This document shows, piece by piece, positions 1-64,000 of a stretch of 64,000 bases of DNA. A model generated the notes under the pieces. That model did not search any database, was not told the origin of the DNA, and saw only the letters and a program-made list of their open reading frames with translations. Location: contig NC_043018.1 in assembly GCF_006345805.1 (NCBI RefSeq), positions 24,304,001 to 24,368,000 on the forward strand, written 5' to 3'. Numbering within the stretch: position 1 is the stretch's first letter; each line of letters starts with the position of its first letter. Source of the DNA: Octopus sinensis (Eukaryota). The position numbers and the translations under genes are program-made.

Positions 1-2
1 TG

Positions 3-53
<51 letters not shown>

Positions 54-1481
54 TTTACTTCTCAAAGCTCTCAATCTTACTTGCTGTCCACTTCTGTGAG
101 AGTGGATAGCAACCTGTTGTCAAAAGTCTCACAGGCTCTTTCAGAGTCTCTTTCCACAAATTATAAGACTTAGTACCTATTATTATTATTATGGGGGCAA
201 GCTGGCAGAATCGTTAGCACACAGGACGCAATGCTTAGTGGTATTTTGTCTGTCTCTATGTTCTGGGTTCAAGTTGCGCCAAGGTCACCTTTGCATTTTA
301 TCCTTTCAGGGTTCATAAAATAAGTACCAGTTGAACACAGGGGTCGATGTAATCAACTAGTCCCCTCCCTCCAAATTTCAGGCTTTGTGCCTTTAGTAGA
401 AAGGGTTATTCTCTAAAGTTTGTCTTTATGCCTGTATTAGAAATAAGGATTACTCAGAGATATAACGATTTCTGATCTGCTGGAAATAAGCCAAATCTCC
501 CTCAAATCACATCTTGCCATCTTAAATTTAAAATTTAAAAAAAAAAAAGATACAGAATAATACTTTATCATTTGATCCTTTGAAGAGGAGAGGTTGGTTA
601 AAAAAAAGCCAAGCTTGCTATCTTCTGTTTGGTTTCCGTTCCCATCTTCACCTATGGTCATGGATGTTGGGTAATGACCATACCTACCAGCACAGCCATC
701 ACTACCACTGCCATTGCTACCATCCACACCACCCCCATCACTATCATCATCACTACCACCACCAACATCATTGATACCTTTGTCACCACCATAACCAGCA
801 GCAGCAGCTGTTTAAGAATTTGGACCTGGAGATCTCCATTTCCAGCGACTTCGAGGGCCACCTCCCAGTGGTGTCGGGCGTCAATGAAGAGCCCTCGACT
901 ACAACAAGACGACCAAAATTTTTTTTTTTTTCCCCAAGGTCTGGGGTCTCCTGCCCCTAAGCCCTAGACCATCACCTAATCACCCTTACCCGGCTTGTTG
1001 CTTAACAACAACAACAACAGCAGCAGCAGCAGCAACATCATCATCATGATCATTATACCAACATCACCACCACCACCACCACCACCACCACCTTCAGTAT
1101 CGTCACTACCAACACCATTATCAGCACCATTGTCATTGCTAGAACTGTCAGCAGCAGTGTCATCATTGTCATGATCATTATCACACCACCATAACCACTG
1201 CCATTTTCTAGACTGTAGTGGTTGGTTGATGCTAAGATTTTAATCCTGCTGTCAAATGTTTTCTGTATTTTTTTTTTCTTTTTTTGTTAATTACCCAACA
1301 TGTCACTTGCTACACCAGTATGAAATAATCATGACTAATCTGGCCGTATTTGAAAAACCCTGTTCTGTTCACTTTGGTAAGCGGTGCTAACTAGCGAAAC
1401 ATTATTACTCATACAGTTTGTCATTTTGACCTGTTGTAACAAATACTGGCTTCTCTCTTTGGCTAGTGTTAATAATAGCTG

Positions 1482-1517
<36 letters not shown>

Positions 1518-1529
1518 ATATATATATAT

Positions 1530-1663
1530 TAGGTTGTCCCAAAAGTTCGTAAACACTTGCGAAAATTGAATTTTTACTCGCCAAGTACTAACAAAAACAA
1601 CAAAAATTATTCCTCAAAATAAGGACCATTATTTTCCAAGACTTTCTACGAACTTTTGGGACA

Positions 1664-1668
<5 letters not shown>
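1530..1668. mobile_element. Mariner-type MITE within a (TA)n tract
   Basis: TIRs taggttgtcccaaaagttcgta / tacgaacttttgggacaacctta. Confidence 0.85.
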
Positions 1669-1698
<30 letters not shown>

Positions 1699-2449
1699 TC
1701 ATCATCATTAACCCCATAACATCGGTTGATGTAAATTTACTTGTGCCGTGTACTCGCTTTGAATGAGATGATGAAAATATACACAGCCCTATCTGATGCT
1801 GTTTTGTACCTGTTTATACACTGGTTGATATAAATATCTGCTGTCATTCACAGAATCGATAACAGAGGCCACTGTGCAAATTTCAAGGAATCTGATAGGT
1901 TTGTTAGACTCTTCATCATCATCATCATCGTTTAACATCTGCTTTTCATGCTAGCATGGGTTGGATGAATTGATTGAGGTCTGGTGAACCAGATGGCTGC
2001 ACCAGGCTCCAATCTGATCTGGCAGAGTTTCTACAGCTGGATGCTCTTCATGTAAATATTTCCAACTCAGTTCAAGACTTCATCACCATGATAGTATAAA
2101 AACAGCAGTTTTGGTGGTTACACCACCATTTTCATGATGGCTTCCTATTGAATTCATACACATTCAGCAAAATCTTCTGGTCTTTCAAGGAATTTACAGT
2201 CACATCCAGCCACACCAGTTTCATTGAATTTATGGTCCTCACAGTGATGACAGTTTACATAAATCAACAGTGGATGCTTTGAAGCAGTTGACATAAATAT
2301 ATGCTGAACCATTGTCAAGCACTAATTGCTGATCTCGGCCAAGATGATTGCCATTAGTGCAGCCTAGTTGTCCGATAAAAAATTGTTGTCTTGGGGTTAA
2401 TATCATTTTAATGTCCACTTTCCCATGCTTGCATGGAATTGGTTGGAAT

Positions 2450-3320
2450 TTATTGAGGCAGATTTTTTTCTATGGCTGGATGCCCTTCCTGTCATCAATT
2501 TATTGACCCCAAAAGAATGAAAGGCAAAATCAACCTTGGCAGATTTAAACTCAGAACATAGCAGCGGATGAAATACCACTAAGCATTTTGCCCAGCCTGC
2601 TAACGATTCTTCCATCTCACTGCCTTAATAATAATAATAATAATAATAATTATTATAACAATAATTCTTTCTATTATAGGCACAAGGTGTGAAGTTTTGG
2701 GAGAGGGGACTAGTCGATTACATTGACCCCAGTGATCAACTGGTACTTAAGTTATTGACCCCGAAAGGATGAAAGACAAAGTCGACATCAGCAGAATTTG
2801 AACTCAGAACATAAAGATGAAATGCATTTTGCCCAGTGTGCTAATGATTCTGCCAGTTCACCATCTTAATGATAAGAGTAATCCTTTCTACTGAAGGCAG
2901 AAGGCCTGAAATTTGGGGGAATGGGACTAGTCGATTACATTGACCCCAGTGATCAACTGGTACTTATGTTATTGACCCCGAAAAGAATGAAAGACAAAGT
3001 CGACGTCAGCGGGATTTGAACTCAGAACATAAAGATGAAATGCATTTTGCCCAGTGTGCTAATGATTCTGCCAGTTCACCATCTTAATAATAAGAGTAAT
3101 CCTTTCTACTGAAGGCAGAAGGCCTGAAATTTGGGGGAACGGGACTAGTCGATTACATCGACCCCAGCGTTTTACTGGTACTCAATTTATTGACCCTGTA
3201 AAGATGAAAAGCAAAATCAATCTTGGTGGAATTTGAACTCAGAACATAGCGACGGGCGAAATACCAATCAGCATTTTTGTCCAGCGTGCTAACGATTCTG
3301 CCAACTTGCCTCCTTAATGA
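2450..3320 (-). mobile_element. Head-to-tail array of family-B-related SINEs
   Basis: tagtcgattaca recurs at 2711, 2927 and 3146. Confidence 0.8.
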
Positions 3321-4706
3321 TGGTAATAATAACAATTTGTCATTATACAAATACCACATAATTGGATTACCTCCCAAGTTGCAAGACCAACAACAACCAC
3401 CACCACCACCACAATCATTACCAATACCACCATTGCAATAACAACAACTACCAGACATCAATTAAATGAAATATCAACATGTAATTAATAGACGTTTTAC
3501 AATACGTACAATAATAACCTGATTGGATTTAGCAAATATATGAACACATGTCTGTACACATTGATAAAGCTATTAGTCCTGGAGAAGACTACTGTTCATG
3601 GCTACGAGGACACCCATCCACAGGGTAGAGGTAAAACAAAAAAACAGCAAACCCTGTTTAAATGCACCCAAGGATGATGGTGGTGCTGAACTGAGGGCTC
3701 ATTTATTCATCTCAATCATTTAACATCTGTTTTTCCATGCGGGTATGGGATGGGCAGTTTGACAGGAATCTGTGAACTGCAAGGTTGTGCACTACGGCAC
3801 TGATCCTTTAGCATTTGAGTTAGCCACGTCTGGCCCAAATATTCTGTTTTATGTTCAAACCGGGTGGATCCAGCCTTTCACACTTACCTTACAATGACAT
3901 TCTGTAATTGAACAGTCACATCTTTGAAATCTTGAAGCTCCAAGATAATGCAGGATTAATTCAAATCAGCACGGACGAGCATTTAGAGAGTGCCAACCTC
4001 CACCAAGGCAACACCAACGTCCTCTCAGCCATAAGCCAGAAATGATTTTTAAAATGAGAATATCTGAAATAAACTGAACTGCTCTCACAAACGAGAATAC
4101 TAAAAATGAACCTCTCAAAAATTAAGTAAAAAAAAACAGAAAAAATAATCCAGAATCCTTGTTCATTACTGGATTGATAATAAAATCTAATCAGTTTGTG
4201 CCAGTCACGAGGCCAAACATCCCTGAAAGTTTCATCTGACTCCATCCAGCGGTTCTTGAGATATCTTGTCCACAGACAAACATGACTGGAAACAATACCT
4301 CCGTTTTCGCTAAGGCGGATGTAATAAACAAACATTGCATTTCACAGAATTGTTAGCACACCGGATAAAACACTGAGCAGTATTTCTTCTGGCTTCACAT
4401 TCTGAGTTCAAATTCTGCTGAGGTTAACTTTGCCTTTCATCCTTTCAGGGTCAATAAGATAAAGTACCACTCAAGAACTGGAGGTCGATGCAATCAAATA
4501 GCCCCTACATCTCCCGCCGAAATTTCAATTCTTGTCTCTAGAGTAGAAAGAATTATTTATAATTTGTTTGTTTTGAGATTCATTGTTCCAAAAATGAATT
4601 ATGTAGAAGAAAAAAAAAGCAAAAAACAAACCATAATTTTTTTTTTAGATTATTTCCGTTATTTATTTGTATTTTTTGTTTTTCTCTCTCTTCAGGATAA
4701 GCAAAA

Positions 4707-4922
4707 ATGGGAAGAGGCGGAGAGAACTCCGACACAACCTCACCTAATCCCAACACTGACTCATCACAAAGATACTATTCATGGGAGGAAATCAAGAAAC
4801 ACAATCAGAAAGAGGACCGCTGGCTAGTTATAGACAGACAGGTTTACAATATAACAAATTGGTCTCAGCGCCATCCTGGAGGGAGTAAAGTGATTGGACA
4901 TTATGCAGGACAAGATGCTACA
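4707..4922 (+). CDS. FADS: FADS coding exon 1 (cytochrome b5 domain, MGRGGEN...[17 protein letters not shown])
   Basis: ATG at 4707; HPGG heme-binding motif; donor ACA|gtgagt; 216 nt, phase 0. Confidence 0.96.
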
Positions 4923-6067
4923 GTGAGTACTTGACATGCTTTTGCCTTATTCTGTCTTTTTTTTTGTTTATTGGTTGTTGTAATGAAGGTACATAGTGGA
5001 GGCAGGTGACCTAGTGGTTAAGGGTGTTGGGTTCATGGTCATAAGGTTGTGATTTCAATTCATGGACTGGGCGACGTATTATATTCTTCAGCAAAACACT
5101 TCATCTCATGTGGCTCCAGCCTATTCAGCTGGAAAAAGTGACTAATCATGCGATGGACCAGCATTCTGTTTAGGGGGTAAATACATGTACATCACAGAAA
5201 CTATGAAGTTGGCCCTTACGAATCCATAGGGGTTGAGCAAGATGCTTTATGAAGGTACATCACCTAGTGTTTAGAGGGTTGCACTCATGATCTTACGATC
5301 ATGGTTTTGATTCCTGGACTGGGCAGTATGTTGTGTTCTTGAGCAAAACGCTTCTTATGTTGCTCTGCGACCACTTTGACATCTGACATGTGGCACTCTG
5401 TGCACCTGTTCAGGTAGTGTCGATTGGATGGAGGGGGTGAGGTTATATGCAGCACAAACATTTGACTGCCATAAACTAATATTACCTGTGCAGGTTGTTC
5501 AGCAAGAAACTAGGTAACACTCGTTGGTCTTTCATGACAGGAAAATCCACTGTTTGTGTGTGTGTGTGTGAAGGCGCATGGCCTGGTGGTTCGTATTGAG
5601 TTCATGATCTTATGGTTGTAGTTTCGATTCCTGGACTGGGCAGTATGTTGTGTTCTTGAGCAAAACACTTCATTTCACTTTCCTTTGCAATCAATTTGAC
5701 ATGTGGCATGTGGCACACACAGTACACCTGTTTGGATAACATCGATTTGACAGAATGAGTGAGCTAATGTACAAAAGAAACGAATCATCTGTGCGGCTTA
5801 TTCCATAAGAAATTGTAGAATAACCTCATCTGCTGTCTCATCCTCTTGCAGTAGTGGTTTCGATTCCTGAACTGGATGGTGTATTGAGTTCTTGAGCAAA
5901 ACATGTCATTTCACATTTTTCTTTGCTTCCCAACCACATGGTTCCAGGTTCAGCCCCCACTGTGTGGCATCTTGGGCAAATATCTTCTACTGTAGCCTCA
6001 GGCAGATCAAAGCCTTGTGAGTGGATTTGCTTGACAGAAACTGAAGGAAGCCCATTTTGTGTGTGTA

Positions 6068-6101
<34 letters not shown>

Positions 6102-7480
6102 ATCTGTTTTTCCTTCCTCCTCCACCATTGCTTGCCAACCGGTGTTGGTGTGTTTATATCTCCCGTAACTTAGTGGTTCGGCAAAAGCGACCAATAGAAT
6201 AAGTACTAGGCTTACAAAGAATGTCCTGGGACTGATTTCTTTGACTAAAACCCTTTAAGGTGGTGCTCCAGCATGGCTGCAATTAAATGACTGAAACAAG
6301 TAAAAGAATGAAAGAATAGGATTACATTATTAAATTTCTTCTTCCTTGTTATTGTTGTTTAGCCCCAGGTTAGCCCACATCCAATGGACCTTTAGCTAAA
6401 GGTGTTTCCAACTGTGACCATCCTGTCTTTTTTATTGTAGGCATAGTTTCATCTTGGACTCCATTATCCTTTGTATCCTTATATTAACATGGTAGGGATT
6501 GATTGATTTGCTGCTATGTTTAGCAGGTTGAGTGACATTGTAAAGGCTTTCTCATTGATTTGTATATACATCTAGTGTATACATAGCATAGAATGTATAA
6601 GGTATATAGAATATGTATATGTGTATATGTGTGTGTATACATGTATGTGTATATATATATATATATGTATATTTATGCATGTATGCTTATATGTATGTAT
6701 ATTTGTATGTATGTGTATATGTTTATGTATGTACATATGTATATATATTATACATAGGCGCAGGGGTGGCTGTGTGGTAAGTAACTTGCTTACCAACCAC
6801 ATAGTTCCGGGTTCAGTCCCACTGCGTAGCACCTTGGTGTCTTCTACTATAGCCTCGGGCCGACCAAAGCCTTGTGAGTGGATTTGGTAGACAGAAACTG
6901 AAAGAAGCCCGTCGTATATATGTGTGTGTGTGTTTGCGCTTGTCCCCTCCAACATCGCTTGACAACCGATGCTGGTGTGTTTACATCCCCGTAACTTAGC
7001 AGTTCGGCAAGAGACCGATAGAATAAGTACTGGGCTTATAAAGAATAAGTGCTGGGGTCGATTACTTCGACTAAAGGCGGTGCTCCATCATGGCCACAGT
7101 CAAATGACGGAAACATGTAAAAGAGAGTAAAAGAGAGATATATGTATGTGTATATATTATATATATGTGTCTATGTGTGTGTATAATATATAAAGACTCC
7201 TTTTGGTCATGAATAACCATGGGATTGCATCTAGAAAGTTCCTCTCCAAGGCACAAGTCCAGGCAAGTTTGTTTATGAAAGACCAGCAGTTGCTCATGCA
7301 TACAAATCTATCATCTCCATGCTGCTGATGTTATCCAAAGGAAAGGCATCTATCTATCTATATATATATATATGAAATTGCGAGGATGATCCGGTTCTTG
7401 ACTGAAGATTAGAGGCTTCGAATGACCCGTCCGTTTTTTGTGTCGTCTATTTGAATGTTTTGCATTCTTGTCCCATTTTG

Positions 7481-7517
<37 letters not shown>

Positions 7518-8418
7518 AACATATGCATATATACATTTAATCCAAATAAGAAAACAAAGAGTTTTGCATATCTTTAATGACCAGTTATAATTGTTTCATT
7601 ACCACCCTGTTCTTACCCCTGTAATTAATTAGCTGACTATTACAAAGCATTTATTCTTTTCACACTAACATTCCTAATTTAATTTTAATCACGTTTTCAC
7701 ATTATTCTATCCTAATTTAGCTTTACACTAATTGTATTTTAATTTTCTTTCTATTCTTAACTCCCTCTTCATTTTGTTTCCAACATTATTAATATTTCAA
7801 ATATATATTTTTAAAGAAGGCGGCGAGCTGGCAGAAACGTTAGCGCGCCGGGCGAAATACTTAGTGGTATTTCGTCTGCTGCTATGTTCTGAGTTCAAAT
7901 TCCACCGAGGTCAACTTAGCCTTTCATCCTTTCGGGGTCAATTAAATAAGTACCAGTTGCGCACTGGGGTTGATGTAATCAACTTAATCCCTTTGTCTGT
8001 CCTTGTTTGTCCCTTCTGTGTTTACTATGTTTAGCCCCTTGTGGGCAAAGAAAATAAGAAACGTTAGCACGCCAGGCAAAATGTGTAACGGTTTTTCATC
8101 TGTCTTTATCTTCTGAGGTTGACTTTGCCTTTCATCCTTTCGGGATTAATAAATTAAGTACCAGTTATGTACTGGGTCAATCTAATCAACTGCCCCCCCC
8201 CCCATTTTGAGTCTTGTGCCTAGAGTAATAAAGAATATATATTTTTGAAATCTATTTCATTTTCATCCATCCAGTTTGTATCATAAGGCCAAACATCGCT
8301 GAAAGTTTCATCTGAATCCATCCAGTGGTTCATGAAATATCTTGTCCATGGACAAACAAACACTAAGGTGGAGGTAATAAAGGATTATTATAGTGGCATA
8401 GCATTACATTTTATTCTT

Positions 8419-8464
<46 letters not shown>

Positions 8465-10283
8465 TATATTTATTTTGTAGAAGGAGCTTCTACAGAACTA
8501 GCTATATATATATATATTTATATATATATTTATATATACATACACATACATATACACACACATACATACATGCACATGAACACCTGATGCACTACATGTC
8601 GTCTATAACATAGAATACATATAGTCTAACTGTTGCTGTTTAGCCCCAGGTCAGCCTTGATGTACCAGACCTATGATCAAAGGCTTTCCAGTCACGACTA
8701 TTACATCTTCCATTCAGACATAACATATCTAAGAATACACTATCCAACATGTTATTCCTTTATTAGGACAGTGAGATATTACTTGAGAAAGATTTTCTCT
8801 TATTTCTGATAGGTTGAGCAACCATGTATAGGCTATCTTGTTGCTGAGTGGCCTCTTGCCAATCCATACCCTATCTCAGGTCATTCTATAGGTCAACTGT
8901 GATTTCAGAAACCTTTTAAATATAAAATGTATTACTATCCAGAATTGATAGAACATCTCCAGTCATATATAGTTTTTTTTTGTGTTTTTTTAATCAGTTA
9001 CTTATATTCACTGCCCTACTTCTCTTAGTGACTTTTGAACCCTTGTACTCCACTTAGTCACTCTCATACTCTACTCAATTGCTGTGATAATCCGCTTAAT
9101 CACTGTCATATTCCACTCAACCTCTGTTATACTCAATCACTTCCCTACTTCACTCAGTCACTGCCATACTCCACTCAGTCACTGCCATACTCCACTTAGT
9201 CACTGCCATACTCCACTCAGCCACTGCCATACTCCACTCAGCCACTGCCATACTCTAGTCAGCCACTGCCATACTCCACTCAGCCACTGCCATACTCCAC
9301 TCAGCCACTGCCATTCTCCACTCAGCCACTACCATACTCCACTCAGCCAATGCCATACTCCACTCAGCCAATGCCATACTCCACTCAGCCAATGCCATAC
9401 TCCACTCAGCCAATGCCATACGCCACTCAACCATTGTCAAACTCGATCCCTCACATTTTGCTCACTTACTCCTATTTATTTCTTTTGTTCAACTTTTTGC
9501 TTTTTGCTAAGTAGGCACAAGCATGGCTGTATGATTAAGAATCTTGCTTTGTAACCATGTGGTTTTGGGTTCTGTCTCACTGCATAGTACCTCAGGCAGA
9601 TGTCTTCTACTGTAGCCCTAGGCCTACCAATGCTTTTTGAGTTTGATTTGGTTAATGCAAACAGTAGAGGGCCTCACTGATAATTCTCTAATTGGTCCCA
9701 GCACTTCCTAGCGCTGGCCTTGAGTATAAAATCGTATGACTTAGACAAGAGTAAATATGGTAATTAATTCAGTTTGCCAACACAAGCTCCAGTTCTTCCT
9801 TGAGAATTTTCAGAACGATTGGCGGAAAACAGTCACTGATTTACACTACATTACACTGATAGTCATCTTATCAGTGTCAGGGCCACTGATGTGTGTGGTT
9901 GGCCACCTGAACAAAACCCAGTTTTGGTTCATGTAATCCTTGTATATTTCACATAAATTAACATAAATCTATGACATTCAAGTCCATTGAGCTCTTATGG
10001 TTTTGTAGCATAACATTAACCATGTGTGTGTGTGTATGCCACCATCATCATCATTTTTAATGTCAACTTATCAATGCTTGTATGGGTGAGATAGTTTATT
10101 GAAGCAAGTTTTCTATGGTTGGATGCCCTTCTTGTTGTCACCCTTCACCTGTTTCCAAGCAAGGTAATATTTTTCCATGGTCAGGCATGGTTTTGCACAA
10201 GATTCTATGAGAGTGACAATCAGTACTCACTCACTCATTCACGAATGAATGAACGTGCACACATACACACACGCATGCGCATG

Positions 10284-10314
<31 letters not shown>

Positions 10315-11347
10315 ACAATTGTTTTTTTCTAATTACTGTCTACAAAATTCACTCTCAAGACTTTGGTTGGCCTGGAGCTATAGTAGAAGGTACTTGCCCA
10401 AGGTACCTCACAAACAGATTGATTGTGTGGAACTTAGAGGAAGTACCTTTTATTATAACCCTGGTCTAACCCAAAGCCTTATGAGTGGATTTGGTAAACA
10501 GAAATTGAAAGAAGTCCATCGTGTGTGTGTGTGTGATATTTGTGTGTCCTTGTTGTAAATGAGTGCAACTGTCATATAAGGAGTGTCCTTCATTTCTAAT
10601 ATACTGCGAAAATATGTCGGGCTGTGGGGAAAAGTTGCTTTCTTGGGAAACCGGCAAGGATTTGCAACAGAGTGGGCATCCAGTCGTGGAAACCTTGATA
10701 AACTTTGACCCATGCAAGTATGGAAAAGGAAATGTTAAAATGGTGAGGGTTGACACATACACACAATCGGGCTCCCCAGACCCCAGTTGAACCGTCCAAC
10801 CCATGCTAGCATGGAAAGCGGACGTTAAATGATGATGATGATGATGATATATATATATATATAGTGTTATTTTGGTAGTTTATTTGCTTTATTTGTCAAG
10901 TTACAACAAAAAGCAGCCTGGCATTCAAACTAAAAGCTATCATGTTACATGCTCACAATGCTTCATCAACCAAGAAGAGATGGAATCTTCAGTGAAGAAG
11001 TTCTTCACCTTGAAAAACAAGAACTGTTATCAGCTTGGGATCAAAAACTAGCAGAATGGTGGCTTCAGACAGTGCAACACGATGGCCTCTACTTTCAAGG
11101 CTAGGCTGATTTTGTTGTGATTATATGAATAAATAAATTAAGTTACCAAAATATTGCAAAATTTTTGACATTTAGTACTATAGGCGCAGGAGTGGCTGTG
11201 TGGTAAGTAGCTTGTTTACCAACCACATGGTTCGAGGTTCAGTCCCGCTGAATGGCACCTTGGGCAGGTGTCTTCTACTATAGCCTCAGGCCGACCAAAG
11301 CCTTGTGAGTGGATTTGGTAGACGGAAACTGAAAGAAGCCCGTCGTA

Positions 11348-11398
<51 letters not shown>

Positions 11399-14300
11399 TT
11401 GTGTGTCTGTGTTTGTCCCCCTAGCATTGCTTGACAACCGATGTTGGTGTGTTTATGTCCCCGTTACTTAGCGGTTCGGCAAAAGAGACCGATAGAATAA
11501 GTACTGGGCTTACAAAAGAATAAGTCCCAAGGTCGAGATGCTTGATTAAAGGCGGTACTCCAGCATGGCCGCAGTCAAATGACTGAAACAAGTAAAAGAG
11601 TAATATATATTACTGGCTTTCTGCAGTTTCTGCCTGCCGAATTTACTAACAAGGCAGCATTGGGTCTACATTGGGGAAGACACAAACTACTGTGCAGTGG
11701 AAATGAACCTGAAACCATATAGTTGTGAAGCAAATTTCTTAACCACACAGACATATTTGTGTCTATATAATACAAATAGGGAAAGCAGGAAAAGACCCAA
11801 TGTTCCATTAGGTAGCCACTGTTAAAGAAGCTCATTATATTTCTCACGACAACTGTCTTTCTCAATACTCTGCAACTTCACACTGCAAGTATAGAACAGT
11901 TGTAATCTTAGAAGTTATCTTGTGTAACCCCTAGGAGTACACATAGCTATTTCTTTACTACCTACAAGGGGCTAAACACAGAGGGGACAAACAAGGACAG
12001 ACAAACGGATTAAGTCGATTATATTGACTCCAGTGCATAACAGGTACTTAATTTATCGAGCACGAAAGGATGAAAGGCAAAGTCGACCTCAGTGGAATTA
12101 GAACACAGAACGTAGCGGCAGACAAAATATCGCTAAGCATTTCGCCCGACATGCTAACGTTTCTGCCAGCTCGCCATACACATACCCTTGTTTGAGAACC
12201 CCCTTTCCAGACTATAAAGAGCCCTGACATTGTTTAATGCTCTTTTGTCCAGTTATGGTCAAATCTGAGAATGTTAAACTTTAAATAGTCTTCCAAACAA
12301 AATGACTGTGTGTGTGTGTGTGCATCTGTCTGTCTTTTTTTCCCCTTGTCCCCAAATGAACTTTCAGAGCTGAAACTGTTGCCTTTCACTGTAAGTTGAC
12401 ACCAGTCATGAGAAAACATTCTAATAATCATTTTAACTTAACCTTTAAAAAATGTCAAATGTGAAACCATGGCTATATAAAGTTAGGCTGACTCTGTCTA
12501 GATTTAAAATTGAAACTTCATATTCTTTACATTTATTCTTTTACTGGTCTCAGTTACTGGATCGTGGCCATGCTGGGGCACCACATTCATACCAAATTCC
12601 AGTTCTTATTTCAGCCTGTTATTTATTTCATTGAGCTCTGTTTATAGAAACACTGTTGTGTTTTGACATCAACATACAGAGATGCCCACTCTGTTGCCAA
12701 CCCTTTTCTGTTTTCCAAAAATGTAACATTTCCCCATGGCCCGACATATTTTCGCAGTATATTAGAAATGAAGGACACTGCTTATATGACAGTTGCACTC
12801 ATATGACAGTTGCACTCATATGACAGTTGCACTCATATGACAGTTGCACTTATATGACAGTTGCACTCAAGGACACACAAATATCACATACACGATGGGC
12901 TTCTTTCAATTTCTGTTTACCAAATCCACTCACAAGGCTTTTGTTAGACCAGGGTTATAATAACCTCTTTGCAACCACATGGTTTTGAGTTCAGTCCCAC
13001 TGTGTGGCACCTTGGGCAAATATCTTCTACTGTAGCACCAGACAAACCAATCTCTTGTGAGTGAATTTGGTAGACAGAAACCGTGTAGAAGTCCATCATA
13101 CATATGCACGTCTGTCTGTCGGTCTGTTCCACCCCTCCCCCCTCGCCATACTAATGCACATACACACACTGACAAAATCACACACACTCCTCACTCTACA
13201 CAGTAGTTTGATTCTGCGTATCACCATGCGAATCAAAATCGTTTAAATAGAGGGAGATATGATTTAATGATATTCTTGATGATAAGAATAATAACAACAA
13301 CAAAATGAAATTTAAATAATTTGTTAAAATGGGGATAAAAATACAATTATTGTGTGCATGTAAGTATTATAATCATCGTTTAACGTCCTCCTATCATGCT
13401 AGTATGGGTTAGACAATTTGATGGGAGCCAGCCACGTAGTAGACCACACCATGCTTCTGAGTGTGTTTTGGCAGGGCTTTTTATGACTGGATGCCCTTCC
13501 TAACACTAACCACTCCGTAGAGTGGGCTGCGTGCTTTTTACATGGCACCAGCACAAGCAAGGTCAGTTTTGGCAAGGTTTTTACAGCTGGATGCCCTTCC
13601 AAATGTCAACCACTTTACAGTGTGGACTGGGTGCTTTTTAAGTTGCACCTGCACTGGTGGAGATCACCAAGTGACTTTACAAGACAAAGAGTTTTTGAGA
13701 GGGGAGGGGGCATTGGAGGAATGATCTTGTGTCAGATGATGAAAGGTTAGAGTATGACAGAGAAGCAGAGTTAGATGTCTTGCTGCAGAGGAGGTACATG
13801 GTTACCAAGCCAGAGAGAGGGGAGGAGAAAGAGGAGAGAAACAGTGAGAGTTAACAAGTATGAGGGCAGCAGAAATATATATATATAAAGGCGGCGAGCT
13901 GGCAGAAATGTTAGCACGCCGGGCGAAATGCGTAGCTGTATTTCGTCTGCTGTTACTTTCCGAGTTCAAATTCCACCAAGGTCGACTTTGCCTTTCATCC
14001 TTTCGGGGTCGATATAATCGACTTAATCCATTTGTCTGTCCTTGTTTGTCCCCTCTGTGTTTAGCCCCTTGTGGGTAGTAAATATATATATATATATATA
14101 TAAATATAATGTGTGTAAGTATATATGTATATATGTTTGTGTGTGTGTATATTTTATAAACAAATTTTGAAAGTGCTGTGTGGTTGAATGTGGTTGATAT
14201 TTTACAGATAAGAAAATAAATTTCGAATGCAGTAAAGTTCTAAGAAAGATTCTCTGCTGTTCTTACAGCTTTACTGTATTTGAAATTTCATTTCTTGTCT

Positions 14301-17300
14301 GTAAAATATCATGTCTTTTTGTTGTCTGTTAATTTTATTATCCATTTATCTGAATTGACTATATATTATATATACATATATTGTTTACTTTTCCGTGAAG
14401 GTAAGATCAATAGAGAAGTACTCCATCTGGTGTACTGTGTATGTTAAACACTATATATATATATGTATATTCAGTAACAAATTAGAAGTAGCACTGTGGA
14501 AGCATTCCGTCGGTTACGACGACGAGGGTTCCGGTTGATCCGATCAACGGAACAGCCTGCTCGTGAAATTAACGTGTAAGTGGCTGAGCACTCCACAGAC
14601 ACGTGTACCCTTAACATAGTTCTCGGGGATATTCAGCGTGACACAGAGAGTGACAAGGTCGGCCCTTTGAAATACAGGTACAACAGAAACAGGAAGTAAG
14701 AGTGAGAGAAAGTTGTGGTGAAAGAGTACAGCAGGGATCACCACCATCCCTGCAAGAGCCTCGTGGAGCTTTAGGTGTTTTCGCTCAATAAACATTCACA
14801 ACGCCCGGTCTGGGAATCGAAACCGCGATCCTACGACCGCGAGTCCGCTGCCCTAACCACTGGGCCATTGCGCCTCCACAGAAGTAGCACTAGTGTTGTA
14901 AACATTATCGACTGCACATACTCAATGTTTGTGTTTTGTTTGTTCACTGATTTGCTGCGGTAAAGCGCCCAAAGGATGACCCCTCGATTACATTGGGCAG
15001 AATCGTTAGCACGCCGGGCAAAATGCTTTGTGGTATTTCACCCGCCGCTGCGTTCTGAGTTCAAATTCCGCCGAGGTCGACTTTGCTTTTCATCCTTTCG
15101 GGGTCGATAAATAAAGTACCAGTTTCGCACTGGGGTCAATGTAATTGACTTAATCCGTTTGTCTGTCCTTGTCTGTCCTTGTTTGTCCCCCTCTATGTTT
15201 AGCCCCTTGTGGGCAGTAAAGAAATACATTGGGTGTTAAAACACCTGAAAGTCATAGACAGTTGAAATATCAATATCCATCCCTCAAGAGAGATGAATAT
15301 TGATATTTCATCATTTTTGTGACTTATGAACATCAGATGACTCGAACCAGGGATGAACTGAATCATCAGTCATTGACTACATTGTAAATGGTTTTTACAC
15401 TATTTATATATAGTCATTGACTAGCAATTCAATTATATATTTACATACATGTGTGTATGAGTGTGTGTGCTGATTTTTGAAAGTGGATGGAACATGGAGA
15501 AGTGGGAGACCCAGGAAGATATGGGATGAAGAATTGAAGAGCAACCTCAGCACGCTGAACCTTTCAGGCAAGTAAGATCGATCCTTCTGGTGTTGTTACC
15601 ACTTAACTGTGCCTGTGCAGTACCACATAAAAGTGACCATGTGGTACTACATAAAGTGCCCATGTGACACTATGTAAAAGCGCCCATGCGACGCCATGTA
15701 AAAAGCTCCATGTAAAAGTGTCCATGTGGCACCACGTTAAAGCGCCCATGCGACACCATGTAAAAAGCTCCATGTAAAAGTGCCCATGTGGCACCACGTA
15801 AAACCAGTCATGTGGCACCATGTAAAAGCGCCCATGCGACGCCACGTAAAAGTGTCCATGTGGAACCACGTAAAAGCAGCCATGTGGCACCTTGTAAAAG
15901 CACCCATGCGACGCCATGTAAAAAGCTCCTTGTAAAAGTGCCCATGTGAAAACCACGTAAAAGCATCCATGTGGCACCATATAAAAGCACTTGTATGATA
16001 CCATGTAAAAAGTGTCTGTGTGGTGCTATGTAAATTGCGCCTGTGCAGTGCCACCTAGAAGCATCCAGCACATTCTGTAAAATGGTTGGCATTTGGAAGG
16101 GAATCCTGCCATAGAAACCATGCCAAATCAGACTGGAATCTGGTGCAGCTCCTCAGCTCTGGTCAAACCACCCAACCCATGCCAGCATGGACGTTAAATG
16201 ATGATGATGATTATGATGATGATGATATAAAAATATATATGTAAGAATGGAGGATTATACATCTTCAAAATTTGTTTATTACAGTATTGTTCTCATTAAA
16301 TTTAATGAGTAGAATACTGTATTCTATACCCTGCTGTATGAAATCTAACGAAGTGAACTCGGGATTTACCTGTCAATTGAAGTATTACTCTCTCTTTTAC
16401 TTTTTACTTGTTTCAGTCATTTGACTGCGGCCATGCTGGAGCACCGCCTTTAGTCGAGCAAATCAACCCCGGGACTTATTCTTTGTAAGCCCAGTACTTA
16501 TTCTATCGGTTTCTTTTGCCGAACTGCTAAGTGACGGGGATGTAAACACACCAGCATCGGTTGTCAAGCAATGTTTGGGGGACAAACACAGGCACACAAA
16601 CACACACACACATACATACACACACATACATATACATATATACGACAGGCTTCTTTCAGTTTCTGTCTACCAAATCCACTTACAAGGCATTGGTCGGCCC
16701 GGGGCTATAGCAGAAGACACTTGCCCAAGATGCCACGCAGTGGGACTGAACCTGGAACCATGTGGTTGGTTAGCAAGCTACTTACCACACAGCCACTCCT
16801 GTGCCTATTATGTAATTGTTTATCATCAACAATTCTGTATGTTCCTTGTTTGATGTGGTTAGCCAGATCTGGATTATATCAGAGTGTTAATAAGGTATCT
16901 ACCTGGATTCCAAATTCCTATTCCTTTATGTTATATATGTGTGTGTGTGTGGGGTGGTGGTGGCATGTGGCCTAGTGGGGGGTATTGGACTCCTGATTGA
17001 AAGATTGTGGTTTCGATTCCTGGACTGGGCAGTGCATTGTGTTCTTGAGCAAAACACTTCATTTCATGTTGCACCAGTCCACTCACCTGCCCAGGTGGGG
17101 AATATATATGTCAGGAAACCAGCCCTTGTGAATCTGTATGACTTGAAGGTAACTTTACCTGTGTGTGTGTGTGTGTATTTTGTCACTTTGTCTTATAACT
17201 TAGCAGTTAGAAAGCAGTCACCTTATTATAGTATAAGAATCGTATGATTCAATACATTATTACATTTGACGGATATTTGTCCTCTTGTTTGTTGTTAACA

Positions 17301-19541
17301 CAACATTTCGGTTGATATACCCTCCAGCCTTCTTCAGGAAATTTCGAACCTGGGTTCTCATTCCCAAGGTATTTTTTGATATTATTATTATTGACGAGGT
17401 GGTGAAGCACGACCTTCGAACTTTAGGTCTCACCGAGGAAATGACTAGAGACCGAGACCTATGGAAGTATGCTGTGCGTGAGAAGACCCAGCATGACAAG
17501 TGAGACCATAACCCATGGCCTCTACCTGGGATGTAGCCAGTCCACTTATGCATACCTTTCCTTCTTGGGACACAAAACTCTACTTGTGAAGACCTGTTGA
17601 GGCAAGTGAGAATCAGAATCGAAATTGATCAACATCAATGGAAATTACAGCTGTGATACCAGTGCCGGTGGCACGTAAGCGAATCATCCGAACGTGGCTG
17701 TTGCCAGCGCCGCCCCGACGAGCCTCTGTGCCGTGGCACGTAAAAAGCACCATCCGATTGTGACCGTTGCAAGCCTTGCCTGGCCCCCATGCCGGTGGCA
17801 TGTAAAAAGCACCATCCGACCGTGGCTGTTTGCCAGCCCCGTCTGGCACCTGTGCCGGTGACACGTAAAAAGCACCCACTACACTCATGGAGTGGTTGGC
17901 GTTAGGAAGGGCATCCAGCCATAGAAACATTGCCAGATCAGACTGGGCCTGGTGCAGCCTTATGGTTTCCCAGACCCCAGTTGAACTGTCCAACCCATGC
18001 TAGCATGGAAAGCGGATGCTAAATGATGATGATGATGATGATGATGATGATCTTATTATTGGTCAGGTCACTGCTTGGAATCGAACTTGGAATCTTGGGG
18101 TTAGTAGCCAGTGCTCTTAACCATGACTAAATCCAAGAGTCTGAGTTTGATTCCAGGCAGTGACCTGAATAATAATAATAATGATAATAATAACAACATA
18201 AAAAAATTCCTTAGGAATGAGAACCCAGGTCGAAATTTTCCCAAGACACCTGATGAAGGCTGGTGAGTATATCAGCTGAAACATTGTGTTAACAACAAAC
18301 AAGATGAGGACAAATGTAAATAATATACGTAATTCCTCATTTCTTAAATATAGAACCACATTATTCAGTCTTTAGAGTCTTCAAATTAGCTAATCATTTT
18401 GCTGTTCTTAGTATGAAGTTTTATTTGGTCTTTTTTCCAAGAGTTTACTAGGTTCATAAATATCAATATATGTTTAACATAAGTTCTTGTGCAGTTTTTT
18501 AAAAACTTGATCAAATGTCACCATGCAATTTGATATTTGGCAGAAAGCATCAATTTATGAAAAAAAAAAAAAAAATTAAAGGTATCCCTTACTGTGTGAA
18601 AATCCTAGTTGAAGTTGATTATGTTTGTGTAATGCTGGTTTGATTAGAAATTCTTGTCTTTATCATATAAAAAACCCCAAAAAACTGTAAAATACTGTCT
18701 GTAGGCAATCATTTTGAGTTCTATCTGATATCTAAAATAATGGAGCTTTTCCCATTGTTTCCATAATGTCACTACATAGCTCTGTTTTGAACTTACTGGA
18801 AATCCTGCAGCTATACTGGTTCTGGTTTTTTTGGTTTTGTTTCTTTTAGTTGTTCCAACATTTGCCTTGTTTATATTAGACTGTTTCAGCTTCTGTGAAG
18901 CACATTCCACTTGGAAGTTGATATTTTAATTTTCGATTTTTCTAGAGTATTCAAACTTCTTGTTTGTTTTTGGCTTGATATATGAAACGCTATTATTTTA
19001 ATCTCAAAAATGCTTAACAAAAATACAAAAAGAAAAGAAAGAAATAATGTATAACTGTGTTACTTTAGCATGTGGTGTATCTCTTTGTCTTAGAAGTAAA
19101 ATGAAAGTAAAATAATAAAAAAAATGAAAAGCAAATGCAGTGGTGTGCCTAATTGCCTAATTGCCTAATTGCTATATGTAAAGTTAAAAAAAAAGACGAA
19201 AAAAAACAACCAGAATAATCTGTTTTAAAGTGAAATCATGCAAATTGAATTATGTGTAAATGATGGGTAACAGTACATATTCTCCTCTGTGTGTGTGTGT
19301 GTCTCTCTCTAATGAATTAAAAGCAGCATGCCTGACTTTGATTGGAGGTGAGTTGTCTCACCTGTCTAGGACTTTCAGGTGTTTTAACATCCAGCGTTAT
19401 GTGGGAGTTGAGCCAAAGTGCTATGCCACAGCAAACTGGGAAACCAAAAAAAGGCACATACATTATGTGCAATCGATAATATTTACTATCTGTTTTTATT
19501 TATCTATCTATCACTCTATCTATTTCTCAATCCATAATCAC

Positions 19542-19612
<71 letters not shown>

Positions 19613-19674
19613 ACACTCCACACACACACACACCACACTCCACACACACACACACCACACATACACACCACACT

Positions 19675-19709
<35 letters not shown>

Positions 19710-22402
19710 ACACTCCACACACACACACACACCACATACACACACACACCACACACACTCCACACACACACACACACACACCACACTCCACACACCACAC
19801 TCCACACACACACACACCACACACACACACACAACACACACACACACACACACCACACACACACACACACCACACACACACACACTTTTGCGGCTGGATT
19901 TTATGCTGTTGATCAGGGAAGGAAATTGGGTTCATCTTACCTGAGGAGGAGTCAGCAAATTGGGAAATGGTTTATCAGGAAACTCCCCTCTCTTTCCTTG
20001 TTAAAGTTGTCTCTACAGGTATTCTACAGAAATTATAGCGATCACTGATTTTTGTTACGACATTTCATCCCCGAAAAGCATAAAAAAAGAATGTGTTCGC
20101 ACGCTTTTAATTTACTGTCACTGCTAAAGGATTTCTAATACTTAGTGTGTGTGTGTGTGTGTGATCATTGTCCTTTTTTCCAAGATGGCATGGGTTTGAT
20201 GGTTCAACAGGCAGCAGTGAGCCAAAGGGTTGCACTGAGCTTCAGTGTATACTTCAGCATGGTTTCTATAGCTGGGTGCCCTTCATAATGCTAACCATTT
20301 CATTGAGTGTACTGGAGACTTTTTTTTCCATGGCACCAGCACTGGTGAGGTTGCCAAGTTCTCGCAAGACGAGACTCTTCAACTGAAAGCGGGGTATAGT
20401 ATTGAAGGAAATGAAATTACGACTGGGAGACAGGAGTTTGTGTCTTGCTGAAGAGGTGAATATATAGCTTCCCCTGCTTGAGAGAGTGAGAGAGAGAGAG
20501 ATGTGAAGTCAAGGTAATATGCGAGAGAGAATAGGGGATAAGGCGATGGAAAAGGTGGGTTGGTAAGGTGTACTAGAGTGAAAAGGGTATTCTTTGTTTA
20601 GTATCTAATACAAGGCCTATTGTATATTAATATATATATATATAATATATATATATATATATGTATCTGTGTGTGTGTGTGTGTTTGTCATCTCACCACC
20701 TCTCGACAACTGGTGTGTTTACATCTCTGTAACTTAGCAGAACACTTTGTTCTGAAACACGTTGAGTTCTACACCAGGTTATTAGTCTTGCAGTGCTTTA
20801 ATAAAATAAATATGTATATATATATATTATATGAGAGAGTGCTGAAAAGTTGCTGGTTTTAATGCTATCGTGAAAGGCCTGGTTGCAGGCCCAACCTTTT
20901 GAGTTTTTTTACAGGGCTTAGAAAAACTAAACAACCGCTGCAATAAGTGTGTGAATCTGGAAAGGGAATATGTTGAATAACAACATGATTAACTGACCCT
21001 CCTGTATTTTCTTTTACTCAAAGCCAGGAACTTTTTCAGCACCCCTCCCCCGTCCCTTATACAGCTTTTCATCTATTTACATATATGTATATGTAGTGTT
21101 AGGTAATGTAAATTAACTGCAGTTAAAGACAGACTTAAACCTACAAGGCCAATCTGACAAGGGAATGCAAATAATTGACAGGGCTAAAGTGTGTTGAACA
21201 ATCACAGTGTTTAATGTTTCTTAGCTTTAAACTGTCATGTGGAAACAATTCCTGTCTAACAGTGATACAAGAAAAAACATCGAATGCCCTTGTAAAATAA
21301 GCCCAAATAGCACCAAGAGGTGTAGCCTTGCCATTGTTTCTGACACTGAAAAAATATAACTATGCGATGGCCTCCGACAATTCCCCCCCCCCCCCACTCT
21401 TTTCATCCAGTGAGGATAATAATCTGCAATATTGGCACAAGGCCACTTATCTACTTAAATCAACTCCAGGTCTTGATTTTTTTCTTCATTTTATTATCAT
21501 TGGCATTTCATTTTATTATCGTTGGGGGTGGGGGTGGGGGAAATGTTGAGTGGCATTTTATCTGTTTCCATGTTCATCATCATCATCATCATCATCATCC
21601 TTCATGCTGGCATGGGTTCGGTGGTTTGACAAGGCCTGGCCAAGCAGGAGCCTGCACCATGCTTCTGTGTCTGTTTTGGCATGGTTTTTTTTTATGGCTG
21701 GATGCTCTTCCTAATGCCAACCACTCTGTAGAATGGGCTGAGTGCTTTTTACATGGCACCAGTACAGGTGAGGTCGGTTTTGACATGGTTTTTACCACTG
21801 GATGCCCTTACAAATGCCAACCATTCTACAGTGTGGATTGGATGCTTCTTAAGTGACACCTGTACTGGCAGAGCCTCCAAGTGAAAAAGACATTTGCATG
21901 CACACACGTATGCACATGCGCGCACTTGTGAGTATGTGTGTGTGTCTGTGTGTGTGTGAATCTGCATATGGTTTTATGTCTTTTATATAAAGATGTATAT
22001 AGAAACTGTAGAAACTCTGCCAGATAAGATTAGAGTCTGGTGCAGCCATCTGGTTCACCAGACCTCACTCAAATCGTCCAACCCATGCTAGCATGGAAAG
22101 CAGACATTAAACGATGATGATGATGATGATGTATGTTTATCTCTTTCGACTGATTTATGACCCAGCCCTCAGCCTGCTATCAGTCTGATCTGTGTTTTTC
22201 TTCTTTTATCTCTTTTCTTTTTTATAATTTTACAAACTTTCTCTTCTTGTTCTTTCCTTTTCTCTCCCCTCTCTTTTTTCCTCTCTCTCTCTTTCTGGTC
22301 GCAAATATTTGGTTCTGTGAGAGCGTGTCCTTGTTCAGGTTTGACGCCTGATATTTTATGTGACATGTAATGTTGATCATTCACATAATAGCGCAATGGC
22401 AA

Positions 22403-22435
<33 letters not shown>

Positions 22436-24270
22436 TGTGTGTGTGTATGTGTGTGTGTGTGTGTGTGTGTATACAGGGTGCAGTGAACATATTGTCTAAA
22501 TTAGGCAAAAATGAAAATAACACTGACATCTCCTTTTAATAGATATATTTACCAAAGTGGGGGTGATGTGGTCGCAGAAATAGTCTGACAGCCATGATTG
22601 GGCTCTTCTGCTTGTGTAGCATGATGCAGAGTGCTGTTGCCAGGCATACAGAGTCTTCCAGTAGTCACCCTCTTCACCCAGGGCAGCACTACCTCCTCCT
22701 GGCACTTGATTTAGGCATCTGTGTTGAGTCTGAGGCTGTGTGGGAAGATGAATGGAGGCATAACATTGTCATCACTAGCGATCACACAAAACACCATGAT
22801 GTTGACTGGATGTTTGATTTTTATCACTCTTGGTACATGTCCTCAGATTGACACCCAAACACTTTGAAATGTTCGTATTGGAGGTTCCAGCACAAATTCC
22901 AAGCAGTACAGCATGCCGTTTCCAAATTTCTGGCTGAGTGAATTATGTCATGGTACTGTTTTTCTCACAGATATTGCCCAACACACATATTGTTTAAAAT
23001 GGTTTGATTCAGCCCCTTGAGACTCATAGTTCCATGAGCTCCTACCAGAAACCCATCTATTTCATTCTTAGATTACCGAATGAAGAAACAAAGGAAGAAG
23101 TCCAAGATGGCTACTGGAAAATAGGCTTCTGTTGGTCAAGGCAAATCATATGTTGCCAGCGTAAGATTGGTTGTTCAGTGACAACAGCTCTTTTAGAAAG
23201 GGAAATTTCTTTGGCCATATATATATATATATATAGGCGCAGGAGTGGCTGTGTGGTAAGTAGCTTGCTAACCAACCACATGGTTCCGGGTTCAGTCCCA
23301 CTGCGTGGTATCTTGGGCAAGTGTCTTCTGCTATAGCCCCGGGCCGACCAATGCCTTGTGAGTGAATTTGGTAGACGGAAACTGAAAGAAGCCTGTCGTA
23401 TATATATATACATAAGTGTGTGTGTATGTGTTTGTGTGTCTGTGTTTGTCCCCCTAGCATTGCTTGACAACCGATGCTGGTGTGTTTACGTCCCCGTCAC
23501 TTAGCGGTTTGGCAAAAGAGACCAATAGAATTAGTACTGGGCTTACAAAGAATAAGTCCCGGGGTCGATTTGCTCGACTAAAGGCGGTGCTCCAGCATGG
23601 CCGCAGTCAAATGACTGAAACATTAAAAAAATATATATATATATAGTTCAAATCTACAGAAAACAAAGGACAAAGACAGGTGAGGGAACAAGAAGAAGGT
23701 GTAATAGTTTGATGCTCAGGAAGAATGGAAAAGTCTTTGACATTTCAAGCCTATGCTCTTCCACAGAAATGATGGTGGGGGAAAAATAATGTGTGTGTGT
23801 ATGTGTGTCTTGGTATTTGTATTTGTCTGTACTACCACTTGACAACTGGTGTTGGTTTATTTATGTCCTCATAACTTAGTAGTTTGATAAAAGGGACTGA
23901 TGGAATTAATATCAGACTAAAAAAAAAAGTACGAGGCATGTGGTGTGGGGGGTGTAGTGTGGGGTTAACTTGTTTGGCTAAACTCTTCAAGGCAGTACCC
24001 CTACCACAACCTGGCCTGCAGTCCAGTGACCGAATGCAAGCTGAAGAAGACTTGCACTTATGTAAAGGGTATGGAGTACGTGAGTGAAAGGGAGTATAGG
24101 AGATGATTGCGATGTTTAATGAAGACAATGGCGGCGGCGGCGGCAGTGGTGGTGGTAGCAGTGGTGGCTGTGGTAGCGGAGGAGTAGGAGATGTTCTGTA
24201 TAGTGTTTGTTTGATTGTCAGAAACATTTCAGAAACTTGGTGTGGTTTGCTATTATTGGAGTATTATACA

Positions 24271-24312
<42 letters not shown>

Positions 24313-26681
24313 ATGTGCGTGCGTGCGTGTGTGTGTGTGTGTTTAGAGGATGAGAAAGAGAGAGAGTGAGAGAAAACAAATGAACACATGTAAAAAGTAT
24401 GTTAGTCAGTTGTATTTGACTTTTGTTTTGTTGAATTTTGTCAGGAGCCAGACAGAACAGATTGATGGATGTATGGGTCAGCAATGTTTTCTCTCCCTTT
24501 CTCTTTCTCTCTCTCTCTCTCTCTCAGCACTGCACCTACCACGGACTCTGCTGGGGAAGCAGGGACGGGAAGGGAATTCCATGGACACCTCAAAAGTAAA
24601 TAGACACCACCAGTTTTGAAAGATTGATTTCCAGGAACAGAACAATGTCTTTTGATGCGTTTAAACAATCAAGTATTTAGTAGACATAACCTTGTGTAGC
24701 TTTTAATGATTCAGCCCTGTTTGGGTATTGTAGTAATAAGTAGTACCTGCACAGGTAAAGTATAACGCAGGGCATCTATTTACTTTTGAAATGTCTGTGT
24801 ACACGTTGTTGTTGTTCTTCTTGTTCTTGTTGAGGTGGTGGTGATGGTAGAGATGGGGATGCTGGTAGAAGTGGTGGTGGTGGTGGTAGTGGTGATGACA
24901 TTGGTCATAGAGAGGATGGTGGTGACAGAGATGGTGGTATCTGTTGAGATAGTGGTGGTGATGGTGGGAAGTTTATTTGGTTGCTGTCTCCCGACTAGGC
25001 ACTGGGTCAGCTTTTATAAGGAAGAGGAATGGCGATAGATTGAACTTTAGTATATTACAGGTATCCTACTACTGCTGCTGCTGCTGAGGTCGACGTTGAC
25101 TTTCATCCTTTTGGGGGTTTGATAAAATAAACACCAGTTAAGCACTAGGGTCTTTGTAATTGACTAGCCCCCTGCCCAAGACAATTTTCAGGACTTGTGC
25201 ATAAGTAGAAAGGATCATTATTATTATTAACAGAATCATTAGAACACTGGGCGAAATGCTTAGGGGTATTTCATCAGTCTCTATGTCCTGAGTTCAAATT
25301 CCGCTGAGGTCGACTTTGCCTTTCATCCTTTTTGGAGTCAATAAATTAAGTACCAGTTGAGTACTGGGGGTCAATGTAATTGACACATCCCCTCTCCCAA
25401 AATAGCTGTCCTTGTGGCAAAATTTGAAACCATTATTATTTATTATTATTATTATTGTTAAGGCAGTGAGCTGGCAGAATTATTAGCACACTTGGCAAAT
25501 ACTTAGCTGCATTTCATCTGTATTTAGGTTCCGAGTTCAAATTCTGCTAAGGTCAAATTCTGCCTTTTGTTCTTTCGGGTCAATAAAGTAAATATCGGTC
25601 AAGCGCTAGAGTCCATGTAATCAACTACTCTACTCCCCTCAAGTTTCCAGCCTTGTACCTTTAGTAGAAAGGGTTATCATCTTCAATGGTCTCCTTTTCA
25701 ATACTAGCATCAGTTGGATGAAATTTGTTGAGGCAGATTTTTCTGTGGCTGGATGCTCTTCCTGTCATCAACCCTTGCTTGTTTTCATGTGACGTAATAT
25801 TTCCCCCCTTATCTGGGCATATATTTGTGGAAAAGGTGTGAATGACACTGCTTGTGTGATTTGTGATATTCGTTTACATTTAGTATGCAGTATCGAGGTA
25901 AGCAGATATACACATAACGCACAAGCATATTTGTATGCACGCACACATGACCCTTCCTTACCCAGACTGTCACTCAGTGGGGCTGAACCATAAATTGCAT
26001 GGTTGCAAAGTGAACTTCCTTAAACACATTGCCATGCCTGTACCCTTAATAATCCTTTCCACTGTAGACACAAGGCCTGACATGGTGGGGGTGGGGGGTG
26101 GATGGTCAATTATATCTGCCAAGATGAAAAGTAAAGTTGCCCTTGGTGGAATTTGAACTCAGAATGTGAAGAGACCAGACATGTTACTGAACATTTTCGT
26201 CTGACATAGCAATGGTTCTGCCAGCACACTGTATTAACAAGTCATCATCATTGTTTAATATCTGCCTTCCATGCTGGCATGGGTTGGACATTTTGACAGG
26301 AGCCTGCATCAGACTGCTGTGTCTGTTTTGGCAAATAATAACTATCCTCTATGCTTAACCCTTTCGTTACCAACCCGGCTGAAACCGGCTCTGGCTCTGA
26401 GTACAAATGTCTTGTTTTCTTAAGTTTTGAATTAAAAATCTTCCACCAAACCTTAGTCACAATTTATGTTCCTAACACTAGCTGAATGATAACTTAAGTT
26501 ATTTTACTAAATTCTTTGTTATATTTAAAGTAATTGAAAGAAACACAGAACATCTCAAAATAAATACAGTAACAAAAGGGTTAAAGCACAGGACCTGAAA
26601 TTTGGGGGTGGGGTGGGGTAGCCAATTACATTGACCCCAGTATTCAACTGGTACTTAAAGATAAGAAGCAAAGTCAGCCCC

Positions 26682-26714
<33 letters not shown>

Positions 26715-26742
26715 GGTGGTAGTGGTGGTGGTAGTGGTGGTG

Positions 26743-26790
<48 letters not shown>

Positions 26791-27802
26791 ATTGTTTCTA
26801 AGAATTTAGAGGAGAGGAAGTTAGTCAATAAGAGGGATGAAAGGTAAAGGCGCTACGAGGGATTTGAACTGCGAAAATAGTTACAACAAATCCTGCAAGG
26901 CATTTTTTGTTTCCGTTTCCTCATTGTTTCAACAATTCTGCCAGTTTGTATCATGATAATCATTTTGCCGTGCATCAGTTGATGCCGTTATAGGCTAGTT
27001 GCTATTATAATTATAGTACCATACCTCTATGTACCTTTCAGTCCAGTTTAATTTCACCTGCAATGTCCTGTTTAGTGTCATTACATTTAATATCTGAAGG
27101 AGATAATGTTGCTATGCATCTATCGGTGTTTTTATATTTGGCCAGTGCTTGAGAGTATTACGAAAGCTTCTAATTATCATAGTAATCAATATCAAAAGGA
27201 CATAACACTTGTTGCTATGTAAAACATGCGCAAGAATCAATTTCTATCTCTTTCTTCCTTTTCTTAGCTGTTTTTTCTTCTTTTCCTGTGTTGAATAGAT
27301 TTTGTTCTCACATACAACACATAGATCACTCAACGTACGATGGACGTCTGTCATTCTGTCATTTAACAATGGGGTGTCATTTGGTTGATCGACTGAATAA
27401 CCTGCTCCTGAATTAACATGTATAATAGGTACGGGGGCTGGAGGCGTCTGGGTGGTTAAGAAGTTCGTTTCTCAACCACATGGTTTCAGGTTCTATCCCC
27501 ACTACGTAGTTCCTTGGGCAAGTTCTACTAACTATAGCCCCAGGCTGTCCAAAGCCTTGTGAGTGGATTTCATAGATAGAAAATGAAAGAAGTCTGTCGT
27601 GTGTGTGTGTGTGTGTGTGTAAATGTATATATATGTATATAGGTTCAACTTTAGCTGTATGGTAAGAAGCTTGCTTCGCAACTGTATGGTTCTGGGTTCA
27701 ATCCCACTGTGTAGCATCTTGGACAAATGTCTTCTACTATAGTCTGAGGCTGATCAAAGCCCTCTGAGTAGATTTGACAGATGGAAACTGAAAGCAGCCT
27801 GT

Positions 27803-27858
<56 letters not shown>

Positions 27859-29305
27859 CTTAGACAGTGTCACATGATAGTTAGCTGGTGCTGGCTGCTG
27901 GAGCCTACTGGCGAGTATTTGAAGGGAAATTTGGCAGGATGGTTATTTGCCCACTGACATTCGTTGACACTGCATCAAAGAAACCAAAGGCCAAAGTGTC
28001 AAGATTGTTGTCTTATCCATATAACTCCTTGAAATCTGTGTTGCCTATTGACACCATCGATCTTCGGGACTTCGGAAAGTATTAGGCTGAGGAAAAATTT
28101 CGTGTACCGTGTTAAAATAATGCTTTTTTATATATTTTTGTGGTGTGTGTGTTCATTCAGTTCATGTCACGTTCAATGGTGACTCACTGTTGAAAAATAC
28201 CCGTGAATTGTTCATTGAAAACGTACTTTGTTTCAACAAGAAAATGCAAAGCCCCATACCGCCAGAAAGACCAGCAACAAGACTGAAGAATTGGATGGTG
28301 TGGAAGTTCTTCCGCATCCAACCTATAGTCCAGACATTGCTCCATCTGACCACGGTCTCTTCCAATTAATGCAGCACTTTATGAAAGGTCGCCGATTTGA
28401 GTCATTCAATGAACATCAATGGAAATTGTAGCTGTGATACCAGTGCTGGTGGCACATAAGAGAATCATCCGAACGTGGCCGTTGCCAGCGCCGCCCTGAC
28501 TGGCTTCCATGCTGGTGGCACGTAAAAAGCACCATCTGATCGTGGCCGTTGCCAGCCTCACCTGGCCTCCGTGCCGGTGGCACATAAAAAGCACCATCCG
28601 ATCGTGGCCGTTTGCCAGCCTCGTCTGGCACCTGTGTTGGTGGCATGTAAAAAGCACCCACTACACTCATGGAGTGGTTGGCGTTAGGAAGGGCATCCAG
28701 CCGTAGAAACTTTGCCAGGTCAGACTGGGCCTGGTGCAGCCTCCTGGCTTCCCAGACACCAGTTGCACCGTCCAACCCATGCCAGCATGGAAAGCGGACG
28801 CTAAACGATGATGATGACGATGATGATGAATGAAGTTGAAGAAACCTGTCAAGAATTTTTCGATTCAAAATCAAAGGATTCGTACTTTCACCAAATCCGA
28901 AAGCTTTCAGATCCTTGGCAGAAGGTTGTGGAAAATGTTGGTCTTTATTTTGAAGAAAAGTTGTTGTTTTTGAATAAATTCTTGCATAAAAAAAAACCCA
29001 TTATTTTAACATGGCGCATAAAAAATTTTCCTCAACCTAGTATTAGCTTAGATTGTTACATTTACACTTCTGCCATTAAAAACAAAAGAAAGAATGAAAG
29101 AAGTCAACGCTTAATTTTGATGTTAGAAATTTGAAGCACAGTGCTGGGAATGATAGTTAACTGTAGTCCAGCGCTCTGCAGTCTTGGCCATCTTCATATT
29201 TATATTGGCAACACATTTTCATTCTACAGAAATAATATTTTATCAGATTTTTTTATCTTCCGGGCTATGTTTTGATTATCTTTGTCTGTTTCTCCATCTG
29301 CACAC

Positions 29306-29337
<32 letters not shown>

Positions 29338-29340
29338 CAT

Positions 29341-29373
<33 letters not shown>

Positions 29374-29403
29374 CATATATGTATACACACATACATACAT
29401 ACA

Positions 29404-29461
<58 letters not shown>

Positions 29462-32400
29462 TATACAAATGTGTGTGAATTGTATGTATGTATACACACA
29501 CACAATACACAGCAAGAAACTACATTAAATGATGTAACATATATTCTCTCTTTCTCTCTTTATATATATATATATATATATATATATGATATACACATAC
29601 ACAGAAACACAATGTGTGAGTGGGTGTGTGACCGCGTGTGTACTGTTGGTGATTTTTTTTCCTCCGTCTTCCCTTCTCTGGATCTTTCCTTTTCCTATGT
29701 TTCTGACGAAGAGTTCTGCTCGAAATGTTAAACCCTCCTTCTTCCCTTCCTTCCTGAGCGTCCAATAATACTATATTTGTTCCACGCCCTCGCGTTGTTG
29801 TGTTTTCTCTCTGTGTTTTCATGTTTGGATTAACTATATGTATGTATATATATATACATATATGTGAGTTTGTATACATATAGTATATACACATGTATAA
29901 CATTGTGAAAGAAATGTTAACATTGGGGTAGTGATGGAGGGTAGGAGGATGTGTAAATATTTTCTAAGTTTGGATCTCTCTCCCTTAATGTTCGTTTTAG
30001 TCTCCATTTGCACCTCTTCGGAACCCTCTCATTTTGTTTTCTCTCACTCTTCCTATCATTTACTCTCCTGTCTTGACTTCTTAATAACCCTCTCTGTCAC
30101 TCAAACGCATTCTTACTCCCCTCTCTCATTCACTCTCTCTTCTCCATCAATCAGTTCTATCACTCACCCTATCACTCATACTCACCATCACTCCTCTATC
30201 GCTCATCCTCCCTATCGCTCATCTTCTATCCTATTCACTTTCTCATGCTGTCTTTATAACGAGGAATGGCATAGGATCTATCTACACCCAGTCCCTTCCA
30301 ACCACCACCACCACCACCATCATCCTAATCCTACTTCCCTCTCTCTTCCCTCATGATGCCTGTGTAATGATGGATTACATCAGATCTCTTCATATCTGGT
30401 ACACTCTACCAACTCCTTTCTGTGCTGCAAGTGGTCTTCTGACATATTTATGAGAGCAATAACACTAAGCAGGAATTAACTTCAATTGTTGTAAAATGAT
30501 GTAAAAAATGATGATTATGATGACAGATGTAATTATCTGTGCGGGTATGGATGCACATATGTATTTAGGTGTGTGTGTATGTATGTATGTTTGTATATGA
30601 AGTGAAATCAAGTCAAGTGAAATAGCTGTGGTCATTTTCGGTGTCCCACAACTAGCACCTGTGCCAGTGGGACATAAAAAGCACGTTTCGAGTGTCGGGT
30701 CTCATGGAGGCAATGTAGCTGATGCTGGTGTCACATAACTAGCACCCATGCAGGTGGCATGTAAAAGGTACCTTTCGAGTGCAGGGGCCCCATGGAGGCA
30801 ATGACAAACAACCAAGACCCTTGGCAATATGCTGTGCCTGAGAAGAAGACCCATCAAGTCAAGTGAAATCACAGTCGTGATAGATACTGGTGTTATGCAA
30901 ACTGGCACCCATGCTGGTGACACGTAAAAGCACCCATTACACTCTCAGAGTGGCTGGCATTAGGAAAGGCATCCAACTATAGAAACCATGCCAAATCAGA
31001 CTAGGGTCTGGTACAGCCCCTCAGCTTACAGCCCTGGTCAAAATGTCCAACCCATTCCAACATGAACAACGGATGCTAAATGATGATGATGATGAAAGAG
31101 ACTCTAGACCAGTGGTTCTCAAGTGGGCTCCATATGGCCCCTGAGGGTTGATACAAAATTTTGGGGGTGGCCCATGCAACAAAATAGTAAATTGAGGATC
31201 CACAATAGTATTTTAAGGGCTCCTGAAGAGATTTTGCTTTAGATGTATGTATTGGTTAGGTATTGCAAGAAATAGGTTTTTTTCTCTAGCATTTTACATT
31301 TTTCTACCTACACAAGTTAATGGGTGAAAAACAAAATAGGAATTTTGAAAGAAGTTTCTGTAAAACTACTAGTTAAACATCAAATGGCTATGAGGGTCCA
31401 CCAGAATAAAATACTAATCAAAGGGGTCCTTATGTAAAAAATGGTTGAGAATCCCTGTTCTAGGCTATATAAAGTTAGGAGGCATAAAAGGTGAATATAT
31501 TTCTTTAACTCTGTATCTGTAGAATTATGGCTGTTTTGCAGCCTTCATCTTGTAATAATAATTTCATGGTATAATAAATTAAGGTGGCGAACTGGCAGAA
31601 ATGTTAGCACGCCGGGCGAAATGCGTAGCCATATTTCGTCTACCGTTACGTTGTGATTTCAAATTCCACCGAGGTCGACTTTGCCTTTCATCCTTTCGGG
31701 GTCGATAAATTAAGTACCAGTTATGCACTGGGGTTGATGTAATCGACTTAATACCTATGTCTGTCCTTGTTTGTCCTCTCTGTGTTTAGCCCCTTGTGGG
31801 TAATAAAGAAATAGGTATAATAAATTATTGTACATGTCTGCACCAATATGCATGCTATACATTGAACAGAACAAGTGTATTTTTACAAATCAATGCAGAT
31901 ATAGAAGGCTTGCTCATCAGATCACCAGAACATCATGGTTACGCCATGAAGTGTTTAGTTAAACTCCTCAGCCCCAGAACTTATTTTGTTTTGAAGTCTA
32001 TTCTTTTGGCCTCTTTTGGCAAACAGCTTATTTGTGGGGACATAAACAAACTGACACCAGTTGTGAAGCAGTGGAAGAGAACAGATACAAACACACATGC
32101 GACGAGCTTCCACACTGCTTCTGTCTACCAAAATCAGTCACGAGGCATAGGTCGACCCAGGGCTATAGCAAGAGACATTTCCCTAAGATGTCATGCTGTG
32201 AGGATGAATGCAAAACGACCTGATTGCAAAAGAAGATTCTTCACCACACAGCCATGCCTGCACCTTTATAAATGTGTGTGTGTGTGCGCATAAATGTGTG
32301 TGTGTGTGTTTCTGTCTCTTTACAATTCAGAGCAGCAAAGGTAATCAATACAGCAAGTAGTTGTTTATATCTTTTATATGTTGCTTTCTTTCTTTCTTTT

Positions 32401-32508
32401 TTTTTTAATTTCAAAAGCCGAGTTATTTCACACTGAGTTATTTTCTAGTAACTTGGTGTGAAATGTCGGTTCCTGTAATATGAAAAGAGATTTATTGGTG
32501 TCTATGAA

Positions 32509-32589
<81 letters not shown>

Positions 32590-32652
32590 ATATATATGTA
32601 TATGTATATATGTATATGTATATATATGTATATGTATATATATGTATATATA

Positions 32653-32720
<68 letters not shown>

Positions 32721-32781
32721 ATATGTATGTATACATGTGTGACTGTCTCTGAATACATACATACTTTTGCATGCAGACTAT

Positions 32782-32859
<78 letters not shown>

Positions 32860-35800
32860 AGAGAGCTACATACATACTACATATGTGTGTTAGAGTTTAC
32901 AAACAAGAGAAAAGTCTATCAATGCAACATCTGGAGTTTGTGTGTGTGAGTGAGTGTTTTATTTATTTATTTCTCAAGCTTAAAGTTCACACGTGTCTTT
33001 AAGTAATTTATGAAGTCTTGGGTTTTGATTTAAGAAAATAAAAATAAAGAACAAGTGTGTGTGTGTTCACACATACATGGTAACAAGATCCATTTATATA
33101 TACTTCACTGTAATGTAAGCCACAATTTGTCTTAGTGAGGTATTTTTCAACAAAAGTGCTTAGCAAATCTTCATAATTATAACATATTTGTGGCTGAAAT
33201 AAAATTTATGTAAGCTTATATGGAGTGAAATACACTCACACACATCTATGCCTCTATTTTTTCTCTCATTACGCACACACACACACACACACAAATACAT
33301 ATATACACACACATACATACTTACATACAGATATACAGACACATGTGCATACATATATACACACTTAGTTTTGATTTTTTTTTTACTATATGTATAGCGT
33401 TAGGAAGGGCATCCAGCTGTAGAAACACTGCCAGATCAGACTGGAACCTAGCGCAGCCTCCTGGCTTCCCAGACCCTGGTCGAACCGTTCAACCCATGCT
33501 AGCATGGAGAATGGATGTTAAACGATGATGATGATGATGTATATATACATGCATATATACATATACACCTATTTCTTTATTTCCCTACCTTTTTTTTCCT
33601 TCTTTCAGTTAGTAGATGTGGCCATTCTGGGGCACTGCTGTGGAGAATTTTAGTTGAGCCTAGTACTTATTCTATCAGTTCCTTTTGCCAAACTGCTAAG
33701 TTAATAGGACGTAAACACACCAGCACCGGTTGTCAAGCGATGGTGGTGAACAAAGACACACACACTATACATATACAATGGGCTTCTTTCAGTTTCTGTC
33801 TTCTCACAAAGCTTTCGTTGGCCCAAGGCAATAGTAGACGACACTTCCCCAAGGTGCCATGCTGCAGGGTTGAACCTGGAACAATGTGGCTGGGAAGCTA
33901 ACTTCTTACCACATAGCCATGTCTCTCTTTCTCTCACTATATATATACATTTATACACAAGCATATAGATTGTGTGTGTATGTATATGGTCAAGCTCATG
34001 GGCCCGGTTTCCCGGTTTCTGTGGCGTATGTGTTCCCCCCAGCTGGACAGGACGCCAGTCCATCGCAGCGTTACTCAAGAAGCAAGAAGAGAGAGTGAGA
34101 GAAAGTTGTGGCGAAAGAGTACAACAGGGGTCGCCACCAGCCCCTGCCAGAGCCTTGTGGAGCTTTTAGGTGTTTTCGCTCAATAAACACACACAATGCC
34201 CGGTCTGGGAATCAAAACCACGATCCTCCAACCACTGGGCCATTGCACCTCCACATATGTGTATGTATATTTATACATATTTTATGTATATATGTGTGTG
34301 TATCTATGTATGCGTGTGTATGTGTATATATATATATATAACGGGAAGGTTTATGAAAATAAACAAAAGACGAAGGCAGGTTTACGAAAAAAAACAAAAG
34401 ACGAAGGCAGGTTTACGAAAAAAAACAAAAGACGAAGGCAGGTGGAGTACAAACAAACAATGTATTAGTTTGGCGCTCAGAAATAGAAATAGAACAAGTC
34501 TTTTACGTTTCGAGCCTACGCTCTTCGACAGAAAGATACACAGAAAAGAAACAAGGAGAGAAAAAAATTGCGTGTAGGGGCTAACGATCCATATATATTT
34601 ATATATAGACATACATAATGCCATTCTTTATAATCTAGTATAAGAATACTTGAAAAATATAAACCATACAGTACGCTCCTCTTTGTGTAAAAATGAATTT
34701 TGGGTTGTGTAGTTTTACAAATTTCTAAATTTTGAAACTCTATTTTCAATATTCTTTTTTACAGGAAGCATTTCGTGCTTTCCACAACGACTTGGCATTT
34801 GTACGGAAATTCCTGAAGCCATTGCACATTGGATCTTTGTGTAGCGATGAATTCCCAGTGACGGAGATGTCTGCAGATTTTGAAGAGTTACGAAGAATGG
34901 CTGAGAAGATGGTATGTTCATATCTTTGTCCTTCCTCCCCTCTTTGTCCCTCATACATATGCATGCATGTGCACATGCACACGCACACACACACACACAT
35001 AAGGGGTTAAATGGGTGCTGACGAAGGGTCAAAAACTCCCGGAATATGGCATATATGCCCTTTACCTTTTTATCATTTGCAATCTCGTTTGCTTACATCT
35101 GATGTCTCAGATATGAAATGGCATAACAAAAACCAGTGTTGGCTATAATTTCTATAGCAGATCTATAGAGATAAACATAACAAGTGATGTAGTAGCACTG
35201 CTAACACAGTAGAACATGGTATTGACTTATAAAAACATTTAACATACTTTGTAGTATATTGTGGTTTTATAACAGAATACCGCATCCCTACAAGTCATTA
35301 ATATACACCCATACATTGGTTTGCTTTTAGATCAGTGCTTTGTAACCTGCATTAGAAAATTGTCTGAGGTTAGAATATTTTATCACTGGAGTTTTCACAT
35401 TTCAAAGTTTTAATTAATTATTATGTTGTGTCTAGGGAGAGTCATTTTCTTTTTGTGCCTTATAATGTAACACACTCACCAGTAAAATTTCCAGTTATTT
35501 CTTATTTTTATTGTCCTAAAATTTTCATTGTGTCTTGCAACCTTTTCAATAGTTTTGACTCAAAACTATTGAAAATGTTGCAAGATGCAACAAAAATTTT
35601 AGGACAGTAAAAATAAGAAAAAAAGTGGAAATTTTACCGGTGAGTGTGTTACATAAGGCACAAAAAGAAAATGACTCTCCCTAGATACAACAGAATATGC
35701 TTCAACACACGAACTCATATAAAGAATCTTGCAAACCAAATCCAAAAACGAAATTAATTATTAATTACCTATTTAAACCACACACATGCATTTGAATATG

Positions 35801-36168
35801 TCATTTGAATGACATACTCCAAGCCGCTTCAGAAAGGCAGTCTCAACATCACGTGTTCAGCTGCAGTTCAAACTGGAGTTTTATTGGCATACCAAATTGA
35901 GCCCTCAGAGTGCATACCTGTTAGTTTGAGTCACCTAATGAAAACTCCTTGCATACATGATATACATACATTTTTATTTTTCCTTTTACTTTCTTTCATT
36001 CATTTGACTGCGGCCATGCTGGAGCACTGCCTTAAGTCGAAAAAACGACCCCAGGACTTATTCTTTGTAAGCCTAGTACTTGTTTTATCAAGTTTCTTTT
36101 GCCAAGCCACTAAGTTACGGGGATGTAAACAACCCAACATCGGTTGTCAAGCAATGCTAGGGGGACAA

Positions 36169-36199
<31 letters not shown>

Positions 36200-36960
36200 C
36201 AAATACATATATACGACAGGCTTCTTTCAGTTTCCGTCTACCAAATCCACTCACAAGGCATTGGTCGGCCCGGGGCTATAGCAGAAGACACTTGCCCAAG
36301 GTGCCACGCAGTGGGACTGAACCCGGAACCATGTGGTTGGTTAGCAAGCTACTTACCACACAGCCACTCCTGCGCATACGTTTTTTTTTTCCTTTTACTT
36401 CTTTCATTCATTTGACTGCGGCCATGCTGGAGCACTGCCTTAAGACTTATTCTTTGTAAGCCTAGTACTTGTTTTATCAAGTTTCTTTTGCCAAGCCACT
36501 AAGTTACGGGGATGTAAACACGCCAACATCGGTTGTCAAGTGATGGTGGGGGAACAAACACACAAATACATACATACATGCTTGCAAGTATGCATGATAA
36601 GCTTCTTTTAGTTTCCGTCTACCAAATCCACTCACAAAGCTTTGGTCAACCCGAAGCTATAGTAATAGACTCTTGCTCAAGTTGCCATGCAGTGGGACTC
36701 AACTTGGGACCATATGGTTGGGAAGCAAGCTTCTTACCACACAGCCACTCCTGCGCCTATCTTAATTATAAAAAAATATGAAACCATTATTCTATGCTAA
36801 TTTAGTTTAATTTTGTCAAGCTCCCTTTTCAGTTTGTAAGATAGAAATTTAAATGTAATAAAATGTTTTAAAAGACATTTAAAGTGCCTACGTGATAACT
36901 GTAAACCTGCTTTTGGGCCATCCTGTATTTATATACATACACTAGTAATAAGAAAAAAAT

Positions 36961-37009
<49 letters not shown>

Positions 37010-37192
37010 TGAGTATATTTAGACCTCTTGTAGGAATACTTTAATCCAAGATATACTGGTTTAATATGAGATATTTTTTCAATAAATATATTATAAAATA
37101 TAAAAATATTAAGTGTGAAAATGGAGAGTTTCAATGAATATAAATAAATTGATTTAATTTATGCATATTGAAACTCTCCATTTTGAAACTTC

Positions 37193-37239
<47 letters not shown>

Positions 37240-40200
37240 TAATAATAATAAAATAATAATAATAATAATAATAATAATTAATAATAAGATACACACACAC
37301 ACACTCTCTCTCTCCTTCTCTATCTAAATTTAATTGATTTCTGATGTGTTTAGTATTAAGAGGATTAACTTCACATTGAAAAAGATAACACCCTACAATG
37401 GCTATGATACCTATCCCACCCTTACAGACACTCACACTCCCCAACCTCTTTGTTTAATTCCATTTTTTATCTTTTTCTCTTGTTTATTTCCAGGGATTAT
37501 TTAAACCAAGTTACTGTTTCTTTTTCCTAAATGTGGGACACGTACTTATATTGGAGGTATTCGCTTACCTTACCCTGAAGTACTTGGGTACAGGATGGCT
37601 ACCCTATTTCCTCTCTGTCCTGTTTTATTCCATTGTGCAAGTAAGTACTGGAGATATTAATTTGTTGCTTTTGTTGTTGTTATTGCTGCTGCTGCTGTGT
37701 TTGTTGTTGATGTCGTGTCAAAATCAGTGTTTTCCCCAGGCAATAGAATTTCAATTTGCAGCAGGGAGCTGTACCTCTCATGGTACCTATTTATGTAAGA
37801 GTAAAAGGTACCATATTTGCTAAAAAGGATCTGACTGTACCTTCTTACTCCTGTCCACAGCATGTACCACTTCTCCATTCTGCCTTGGTTCTTTTTTTTT
37901 TTTTTGTTATATTCATTTCTCCATGCTAGCAGAGGAATATTGCTATTTAATATTATTCATGAATATATTAATGCTAAATATTAAATACTAGCACTATGAC
38001 CTGGCAACGCCGGGTCGTAGTGCATGCATATACAGCTGCGTACATGTGCACATACACGCGAGTACTGTCAAATGTGCGACCAATCACATACAGTTAGCTG
38101 GCATTCAACTGGTGTATCAAGTTTCGGGCATTTTGATTGGGTTTTGAATAGAAAATTCACAAAAAAGTCACTTCTATTGACTTTTTAATGGCTTTGCAGG
38201 CTGACTGGGGAAATGTAAAGATGTGCACGACCACCCTTGGACGGTTTTGAATGACCATAGAAAGTGCGAGCCCTCTAACTGAAAAATTGTGGATTTGTAT
38301 AAAGGACACGCACACAGACATTTTGTCGTTTATATATATAGAGATTATTAAATACTAGCAGAATTGCCCGGCGTTGCTCGGGGCTGAATTGCTTGAAAGT
38401 ACTGTTAATGATTGCACTGAATTATGATGATTATTCAGGCAAATATTGATATAAGCTTACGGTGGGAGATAAGGACTTAACGATCAAACGTGTGCCATTG
38501 CATTGTTTTGGGGGAACCAAATTTCTGATGAGCATTATAGGGGCACCAACTTTAAGTTTGAGAAAGTGTGGTGGTAGTCTGGGGTGCTCAAAGGAATTGA
38601 GTACCTCTATTGGATAGTTGATGACGTCCTCTGGGTCAGGAGTTGTATCGATAGACTAATATACATAGACTTCCCCAGGAATGAGTTTTAGCATTTCATC
38701 ATTAATATGGTGAACAGTTTTATTCCTCGGGGCCAGTATAGCCTTTTTGCCAATCCAATCCATATTCTGATAATTAGCTTGTAGATCTGGGAACACTGCA
38801 TCTCTGAGATCAGAAGGCGTCTTAACAATGGTACAAATGGAATCGATGGCAATATTACCATTTTCATCCCCTGGTATTTTGCCTTCGCCAAATGCAAGGA
38901 GGGTGTGAGGAAATGCTGCTGATGTGATATTATGTCGCATATGAGCACGCATATTGGTGTGAAGTTTGAGAGTTACTTCCGTTTATTTTTAAAAATATGC
39001 ATTAAAATGGAAAAAAATGATGGTAAATTATTTGTAAAATCATAGACTCATCGTAGACGCGCGCTAATACCCAGAAGGGCTCGATATGAATCACGACTAT
39101 AAGATACCCGGTTTTGGTTAAATTGCAAAATGTGGGAGTAGTTAGGAATCTAAATCGGAGTAGACAGACACACAACCTTTCTTTTATATATAAATATTTT
39201 CGTCCTAAAAAACTTTGTATGGATTGAATGGTTACCTCTATGGAAATATATACACGCACATTATACATACATGTGTGTATAGATGAATATATAAATACAT
39301 TTAAATATCTATATACACTTTTGGGCGATCTTTCTGTTTCTTAGAGATAACTTAAGATCTTATTTTTGTGCTAAAAAACTTTGTATGGAGTGAATGGTTA
39401 CCTCTATGGAAATATATACACACACGTTATACATACATGTGTGCATAGATGAATATATAAATACATTTATATATCTTTATACACTTTTGGGCGATCTTTC
39501 TGCTACTTAGAGATAACTTTAGATCTTATTTTCGTCCTAAAAAACTTTGTGCGGAGTGAATGGTTACGTGTATGGAAATATATACACACACATTATACAT
39601 ACATCTGTGTATAGATGAATATATAAATACATTTAAATATCTATATACACTTTTGGGCGATCTTTCTGCTACTTGGATATAGGGGTGATGTTTCGCTTGT
39701 CGTAGCACACGTTTCCGTCGATTTCCGTAAAAAATGTAAACACTGAATCGGCCATACATACATACATACATACACACACACACTCACATACATGCATACA
39801 TACATATACACATAAATCGAGTAAAAAATTTCAGTTATCTCTCTCTTTCACACATTACTCTCTCTGTCTCTTCACACACACTAACAGAAGCACTTCACTT
39901 ACACAACATACTGTCTGTCTCCCACACTCCATCAAACACACACACACACACACATGTACATCAATGCGTCCCATGCACGGTAACTTCAAAAGAACTTCCC
40001 TCGTCATACAATCGCTTTCTCTTAGTCTCTTTTGCTCTCATTACTTATGTAAAAAAATAAAAGTTTTTTACGGAAATCGACGGAAACCTGTGCTACAACA
40101 AGCGAAACATCGCCGATATAGGTCTTATATTCGTCCTAAAATACTTTCCTGTCACACACTCACGCACATGCACGCACACACACACACACACACCCTCACA

Positions 40201-43200
40201 CACACACACACTCACACACACGCACGTTAGCTTACAATTTTATTTATATATTTGCGTGTCTATGTGTGTAAAGAGGAAGTGGCAGACTGAAAGAGTCACT
40301 CACTACAAAAGGTGAATTACAGTCATTTTATTCGTTGCACACTGTGTGTGTGCGTGTGGTGTAAAACACATTAAGAAAAGCATTTGACATACACACCAGA
40401 ATGTGAGTTTTCTGTAAATTTTGCTTAATTGGAGTTTAAATTTTAAAAAGTGGACCTGGCAAAACCCGATGCATTCTACTCTTAAAAATGCTAAGTAAAT
40501 TGTAATTGAAGAAATCCTATATTGTAGATTTCTATAACTGACAAAGGGAGGCAGATAAAATCTGCCTTTTATAATAAGAGATTCACAAGATTGTGGTTTT
40601 GATTTCCAAACATTTGGTGTGGTGTGTTCCTGATCAAAACTCTTCATTTCACATTGCTCCAGTCCACTTATCTGCAAACAGGTCACCCTGTGATGGACTG
40701 ACATTCTGTTCTGAGGGATTGTTGGCCTGAAAGCTTGATAAGTAGGGTGGCATTGTTCAAAAGCTACATTAATGTGAGCAATCGCATTGTGACCAGTGGT
40801 GTATAACATAATCTGATAATCTGTTTGATGTAGTGAAACGGTGATATTCACAAATTGATTATTGATCATTGATAGCAATTTTTTGTGGTGTATATAGTTT
40901 TGTTGAACTGTAGCAATGTGATAAGAAGTTTTCTTCCCTACCATATAGTTCCAGGTTCAGTTCCACAACATGGCACTTTGGGCAAGTGTCTTTTGTATAC
41001 TTCAGGGTTGACTAAAGCCTTGTGAATGGGTTTGGTAGATGGAAACTAAAAGAAGCCTCCGTGTGTATGTGTGTTCCTGTCTTGACATTGCATTGTAGCT
41101 GTAAATGAATGTCACTGTCATACAAGCAGTGTCATTCATTTCCAATATCATGCAGAAGCATGTCTGGCCATGGGGAAAATATTACCTTGCTTGGAAGTGT
41201 TTCAGGGTTAGCAACAGGAAGGGCATCCAGCTGTAGAAAATCTGCTTCTATATACACTCTCTGACCCATGCAAACATGGAATAGAGGACATTAAAATAAT
41301 GTGAATTTTCAGAAAGCACCTGTTGTCATGGAATTGTTTCTGTTTTCAGCTCCTTCCGTCTCCTTTCTGGTTATCTCTACTTCCAGATCTTTGCATTTGT
41401 CTTTATTTGTTTCAATCATAGGACCGTGGCTATGCTGGGGCACCAACTTGAAGGGTTTTAGTTGAACAAATTGACCCCAGTACATACATTTTCAAGTCTG
41501 TTACTTATTTTATTGGTCTCTTTTGCTGAACTGCCAGGTTACTTGGATGTAAACCAACTAACAACAGCAGTGAGGGACAAACACTAAGTTACACACACAA
41601 ACACACACAACAGGCTTCCTCACAGTTTCCTTCTACCAAATTCACTCACAAGGTATTTGTTGGTTCTGAGTCTGTAGCAGAAGGCTCTTGCCCAAAGTGC
41701 TATGTAGTGGGACTGAACCTGAAAGGATATGGTTACAAAGCAAGCTTCTTAACTGCACAGCCATGCCTGCTCCTACATAACCAGAGATACATTGTAATCT
41801 ATTAGTTTAATCAGGAAATCCTTTGTTTTCCACAACAATATCTGGTAAATTTAGTTTTGATTTTTCTGTTTGTGTAGATGTGTGCATCACGTTTTGTTTG
41901 TAGCCCTTTATTAATCATTTATACCCTTGCTGGTATATATTTGCACAAGGCTGTGAGCTGGCAGAATTGTTAGCTGAGCGGTATTTTGTCTGCCGCTACG
42001 TTCTGAGTTCAAATTCCGCTGAGGTCGACTTTGCCTTTCATCCTTTCAGGGTCGATTAAATAAGTACCAGTTACGCACTGGGGTCGATATAATCGACTTA
42101 ATCCGTTGGTCTGTCCTTGTTTGTCCTCTCTGTGTTTAGCCCCTTGTGGGTAGTAAAGAAACTGGTATGTATTTGCACCATATCTTTTCTGTTGCTATTT
42201 CATAACACAGGCTGAAAGCCTCCAAATCATGTTTGTAGTTTCATTTCTTGTTAGCTAAGACTGGACTGCCAGCGATCATCATCATCATACATGTTCCATC
42301 CTGGTAGAGGTTTGACAGGATCTGGTGGGCCCAAGGGCTGCAATGGTCTGTTCTGGCAAGGATTCTATGAATGAATACCCTTTCTAACTCCAGTCATGTC
42401 ACAGCATGTAATGGGTGCTTCTTTTTTTTTTTTTTTTTTGTTAAGCCATCAGCAGTAATGAGGTCATCATGCAGTTTGCAAGAGGAGCAGCTTTATGCTA
42501 GGAGATGGAGGGCAAAAGGTGGGGGGGGAAGTATGACAGAAGGGGCCAATCCTGAACAAGATTCTTGCTATAGAGGAGCCATATGACTACTCATATTCTA
42601 TTGGAGAAGATGGAAGCGACGGTGGAGTTGGAGATGGATAGGGGTGGAGTGAAGTTGGAGATGACTGACAGTGTTAAACAGCAGAATAGTAGCAATGAAA
42701 GAGTAGACAGGAGAAGGACAAGAGAAGGATAATGTTGGATAAGGAAGAGAGGGGTAGGTGTGGTGTAAGAGGAGAGACAATACGCTTAATTGCTCCTTCC
42801 CAAACTCAGACTTCTTTTGTCAGAATGAGACAATCGGGCACAGGTGTTTGGACACTGATGATTTGGCGCAACTGACTGGATGTCCAGGTCTGTTTCTGGC
42901 AACAGCACTTTTTTGTATTGCAGGAAACAAACACACGCATATACATGCACATAGAAAAATAAATACATACGGATAGGAAGAGAAAGAGAAAAAGACAGAG
43001 AGACAGACTTCAGTTTATGAATGCTTTGTCTCTCTGCCTACATATAAAGAAGAAATATGCTTACACAGATAAGCAGAGAGAGTGGTGGTGGTGGGGGGAG
43101 GGAATGAGAAACATGAAAACATCTAATGTCAAATAAGTCAGCATCGAACCATTGATGCCAAATAGGAGGTGCCCAAACACATCACACTCATATTTTCTTG

Positions 43201-46200
43201 TTACTTGATCTATTCTTTCTCATTACATGCTTTTGCTAGTTTCTGACGTGGAGGCTTTGATCTAGAGCCACAACCACGATTCCTTCGACCTCAACTTTGA
43301 CTCCTGCACTTCTCAGTTGGTGTCTATTACCACCCTGTTCATCGTTTTCTTCTGGTATTGGCCATCTATCCCTCATGCCAACCCCATCCAACCCCGTTTT
43401 TATTTAATGACACTATATCATCATCATCATCATCATTTTGCATCCTTTGTTCATGCTGGTATGGGTTGGACAGGTTGACCAGGGCTGCTAAACTGAAGGG
43501 TTGCACCAGACTCCAGCTTGATTTGGTGTGGTTTCTACGGCTGGATGCCCTTCTTTATGCCAACCGTTTTGAGAGTGTAATGGGTGCTTTTTACTTACCA
43601 GTTGCGTCACACCAGTGTCTGCCATGATTACAATTTCACTTGGCTCTATGGGTCTTCTATTATATCTTTATTTTTAACTTATTTATGCTTTCTGTTTGTG
43701 TTTTCCTTTTTTGTTTTCCTCATCACAACTGAACTGTCTGTTATGACAGTCTCACTATTTTGTAATTGTTGGTTTCCTTGGAGACAGAAAACAATTTTTT
43801 TTGTTTTGTTCAGGTTTCGTGGTTAAGCTATTTTATATAAATTTTCCATTATTCTTTACTAAATAATTTTGTTGTCATGCAGTGGATATTTTATAACATA
43901 TTATATGTTTAACTTCCTGCATTTGTAGTAAATACAATCACTTCTGAATCAACAATTTATTTGGTTATTGTTATCTTTATTATTTGAGCAGGATAACGCA
44001 TAGTTAGCCTATAAACAGATGTTCATTCAAATATTGGTTGCTATGACAGTAATGCTACTTAATACATTTAAATGTTGACCAAATATATTAACACACACAA
44101 GTATGTAGCAACATTATCTTTGTTAGAAATAACTGGCTTTGCTAAGTTAGTGATATATATTAAAATATAACCAGATGCGGATCTTTTCGGTTTGAATGGC
44201 AGTTTTTCCTAGCAGTGTCATATGAAATTGTCACCCATAATTATGACCCTAGTATCGATCTATTGCATTTCAATCTGTTTTAGGGTTAGGGTTAGTTAGA
44301 GTTAGGGATGGGGGGAAGGGTATCTTTTTTTCTTCAGAATGTAAATAAACTCAATCTGTTTCTTAAACGAGGGACATATTCATACGGCACAGAATGTTTT
44401 CACCTCAATAGACATCATTGATTGGTTGAAATTGCAGAAATTGAAGAAAAAAAACAACAAATAGCTTACAAACTATAGAATTTTCTCAATAAAGCCAAGA
44501 GAAAAAGATGTTTTATAAACACATTCTACCAGTATACGAAGTTTAAAATTGTTTAGTTACGTGGAAATTATTTTAAAAAACTACCGTTCAAACCGAAAAG
44601 ATCCCCAGATGCATAGGCACATAGAAGTATATATAGCAGTATTGTCATCATCATCATCATTAGTTTAATGACCACTTTTCCATACTTGCATGGGTCAGAT
44701 GGAACCTTATTCAGGCAGATTTTTTATGGCTGGATCTCCTCCCTGTTGCCAACCCTCTTCTATTTCCTAGTAAGGTAATATTTCCCGACAATCAAACATG
44801 TTTTCACCAGAATTTGGAAATGAAGGGCACAGCATGTACAAATACAATAAACACATGCGTCATATGCTTGTCTGTTTACATTGTGAGAGGGCCTGGCGCA
44901 GCCTTCTGGCCTCCCAGACCCCAGTTGAACTGTCCATGCTAGCATGGGTTGGACGGTTCAACTGGGGTCTGAGAGGCCAGAAGGCTGCGCCAGGCCCAGT
45001 CTGATCTGGCAGTGTTTCTACAGATCAGACTGGGCCTGGCGCAGCCTTCTGGCCTCCCAGACTCCAGTTGAACCATCATGCTAGCATGGGTTGGACAGTT
45101 CAACTGGAGTCTGGGAGGCCAGAAGGCTGCGCTAGGCCCAGTCTGATCTGTAGAAACACTGCCAGATCAGACTGGGCCTGGCGCAGCCTTCTGGCCTCCC
45201 AGACCCCAGTTGAACCGTCCAACCCATGCTAGCATGGAAAATGGACATTAAACGATGATGATGATGATGATGTTTCATGGACAGCACCATCAGCAAACAC
45301 TACTGTATGAATTCGTACAGAGGTATGACTTTGGTAAGCCCCAAAAAGATTTAGTTAATCGCTAGATCAGTGGTTGCTGAACTTTTTTGCTATGGAATCC
45401 TTGAACATTATTCTTAAATATGTGGAACGCCAATAACCTTCAGGGAACCCTGGGCTTTTGCAGAACACACTTTGGGAATCCCTACTTTACACTAACAATT
45501 CTACACCATATTAAGGACATCTACTGCTAACTGCACCTGACATGCTTGCAACTATTTTCTTTTTTCATTTCTGTGGGGGTAAATTTTAGTATTTAAATCA
45601 TTAAGTTGCATTTAATTAATTAGAAACAAAAATGCACCACTAATATGCTGTACCATAATACACATGTGATGAGTGTGACTTTAACCATAAATAGGAAAAT
45701 TATTTATTTATTTATGTGCCCTTTTCAAGCCTAGCCAGGTTCATGGTCCCGGTTTCCCGGTTTCTATGGCGTATGTGTTCCCCCCAGCTGGACGGGACAC
45801 CAGTCCATCACAGAATTACCCAAGAAACAGGAAGAAAGAGTGAGAGAAAGTTGGGGTGAAAGAGTACAACAGGGGTCGCCACCACCCCATGCCGGAGCCT
45901 CGTGGAGCTTCAGGTGCTTTCGCTCAATAAATACACAACGCCTGGTCTGGGAATTGAAACTGTGATCCTCCGACTGCGAGTCCACTGCCCTAACCACTGG
46001 GCCATTGCGCCTCCAACTATGAAAATAGTGTAAAGTTATTGAAGAGTTATGATGTGAAACACGCCATGCAGGTATCAGCTGTATGCACCGTATTACGGTA
46101 GGCAGTTGCATGCTGGTACTGGGTAGATATGTTACCAGTGGTAACAGAACATAATTATGAGATATAAATTGGTTTCACTCAGCTGGTTTGTTATGTTAGA

Positions 46201-46554
46201 GGGGTACACATAAAAGAGAAAGTGTAAATATTTATAAGGGGCTATACATGGTCTGGTTTATGGGTTTTGCTATTGACCAGGACGTGTGTTTTGATGCATG
46301 GAATTGGTTATATTACTGGAATTCATTGTGTTTTTGCTTTTATTCACTTAAAGATCAGTTGGGTTTCTGCTGCTGATACAATACTTTGGATTCTAGCTTG
46401 AATTTCAGCCTCTCAAAAGTAGTATCCATGCAATAGTTGACCCCATAAATTTGACCTTAAAAAATGGTCTAAAAAATTCAATTTTTACACAAGTATATAC
46501 GGCATGTATGAATGTGCTTATGTATGTGTATGTATGTGTATATGCATGTATGTG

Positions 46555-46607
<53 letters not shown>

Positions 46608-49600
46608 TGGTATTTGAACTTAGAACATAATGTTATCTGACATTATGTTCTGAGTTCAAATACCACCAAGGTCGGCTTTGCCTTTCATCTTTTTGGGGTT
46701 GAGAAATTAAGTACCTGTGAAACATTAGGGGGTCAATGTAATCGACTAGTCCCCTCCTTGCAAATTTCAAGCCTTGTACCTTTAGTAGGAAGTATTGTTA
46801 TTATTATTATTATCATCTAAGGCAGTGAGTTAGTAGAATCGTTAGCTCTCCAGGTAAAATACTTTGTGACACATTTTGCCCGTCTTTGCGGTCTGAGTTC
46901 AAAATCCACTGCGGTCATCCTTTCAGGGTTGATAAGTTAATTACTAGTTGAGAATTGGGGTCAATATAATTGAAAGTTTTGAAAACATTATTATTTGGAC
47001 CCTTTCCCCTAAAATGGCTGGCTTTGTGCCAAAATTTGGAACCATTATTGTCATTATTGTTATCATTGTTATTTCCAGGCCCAGACAGGTTGGATACAGC
47101 ATGACTTTGGACATCTTTCTGTCTTTAAAAGAAGCAAATTTGACCATTTTTGGCACTATTTCACCATGGGATTCATAAAGGTCACTATTTTACTCATTTT
47201 TATTTATTCATGCACATGTTTTTTCCTTTGTTTTTTTTTTTACTTCTTTATCTTAATTTCCTTTTTCCCTCCTTTCCATTTTCTTTTCCTTTTTCTTTTC
47301 CCCTTTCCTATATTTAATTTTCTTTCTTTTCCTCCTCTATCCCTCTCCATTCTTTCAATAAACTATATATATATTAGCGACTGAGGCAGGATCAATACTA
47401 AGAGGTAATTTTTAACCCTAATCAAACTATGCTGTGGTGGATATCGTGAGAGAAACCTTCATGTTGGCTTTTGGTGCCAAGTGCATTCTTGTTTATATCA
47501 CTAGTAGGGAAGATATATCTTTGTCACCTCCAGCACTGAGACCACCAAATCACTTGATTTCGACCTTCCTTGGTCTCGTCAGTGATAGATGCTTGACTAT
47601 TAGAGATAGCAGCAACTTATCTTCCCTGTCGGTGATATATAGAATAACAGTGCCCGAACAGGCTGGCACTGGTGTCATGATTAGCCAGTGAGTTTGTTGA
47701 AATATATTTATTAGCAACAGAGGCAGTAATAATACCAAGAGATAATAATTATCCCCACTCAAACATGTGTGTTCTGTTAGAACAAACTATACTGCCATAG
47801 ATACCACAAGAGAGACTCTCATATTGGCTTTTGGTGCAAAATGCCCTCTTGTTTATATTGCAATGGGGAGATAAATCCCTGCTACCTCCAGCACCAAGAC
47901 TACCAGATCACGTGATTTCGACTTCTTTGGCTTTGTCAATGATGGACACTTGACTGCTAGAGATAGCAGCGATTCATCTCCCTGCCAGTGATATACAAAA
48001 TAACAGTATCAGAACAGGCGCTAGTGTTGCAATTAGCCAGTGAGCTTGTTAAAAAATATTTATTAATGACAGAGGCAATAATAATACCAAGAGGTAATAT
48101 TTATCTGTATATAACCGTGGATGTTCTGTTAAACTATAATCTACAGTGACTTTTCTCTATTCCAGGGAGCTTCACCTGCCTGGTGGAGCCACATGCATTA
48201 CCAACACCATGCAAAACCGAATGTGGTATGTACCTTACTTTTTATTTGTCTTTTTCTCTCTCTCTCTCTCTCTCCTCCTCTCCTCCTCCTCCTCCTGCCA
48301 CTTTCTTTAAAATAAAATATTTTTACCAGGTAAACAATGACAGTTGCTCCAAACTTTTGACTTGGTAACCATTATTAGGTTATAAAGAAAAACAGATTTT
48401 TTTTCCAACCATACTCTTTTACTTGTTTCAGTCATTTGACTGCGGCCATGCTGGAGCACCGCCTTTAGTCGAGCAAATCGACCCTGGGACTTATTCTTTG
48501 TAAACCCAGTATTTATTCTATCGGTCTCTTTTGCTGAACTGCTAAGTGACGGGGATGTAAACACGCCAGCATCGGTTGTCAAGCAATGCTAGGGGGACGA
48601 ACATAGACACACAAACACACACACATACATATACATATATATGACAGGCTTCTTTCAGTTTCCGTCTACCAAATCCACTCACAAGGTATTGGTCGGCCCG
48701 GGGCTATAGCAGAAGACACTTGCCCAAGATGCCACGCAATGGGACTGAACCCGGAACCATGTGGTTGGTTAGCAAGCTACTTACCACACAGTCACTCCTA
48801 CGGCATACCATATTTTCTGGCATACATGTCAGTGTGGCATTTAGTGCAAACATTCAAGCATTACCACCATCTTTCCAAATCCTGCTGGGTTTCACATGGA
48901 GTTTTTGGCCCTTCAATGCCTTCTTGGTGTATAAGTCATCCTACCTTTTTTAGCTGTAAATTCTTGTCTGAAAAATATGACTTGTACACTGGAAAATGTG
49001 GAATGTATATTTTTTGGTTCGTTTTGTTCCAATTGGAACACCTCTGCCACTAATGAATGCATCAAATAAACCTGAGTAAGCTATGAATACTGTGACATCT
49101 TCTGATTTTAATAAGACTTTATTTTTTTTTAATATCTTTTACTTGTTTCAGTCGGTGGGCTGTGGCCATACCGGAGCACTGCCTTGAAGGATTTTAGTTG
49201 AACAAATCTGTTCCAGCACTTATTTTGAAGTCTAGTACTTATTCTATCAGTCCCTTTTGCTAAACTGCTAAGTTATGGGGCCCTTAACCAAGCCCATATT
49301 AGTTGTTAAGTGGTGGTGGTGCACACACACCAATTACAGGCTTCTGCAACGTTTCTGTCTACCAAATTCCCTCACAAGGCATTGGTCTGCTGGGGGTTAT
49401 AGTAGTAGATGCTTGCCCTAGGTTCCATGGAGTGGGACTGAACCAGAAACCATATGATTGTTAAACGATCTCCTTAATCATACAGCCAATGCCTGCACCT
49501 ATTTTTAAATATTTTTTTTTTAAGAAAAGAAAAAAAAAACATAGCACATGCGCCAAAAAAACCCCAAAAAACCCCCTCAGTCCAACAATTGTTGTTCAAA

Positions 49601-50238
49601 TTATGTACTTCAGTAGTTTGTTGATGATAAACCCTATTGCCAGTGCTGTCTTAAAGCATGGTCAGGAAGGGTTGCTAGGGGGGTTTTGGGGAGCTCGTGT
49701 GTCTCAGGGCCCCATATTCTGATCTATGTATGCTGTGGCTTGCTGTTAATAAGTAAATGCTGTAGGGCCCAGTCCATTGATTTGCCTGGGGGCCTCATGG
49801 GTATAGGGATCCAGTTCTGATCAATATATGTCCACTCTGTGGGGTGGTTGGTGTTAGGAAGGGTATCCAGCAATAAAAGCCATGCCAGAACAGGCGCAGA
49901 AGTGTGGTGCAGGCTCCTGCCTGGCCAGCTCCTGTCAAACCATCCAACACATTCCATGATGGAAGGAGAATATCAAATGATGATGATGATGATATGCTGT
50001 GACTTTACTCTTTTACTCTTCTACTTGTTTCAGTCATTTGACTGTGGCCATACTGGAGCACCACCTTTAGTCGAGCAAATCGACCCCAGGACTTATTCTT
50101 TGTAAGCCCAGTACTTATTCTATCGGCCTCTTTTGTCGAACCGCTAAGTGACGGGGACGTAAACACACCAGCATCGGTTGTCAAGCAATGCTAGGGGGAC
50201 AAACACAGACACACAGACACACACATACATATATGTAT

Positions 50239-50286
<48 letters not shown>

Positions 50287-52027
50287 TATATATGACAGGC
50301 CTCCTTCAGCCTCCGTCCACCAAATCCACTCGCAAGGCATTGGTCAGCCCAGGGCTATAGCAGAAGACACTTGCCGAAGATGCCACGCAGTGGGACTGAA
50401 CCTGGAACCATGTGGCTGGTTAGTAAGCTACTTACCACACAGCCACTCCTGCACCTATCACTTACTATCAATAAATAAATACAGCAGGGCCCAGTGGATT
50501 GATTTTCCCAAGGACCTATAAATGTTGCTAAAACGGCCCTATCTCTTGCTTTTCTGTCTCCACTTTGCATCATCATGACACCAGCCCATCACCCCACATT
50601 AATTTCGGTCCTATAAATTCTGTTTCATTCCTCTAAAACCTGATAGTTTATCTCTCTCTCTCTCTCTTTCAGCTTGATAAAGATCCTGACATCAGAATTG
50701 ACAAATACTTTGTCATAGGAGATACGATGTCTTTGGAGGTAAGCATTTTACACCTTGTCTGTTTGTCTGCCTGCCTGCCTGCCTGAGTCATTGGGGATAT
50801 GTCGTAAGAGGTTTGTATCCATTCTTAGTTTGTCCATGTGAGTATTTGTGTCTGTGTGTATGTGTGTGTGTTTTCTTGTATGTGTGTTTGCATAGATATA
50901 GCTGTGTGGTTAAGAAGGGTTGCTTTTGTGTTTTAGATCCGGTCCCATTGACTGTCTTCTATTGGGTAGCCCTGGGCTAAACAATGTCACTTAAGTGAAA
51001 TTTGGAAGACAGAAACTGTATGGAAGCCTATGATATGTATGTGTATAATATATATTTGTGTGTGTATATAATATATAACCTGGTGTAGAACTTCATGTTT
51101 GAGGCTCTGATGAAGCTCTAAGGTGTTACTCAGGTATTCAACTATGAGTTCCACTGCATCTTAGAGCAGAAACAGCTGTAAGCTAATGCAGTACATTAGC
51201 TAATTGTTTATTCCTTTGTCATCTCATTATCCTCTGTGTGTGTGTGTGTGTGTGTTGTTTCATTCTGTGATTTGCATGAAAAAGCACTGAGCTACAAATA
51301 GCCTACTTGCTCTATACTTTCGAACACTTGTGAAATAAAAGAATCTCTTATGGTATCTGGCTGTGAAGCAGTCCCTTACTAAGTGTTCATCTAACCCATG
51401 CTGGCATGGAAAAACAGATGTAAAACAAACATTTGTGCTTGCGCGTGCGCGCGCACACACACACACACACACCTGAAAATGTGATATGTTTGTCAGTTAG
51501 CAGCCTTGATACATGGATGTGTGTGTGTCTCGGAAAAAGCGAGGTTACTATGTGTATAGTGTGTGTGTGTGTGTGTTTATGCGAGAGAGATTGTAGGTAT
51601 GAGTGTAAAAACATTTCTGCTAAAAAAAGAAAAAAAAATTGAAAATCTGTTGATGACAGTCGTATGACAATGACAATTATGAATTCACAAGAATTTTTCC
51701 CATAGACATTGGAAATTATGAAATATCCAATTCTGTTGACAGGTGGCAAAGAAGAAGAAGAAAAGTATGCCATATAATTTCCAACACAGATATTTCTTTG
51801 TCAGTAAGTATTACATATTTTTCACAGGTTTCATCTCTTTATCTCTTTTCCTTGTTTCAGTCATTGGATGGCAGCCACACTAGGATATTGTTCTGTTGGG
51901 TTTAGTTGAACAAATCAATCCCAGTGCTTATTTTTGCTCAAGTCTGGTTCTTATTCTGTTTCTTGTGCCCACTAAGTCACAGGGATGTAAATGAACCAAA
52001 ACTGGTTGTCAAGTAATGGTGGAGGAC

Positions 52028-52072
<45 letters not shown>

Positions 52073-55000
52073 TATATGTATGTATGTATACATGACAAGC
52101 TTCTTTCCATCTTCCAAATGCACCCACAAGGCATCAGTCAGCCCTGGGCTATAGTACAAGACACTTGTGCAATATGCCACACAGTGGGATTGAACCTGAA
52201 AGCATGCTGTTGGGGAGCAAATTTCTTACCACACTGCCTCTCCTGGCCAAGTCATTTGATGTTGCTCATCATTAACAATGCCTTCTTGGTATTCTGGCAG
52301 AAAATGAAATCTCTTCAAAGCATATCCTTTTTATTTGTTTTTTTTTTGTTTTTTTTTTTTGTTTTAAATCCATGAGGCAAATCTGTAGTTTAAGGAAGTC
52401 CATGGCAGGGTGGGAGGAAATGGTGGGGATTAATAGACGTTATTATTAAGAAATTTGGCATCATGCCATTGTTAATGAAAGTTATGATTTCCTGAGAATT
52501 GGCACAAAATGTAATTTCTTTTCCATGAGCTTAGGGAGGAGCCATTACGAGATCACTCAGCCTACTAGAAATAGATGTAAATCTCCTCCAAAATACAGTA
52601 TACCATCTTAAATAAGAAAAGGACACATTAGATTCCACCAAAAACTCACGGTTGTAGGATCGCGATTCCGATTCCCAGACCGGGCGTTGTGAGTGTTTAT
52701 TGAGCGAAAGCACCTAAAGCTCCACTCGGCTCCGGCAGGGGGTAATGGCAATCCCTGCTGTACTCTTTCGCCACAACTTTCTCTCACTCTTTCTTCTGTT
52801 GGCCTGCTCGCTTAGCCAGCGGGGTGGCGTCACTTGAAGGCTAAAACAATGCGAAGCGCATTGTGACCAGTGATGTGTATCAACATCTGATAGCCTGGTC
52901 AGTCACAATGATATATATATATATGTAAACAGAGTTAGCGGTTATAGTAACCGACTAAGGGATAAAATATCCGTTACCTGTATTAACCCCGGGCAATGGT
53001 ATGCAGGCACACCATACACATAAGAGTGCAGATAACAACAGGCTAAACAAGAGTTTATCAGGAACCAATGCAAATAATTAGAAAATGGAGAAAAACCACA
53101 GATTAACCAACACATCGATTGGACCATGTTTATAGCTTGTTTTTTAATACAAAGCATGAGATAACAAAATAGGTGACGTAACATATCTTATGGCCATTAC
53201 TTATCAGATTGTCGAAATGCAGTCTATACATGAATGCGAGAATAAAATCCTTCATCTTCATAGGGCATTCGAATTAAAGCAACGGATCTTCATCAGAGTG
53301 AAAAACAAGAGCATACAATATCGTATTGTATTGGCTTTTGAGAACAATCCATATCGATTGCGCTGTGGAAGTAGAAAGGCAGAGAAGCACAAGGAAGCTG
53401 GGTGCATCTATTTACATGCGGTGCAAAACACAAAAGTGTAAAAGAATACAAAATAAATGAAAAGAGTTTTTATCTGCCTTTCGACATATATGTGTATGTG
53501 TTTGTATGTGTGTATGTTAATGTGTGTAGAATTGAGGTAAAAATGTTATCTGTTAGATCTTATTTATTTCTTTATTGCCCACAGGGGGCTAAACATAGAG
53601 GGGACAAACAAGGACAGACAAAGGGATTAAGTCAATTACATCAACCCCTGTGCGTAACTGGTACTTATTTAATCGACCCCGAAAGGATGAAAGGCAAAGT
53701 CGACCTCGGCGGAATTTGAACTTAGAACGTAGGGGCAGACGAAGCACTGCTAAGTATTTCGCCTGGCATGCTAACGTTTCTGCCAGCTCGCCACCTGTTA
53801 GATCTGTTAGATCTTATTTCAAATATATTTCATTGTTTCCATTTGATTAAACGTGTTGTTGTTGTTGTTATAATTTCAGTTGGGCCGCCACTCCTGTTTC
53901 CTGTGTATTTCCAGTATGCACTTCTACACTACGCTATTTCAAGGAGAGCTTGGGCCGTATGTATTATTATTGCCTCTCTCTTTCTCTCTTTATCTCCCTT
54001 CTCTTTTTTTTCTTCCTTCCCTTTTTCTCTCGTGTATGCATAACAGAAATATGTTGAGCTATGAATTATAAAGGTCTCTTTAGCAGAAGATTTAGAAGTT
54101 TGTCACATGTCTGGAAGCCATTCAGCGACGTGCAACCAAAAGAATACCCTCCATCAGGCATATGCCATATTCTGAACGCCTTACTTCCCTGGGCATGGAC
54201 ACATTGAAACTCCGACATCTGGCAGCTGACTTGGCAGACACCCATAAAATTATTAACCATCTTACAAACAATAACTCTAAGCACCTTTTCAAACTCCATC
54301 CATCTAACACCCATGGACATATTTACAAAGTCAGAAAACAGCACAGCTGCCATGACTTTAGGAAACATTTTTTCACGCTGAGAGTTGCTGAAGCATGGAA
54401 CAAACTGCTGGCATCAGTTGGTAGTTGTCGGAGCACTGCATCCTTCAAAACTTCCATGCTTTCTGAGATTCTCCAACACTACACCTGATTTTCTCCCCTC
54501 CATACACACACAAGCATGTATCTGACTCATACATTGTTCACTTTCCAGACATTTGTACATTACTGCATATACTTTATACGCACTTTCTGACAAGTTATGG
54601 TGCACCTGAGCACTGTATACAATAATTTCATTATTATTATTATTATGTAACTGCTATAGAAGTCTACTGGTAAGCAGAGATAATCGTTACGCACACACAT
54701 ACTAGCGATTGGCAGATTGGCAGGTATTTGTCTTGCAAGTTACTTGGTGACCTTACTGGTGCAGGTAGCACATGAAAAGCACACAGTACACTCTGTAGAG
54801 TGGTTGGCATTAGGAAGTGTGCCTGGCTGTTGAAACCAAGCCAAAGCAGACAACGGACCTTGGTGTAGCCCTGTGGCTTACCACCTCCTGTCCAACTGTC
54901 CAATTCATGCCAGCATGGAAAATGGACATTAAATGATAATGATGATGATTAAGGTTTATGTCCTTTTCTGAAAGCAATGACTAACTGAGCCCACAAAGGT

Positions 55001-58000
55001 GCCAGTACATAGTCACTTGACTGGCTATAAATAGCAGCCAAATCTCCCTTGAGTAACACAGCCCACTACTTAACATAAATAAGAAGGATACATTAGATTA
55101 TGTAATCCTACTTACATTATATCATCGTCATCATCATCATTGAAAATGTGTTTTCCATGCTGGCATTGGTTGGATGGTTTGACCAGAGCTGGTAAGGCCA
55201 GGGGTTGCACCAGGCTCCATTGTCTGTTCAGGCATGGTTTCTATGACTAGATGCCTTTTTTTAATGCCAACCACTCCACAGAATGTACTGGATGCTTTTG
55301 TTGTGGTGGATCGGTTTTCTTGAGTGCAGCCAGGTACCAGATGTCTCGGTCCTTAATATCTGAAAACAAATAGGGTGGTCACTTCTGGAGTACAGTGAAG
55401 TTGCTTGTGGGTAGTGGAAAATTCAAAGATCAGGACAGAATCCTTCTCTGGGAAAAATTGACCAGAGAAAAATTCAACTTTTCTCTGAAGAAGGACAACT
55501 GTTTGAAATGTTGGATTTTCCATTCCCCTCAGCAACTTCACGGTACTCTTTTTATCAATTTTACTGAATAATACAAGCCTTGGTGATGCAGACCAGCACC
55601 AGTCTCTGAGTCCGTTTGATCATACATGTGTGTGTGTGTGTTCTTTATAAACACATGATGTTTTAATGCAAGACGTTTTCTTAGAGATTGTAATATTCCT
55701 TTCTTTCTTTTAAAGGACCTTGCTTGGATGGCAGCCTTTTTTATAAAGATTTTCTACCTTTATACTCCCTTTCTTGGATTCTGGGGAGTGTTGGCATACT
55801 ATTTTGTCGTCAGGTAAGCCTGCTTCTACTATTTCACTTGTACAAGTCTTGCTTGTCTGGTAAAATGTTGAATACTTTTCACTTAACATTGAATTCAATT
55901 TACATCAAGGACATGTTTTTAACTTAAACCCAGCCCTCCCATACACACACAAGTACACACAAAAGTCCAAACTACAGTTAAAAGGATGCTTTGGAAAGGT
56001 GTTGTTTTTGTTGGGAATGTGGTAGAACTGAATCTGAAGTTCCAGTCTTAAGCAATACAACTGTTTTAATCAAAGGTAGTACAATAACCAAAGAGGAATT
56101 ATTGAAGACATGGTTATTGATAGCATAATGATGATAATGATGGAGGTGGTGGTGGTGGTGGTGACAAAGTATCAGCACCTAGCCATTGCGTTACAGAGGC
56201 TAAGGAAAGTGCTGGTAAAATGTATCCCTGCATGTATCCTGTCTACCCTTATCGGACAGGTCGTCATGATGGATATATTGGGCTTCGTATATTTGTACCC
56301 CAGTGTCACTTTGATGGCATGTGCTCCTCTCTCACATAATGATAATAATGTAAGAGAGCATCATCATCATCATCATCATAATAATAATAATAATAATAAT
56401 AATTAATAATAATAATGATAATAATAATAATTATTATTATTTGTTATGTAGACACAAGTCTTAAGATTCCAGGGGAAGGGGCTCAATCATCAGTCGGTGG
56501 TTCACAGTTTTGAGTTCTACTTTTCATCCTTTTGATCACTGAGTACATAATGTGGCTCATTAGACCTTTGTTCTGGTGCCTTTTTCCTGAGTGACCATCC
56601 CCACCCCCTTGTATGCTAATCTGTCACAAGGGTACCTATTCAGAGCTGAGTGGACTGGAGTGATGTGAAATTATGTGTTTTGCTCAAGAACACATTGTAC
56701 AGCTGGTCTGGAGATTGAAACCATGATGTCTTGATCATGAGTGCAACACTCTAACCACTAGGCCATGTGCCTTGACTGGTTCTTCTTTTCATTGACCCTG
56801 AAAGGATTGAAAGGCATATTTGACCTTGGTAGAATTTGAACTCAAAACGTAAGATGGAACAAGTGCTACTAAGCATTTTATCCAGCCAGTCAACAATTCT
56901 GTTAGCTTCCCACCAATGCCTGTCTCCATGACAACAACACTAATAATGCAGATATTGTTGTCTGACCAAGGAAAGGCACCTAATTTTGCTATCTCTGGTT
57001 GGCCTGCCTGACAAAAACAAAAGAACAGGTTCTGCTCCTTGTACTTCACAGCAATTGAATTTTTAGCTGAACTGGAAGGTAAGGGACTTGGGCATATTTC
57101 ACTGAGCCATAAATTAGTTGTTACAACAATGCAACCATGAAGGTTTTAACAATAAGAAAGGAAAGAATTTTTAAAATCATGAATGTTGATGATGATAATG
57201 ATGAGGATAATAATGATGGCATGTCCTCTTCCTTTTATCTCCCCCACCACTTCTTCCTTTTCTTTTCTGTCTGTCCCAATCTGTTCTGTCTGTCCCTATC
57301 AGGTGTCGTTTTATAAAAGAGTTTTTCGTATCTCTCTTTATTTCTATATTTCTAACTAAATATTTTGATATTAAATCTCAGAACGAGTTATAAGTTGAAG
57401 ACTGGAAGGATGGCTTCCCTTTGCAAATACTGATAGGGCACAGAAAGTGTGTCTATAGCCAGCTGGAGGAGGTGTCCTCCTGGGGCTACAAACTACAGTA
57501 GCATCCACCCTTAGGGGTTAGCCAATTTTAAATGGCAAATATACGTCACAATATTTTGATTGATTTTTTTTTTTCCTGAAGTAAATCTTTTTTTGAAGTT
57601 TGTCTTCAAGATGTATCGACTAGTAATATTTTTTTCTCTTCTGTCTTCAGGTGTGTTGAAAGTCACTGGTTTACCTGGGTCAGTCAGTCTAACCATATTC
57701 CAATGGATGTAGAACATGATACAGCCCAACCCTGGCTTGCCTTGCAACTCCATGCGACCTGTGATATTGAGAAGTCATTTTTCAATGATTGGTTTACCGG
57801 ACATCTTAATTTCCAAATCGAACACCAGTAATTATTATAATTTATCACTATCAGTAATTATTGATTGCAGATTCATTAGCACACTGGACAAAATGCATGG
57901 TGTTGAGCTAGCAGAATTTATAGCCTGCTGGGCAAAACGCTCAGTGGTATTTTGTCTGTCTGTATAATCTTACTCTATGCTCTGACTTGTTTCAGTCATT

Positions 58001-59112
58001 TGACTGTGGCCATGCTGGAGCACCGCCTTTAGTCAAGCAAATCAACCCCAGGACTTATGCTTTGTAAGCCTAGTACTTATTCTATCGGTCTCTTTTGCCA
58101 AACCACTAAGTTACGGGGACGTAAACACACCAGCATCGGTTGTCAAGTGATGTTGGGGACAAACACAGACACACAAACACATACACACACATACATATAT
58201 ATACATATATACGACAGGCTTCTTTCAGTTTCCGTCTACCAAATCCACTCACAAGGCTTTGGTTAGCCCAAGGCTATAGTAGAACACACTTGCCCAAGGT
58301 GCCACGCAGTGGGACTGAACCCAGAACCATGTGGTTGGTAAGCAAGCTGCTTACCACACAGCCACTCCTGTGCTTATGTTCTGTATGTTCTGTGTTTAAA
58401 TGCCACTGAAGTCAACTTTACAGTTCATCTTTTTGGTGTCTATAAAGTAAATACCAGTCATGTACTGGTGTCATTCAACTTCTTCCTCTCTCTAAAAAAC
58501 TGCTGGCCACTAAGCATTTTGTCTGGCATGCTAACATTTCTACCTGTTCACCACCTTGATGATCATCATCATTTAATGTTTGCTTTCCATGCTGGCATGA
58601 GTTGGACGGTTTGACATTGAGCTGGTTAACTGGGAGCTATCCAGACTCCAATTGTCTGCTTTCTGCAGCTGGATACCCTTCCTAATGCCAACCACTCAAC
58701 AGTGTGCTGGGTGCCATTTTTACATGCAACTGGCACAAGTGCATTTAAGCAGAACTGGCATGAGTGCATTCCTGCAGCACCGACATGGGTGCATTCCTGC
58801 AGCACCGACATGGGTGCTTTCTATGTGGCACTGGCATCTGAAGGGACAAGCCTGTATGTGGATGACAGTGGTGTTGCTTAGCATGGTGTGTCTTACTCTT
58901 TACTCTTTTACTTGTTTCAGTCATTTGACTGTGGTCATGCTGGAGCACCGCCTTTAATCGAGCAACTCGACCCCGGGACTTATTCTTTTGTAAGCCCAGT
59001 ACTTATTCTATCGGTCTCTTTTGCCGAACTGCTAAGTGACGGGGACATAAACACACCAGCATCGGTTGTCAAGCAATGCTAGGGGGACAGACACACAAAC
59101 ACACACACACGC

Positions 59113-59147
<35 letters not shown>

Positions 59148-62100
59148 ATATATACGACGGGCTTCTTTCAGTTTCTGTCTACCAAATCCACTCACAAGGC
59201 TTTGGTCGGCCTGAGGCTATAGTAGAAAACACTTCCCCAAGGTGCCACGCAGTGGGACTGAACCTGGAACCATGTGGTTGGTAAACAAGCTACTTACCAC
59301 ACAGCCACTCCTGCGCCTTGATAATAATAATAATACTTTCTAATTTTGGTTCATGCCGAGTAAGTTTGAGGAGAGGTCTTTGTCGATTACATTGGCTCCA
59401 GTGTTACTTATTTTATCGACTCTCAAAAAGTGAAAAGTAAAGATGACTTTGGCTCAATTTGAACTCAGAACGCAAAACCAGAAGAAATGCCACTAAGCAT
59501 TTTATTTTGTCCACTAAATCTGAAATGTAACCAAAATGCTAACATTTTTCTCATTGTTCTCTGTTTTTCAGCTTGTTTCCTACAATGCCACGGCACAATC
59601 TCTACAAGATTGCACCTTATGTGAAATCATTGTGTGAAAAACATGGTATAAGATACGAAGTAAAACCCCTGGGGAAAGCATTTGTTGATGTTGTACGGTG
59701 AGTTTTGCTCTTTCTCACCTGTATTTTTTTTTCTTCTTTTGTCAACCTGTCATTGCTGTCTTCTGTGTGTGTGTGGGTCTACTACCACCTTACTAAGATT
59801 AAATGATATACAGGTGTGTATAAGTGTTTTGTTGTGTCCTCATATAGATTGATGAAACACTTCTCATTCTTCTGACGTCCCACTACTTTCTGAAAAACGA
59901 CAAGATAGCTTTTACTTCACTATAGTGATAACGAAGACACATGACTCAGTGGTTGGAGCGTCAGTCTTACAATCACGAGGTAGTGAGTTCGATTCCTGGG
60001 TCGGGCTGTGTGTTGTGTTCTTGAGCAAGACATTTTATTTTCACGCTGCTCCAGTTCACTCCGCTGTAGAAATGAGTTACGATGTCACTGGTGCCAAGCT
60101 GTATCAGCCTTTGCCTTTCCCTTGGATAACATTGGTGACATGGAGGGGTGGGGCTGGTATGCATGGGCAAACTGCTGGTCTTCCATAAAAACAACCTTGC
60201 TTAGACTTGTGCTTTTGAGGGGACTTCCTAGGTGCAATCCCATGGCCCTTCTTGACCGAAGGGGATCTTCACCTTTTACTTGTTTCATTCATTAGACTGC
60301 GGCCATGATGGGGCTCCGTCTTGAAAAATATTTTTAGTTGAATGAATCGATTTTAGTACATTAATGTTGGTCCAAACAGAAATTTGGTAACAAGGTTATT
60401 TTACCAAATTCTTCATTTTTTTCAAAATTAGTTAAAAGAAAGATACTACCAATTAGTAGAATCTTCAAATATTTAAAGAACCCGAGTTATGTACCTTGCT
60501 TCAGTAATAGCATTGAGTTACGTGCCTTTAAGGCACATAACTCAATGCTATTACCGAAGTTTATTCCTCCTCCAGTCAAGTGAAACTCATTATAAATGCA
60601 TTATCTTCTTTAACCTTTTCATAGACTCATACCCTGGAGAACATAGAGTACAAGTACATAACGGCACAAATTTTTCAGTGGGGCTTTTTGGAAGGAAATT
60701 TAATTTAATGATCACTGATAATTTTAATTTTGACTTTTAGAAAAGCAGAGCTGCACTGAACAACATACTAAATACCTCAGTGCCCCTGTGATGACATTGT
60801 CTCATGTACATTTGTCCGGTATTCACTTGCTATTTATTTTAGCGACCCCTAAAAAGGTGGAAAGTAAAATCAACCTCGGCAGAATTTGAACTCAGATTGT
60901 TATGACGGACGAAATGGCACTAAGCATTTTGTCCATTAAAGTAACAGTTCTGCCAGCTCAATGCCTTAATAATAATAATAATAATAATAAAAATAATAAT
61001 AATAATAATAGTAATCATCCTTTCTACTGTTGGTACAAGGCCTGAAATTTTAGGGGATGGACCTAGTCAGTTACATCGACCCTAGTACTCAACTGGTACT
61101 TATTTTATCGACCCTGAAAGGATGAAAGGTAAAGTCAGCCCTGGCGGAATTTGAGCTCACAACTTAAAGGTGAACAAAATGCTGCTAAACATTTTGCCTG
61201 GCATGCTAATGATTCTTATTACTTTATTGCCCACAAGGGGCTAAACATAGAGGGGACAAACAAGGACAGACCAAGGGATTAACCCTTTTGTTACTAACCC
61301 GGCCAAAACCGGCTCTGGCTCTGTGGTAAAATGTCTTGTTTTCATAAGTTTTGAATTAGAATATTCCACCAAATCTTAGTCACAACTTACGTTCCTAACA
61401 CTAGCTTAATAATAACTAAGTTATTTTACTATATTCTTTGTTATATTTAAAACAATTGAAAGAAACACAGAGCATCTCAAAATAAATACAGTAATGAAAG
61501 GGTTAAGTCGATTACATCGATCCCAGTGCGTAAGTGCATAACTGGTACTTAATTTATCGACCCCGAAAGGATGAAAGGCAAAGTCGACCTTGGTGGAATT
61601 TGAACTCAGAACATAATGGCAGACGAAATACCGCTAAGCATTTCGCCTGGCGTGCTAACATTTCTGCCAGCTCGCCGGCTGATGCTAATGATTCTGCCAG
61701 GTCAATGATATTTCTAATATAGGCACAAGGCCATAGCTTTAGTAGGGGTGGGGGTTGGTTGACTCCTGTGCTTGACTGGTGCTTTATTTTCTTGATCCTG
61801 AAGAAGGCAACTCAAGTTGGTCGTGGGAAGGATTTGAAACCGGAATGTAAAGCAGTGCAGCAAAGACTGCAAAGCATTTCTTCTGATGTAGAAACGATTC
61901 ATGTCAAAACACTGCTTTTAATAATAACTACAATAATAATGGTTTCAAATTTTGGTACCAGTCCAGCACTTTTGAGGGTGGCAAGAGATGCCATGAGAGT
62001 GAAACACAGCCAACTCATAGAAGAATGGAAAGCTACTACATATACAGTAATACCTCGACTGTTATGTTCCAAAATCCCCTGCGATAGGTAAAAATCCATG

Positions 62101-62937
62101 AAGTATAAACTACTGTATTTTTTAAAAATTATTTTTATAATTTATATATATTACCGAGATGTACTTGCATAGCAAGTGACTTGATCTGAGATCATGTGCT
62201 GGAACGAAAACAATTGCAGTGTGGAAGGTGTTTATAAACCATTTAAGAAACACACAAAAACTGTTAGATTCCCTTCAACATTTAAATTGAATTTGCTAAG
62301 ATATTTTCGGCACTTTGAGACCGTGACCTGATCACTGACAAAATTCCTTGCTGCATTTATATTTATTTTATTATAAATGCAAAGCAACACCATGGAGGAA
62401 TTGACGTAAGCTTAAATAATAAACTGTGATATGGCAAGGGATTACTGCACTTGTCCTTGAGGTGGGTTGAGCAGGATCTGACCAATGAGTTTGCCACAAC
62501 CCTAATGAATGTTGACCATATACGGTGGTCAGCCACAGTCAAGGCTGCAGTGGAATGTAGACACTGTGGCCATAGTTGCCATTTGCTGAAGTGTAGAGTT
62601 CAAGTTTGGAAGTTTCAGTGGGATTAGAAGTTCACATGTGGTTCCTTATCACATGTATACAAACTTTGGGGATAATGTAATGGAAAAGTTGATGTAAAAA
62701 TGATTGCAACGATACATATATATAATACATATATATATATATATACGCACATATATATATATGTATATAAATATATATACATGTTTATCTGTTGGTGGTG
62801 CATGTGTGTGTATATGAATACATATATATATATATTTTTTATTGTATTCTATTTTTTATTTTAATTGTTATTTCAGGACCTTGAAACATTCCGGAGAGAT
62901 CTGGTATGCAGCATATCAAGCACATCATATGTTATAG
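4707..62937 (+). CDS. FADS: Front-end fatty acyl desaturase (FADS1/FADS2-like; probable delta-5 Fad), 12 coding exons, 445 aa
   Basis: Joined exons 4707-4922, 34765-34911, 37494-37640, 47079-47180, 48166-48225, 50673-50738, 51743-51803, 53880-53956, 55716-55813, 57651-57827, 59572-59697, 62877-62937 sum to 1338 nt in one open frame ending in TAG. Motifs: HPGG, HDFGH, HYQHH, QIEHH. Delta-5 specificity is inferred from my recollection of the characterised Octopus Fad, not from the sequence. Confidence 0.96.
6757..7132 (+). mobile_element. tRNA-headed SINE, family A
   Basis: Head ggcgcagg(a/g)gtggctgtgtggtaag...gggttcagtccc; internal TA/TG tract; tail gagtaaaagag. Confidence 0.85.
7819..8230 (+). 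mobile_element. SINE family B (ggcggcgagctggcagaa...), two adjacent copies
   Basis: Consensus gagttcaaattcc...gactttgcctttcatcctttcggggtc... Confidence 0.85.
9150..9435. repeat. 21-bp minisatellite (ccactcagccactgccatact), ~13 units
   Basis: Read directly; produces the spurious (SHCHTPL)n ORF. Confidence 0.95.
11183..11600 (+). mobile_element. SINE family A
   Basis: Full-length copy, same consensus. Confidence 0.9.
12784..12868. repeat. 17-bp tandem repeat x5 (atatgacagttgcactc)
   Basis: Units start at 12784, 12801, 12818, 12835, 12852. Confidence 0.95.
13890..14081 (+). mobile_element. SINE family B
   Basis: Same consensus. Confidence 0.85.
14503..14880 (-). mobile_element. SINE family C (tRNA head with clear A and B boxes)
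   Basis: Minus head gtggaggcgcaatggcccagtggttagggcagcggactcgcggtcgtaggatcgcggtttcgattccc. Confidence 0.88.
15480..16230 (+). mobile_element. Older RTE-type LINE 3' end with a minisatellite expansion in its UTR
   Basis: [25 protein letters not shown] remnant; UTR tail ccaacccatgccagcatgg...aaatgatgatg. Confidence 0.6.
15605..16050. repeat. ~24-bp degenerate minisatellite (gtgcccatgtggcaccacgtaaaa), about 18-20 units
   Basis: Read directly; includes a repeated 62-bp higher-order block. Confidence 0.9.
16386..16807 (-). mobile_element. SINE family A
   Basis: Full-length reverse copy. Confidence 0.9.
17291..17340 (-). ncRNA. Second copy of the 18245 HHR family, inverted, with the stem I 5' arm deleted
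   Basis: Minus strand: CTGAAGA-A-GGCTGG-AGGGTATA-TCAACC-GAAA-TGT-T/GTGTT. Confidence 0.45.
17395..18050 (+). mobile_element. RTE-type LINE 3' end (ORF2 tail plus ~550-nt 3' UTR and (GAT)n)
   Basis: [28 protein letters not shown]...* runs directly into the UTR family seen many times in the window. Confidence 0.75.
18245..18290 (+). ncRNA. Minimal Penelope-type hammerhead motif, decayed
   Basis: GACAC-CTGATGA-A-GGCTGG-TGAGTATA-TCAGCT-GAAA-CAT-T/GTGTT (ACGT changed to ACAT). Confidence 0.55.
19544..19885. repeat. Long interrupted (CA)n microsatellite with recurring CCACACTC
   Basis: Read directly. Confidence 0.95.
20832..21047 (+). mobile_element. Mariner-derived MITE
   Basis: gagtgctgaaaagttgctgg ... 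ccaggaactttttcagcaccc; internal remnant resembling a KCV...GEYVE* transposase end. Confidence 0.7.
22474..23000 (-). mobile_element. Tc1/mariner-superfamily transposase relic
   Basis: Minus translation [16 protein letters not shown]...VMPPFIFP...[10 protein letters not shown], then (frameshift) [20 protein letters not shown]; tacagggtg terminus at 22472. Confidence 0.7.
23236..23622 (+). mobile_element. SINE family A
   Basis: Full-length copy. Confidence 0.9.
26359..26580. mobile_element. piggyBac-like MITE
   Basis: TTAA|ccctttcgttac ... gtaacaaaaggg|TTAA. Confidence 0.88.
28082..29040 (+). mobile_element. Internally deleted mariner element with transposase C-terminus, interrupted by a LINE 3' end
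   Basis: ~50-bp imperfect TIRs (ttaggctgaggaaaa / ttttcctcaacctag) flanked by TA; [12 protein letters not shown] motif, then EFFDSK...[13 protein letters not shown]. Confidence 0.9.
28414..28828 (+). mobile_element. 5'-truncated RTE-type LINE 3' UTR copy with (GAT)n tail
   Basis: Same sequence as 17630-18050; AATGAA TSD at 28408-28413 and 28829-28834. Confidence 0.8.
29699..29733 (+). ncRNA. Minimal Penelope-type hammerhead motif, CpG-decayed
   Basis: GTTT-CTGACGA-A-GAG-TTCTG-CTC-GAAA-TGT-T/AAAC (ACGT changed to ATGT). Confidence 0.55.
31110..31457. mobile_element. hAT-type MITE
   Basis: cagtggttctcaa ... ttgagaatccctg; 8-bp NTCTAGNN-like flanks (ctctagac / ttctaggc). Confidence 0.75.
31583..31812 (+). 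mobile_element. SINE family B
   Basis: Full copy ending gtgggtaataaagaaat. Confidence 0.88.
32508..32866. repeat. Compound (TG)n/(TA)n/(GA)n microsatellite
   Basis: Read directly. Confidence 0.95.
33985..34253 (-). mobile_element. SINE family C, second tail type
   Basis: Same head and central domain as 14503-14880. Confidence 0.8.
34358..34443. repeat. ~30-bp local triplication (aaacaaaagacgaaggcaggt) within the HHR-bearing element
   Basis: Three copies read directly. Confidence 0.85.
34499..34536 (-). ncRNA. Minimal Penelope-type hammerhead motif (A6U variant)
   Basis: Minus strand: TCTTT-CTGTCGA-A-GAGC-GTAG-GCTC-GAAA-CGT-A/AAAGA; stems I and II are perfect; ACGT palindrome intact. Confidence 0.65.
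34765..34911 (+). CDS. FADS: FADS coding exon 2 (EAFRAFHND...RRMAEKM)
   Basis: ttttttacag acceptor, ATG|gtatgt donor, 147 nt; continues the b5 domain (DAT-EAFRAFH). Confidence 0.95.
35980..36758 (-). mobile_element. Two tandem SINE family A copies
   Basis: ~35980-36376 and ~36385-36758. Confidence 0.85.
37494..37640 (+). CDS. FADS: FADS coding exon 3 ([10 protein letters not shown]...FYSIVQ)
   Basis: Long pyrimidine tract ending in cag, CAA|gtaagt donor, 147 nt; hydrophobic segment. Confidence 0.95.
37985..39195. mobile_element. Two adjacent non-autonomous Helitron/Helentron-like elements (~37985-38345 and ~38352-39195)
   Basis: Both start taaatactagca followed by a GC hairpin, and both end cagac...tttatatata; the second carries the helicase fragment. 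Confidence 0.6.
38455..38952 (-). pseudogene. Helitron PIF1-like helicase fragment with an internal stop
   Basis: Translation ...[50 protein letters not shown]...[47 protein letters not shown] matches Helitron helicase motifs. Confidence 0.9.
39195..39675. repeat. 166-bp tandem repeat, ~2.9 copies (a fourth partial unit at ~40123-40150)
   Basis: cgtcctaaaaaactttg starts at 39201, 39367 (as tgtgct) and 39533; units highly similar. Confidence 0.9.
39684..40114. mobile_element. MITE with 51-bp TIRs and an 8-bp TSD (GATATAGG)
   Basis: ggtgatgtttcgcttgtcgtagcacacgtttccgtcgatttccgtaaaaaa and its reverse complement at 40064-40114 (3 mismatches); TSD at 39676-39683 and 40115-40122. Confidence 0.85.
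41950..42160 (+). mobile_element. SINE family B
   Basis: Same consensus. Confidence 0.85.
44179..44604. mobile_element. MITE with ~29-bp TIRs and an 8-bp TSD (CCAGATGC)
   Basis: ggatcttttcggtttgaatggcagttttt ... aaaaactaccgttcaaaccgaaaagatcc; TSD at 44171-44178 and 44605-44612. Confidence 0.88.
44890..45270. repeat. Five-arm alternating inverted (fold-back) amplification of a LINE 3' UTR segment
   Basis: F-R-F-R-F arms of gggcctggcgcagccttctggcctcccagaccccagttgaac; turns at CATGCTAGCATG (44935, 45077) and at gcagtgtttcta/tagaaacactgc (45009, 45151). Confidence 0.9.
45727..46015 (-). mobile_element. SINE family C, second tail type
   Basis: Same head; tail ends ...ggctaggcttgaaaaggg on the minus strand. 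Confidence 0.85.
47079..47180 (+). CDS. FADS: FADS coding exon 4 ([12 protein letters not shown]...MGFIK), His box 1
   Basis: atttccag acceptor; HDFGH; AAG|gtcact donor (weak); 102 nt. Confidence 0.94.
47542..47588 (-). ncRNA. Type I hammerhead ribozyme motif with complete catalytic core
   Basis: Minus strand: CTATCA-CTGACGA-GACC-AAGGAA-GGTC-GAAA-TC-AAGT-GAT-T/TGGTGG. Stem I CTATCA:TGGTGG (2 GU pairs), stem II GACC:GGTC, stem III ATC:GAT, AUU triplet. Confidence 0.8.
47900..47945 (-). ncRNA. Second, degenerate type I hammerhead copy (U3/A8 core, disrupted stem II)
   Basis: Minus strand: CCATCA-TTGACAA-AGCC-AAAGAA-GTC-GAAA-TCACGTGAT-C/TGGTAG; homologous position in the adjacent repeat unit. 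Confidence 0.65.
48166..48225 (+). CDS. FADS: FADS coding exon 5 ([20 protein letters not shown]), His box 2
   Basis: ttccag acceptor, GTG|gtatgt donor, 60 nt. Confidence 0.95.
48411..48802 (-). mobile_element. SINE family A
   Basis: Full-length reverse copy in intron 5. Confidence 0.9.
50005..50457 (-). mobile_element. SINE family A
   Basis: Full-length reverse copy. Confidence 0.9.
50673..50738 (+). CDS. FADS: FADS coding exon 6 ([22 protein letters not shown])
   Basis: (tc)n tttcag acceptor, GAG|gtaagc donor, 66 nt; KDPD motif. Confidence 0.94.
51103..51184 (+). ncRNA. Type I hammerhead-like motif with long stem II
   Basis: GGCT-CTGATGA-A-GCTCTAAG...CTTAGAGC-A-GAAA-C-AGCT-GT-A/AGCT; perfect 8-bp stem II; palindromic ACAGCTGT stem III; GUA triplet. 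Confidence 0.65.
51743..51803 (+). CDS. FADS: FADS coding exon 7 ([20 protein letters not shown])
   Basis: ttgacag acceptor, A|gtaagt donor, 61 nt, ends in phase 1; PYNxQHxYFF motif. Confidence 0.95.
52645..52912 (+). mobile_element. SINE family C, third tail type (5' truncated)
   Basis: Same central domain, then ggcctgctcgcttagccagcggggtggcg... Confidence 0.8.
53566..53794 (-). mobile_element. SINE family B with a 16-bp TSD
   Basis: ctgttagatcttattt at 53550-53565 and 53804-53819. Confidence 0.9.
53880..53956 (+). CDS. FADS: FADS coding exon 8 ([13 protein letters not shown]...RRAWA)
   Basis: tttcag acceptor, GCC|gtatgt donor, 77 nt; GPPLL motif. Confidence 0.95.
54080..54646 (+). mobile_element. 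CR1/L2-type LINE 3' end (ORF2 C-terminus plus UTR and (ATT)n tail)
   Basis: [17 protein letters not shown]...THGHIYK...[16 protein letters not shown]...SFKT; ends caataatttc(att)n. Confidence 0.88.
55482..55515 (+). ncRNA. Decayed minimal hammerhead-like motif
   Basis: TCT-CTGAAGA-A-GGAC-AACT-GTTT-GAAA-TGT-T/GGA; stem II is GGAC:GTCC if C>T transitions are reverted. Confidence 0.4.
55716..55813 (+). CDS. FADS: FADS coding exon 9 (DLAWMAAFF...YYFVVR)
   Basis: tttctttcttttaaag acceptor, AG|gtaagc donor, 98 nt, ends in phase 2. Confidence 0.95.
57651..57827 (+). CDS. FADS: FADS coding exon 10 ([15 protein letters not shown]...[14 protein letters not shown]), His box 3
   Basis: ctgtcttcag acceptor, CA|gtaatt donor, 177 nt; QIEHH completed across the junction. 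Confidence 0.96.
57985..58374 (-). mobile_element. SINE family A
   Basis: Reverse copy in intron 10. Confidence 0.88.
58891..59317 (-). mobile_element. SINE family A
   Basis: Full-length reverse copy. Confidence 0.9.
59572..59697 (+). CDS. FADS: FADS coding exon 11 ([10 protein letters not shown]...FVDVVR)
   Basis: gtttttcag acceptor, CG|gtgagt donor, 126 nt; LFPTMPRHN motif. Confidence 0.96.
59935..60265 (+). mobile_element. tRNA-headed SINE (distinct family)
   Basis: tgactcagtggttggagcg (A box) and gagttcgattcc (B box), followed by ttgtgttcttgagcaagac. Confidence 0.75.
61283..61502. mobile_element. piggyBac-like MITE, second copy, nested in a SINE
   Basis: TTAA|cccttttgttac ... gtaatgaaaggg|TTAA; homologous to 26359-26580. 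Confidence 0.88.
62877..62937 (+). CDS. FADS: FADS terminal coding exon 12 ([19 protein letters not shown])
   Basis: tttcag acceptor; matches the FADS C-terminal xLKxSGxxW pattern; TAG at 62935-62937. Confidence 0.92.
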
Positions 62938-62959
62938 AAAATATCCATATTCATAAATA

Positions 62960-62973
62960 TATATATGTATACA

Positions 62974-63028
<55 letters not shown>

Positions 63029-63209
63029 TTATATGCATGCATATTTGTATGTGTATATATATATATATATATATACATACATTCATATATATATACATAC
63101 ATTCATATATATATATACATATATATCTATACATATATAAAGGGAGAACATAAAACAGCAAAAGTGAACAAGACATTGAAAAAAGACGAAGAAACAATGT
63201 AAAGGAAAG

Positions 63210-63240
<31 letters not shown>

Positions 63241-63311
63241 TATATATATATATATGCATAATATATATATATGCATACATATATATATATTATATACATA
63301 TATATATATGC

Positions 63312-63347
<36 letters not shown>

Positions 63348-63550
63348 GCATATATATATATACATATATATATATATGCATATATATATACATATATATA
63401 TATATGCATATATATATACATATATATATATATATGCATATATATATATATATATGCATATATATATACATATATATATATATGCAATATATATATACAT
63501 ATATACATATACATATATATATATATATGCACACACAAACATATATATGT
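62960..63550. repeat. (TA)n-based compound repeat with recurring tgca/taca interruptions, just 3' of the stop codon
   Basis: Read directly. Confidence 0.95.
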
Positions 63551-64000
63551 AAACATCAATATAATGAAACAGCGAAACCAAAAGAAGTTCGGGGAGGGGG
63601 AGGGGAAAGAAGACTTGAAACTCCAAGAGAAATCCCAAGGACCCAGAATAACAACCATAATCTTCAAGATTACTGCTGCCATGGGACATAGAAAGCAATT
63701 CGTCTTTGAGTGTTTTTTTTTTTTTTGTTTGTGTTTCTTCTTTTTTTTAAACAGCAGTCATTATTGTTATTATTATTATTATTATTATTATGCAAAGGGG
63801 CAAGCTGAAAGAATCGTTGGCATGGTGGGCAAAATGCTTAGCGGCATTTCGTCCATCTTTACATTCTGGGTTCAAGTTCCAATGGGGTTCGCTTTATCTT
63901 TTCATCTTTTGGGGTCGATAAAATAAGTACCAGTTGAATACTGGGGATCGATGTAATCGACTTGCCCCTATGCCGAAATTGCTGGCCTTGTGCCAAAATT

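What the first reader, a model, noticed from the sequence alone, without database searches (positions are those of the whole stretch)
44890..45270. Five-arm alternating fold-back palindrome built from a LINE 3' UTR
Seen: one ~55-85 bp segment occurs as forward-reverse-forward-reverse-forward. Two turns pivot on the element's own perfect 12-bp palindrome CATGCTAGCATG (44935-44946, 45077-45088). The other two pivot on a short interrupted inverted repeat with a 12-nt loop (45009-45020 and its reverse complement at 45151-45162). The arms differ by only a few bases. Established: turns at short interrupted palindromes are typical of replication template-switch or ODIRA-type inverted amplification. 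Inference: a recent fold-back event that puts near-perfect dsRNA hairpins and a cruciform-prone site in FADS intron 3. It is a likely ADAR editing or endo-siRNA substrate in an animal group known for extensive A-to-I editing.
Basis: partly seen in the sequence, partly recalled or inferred. Interest (0 to 1): 0.7.

Follow-up and report, generated by a model that had tools for sequence, protein, structure and literature searches.

The report
Five-arm fold-back of a SINE tail
A short mobile element (SINE) in intron 3 of a fatty-acid desaturase gene carries its own last ~75 bases five times in alternating orientation, most likely because the DNA strand being made at insertion folded back and copied itself three times; it is a tidy mutational scar that should form a long RNA hairpin, not a new kind of system.

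Summary
Window 44889-45238 reads forward-reverse-forward-reverse-forward. Two turns sit on CATGCTAGCATG, and two on a 12-nt loop that appears in opposite orientations. The two halves form a 141-nt inverted repeat, 99% complementary, around 45077-45088.

The repeated unit is the 3' part of an abundant SINE. Only its last ~45 nt is a conserved LINE-type tail. The site lies in intron 3 of a 12-exon, 445-aa FADS-like gene.

Only the rightmost arm runs on into the native tail and (ATG)n. The SINE 5' part is missing. A simulation started from the 122-nt native piece and applied three self-primed fold-backs of a strand growing leftward, with 1-3 nt microhomologies. It reproduced all 384 observed bases with no indel and 7 transitions.

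This matches the "snap-back" 5' junctions described for non-LTR retrotransposition, repeated three times. Later DNA-repair fold-back is the main rival. ODIRA, twin priming and simple tandem duplication each fail a defining feature.

Long dsRNA and cruciform potential are computed (-344 and -208 kcal/mol). Editing and siRNA production are untested. An assembly artefact could not be excluded, because no reads or orthologous loci were reachable. Interest is modest.

The parts
44889..44934 (+). Arm F1, sense. It is truncated on the left at GGGCC, where it abuts non-SINE flank, and on the right at GTCCA. It is the last-made arm in the model.
   Evidence: It carries one CpG transition at 44931.
44935..44946 (.). 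Pivot P1, the element's 12-bp palindrome CATGCTAGCATG. The junction uses TGG/CCA microhomology and skips CAACC on the F1 side.
44947..45008 (-). Arm R1, antisense. Together with P1 and loop 1 (44933-45020) it is the reverse complement of loop 2 + F3 (45151-45238).
   Evidence: (I1, 99%). One private G>A at 44972.
45009..45020 (-). Loop 1, GCAGTGTTTCTA. This is native SINE sequence TAGAAACACTGC in reverse complement.
45021..45076 (+). Arm F2, sense, running from CAGATC to GAACCAT.
   Evidence: It shares the derived T at 45063 with R2 (45108). CpG transition at 45075.
45077..45088 (.). Pivot P2, palindrome CATGCTAGCATG, the centre of the 141-nt-arm palindrome. Its junction is 1 nt shorter than P1's, so the two are independent junctions.
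45089..45150 (-). Arm R2, antisense. It is the first snap-back product in the model.
   Evidence: Substitutions at 45097 (CpG), 45108 (shared with F2) and 45133.
45151..45162 (+). Loop 2, TAGAAACACTGC, in native orientation and contiguous with F3. CTG/CAG microhomology flanks the 12-nt loop.
45163..45272 (+). Arm F3 with native palindrome P3 (45225-45236), the LINE-type tail AAAATGGACATTAAAC and a perfect (GAT)6 microsatellite. With loop 2 it is the only piece colinear with intact SINE copies, and it serves as the 122-nt seed.
37641..47078 (+). Intron 3 of the FADS-like front-end desaturase gene. The gene has 12 exons, all with AG/GT boundaries, and encodes 445 aa. The block lies ~1.8 kb upstream of exon 4, in sense orientation.
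44643..44838 (-). An older, diverged, oppositely oriented SINE of a related subfamily, 50 bp upstream. It is a separate insertion and not part of the fold-back.
   Evidence: (I6-I8)

Best explanation
This is a 5'-truncated SINE insertion whose minus strand snapped back and primed on itself three times, in a rolling-hairpin-like way. The minus strand grows leftward from the (ATG)n tail. That is the direction of first-strand cDNA synthesis in target-primed reverse transcription.

Step 1: about 125 nt into the SINE RNA, the 3' end (..CAG) paired with CTG 12 nt upstream and copied the new strand back to the palindrome. This made R2.

Step 2: at CATGCTAGCATG it flipped again with 1-nt microhomology and copied the whole hairpin. 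This made F2, the flipped loop and R1, and hence the 99% mirror symmetry.

Step 3: at the next copy of the palindrome it flipped a third time, with TGG/CCA microhomology. It copied 46 nt (F1) and was joined to the upstream target DNA.

What is shown: the anatomy, the polarity and the exact reconstruction. What is inferred: that the fold-backs happened during or right after retrotransposition, and that the polymerase was the LINE reverse transcriptase rather than a host repair polymerase.

No function is indicated. It is a passenger in an intron whose transcript should contain a ~140-bp near-perfect dsRNA stem. That is a plausible ADAR or Dicer substrate, and a cruciform-prone DNA site.
For: 1. 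Only loop 2 + F3 + tail (45151-45272) is colinear with intact SINE copies. The SINE 5' ~285 bp is absent, and F1 abuts unrelated sequence.
2. Every other arm is a subset of sequence lying to its right. F1 lacks the loop and the CAGATCAGACTG bases that R1 has. Self-templating therefore works only right-to-left.
3. Simulation from the 122-nt seed with three snap-backs gives 384 nt against 384 nt observed, with 0 indels and 7 substitutions.
4. The model predicts the observed loop inversion and the 99% mirror symmetry, against 95-96% direct identity. It also predicts the 1-nt difference between the two palindrome junctions, and a derived T shared only by F2 and R2.
5. Arm lengths follow the 1, 1, 2, truncated doubling expected of rolling-hairpin copying.
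6. Precedent exists. Snap-back 5' junctions, in which the cDNA 3' end primes synthesis complementary to the cDNA before 5' junction formation, are a recorded category of R2-protein insertions (PMC11371274; PMC11331408). L1 insertions carry inverted duplications from self-annealed 3' ends with 2-bp microhomology (bioRxiv 10.1101/2024.12.14.628481).
7. The (GAT)n tail is perfect and the arms differ by ~1.5%, so insertion and fold-back are both young.
8. All seven differences are transitions, three of them at one CpG, in a CpG-depleted window (observed/expected 0.41). That looks like real mutation rather than read error.
Against: - No target-site duplication brackets the block (alignment score equals the shuffle mean), so a single insertion event is not proven. 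Intact copies show only ~5-nt matches that merge with the tail, so this test is weak in either direction.
- In a one-episode model, the T shared by F2 and R2 needs a polymerase error or later arm-to-arm gene conversion. A staged history explains it without either.
- Nothing identifies the polymerase.
- No reads, no second individual and no orthologous locus could be examined.
- Documented snap-backs are single events. I found no report of three in series, after a limited literature search.
Confidence: 0.55

Rival explanations
1. Post-insertion DNA repair or replication template switching. An ordinary SINE copy suffered a break or fork collapse inside the element. The resected 3' end folded back at microhomologies, as in foldback priming or MMBIR with a host polymerase such as Pol delta. 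It switched template three times and was end-joined to the left side, with loss of the SINE 5' part.
For: The strand polarity and microhomology junctions are the same as in the favoured model. Yeast double-strand breaks give templated inverted duplications by foldback at microhomology (PMC11724301). A staged history explains the F2/R2-only variant without a copying error. No TSD was found.
Against: It needs the break, or the 5' end of a truncated SINE, to coincide with the first fold-back point. It also needs loss of exactly the SINE 5' part. Documented break foldbacks are mostly 5-34 bp, whereas here 262 nt were added. All added sequence comes from the element's own 3' end next to the TPRT priming site.
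Confidence: 0.25
2. Assembly or library artefact. The true locus would have one arm or one hairpin. An assembler walking a palindromic graph, or chimeric fold-back reads, would have produced extra arms.
For: No independent data could be obtained.
Against: The arms carry private substitutions. All are transitions and three are at one CpG, which is not the indel-rich pattern of read error. The inner and outer arm pairs have distinct variants in a nested pattern. The two palindrome junctions differ by 1 nt. There are no Ns or gaps in the window. No adapter sequence sits at the pivots.
Confidence: 0.1
3. ODIRA-type inverted amplification or plain tandem duplication of a 142-bp forward-reverse unit.
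For: Short interrupted inverted repeats sit at the turns. TRF reports period 142, 2.3 copies.
Against: [quoted passage not shown] It requires an origin within the amplified segment and works at kb scale. Its outer copies run on natively on both sides, but here F1 is truncated and lacks upstream SINE sequence. A tandem duplication would keep both loops in the same orientation and both palindrome junctions identical. The loops are reverse complements, and the junctions differ by 1 nt.
Confidence: 0.04
4. One copy of a dispersed fold-back repeat family. The five-arm unit would have arisen once elsewhere and then been copied here.
For: It cannot be excluded from a 64-kb window. The block ends in a functional-looking tail and (ATG)n.
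Against: The junction sequences occur nowhere else in the window, although ~20 copies of the SINE are present. There were 0 matches to the junction in the metagenome collection, but that collection holds almost no related DNA. An RNA with a ~140-bp perfect stem would be a poor template for reverse transcription.
Confidence: 0.06

Closest known systems
cDNA snap-back 5' junctions of non-LTR retrotransposon insertions (R2-protein PRINT insertions; Zhang et al. 2024, PMC11371274; PMC11331408)
   Same: There is a native 3' end with its tail. Upstream of it lies the reverse complement of the insert itself, made when the cDNA 3' end primed on the cDNA before 5' joining. The 5' part of the template is missing.
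   Different: Those were single snap-backs, seen in engineered insertions in human cells. Here there are three in series, two of them at the element's own palindrome, in a natural SINE copy. RT involvement is inferred, not shown.
Inverted duplications from remodelling of L1-induced break ends, and foldback inverted duplications at yeast double-strand breaks (bioRxiv 10.1101/2024.12.14.628481; PMC11724301)
   Same: A 3' single strand self-anneals at 1-3 nt microhomology and primes synthesis, which gives a local inverted duplication.
   Different: Those cases duplicate flanking genomic DNA or add 5-34 bp. Here only element sequence is duplicated, 262 nt in three rounds.
Rolling-hairpin replication (parvovirus-type; established knowledge)
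   Same: The 3' end turns round at terminal palindromes and copies the strand just made. This gives alternating-orientation concatemers, length doubling and flip/flop inversion of the asymmetric turn-around sequence.
   Different: This is an analogy of mechanism only. There is no replication protein, no nicking site and no replicon here. It was a one-off accident.
L1 twin priming (5'-inverted insertions)
   Same: It also gives an inverted segment at the 5' side of a non-LTR insertion, made during TPRT.
   Different: Twin priming inverts a more 5' part of the RNA and does not duplicate the 3' part. Here every arm is a duplicate of the same 3' segment.
ODIRA / DUP-TRP/INV-DUP inverted triplications (PMC11790251)
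   Same: The turns sit at short pre-existing inverted repeats, and copies alternate in orientation.
   Different: Those are kb- to Mb-scale, origin-dependent, with three copies whose outer ones stay native on both sides. None of this holds here.
Intronic inverted-repeat SINE pairs (for example inverted Alus) as ADAR substrates
   Same: Intramolecular dsRNA is made from SINE sequence in a pre-mRNA. It meets the operational criterion of >=50 nt at >=80% reverse-complement identity within 2 kb (PMC9989829).
   Different: Here a single insertion makes the duplex, with 141-nt arms at 99% and a 24-nt spacer. The usual case is two independent diverged copies. Editing was not measured.

Membership tests
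Snap-back 5' junction of a non-LTR (TPRT) insertion | The 3' end of the insert is the native element end with its tail or microsatellite | tested here: met
   45151-45272 is colinear with intact SINE copies through CCATGCTAGCATGGAAA..TTAAAC(GAT)n.
Snap-back 5' junction of a non-LTR (TPRT) insertion | Sequence 5' of the RNA-templated part is the reverse complement of the insert's own cDNA, joined at little or no homology | tested here: met
   R2 is the reverse complement of F3, joined at CTG/CAG. The reconstruction is exact.
Snap-back 5' junction of a non-LTR (TPRT) insertion | The RNA template is abandoned, so the element's 5' part is absent | tested here: met
   There is no SINE core or head upstream of 44889. 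The flank from 44839 to 44888 is unassigned, and 44643-44838 is a different, inverted SINE.
Snap-back 5' junction of a non-LTR (TPRT) insertion | The whole block is bracketed by a target-site duplication, showing a single insertion event | tested here: inconclusive
   The local alignment of the flanks scores 12 against a shuffle mean of 12.1. Intact copies of this SINE show only ~5-nt matches that merge with the tail.
Snap-back 5' junction of a non-LTR (TPRT) insertion | Synthesis by the retroelement reverse transcriptase during insertion | not testable with these tools
   This needs biochemistry or a polymorphic or empty orthologous site.
ODIRA inverted triplication | Junctions at pre-existing short inverted repeats | tested here: met
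   The turns use the native 12-bp palindrome and native CTG..12 nt..CAG.
ODIRA inverted triplication | Three copies, the middle one inverted, with both outer copies running on natively into their flanks | tested here: not met
   There are five arms. The leftmost arm is truncated at GGGCC and is not followed by native upstream SINE sequence.
ODIRA inverted triplication | The amplified segment contains an active replication origin | not testable with these tools
   Origin activity cannot be read from sequence. The arms of 46-76 nt are far below the kb-scale units described.
L1-type twin priming | The inverted segment derives from a more 5' part of the RNA and is not a duplicate of the 3' segment | tested here: not met
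   All arms duplicate the same 3' ~75 nt.
Tandem duplication / minisatellite of a 142-bp unit | Successive units are identical in register and orientation, including the turn-around sequences | tested here: not met
   Loop 1 is the reverse complement of loop 2. The P1 and P2 junctions differ by 1 nt. Mirror identity of 99% exceeds direct identity of 95-96%.
SINE with LINE-derived tail | Many short non-coding copies with common ends and a 3' tail shared with a LINE | tested here: met
   There are 22 palindrome-motif hits against 0.2 expected. The alignment shows a common core and tail, and there are two ~410-bp full copies. The same tail motif ends a 1090-aa APE+RT LINE ORF on metagenome contig L004.
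SINE with LINE-derived tail | A pol III-type head (tRNA, 5S or 7SL derived) | tested here: inconclusive
   ARAGORN finds no tRNA in the window. Rfam finds nothing relevant in a full copy. The head is made of ~70-bp internal repeats.
ADAR / dsRNA substrate | Intramolecular reverse-complement pairing of >=50 nt at >=80% identity within 2 kb | tested here: met
   The pairing is 141 nt at 99% with a 24-nt spacer. The RNA MFE is -344 kcal/mol with z = -28. The criterion is from PMC9989829.
ADAR / dsRNA substrate | A-to-G RNA-DNA differences or small RNAs from the locus | not testable with these tools
   No transcriptome data are available here.
Known miRNA precursor families (Rfam) | Score at or above the family gathering threshold | tested here: not met
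   There are 67 matches, all below gathering; nearly all are to unrelated miRNA families, on both strands. This is a generic perfect-hairpin effect.

The most novel reading that the evidence does not exclude
The palindrome in this LINE/SINE tail may be a recurrent hot spot where the reverse transcriptase, or a repair polymerase acting on the cDNA, turns round. If so, this SINE family would regularly spawn near-perfect hairpins by rolling-hairpin copying at insertion. In a genome that is ~12% SINE, that would be a steady source of new long dsRNA, of ADAR hyper-editing targets and of hairpin-RNA loci. It would be a route to inverted repeats that needs only one insertion instead of two.
Probability: 0.1. 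Interest if true: 0.6.

Novelty: new member of a known kind. Interest (0 to 1): 0.3.

Why it matters
The internal logic of the locus lets the order, direction and microhomology of three successive template switches be read from one sequence. That makes it a clean natural example of snap-back copying at a retroelement insertion, which so far is documented mainly in engineered systems and cancer genomes.

It also shows that a single SINE insertion can create a ~140-bp perfect RNA duplex inside a housekeeping lipid-metabolism gene. This is relevant to where ADAR substrates come from in heavily editing animals, and to palindrome-driven fragility.

It does not indicate a new system or any effect on the desaturase.

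Tried and rejected
1. Orthologous or independent copies of the locus:
- The search for homologous proteins with exon 1 gave nothing above 69% identity, so the source species is not in that collection.
- The look-up of encoding contigs with five window ORFs, three of which cross the junctions, found nothing.

2. DNA scans:
- The fold-back junction had 0 hits in metagenome contigs.
- The tail motif gave 4 unrelated invertebrate-like contigs.
- The arm sequence had 0 hits in genome contigs and viral contigs.

3. TSD search: no signal above shuffles.

4. Using the old inverted SINE as a built-in empty site: its similarity to other copies ends at 44838, 50 bp short of the block. Alignment across the joined flanks was too weak to use.

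5. Naming the SINE family: a full-text search for the core motif found no paper. No tRNA or Rfam head was found.

6. miRNA reading: only sub-threshold generic hairpin matches.

7. Strand bias of the substitutions, as a possible cytidine-deaminase signature on the cDNA: the directions are mixed, so nothing can be concluded.

8. Rightward-growing or F1-first models: rejected, because F1 lacks sequence that R1 has.
Full report
Reading 44600-45600 and running repeat finder gives this layout:
- F1 44889-44934
- CATGCTAGCATG 44935-44946
- R1 44947-45008
- loop GCAGTGTTTCTA 45009-45020
- F2 45021-45076
- CATGCTAGCATG 45077-45088
- R2 45089-45150
- loop TAGAAACACTGC 45151-45162
- F3 45163-45238, then AAAATGGACATTAAAC and a perfect (GAT)6 to 45272

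Adjacent arms are 95-96% complementary. The largest feature is a 141-nt inverted repeat (44933-45073 / 45098-45238), 99% complementary, around the second palindrome. Direct copies are only 95-96% alike. The arm core occurs five times here and once elsewhere; none is expected by chance. The loop junction is unique to this locus. It is the only near-perfect long inverted repeat in the window. As a single strand it folds at -344 kcal/mol as RNA (z = -28) and -208 kcal/mol as DNA (z = -31).

**2. What the repeated segment is.** CCATGCTAGCATGG, allowing up to 2 mismatches, occurs 22 times in 64 kb against 0.2 expected. Aligning the copies shows one family, present in both orientations. It has a conserved core (..GGTTGGCGTTAGGAAGGGCATCCAGCYGTAGAAAC..) and the arm sequence. 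It ends in GAACCGTCCAACCCATGCTAGCATGGAAAGCGGACGTTAAAC(GAT)n.

Two full copies of ~410 bp lie at about 17640-18050 and 28410-28830, with ~70-bp internal repeats in the head. No tRNA or Rfam head was detected. The copies are short, non-coding and numerous, so this is a SINE.

The last ~45 nt is a LINE-type tail. The same motif closes a 1090-aa ORF with endonuclease, reverse-transcriptase and PHD-like domains on an unrelated metagenome contig (L004). For context, SINEs make up 11.6% of the Octopus vulgaris genome (PMC13282606). I could not verify the species of this window.

**3. Gene context.** All exon boundaries are AG/GT. It encodes a 445-aa front-end desaturase on the + strand. Exon 3 ends at 37640 and exon 4 starts at 47079. 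The block is therefore in intron 3, about 1.8 kb upstream of exon 4, in sense orientation. A 445-aa Fad is reported for another cephalopod (PMC4550275).

**4. Anatomy that constrains the mechanism.**
- Only loop 2 + F3 + tail is colinear with intact SINE copies. The ~285-bp SINE 5' part is absent, and F1 abuts unrelated sequence.
- Loop 1 is the reverse complement of loop 2, and R1 + loop 1 mirrors loop 2 + F3. The block is therefore a nested palindrome, not a tandem array.
- The reverse arms carry the full CCAACC-palindrome. The forward arms F1 and F2 lack 5 and 6 nt there, and the two junctions differ by 1 nt. They are independent junctions, not copies of each other.
- F1 lacks the CAGATCAGACTG and loop bases that R1 has. 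F1 therefore cannot have templated R1, and every arm is a subset of what lies to its right.
- A derived T (45063 / 45108) is shared only by the inner pair F2 and R2.

**5. Reconstruction.** I took only the 122-nt native piece (45151-45272) and let its complementary strand grow leftward with three self-primed fold-backs:
- CAG on CTG across the 12-nt loop
- a terminal G on the C of GAACCGTC, after copying up to the palindrome
- TGG on CCA, after copying back through the entire hairpin to the next palindrome, then stopping after 46 nt

The predicted sequence is 384 nt and the observed sequence is 384 nt. There are no indels and seven substitutions, at 44931, 44972, 45063, 45075, 45097, 45108 and 45133. 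All seven are transitions. Two form the mirror pair explained by a single change in R2 made before it was copied. Three fall on the same CpG, in a window with CpG observed/expected of 0.41.

The arm lengths follow the 1, 1, 2, truncated doubling expected when a 3' end repeatedly turns round and copies the strand just made. This is rolling-hairpin-like, including the flip of the asymmetric loop.

**6. Which process.** The direction of growth is that of first-strand cDNA synthesis primed at the SINE tail. The first departure from the RNA template explains the missing 5' part without further assumptions.

Such snap-back 5' junctions are a recorded category of R2-protein insertions. In these, the cDNA 3' end primes synthesis complementary to the cDNA before the 5' junction forms (PMC11371274; PMC11331408). 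L1 insertions show inverted duplications from self-annealed 3' ends with 2-bp microhomology (bioRxiv 10.1101/2024.12.14.628481). I therefore favour fold-back during or right after retrotransposition, with confidence about 0.55.

The main rival, at about 0.25, is later break repair or replication template switching by a host polymerase. Yeast double-strand breaks give foldback inverted duplications, mostly 5-34 bp (PMC11724301). This rival explains the inner-pair variant without a copying error and is not contradicted by the missing TSD. It does, however, need the break to coincide with the first fold-back point and the SINE 5' part to be lost.

ODIRA (definition in PMC11790251), twin priming and simple tandem duplication each fail a defining feature, as set out in the membership table.

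**7. Artefact.** I could not obtain reads, another individual or an orthologue. Several points argue against an artefact:
- the differences are private to arms and are all transitions
- three of them hit one CpG
- inner and outer arm pairs carry variants in a nested pattern
- the two palindrome junctions are not identical
- there is no adapter sequence at the pivots
- there are no gaps in the window

I leave about 0.1 for this.

**8. Age and consequences.** Six mutational events in 384 nt amount to about 1.5%, or about 0.5-0.8% without the CpG site. One paper calibrates a Jukes-Cantor distance of 0.065 to about 18 My (PMC13282606). On that scale the event is of the order of one to a few million years old. 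This is a rough inference.

The transcript meets the operational definition of an intramolecular dsRNA region (PMC9989829). ADAR hyper-editing or Dicer processing is therefore plausible but untested. The many Rfam miRNA matches are all below threshold and reflect only the perfect hairpin. Nothing suggests any effect on the desaturase.

**9. Verdict.** This is a new, unusually complete instance of a known kind of event, snap-back or foldback self-priming at a retroelement insertion or break. Interest is modest.

Noticed in passing
window 44643-44838 (- strand), tail (TCA)n 44645-44660: An older, diverged SINE of a related short subfamily lies inverted 50 bp upstream of the block. Its tail region (44645-44702) is 84% complementary to the new element's tail (45215-45270). 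This adds a weak outer stem around the five-arm block.
   Followed up: partly
window 44280-44307: Five copies of the telomere-type hexamer TTAGGG (79% matches) lie inside intron 3.
   Followed up: no
window 4707-62940 (+ strand): A complete FADS-like front-end desaturase gene: 12 exons, all AG/GT, 445 aa, with HPGG, HDFGH, HYQHH and QIEHH motifs. Every tblastn match to human FADS2 falls in one of the 12 exons, in the same order. Intron 1 is ~30 kb and full of SINE copies.
   Followed up: yes
window 17640-18050 and 28410-28830: Two full-length copies of the SINE share a head made of ~70-bp internal repeats (GGTGGCACGTAAAAAGCACCATCCGA..GCCAGCC). No tRNA, 5S or 7SL similarity was detectable, so the promoter type of this abundant SINE is unclear.
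   Followed up: partly
L004 163-3435 (- strand), metagenome contig Ga0164306_10019889: An apparently intact LINE has a single 1090-aa ORF with endonuclease, RT and PHD-like finger domains. The ORF reads straight through the same CCAACCCATGCTAGCATGGAAAGCGGACG tail motif and stops in the microsatellite. The tail motif is thus conserved across distant hosts and is partly coding. L001-L003 carry the same tail on other short elements.
   Followed up: partly
window 54832-54949 / 55124-55241: Two independent SINE copies in opposite orientation form a 118-nt inverted repeat at 75%, between exons 8 and 9. This is the ordinary two-insertion route to intronic dsRNA and contrasts with the single-insertion hairpin studied here.
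   Followed up: no
window 62941-63520: A long (TA)n / (TATACA)n-type microsatellite starts just after the FADS stop codon, in the likely 3' UTR. It accounts for most of the long low-identity inverted repeats reported by the repeat finder.
   Followed up: partly
window 44600-45400: At E<=1, Rfam reports 67 matches, all below gathering; nearly all are to unrelated miRNA precursor families, on both strands of the arms. This shows how any perfect hairpin mimics a pre-miRNA in covariance-model scans.
   Followed up: yes
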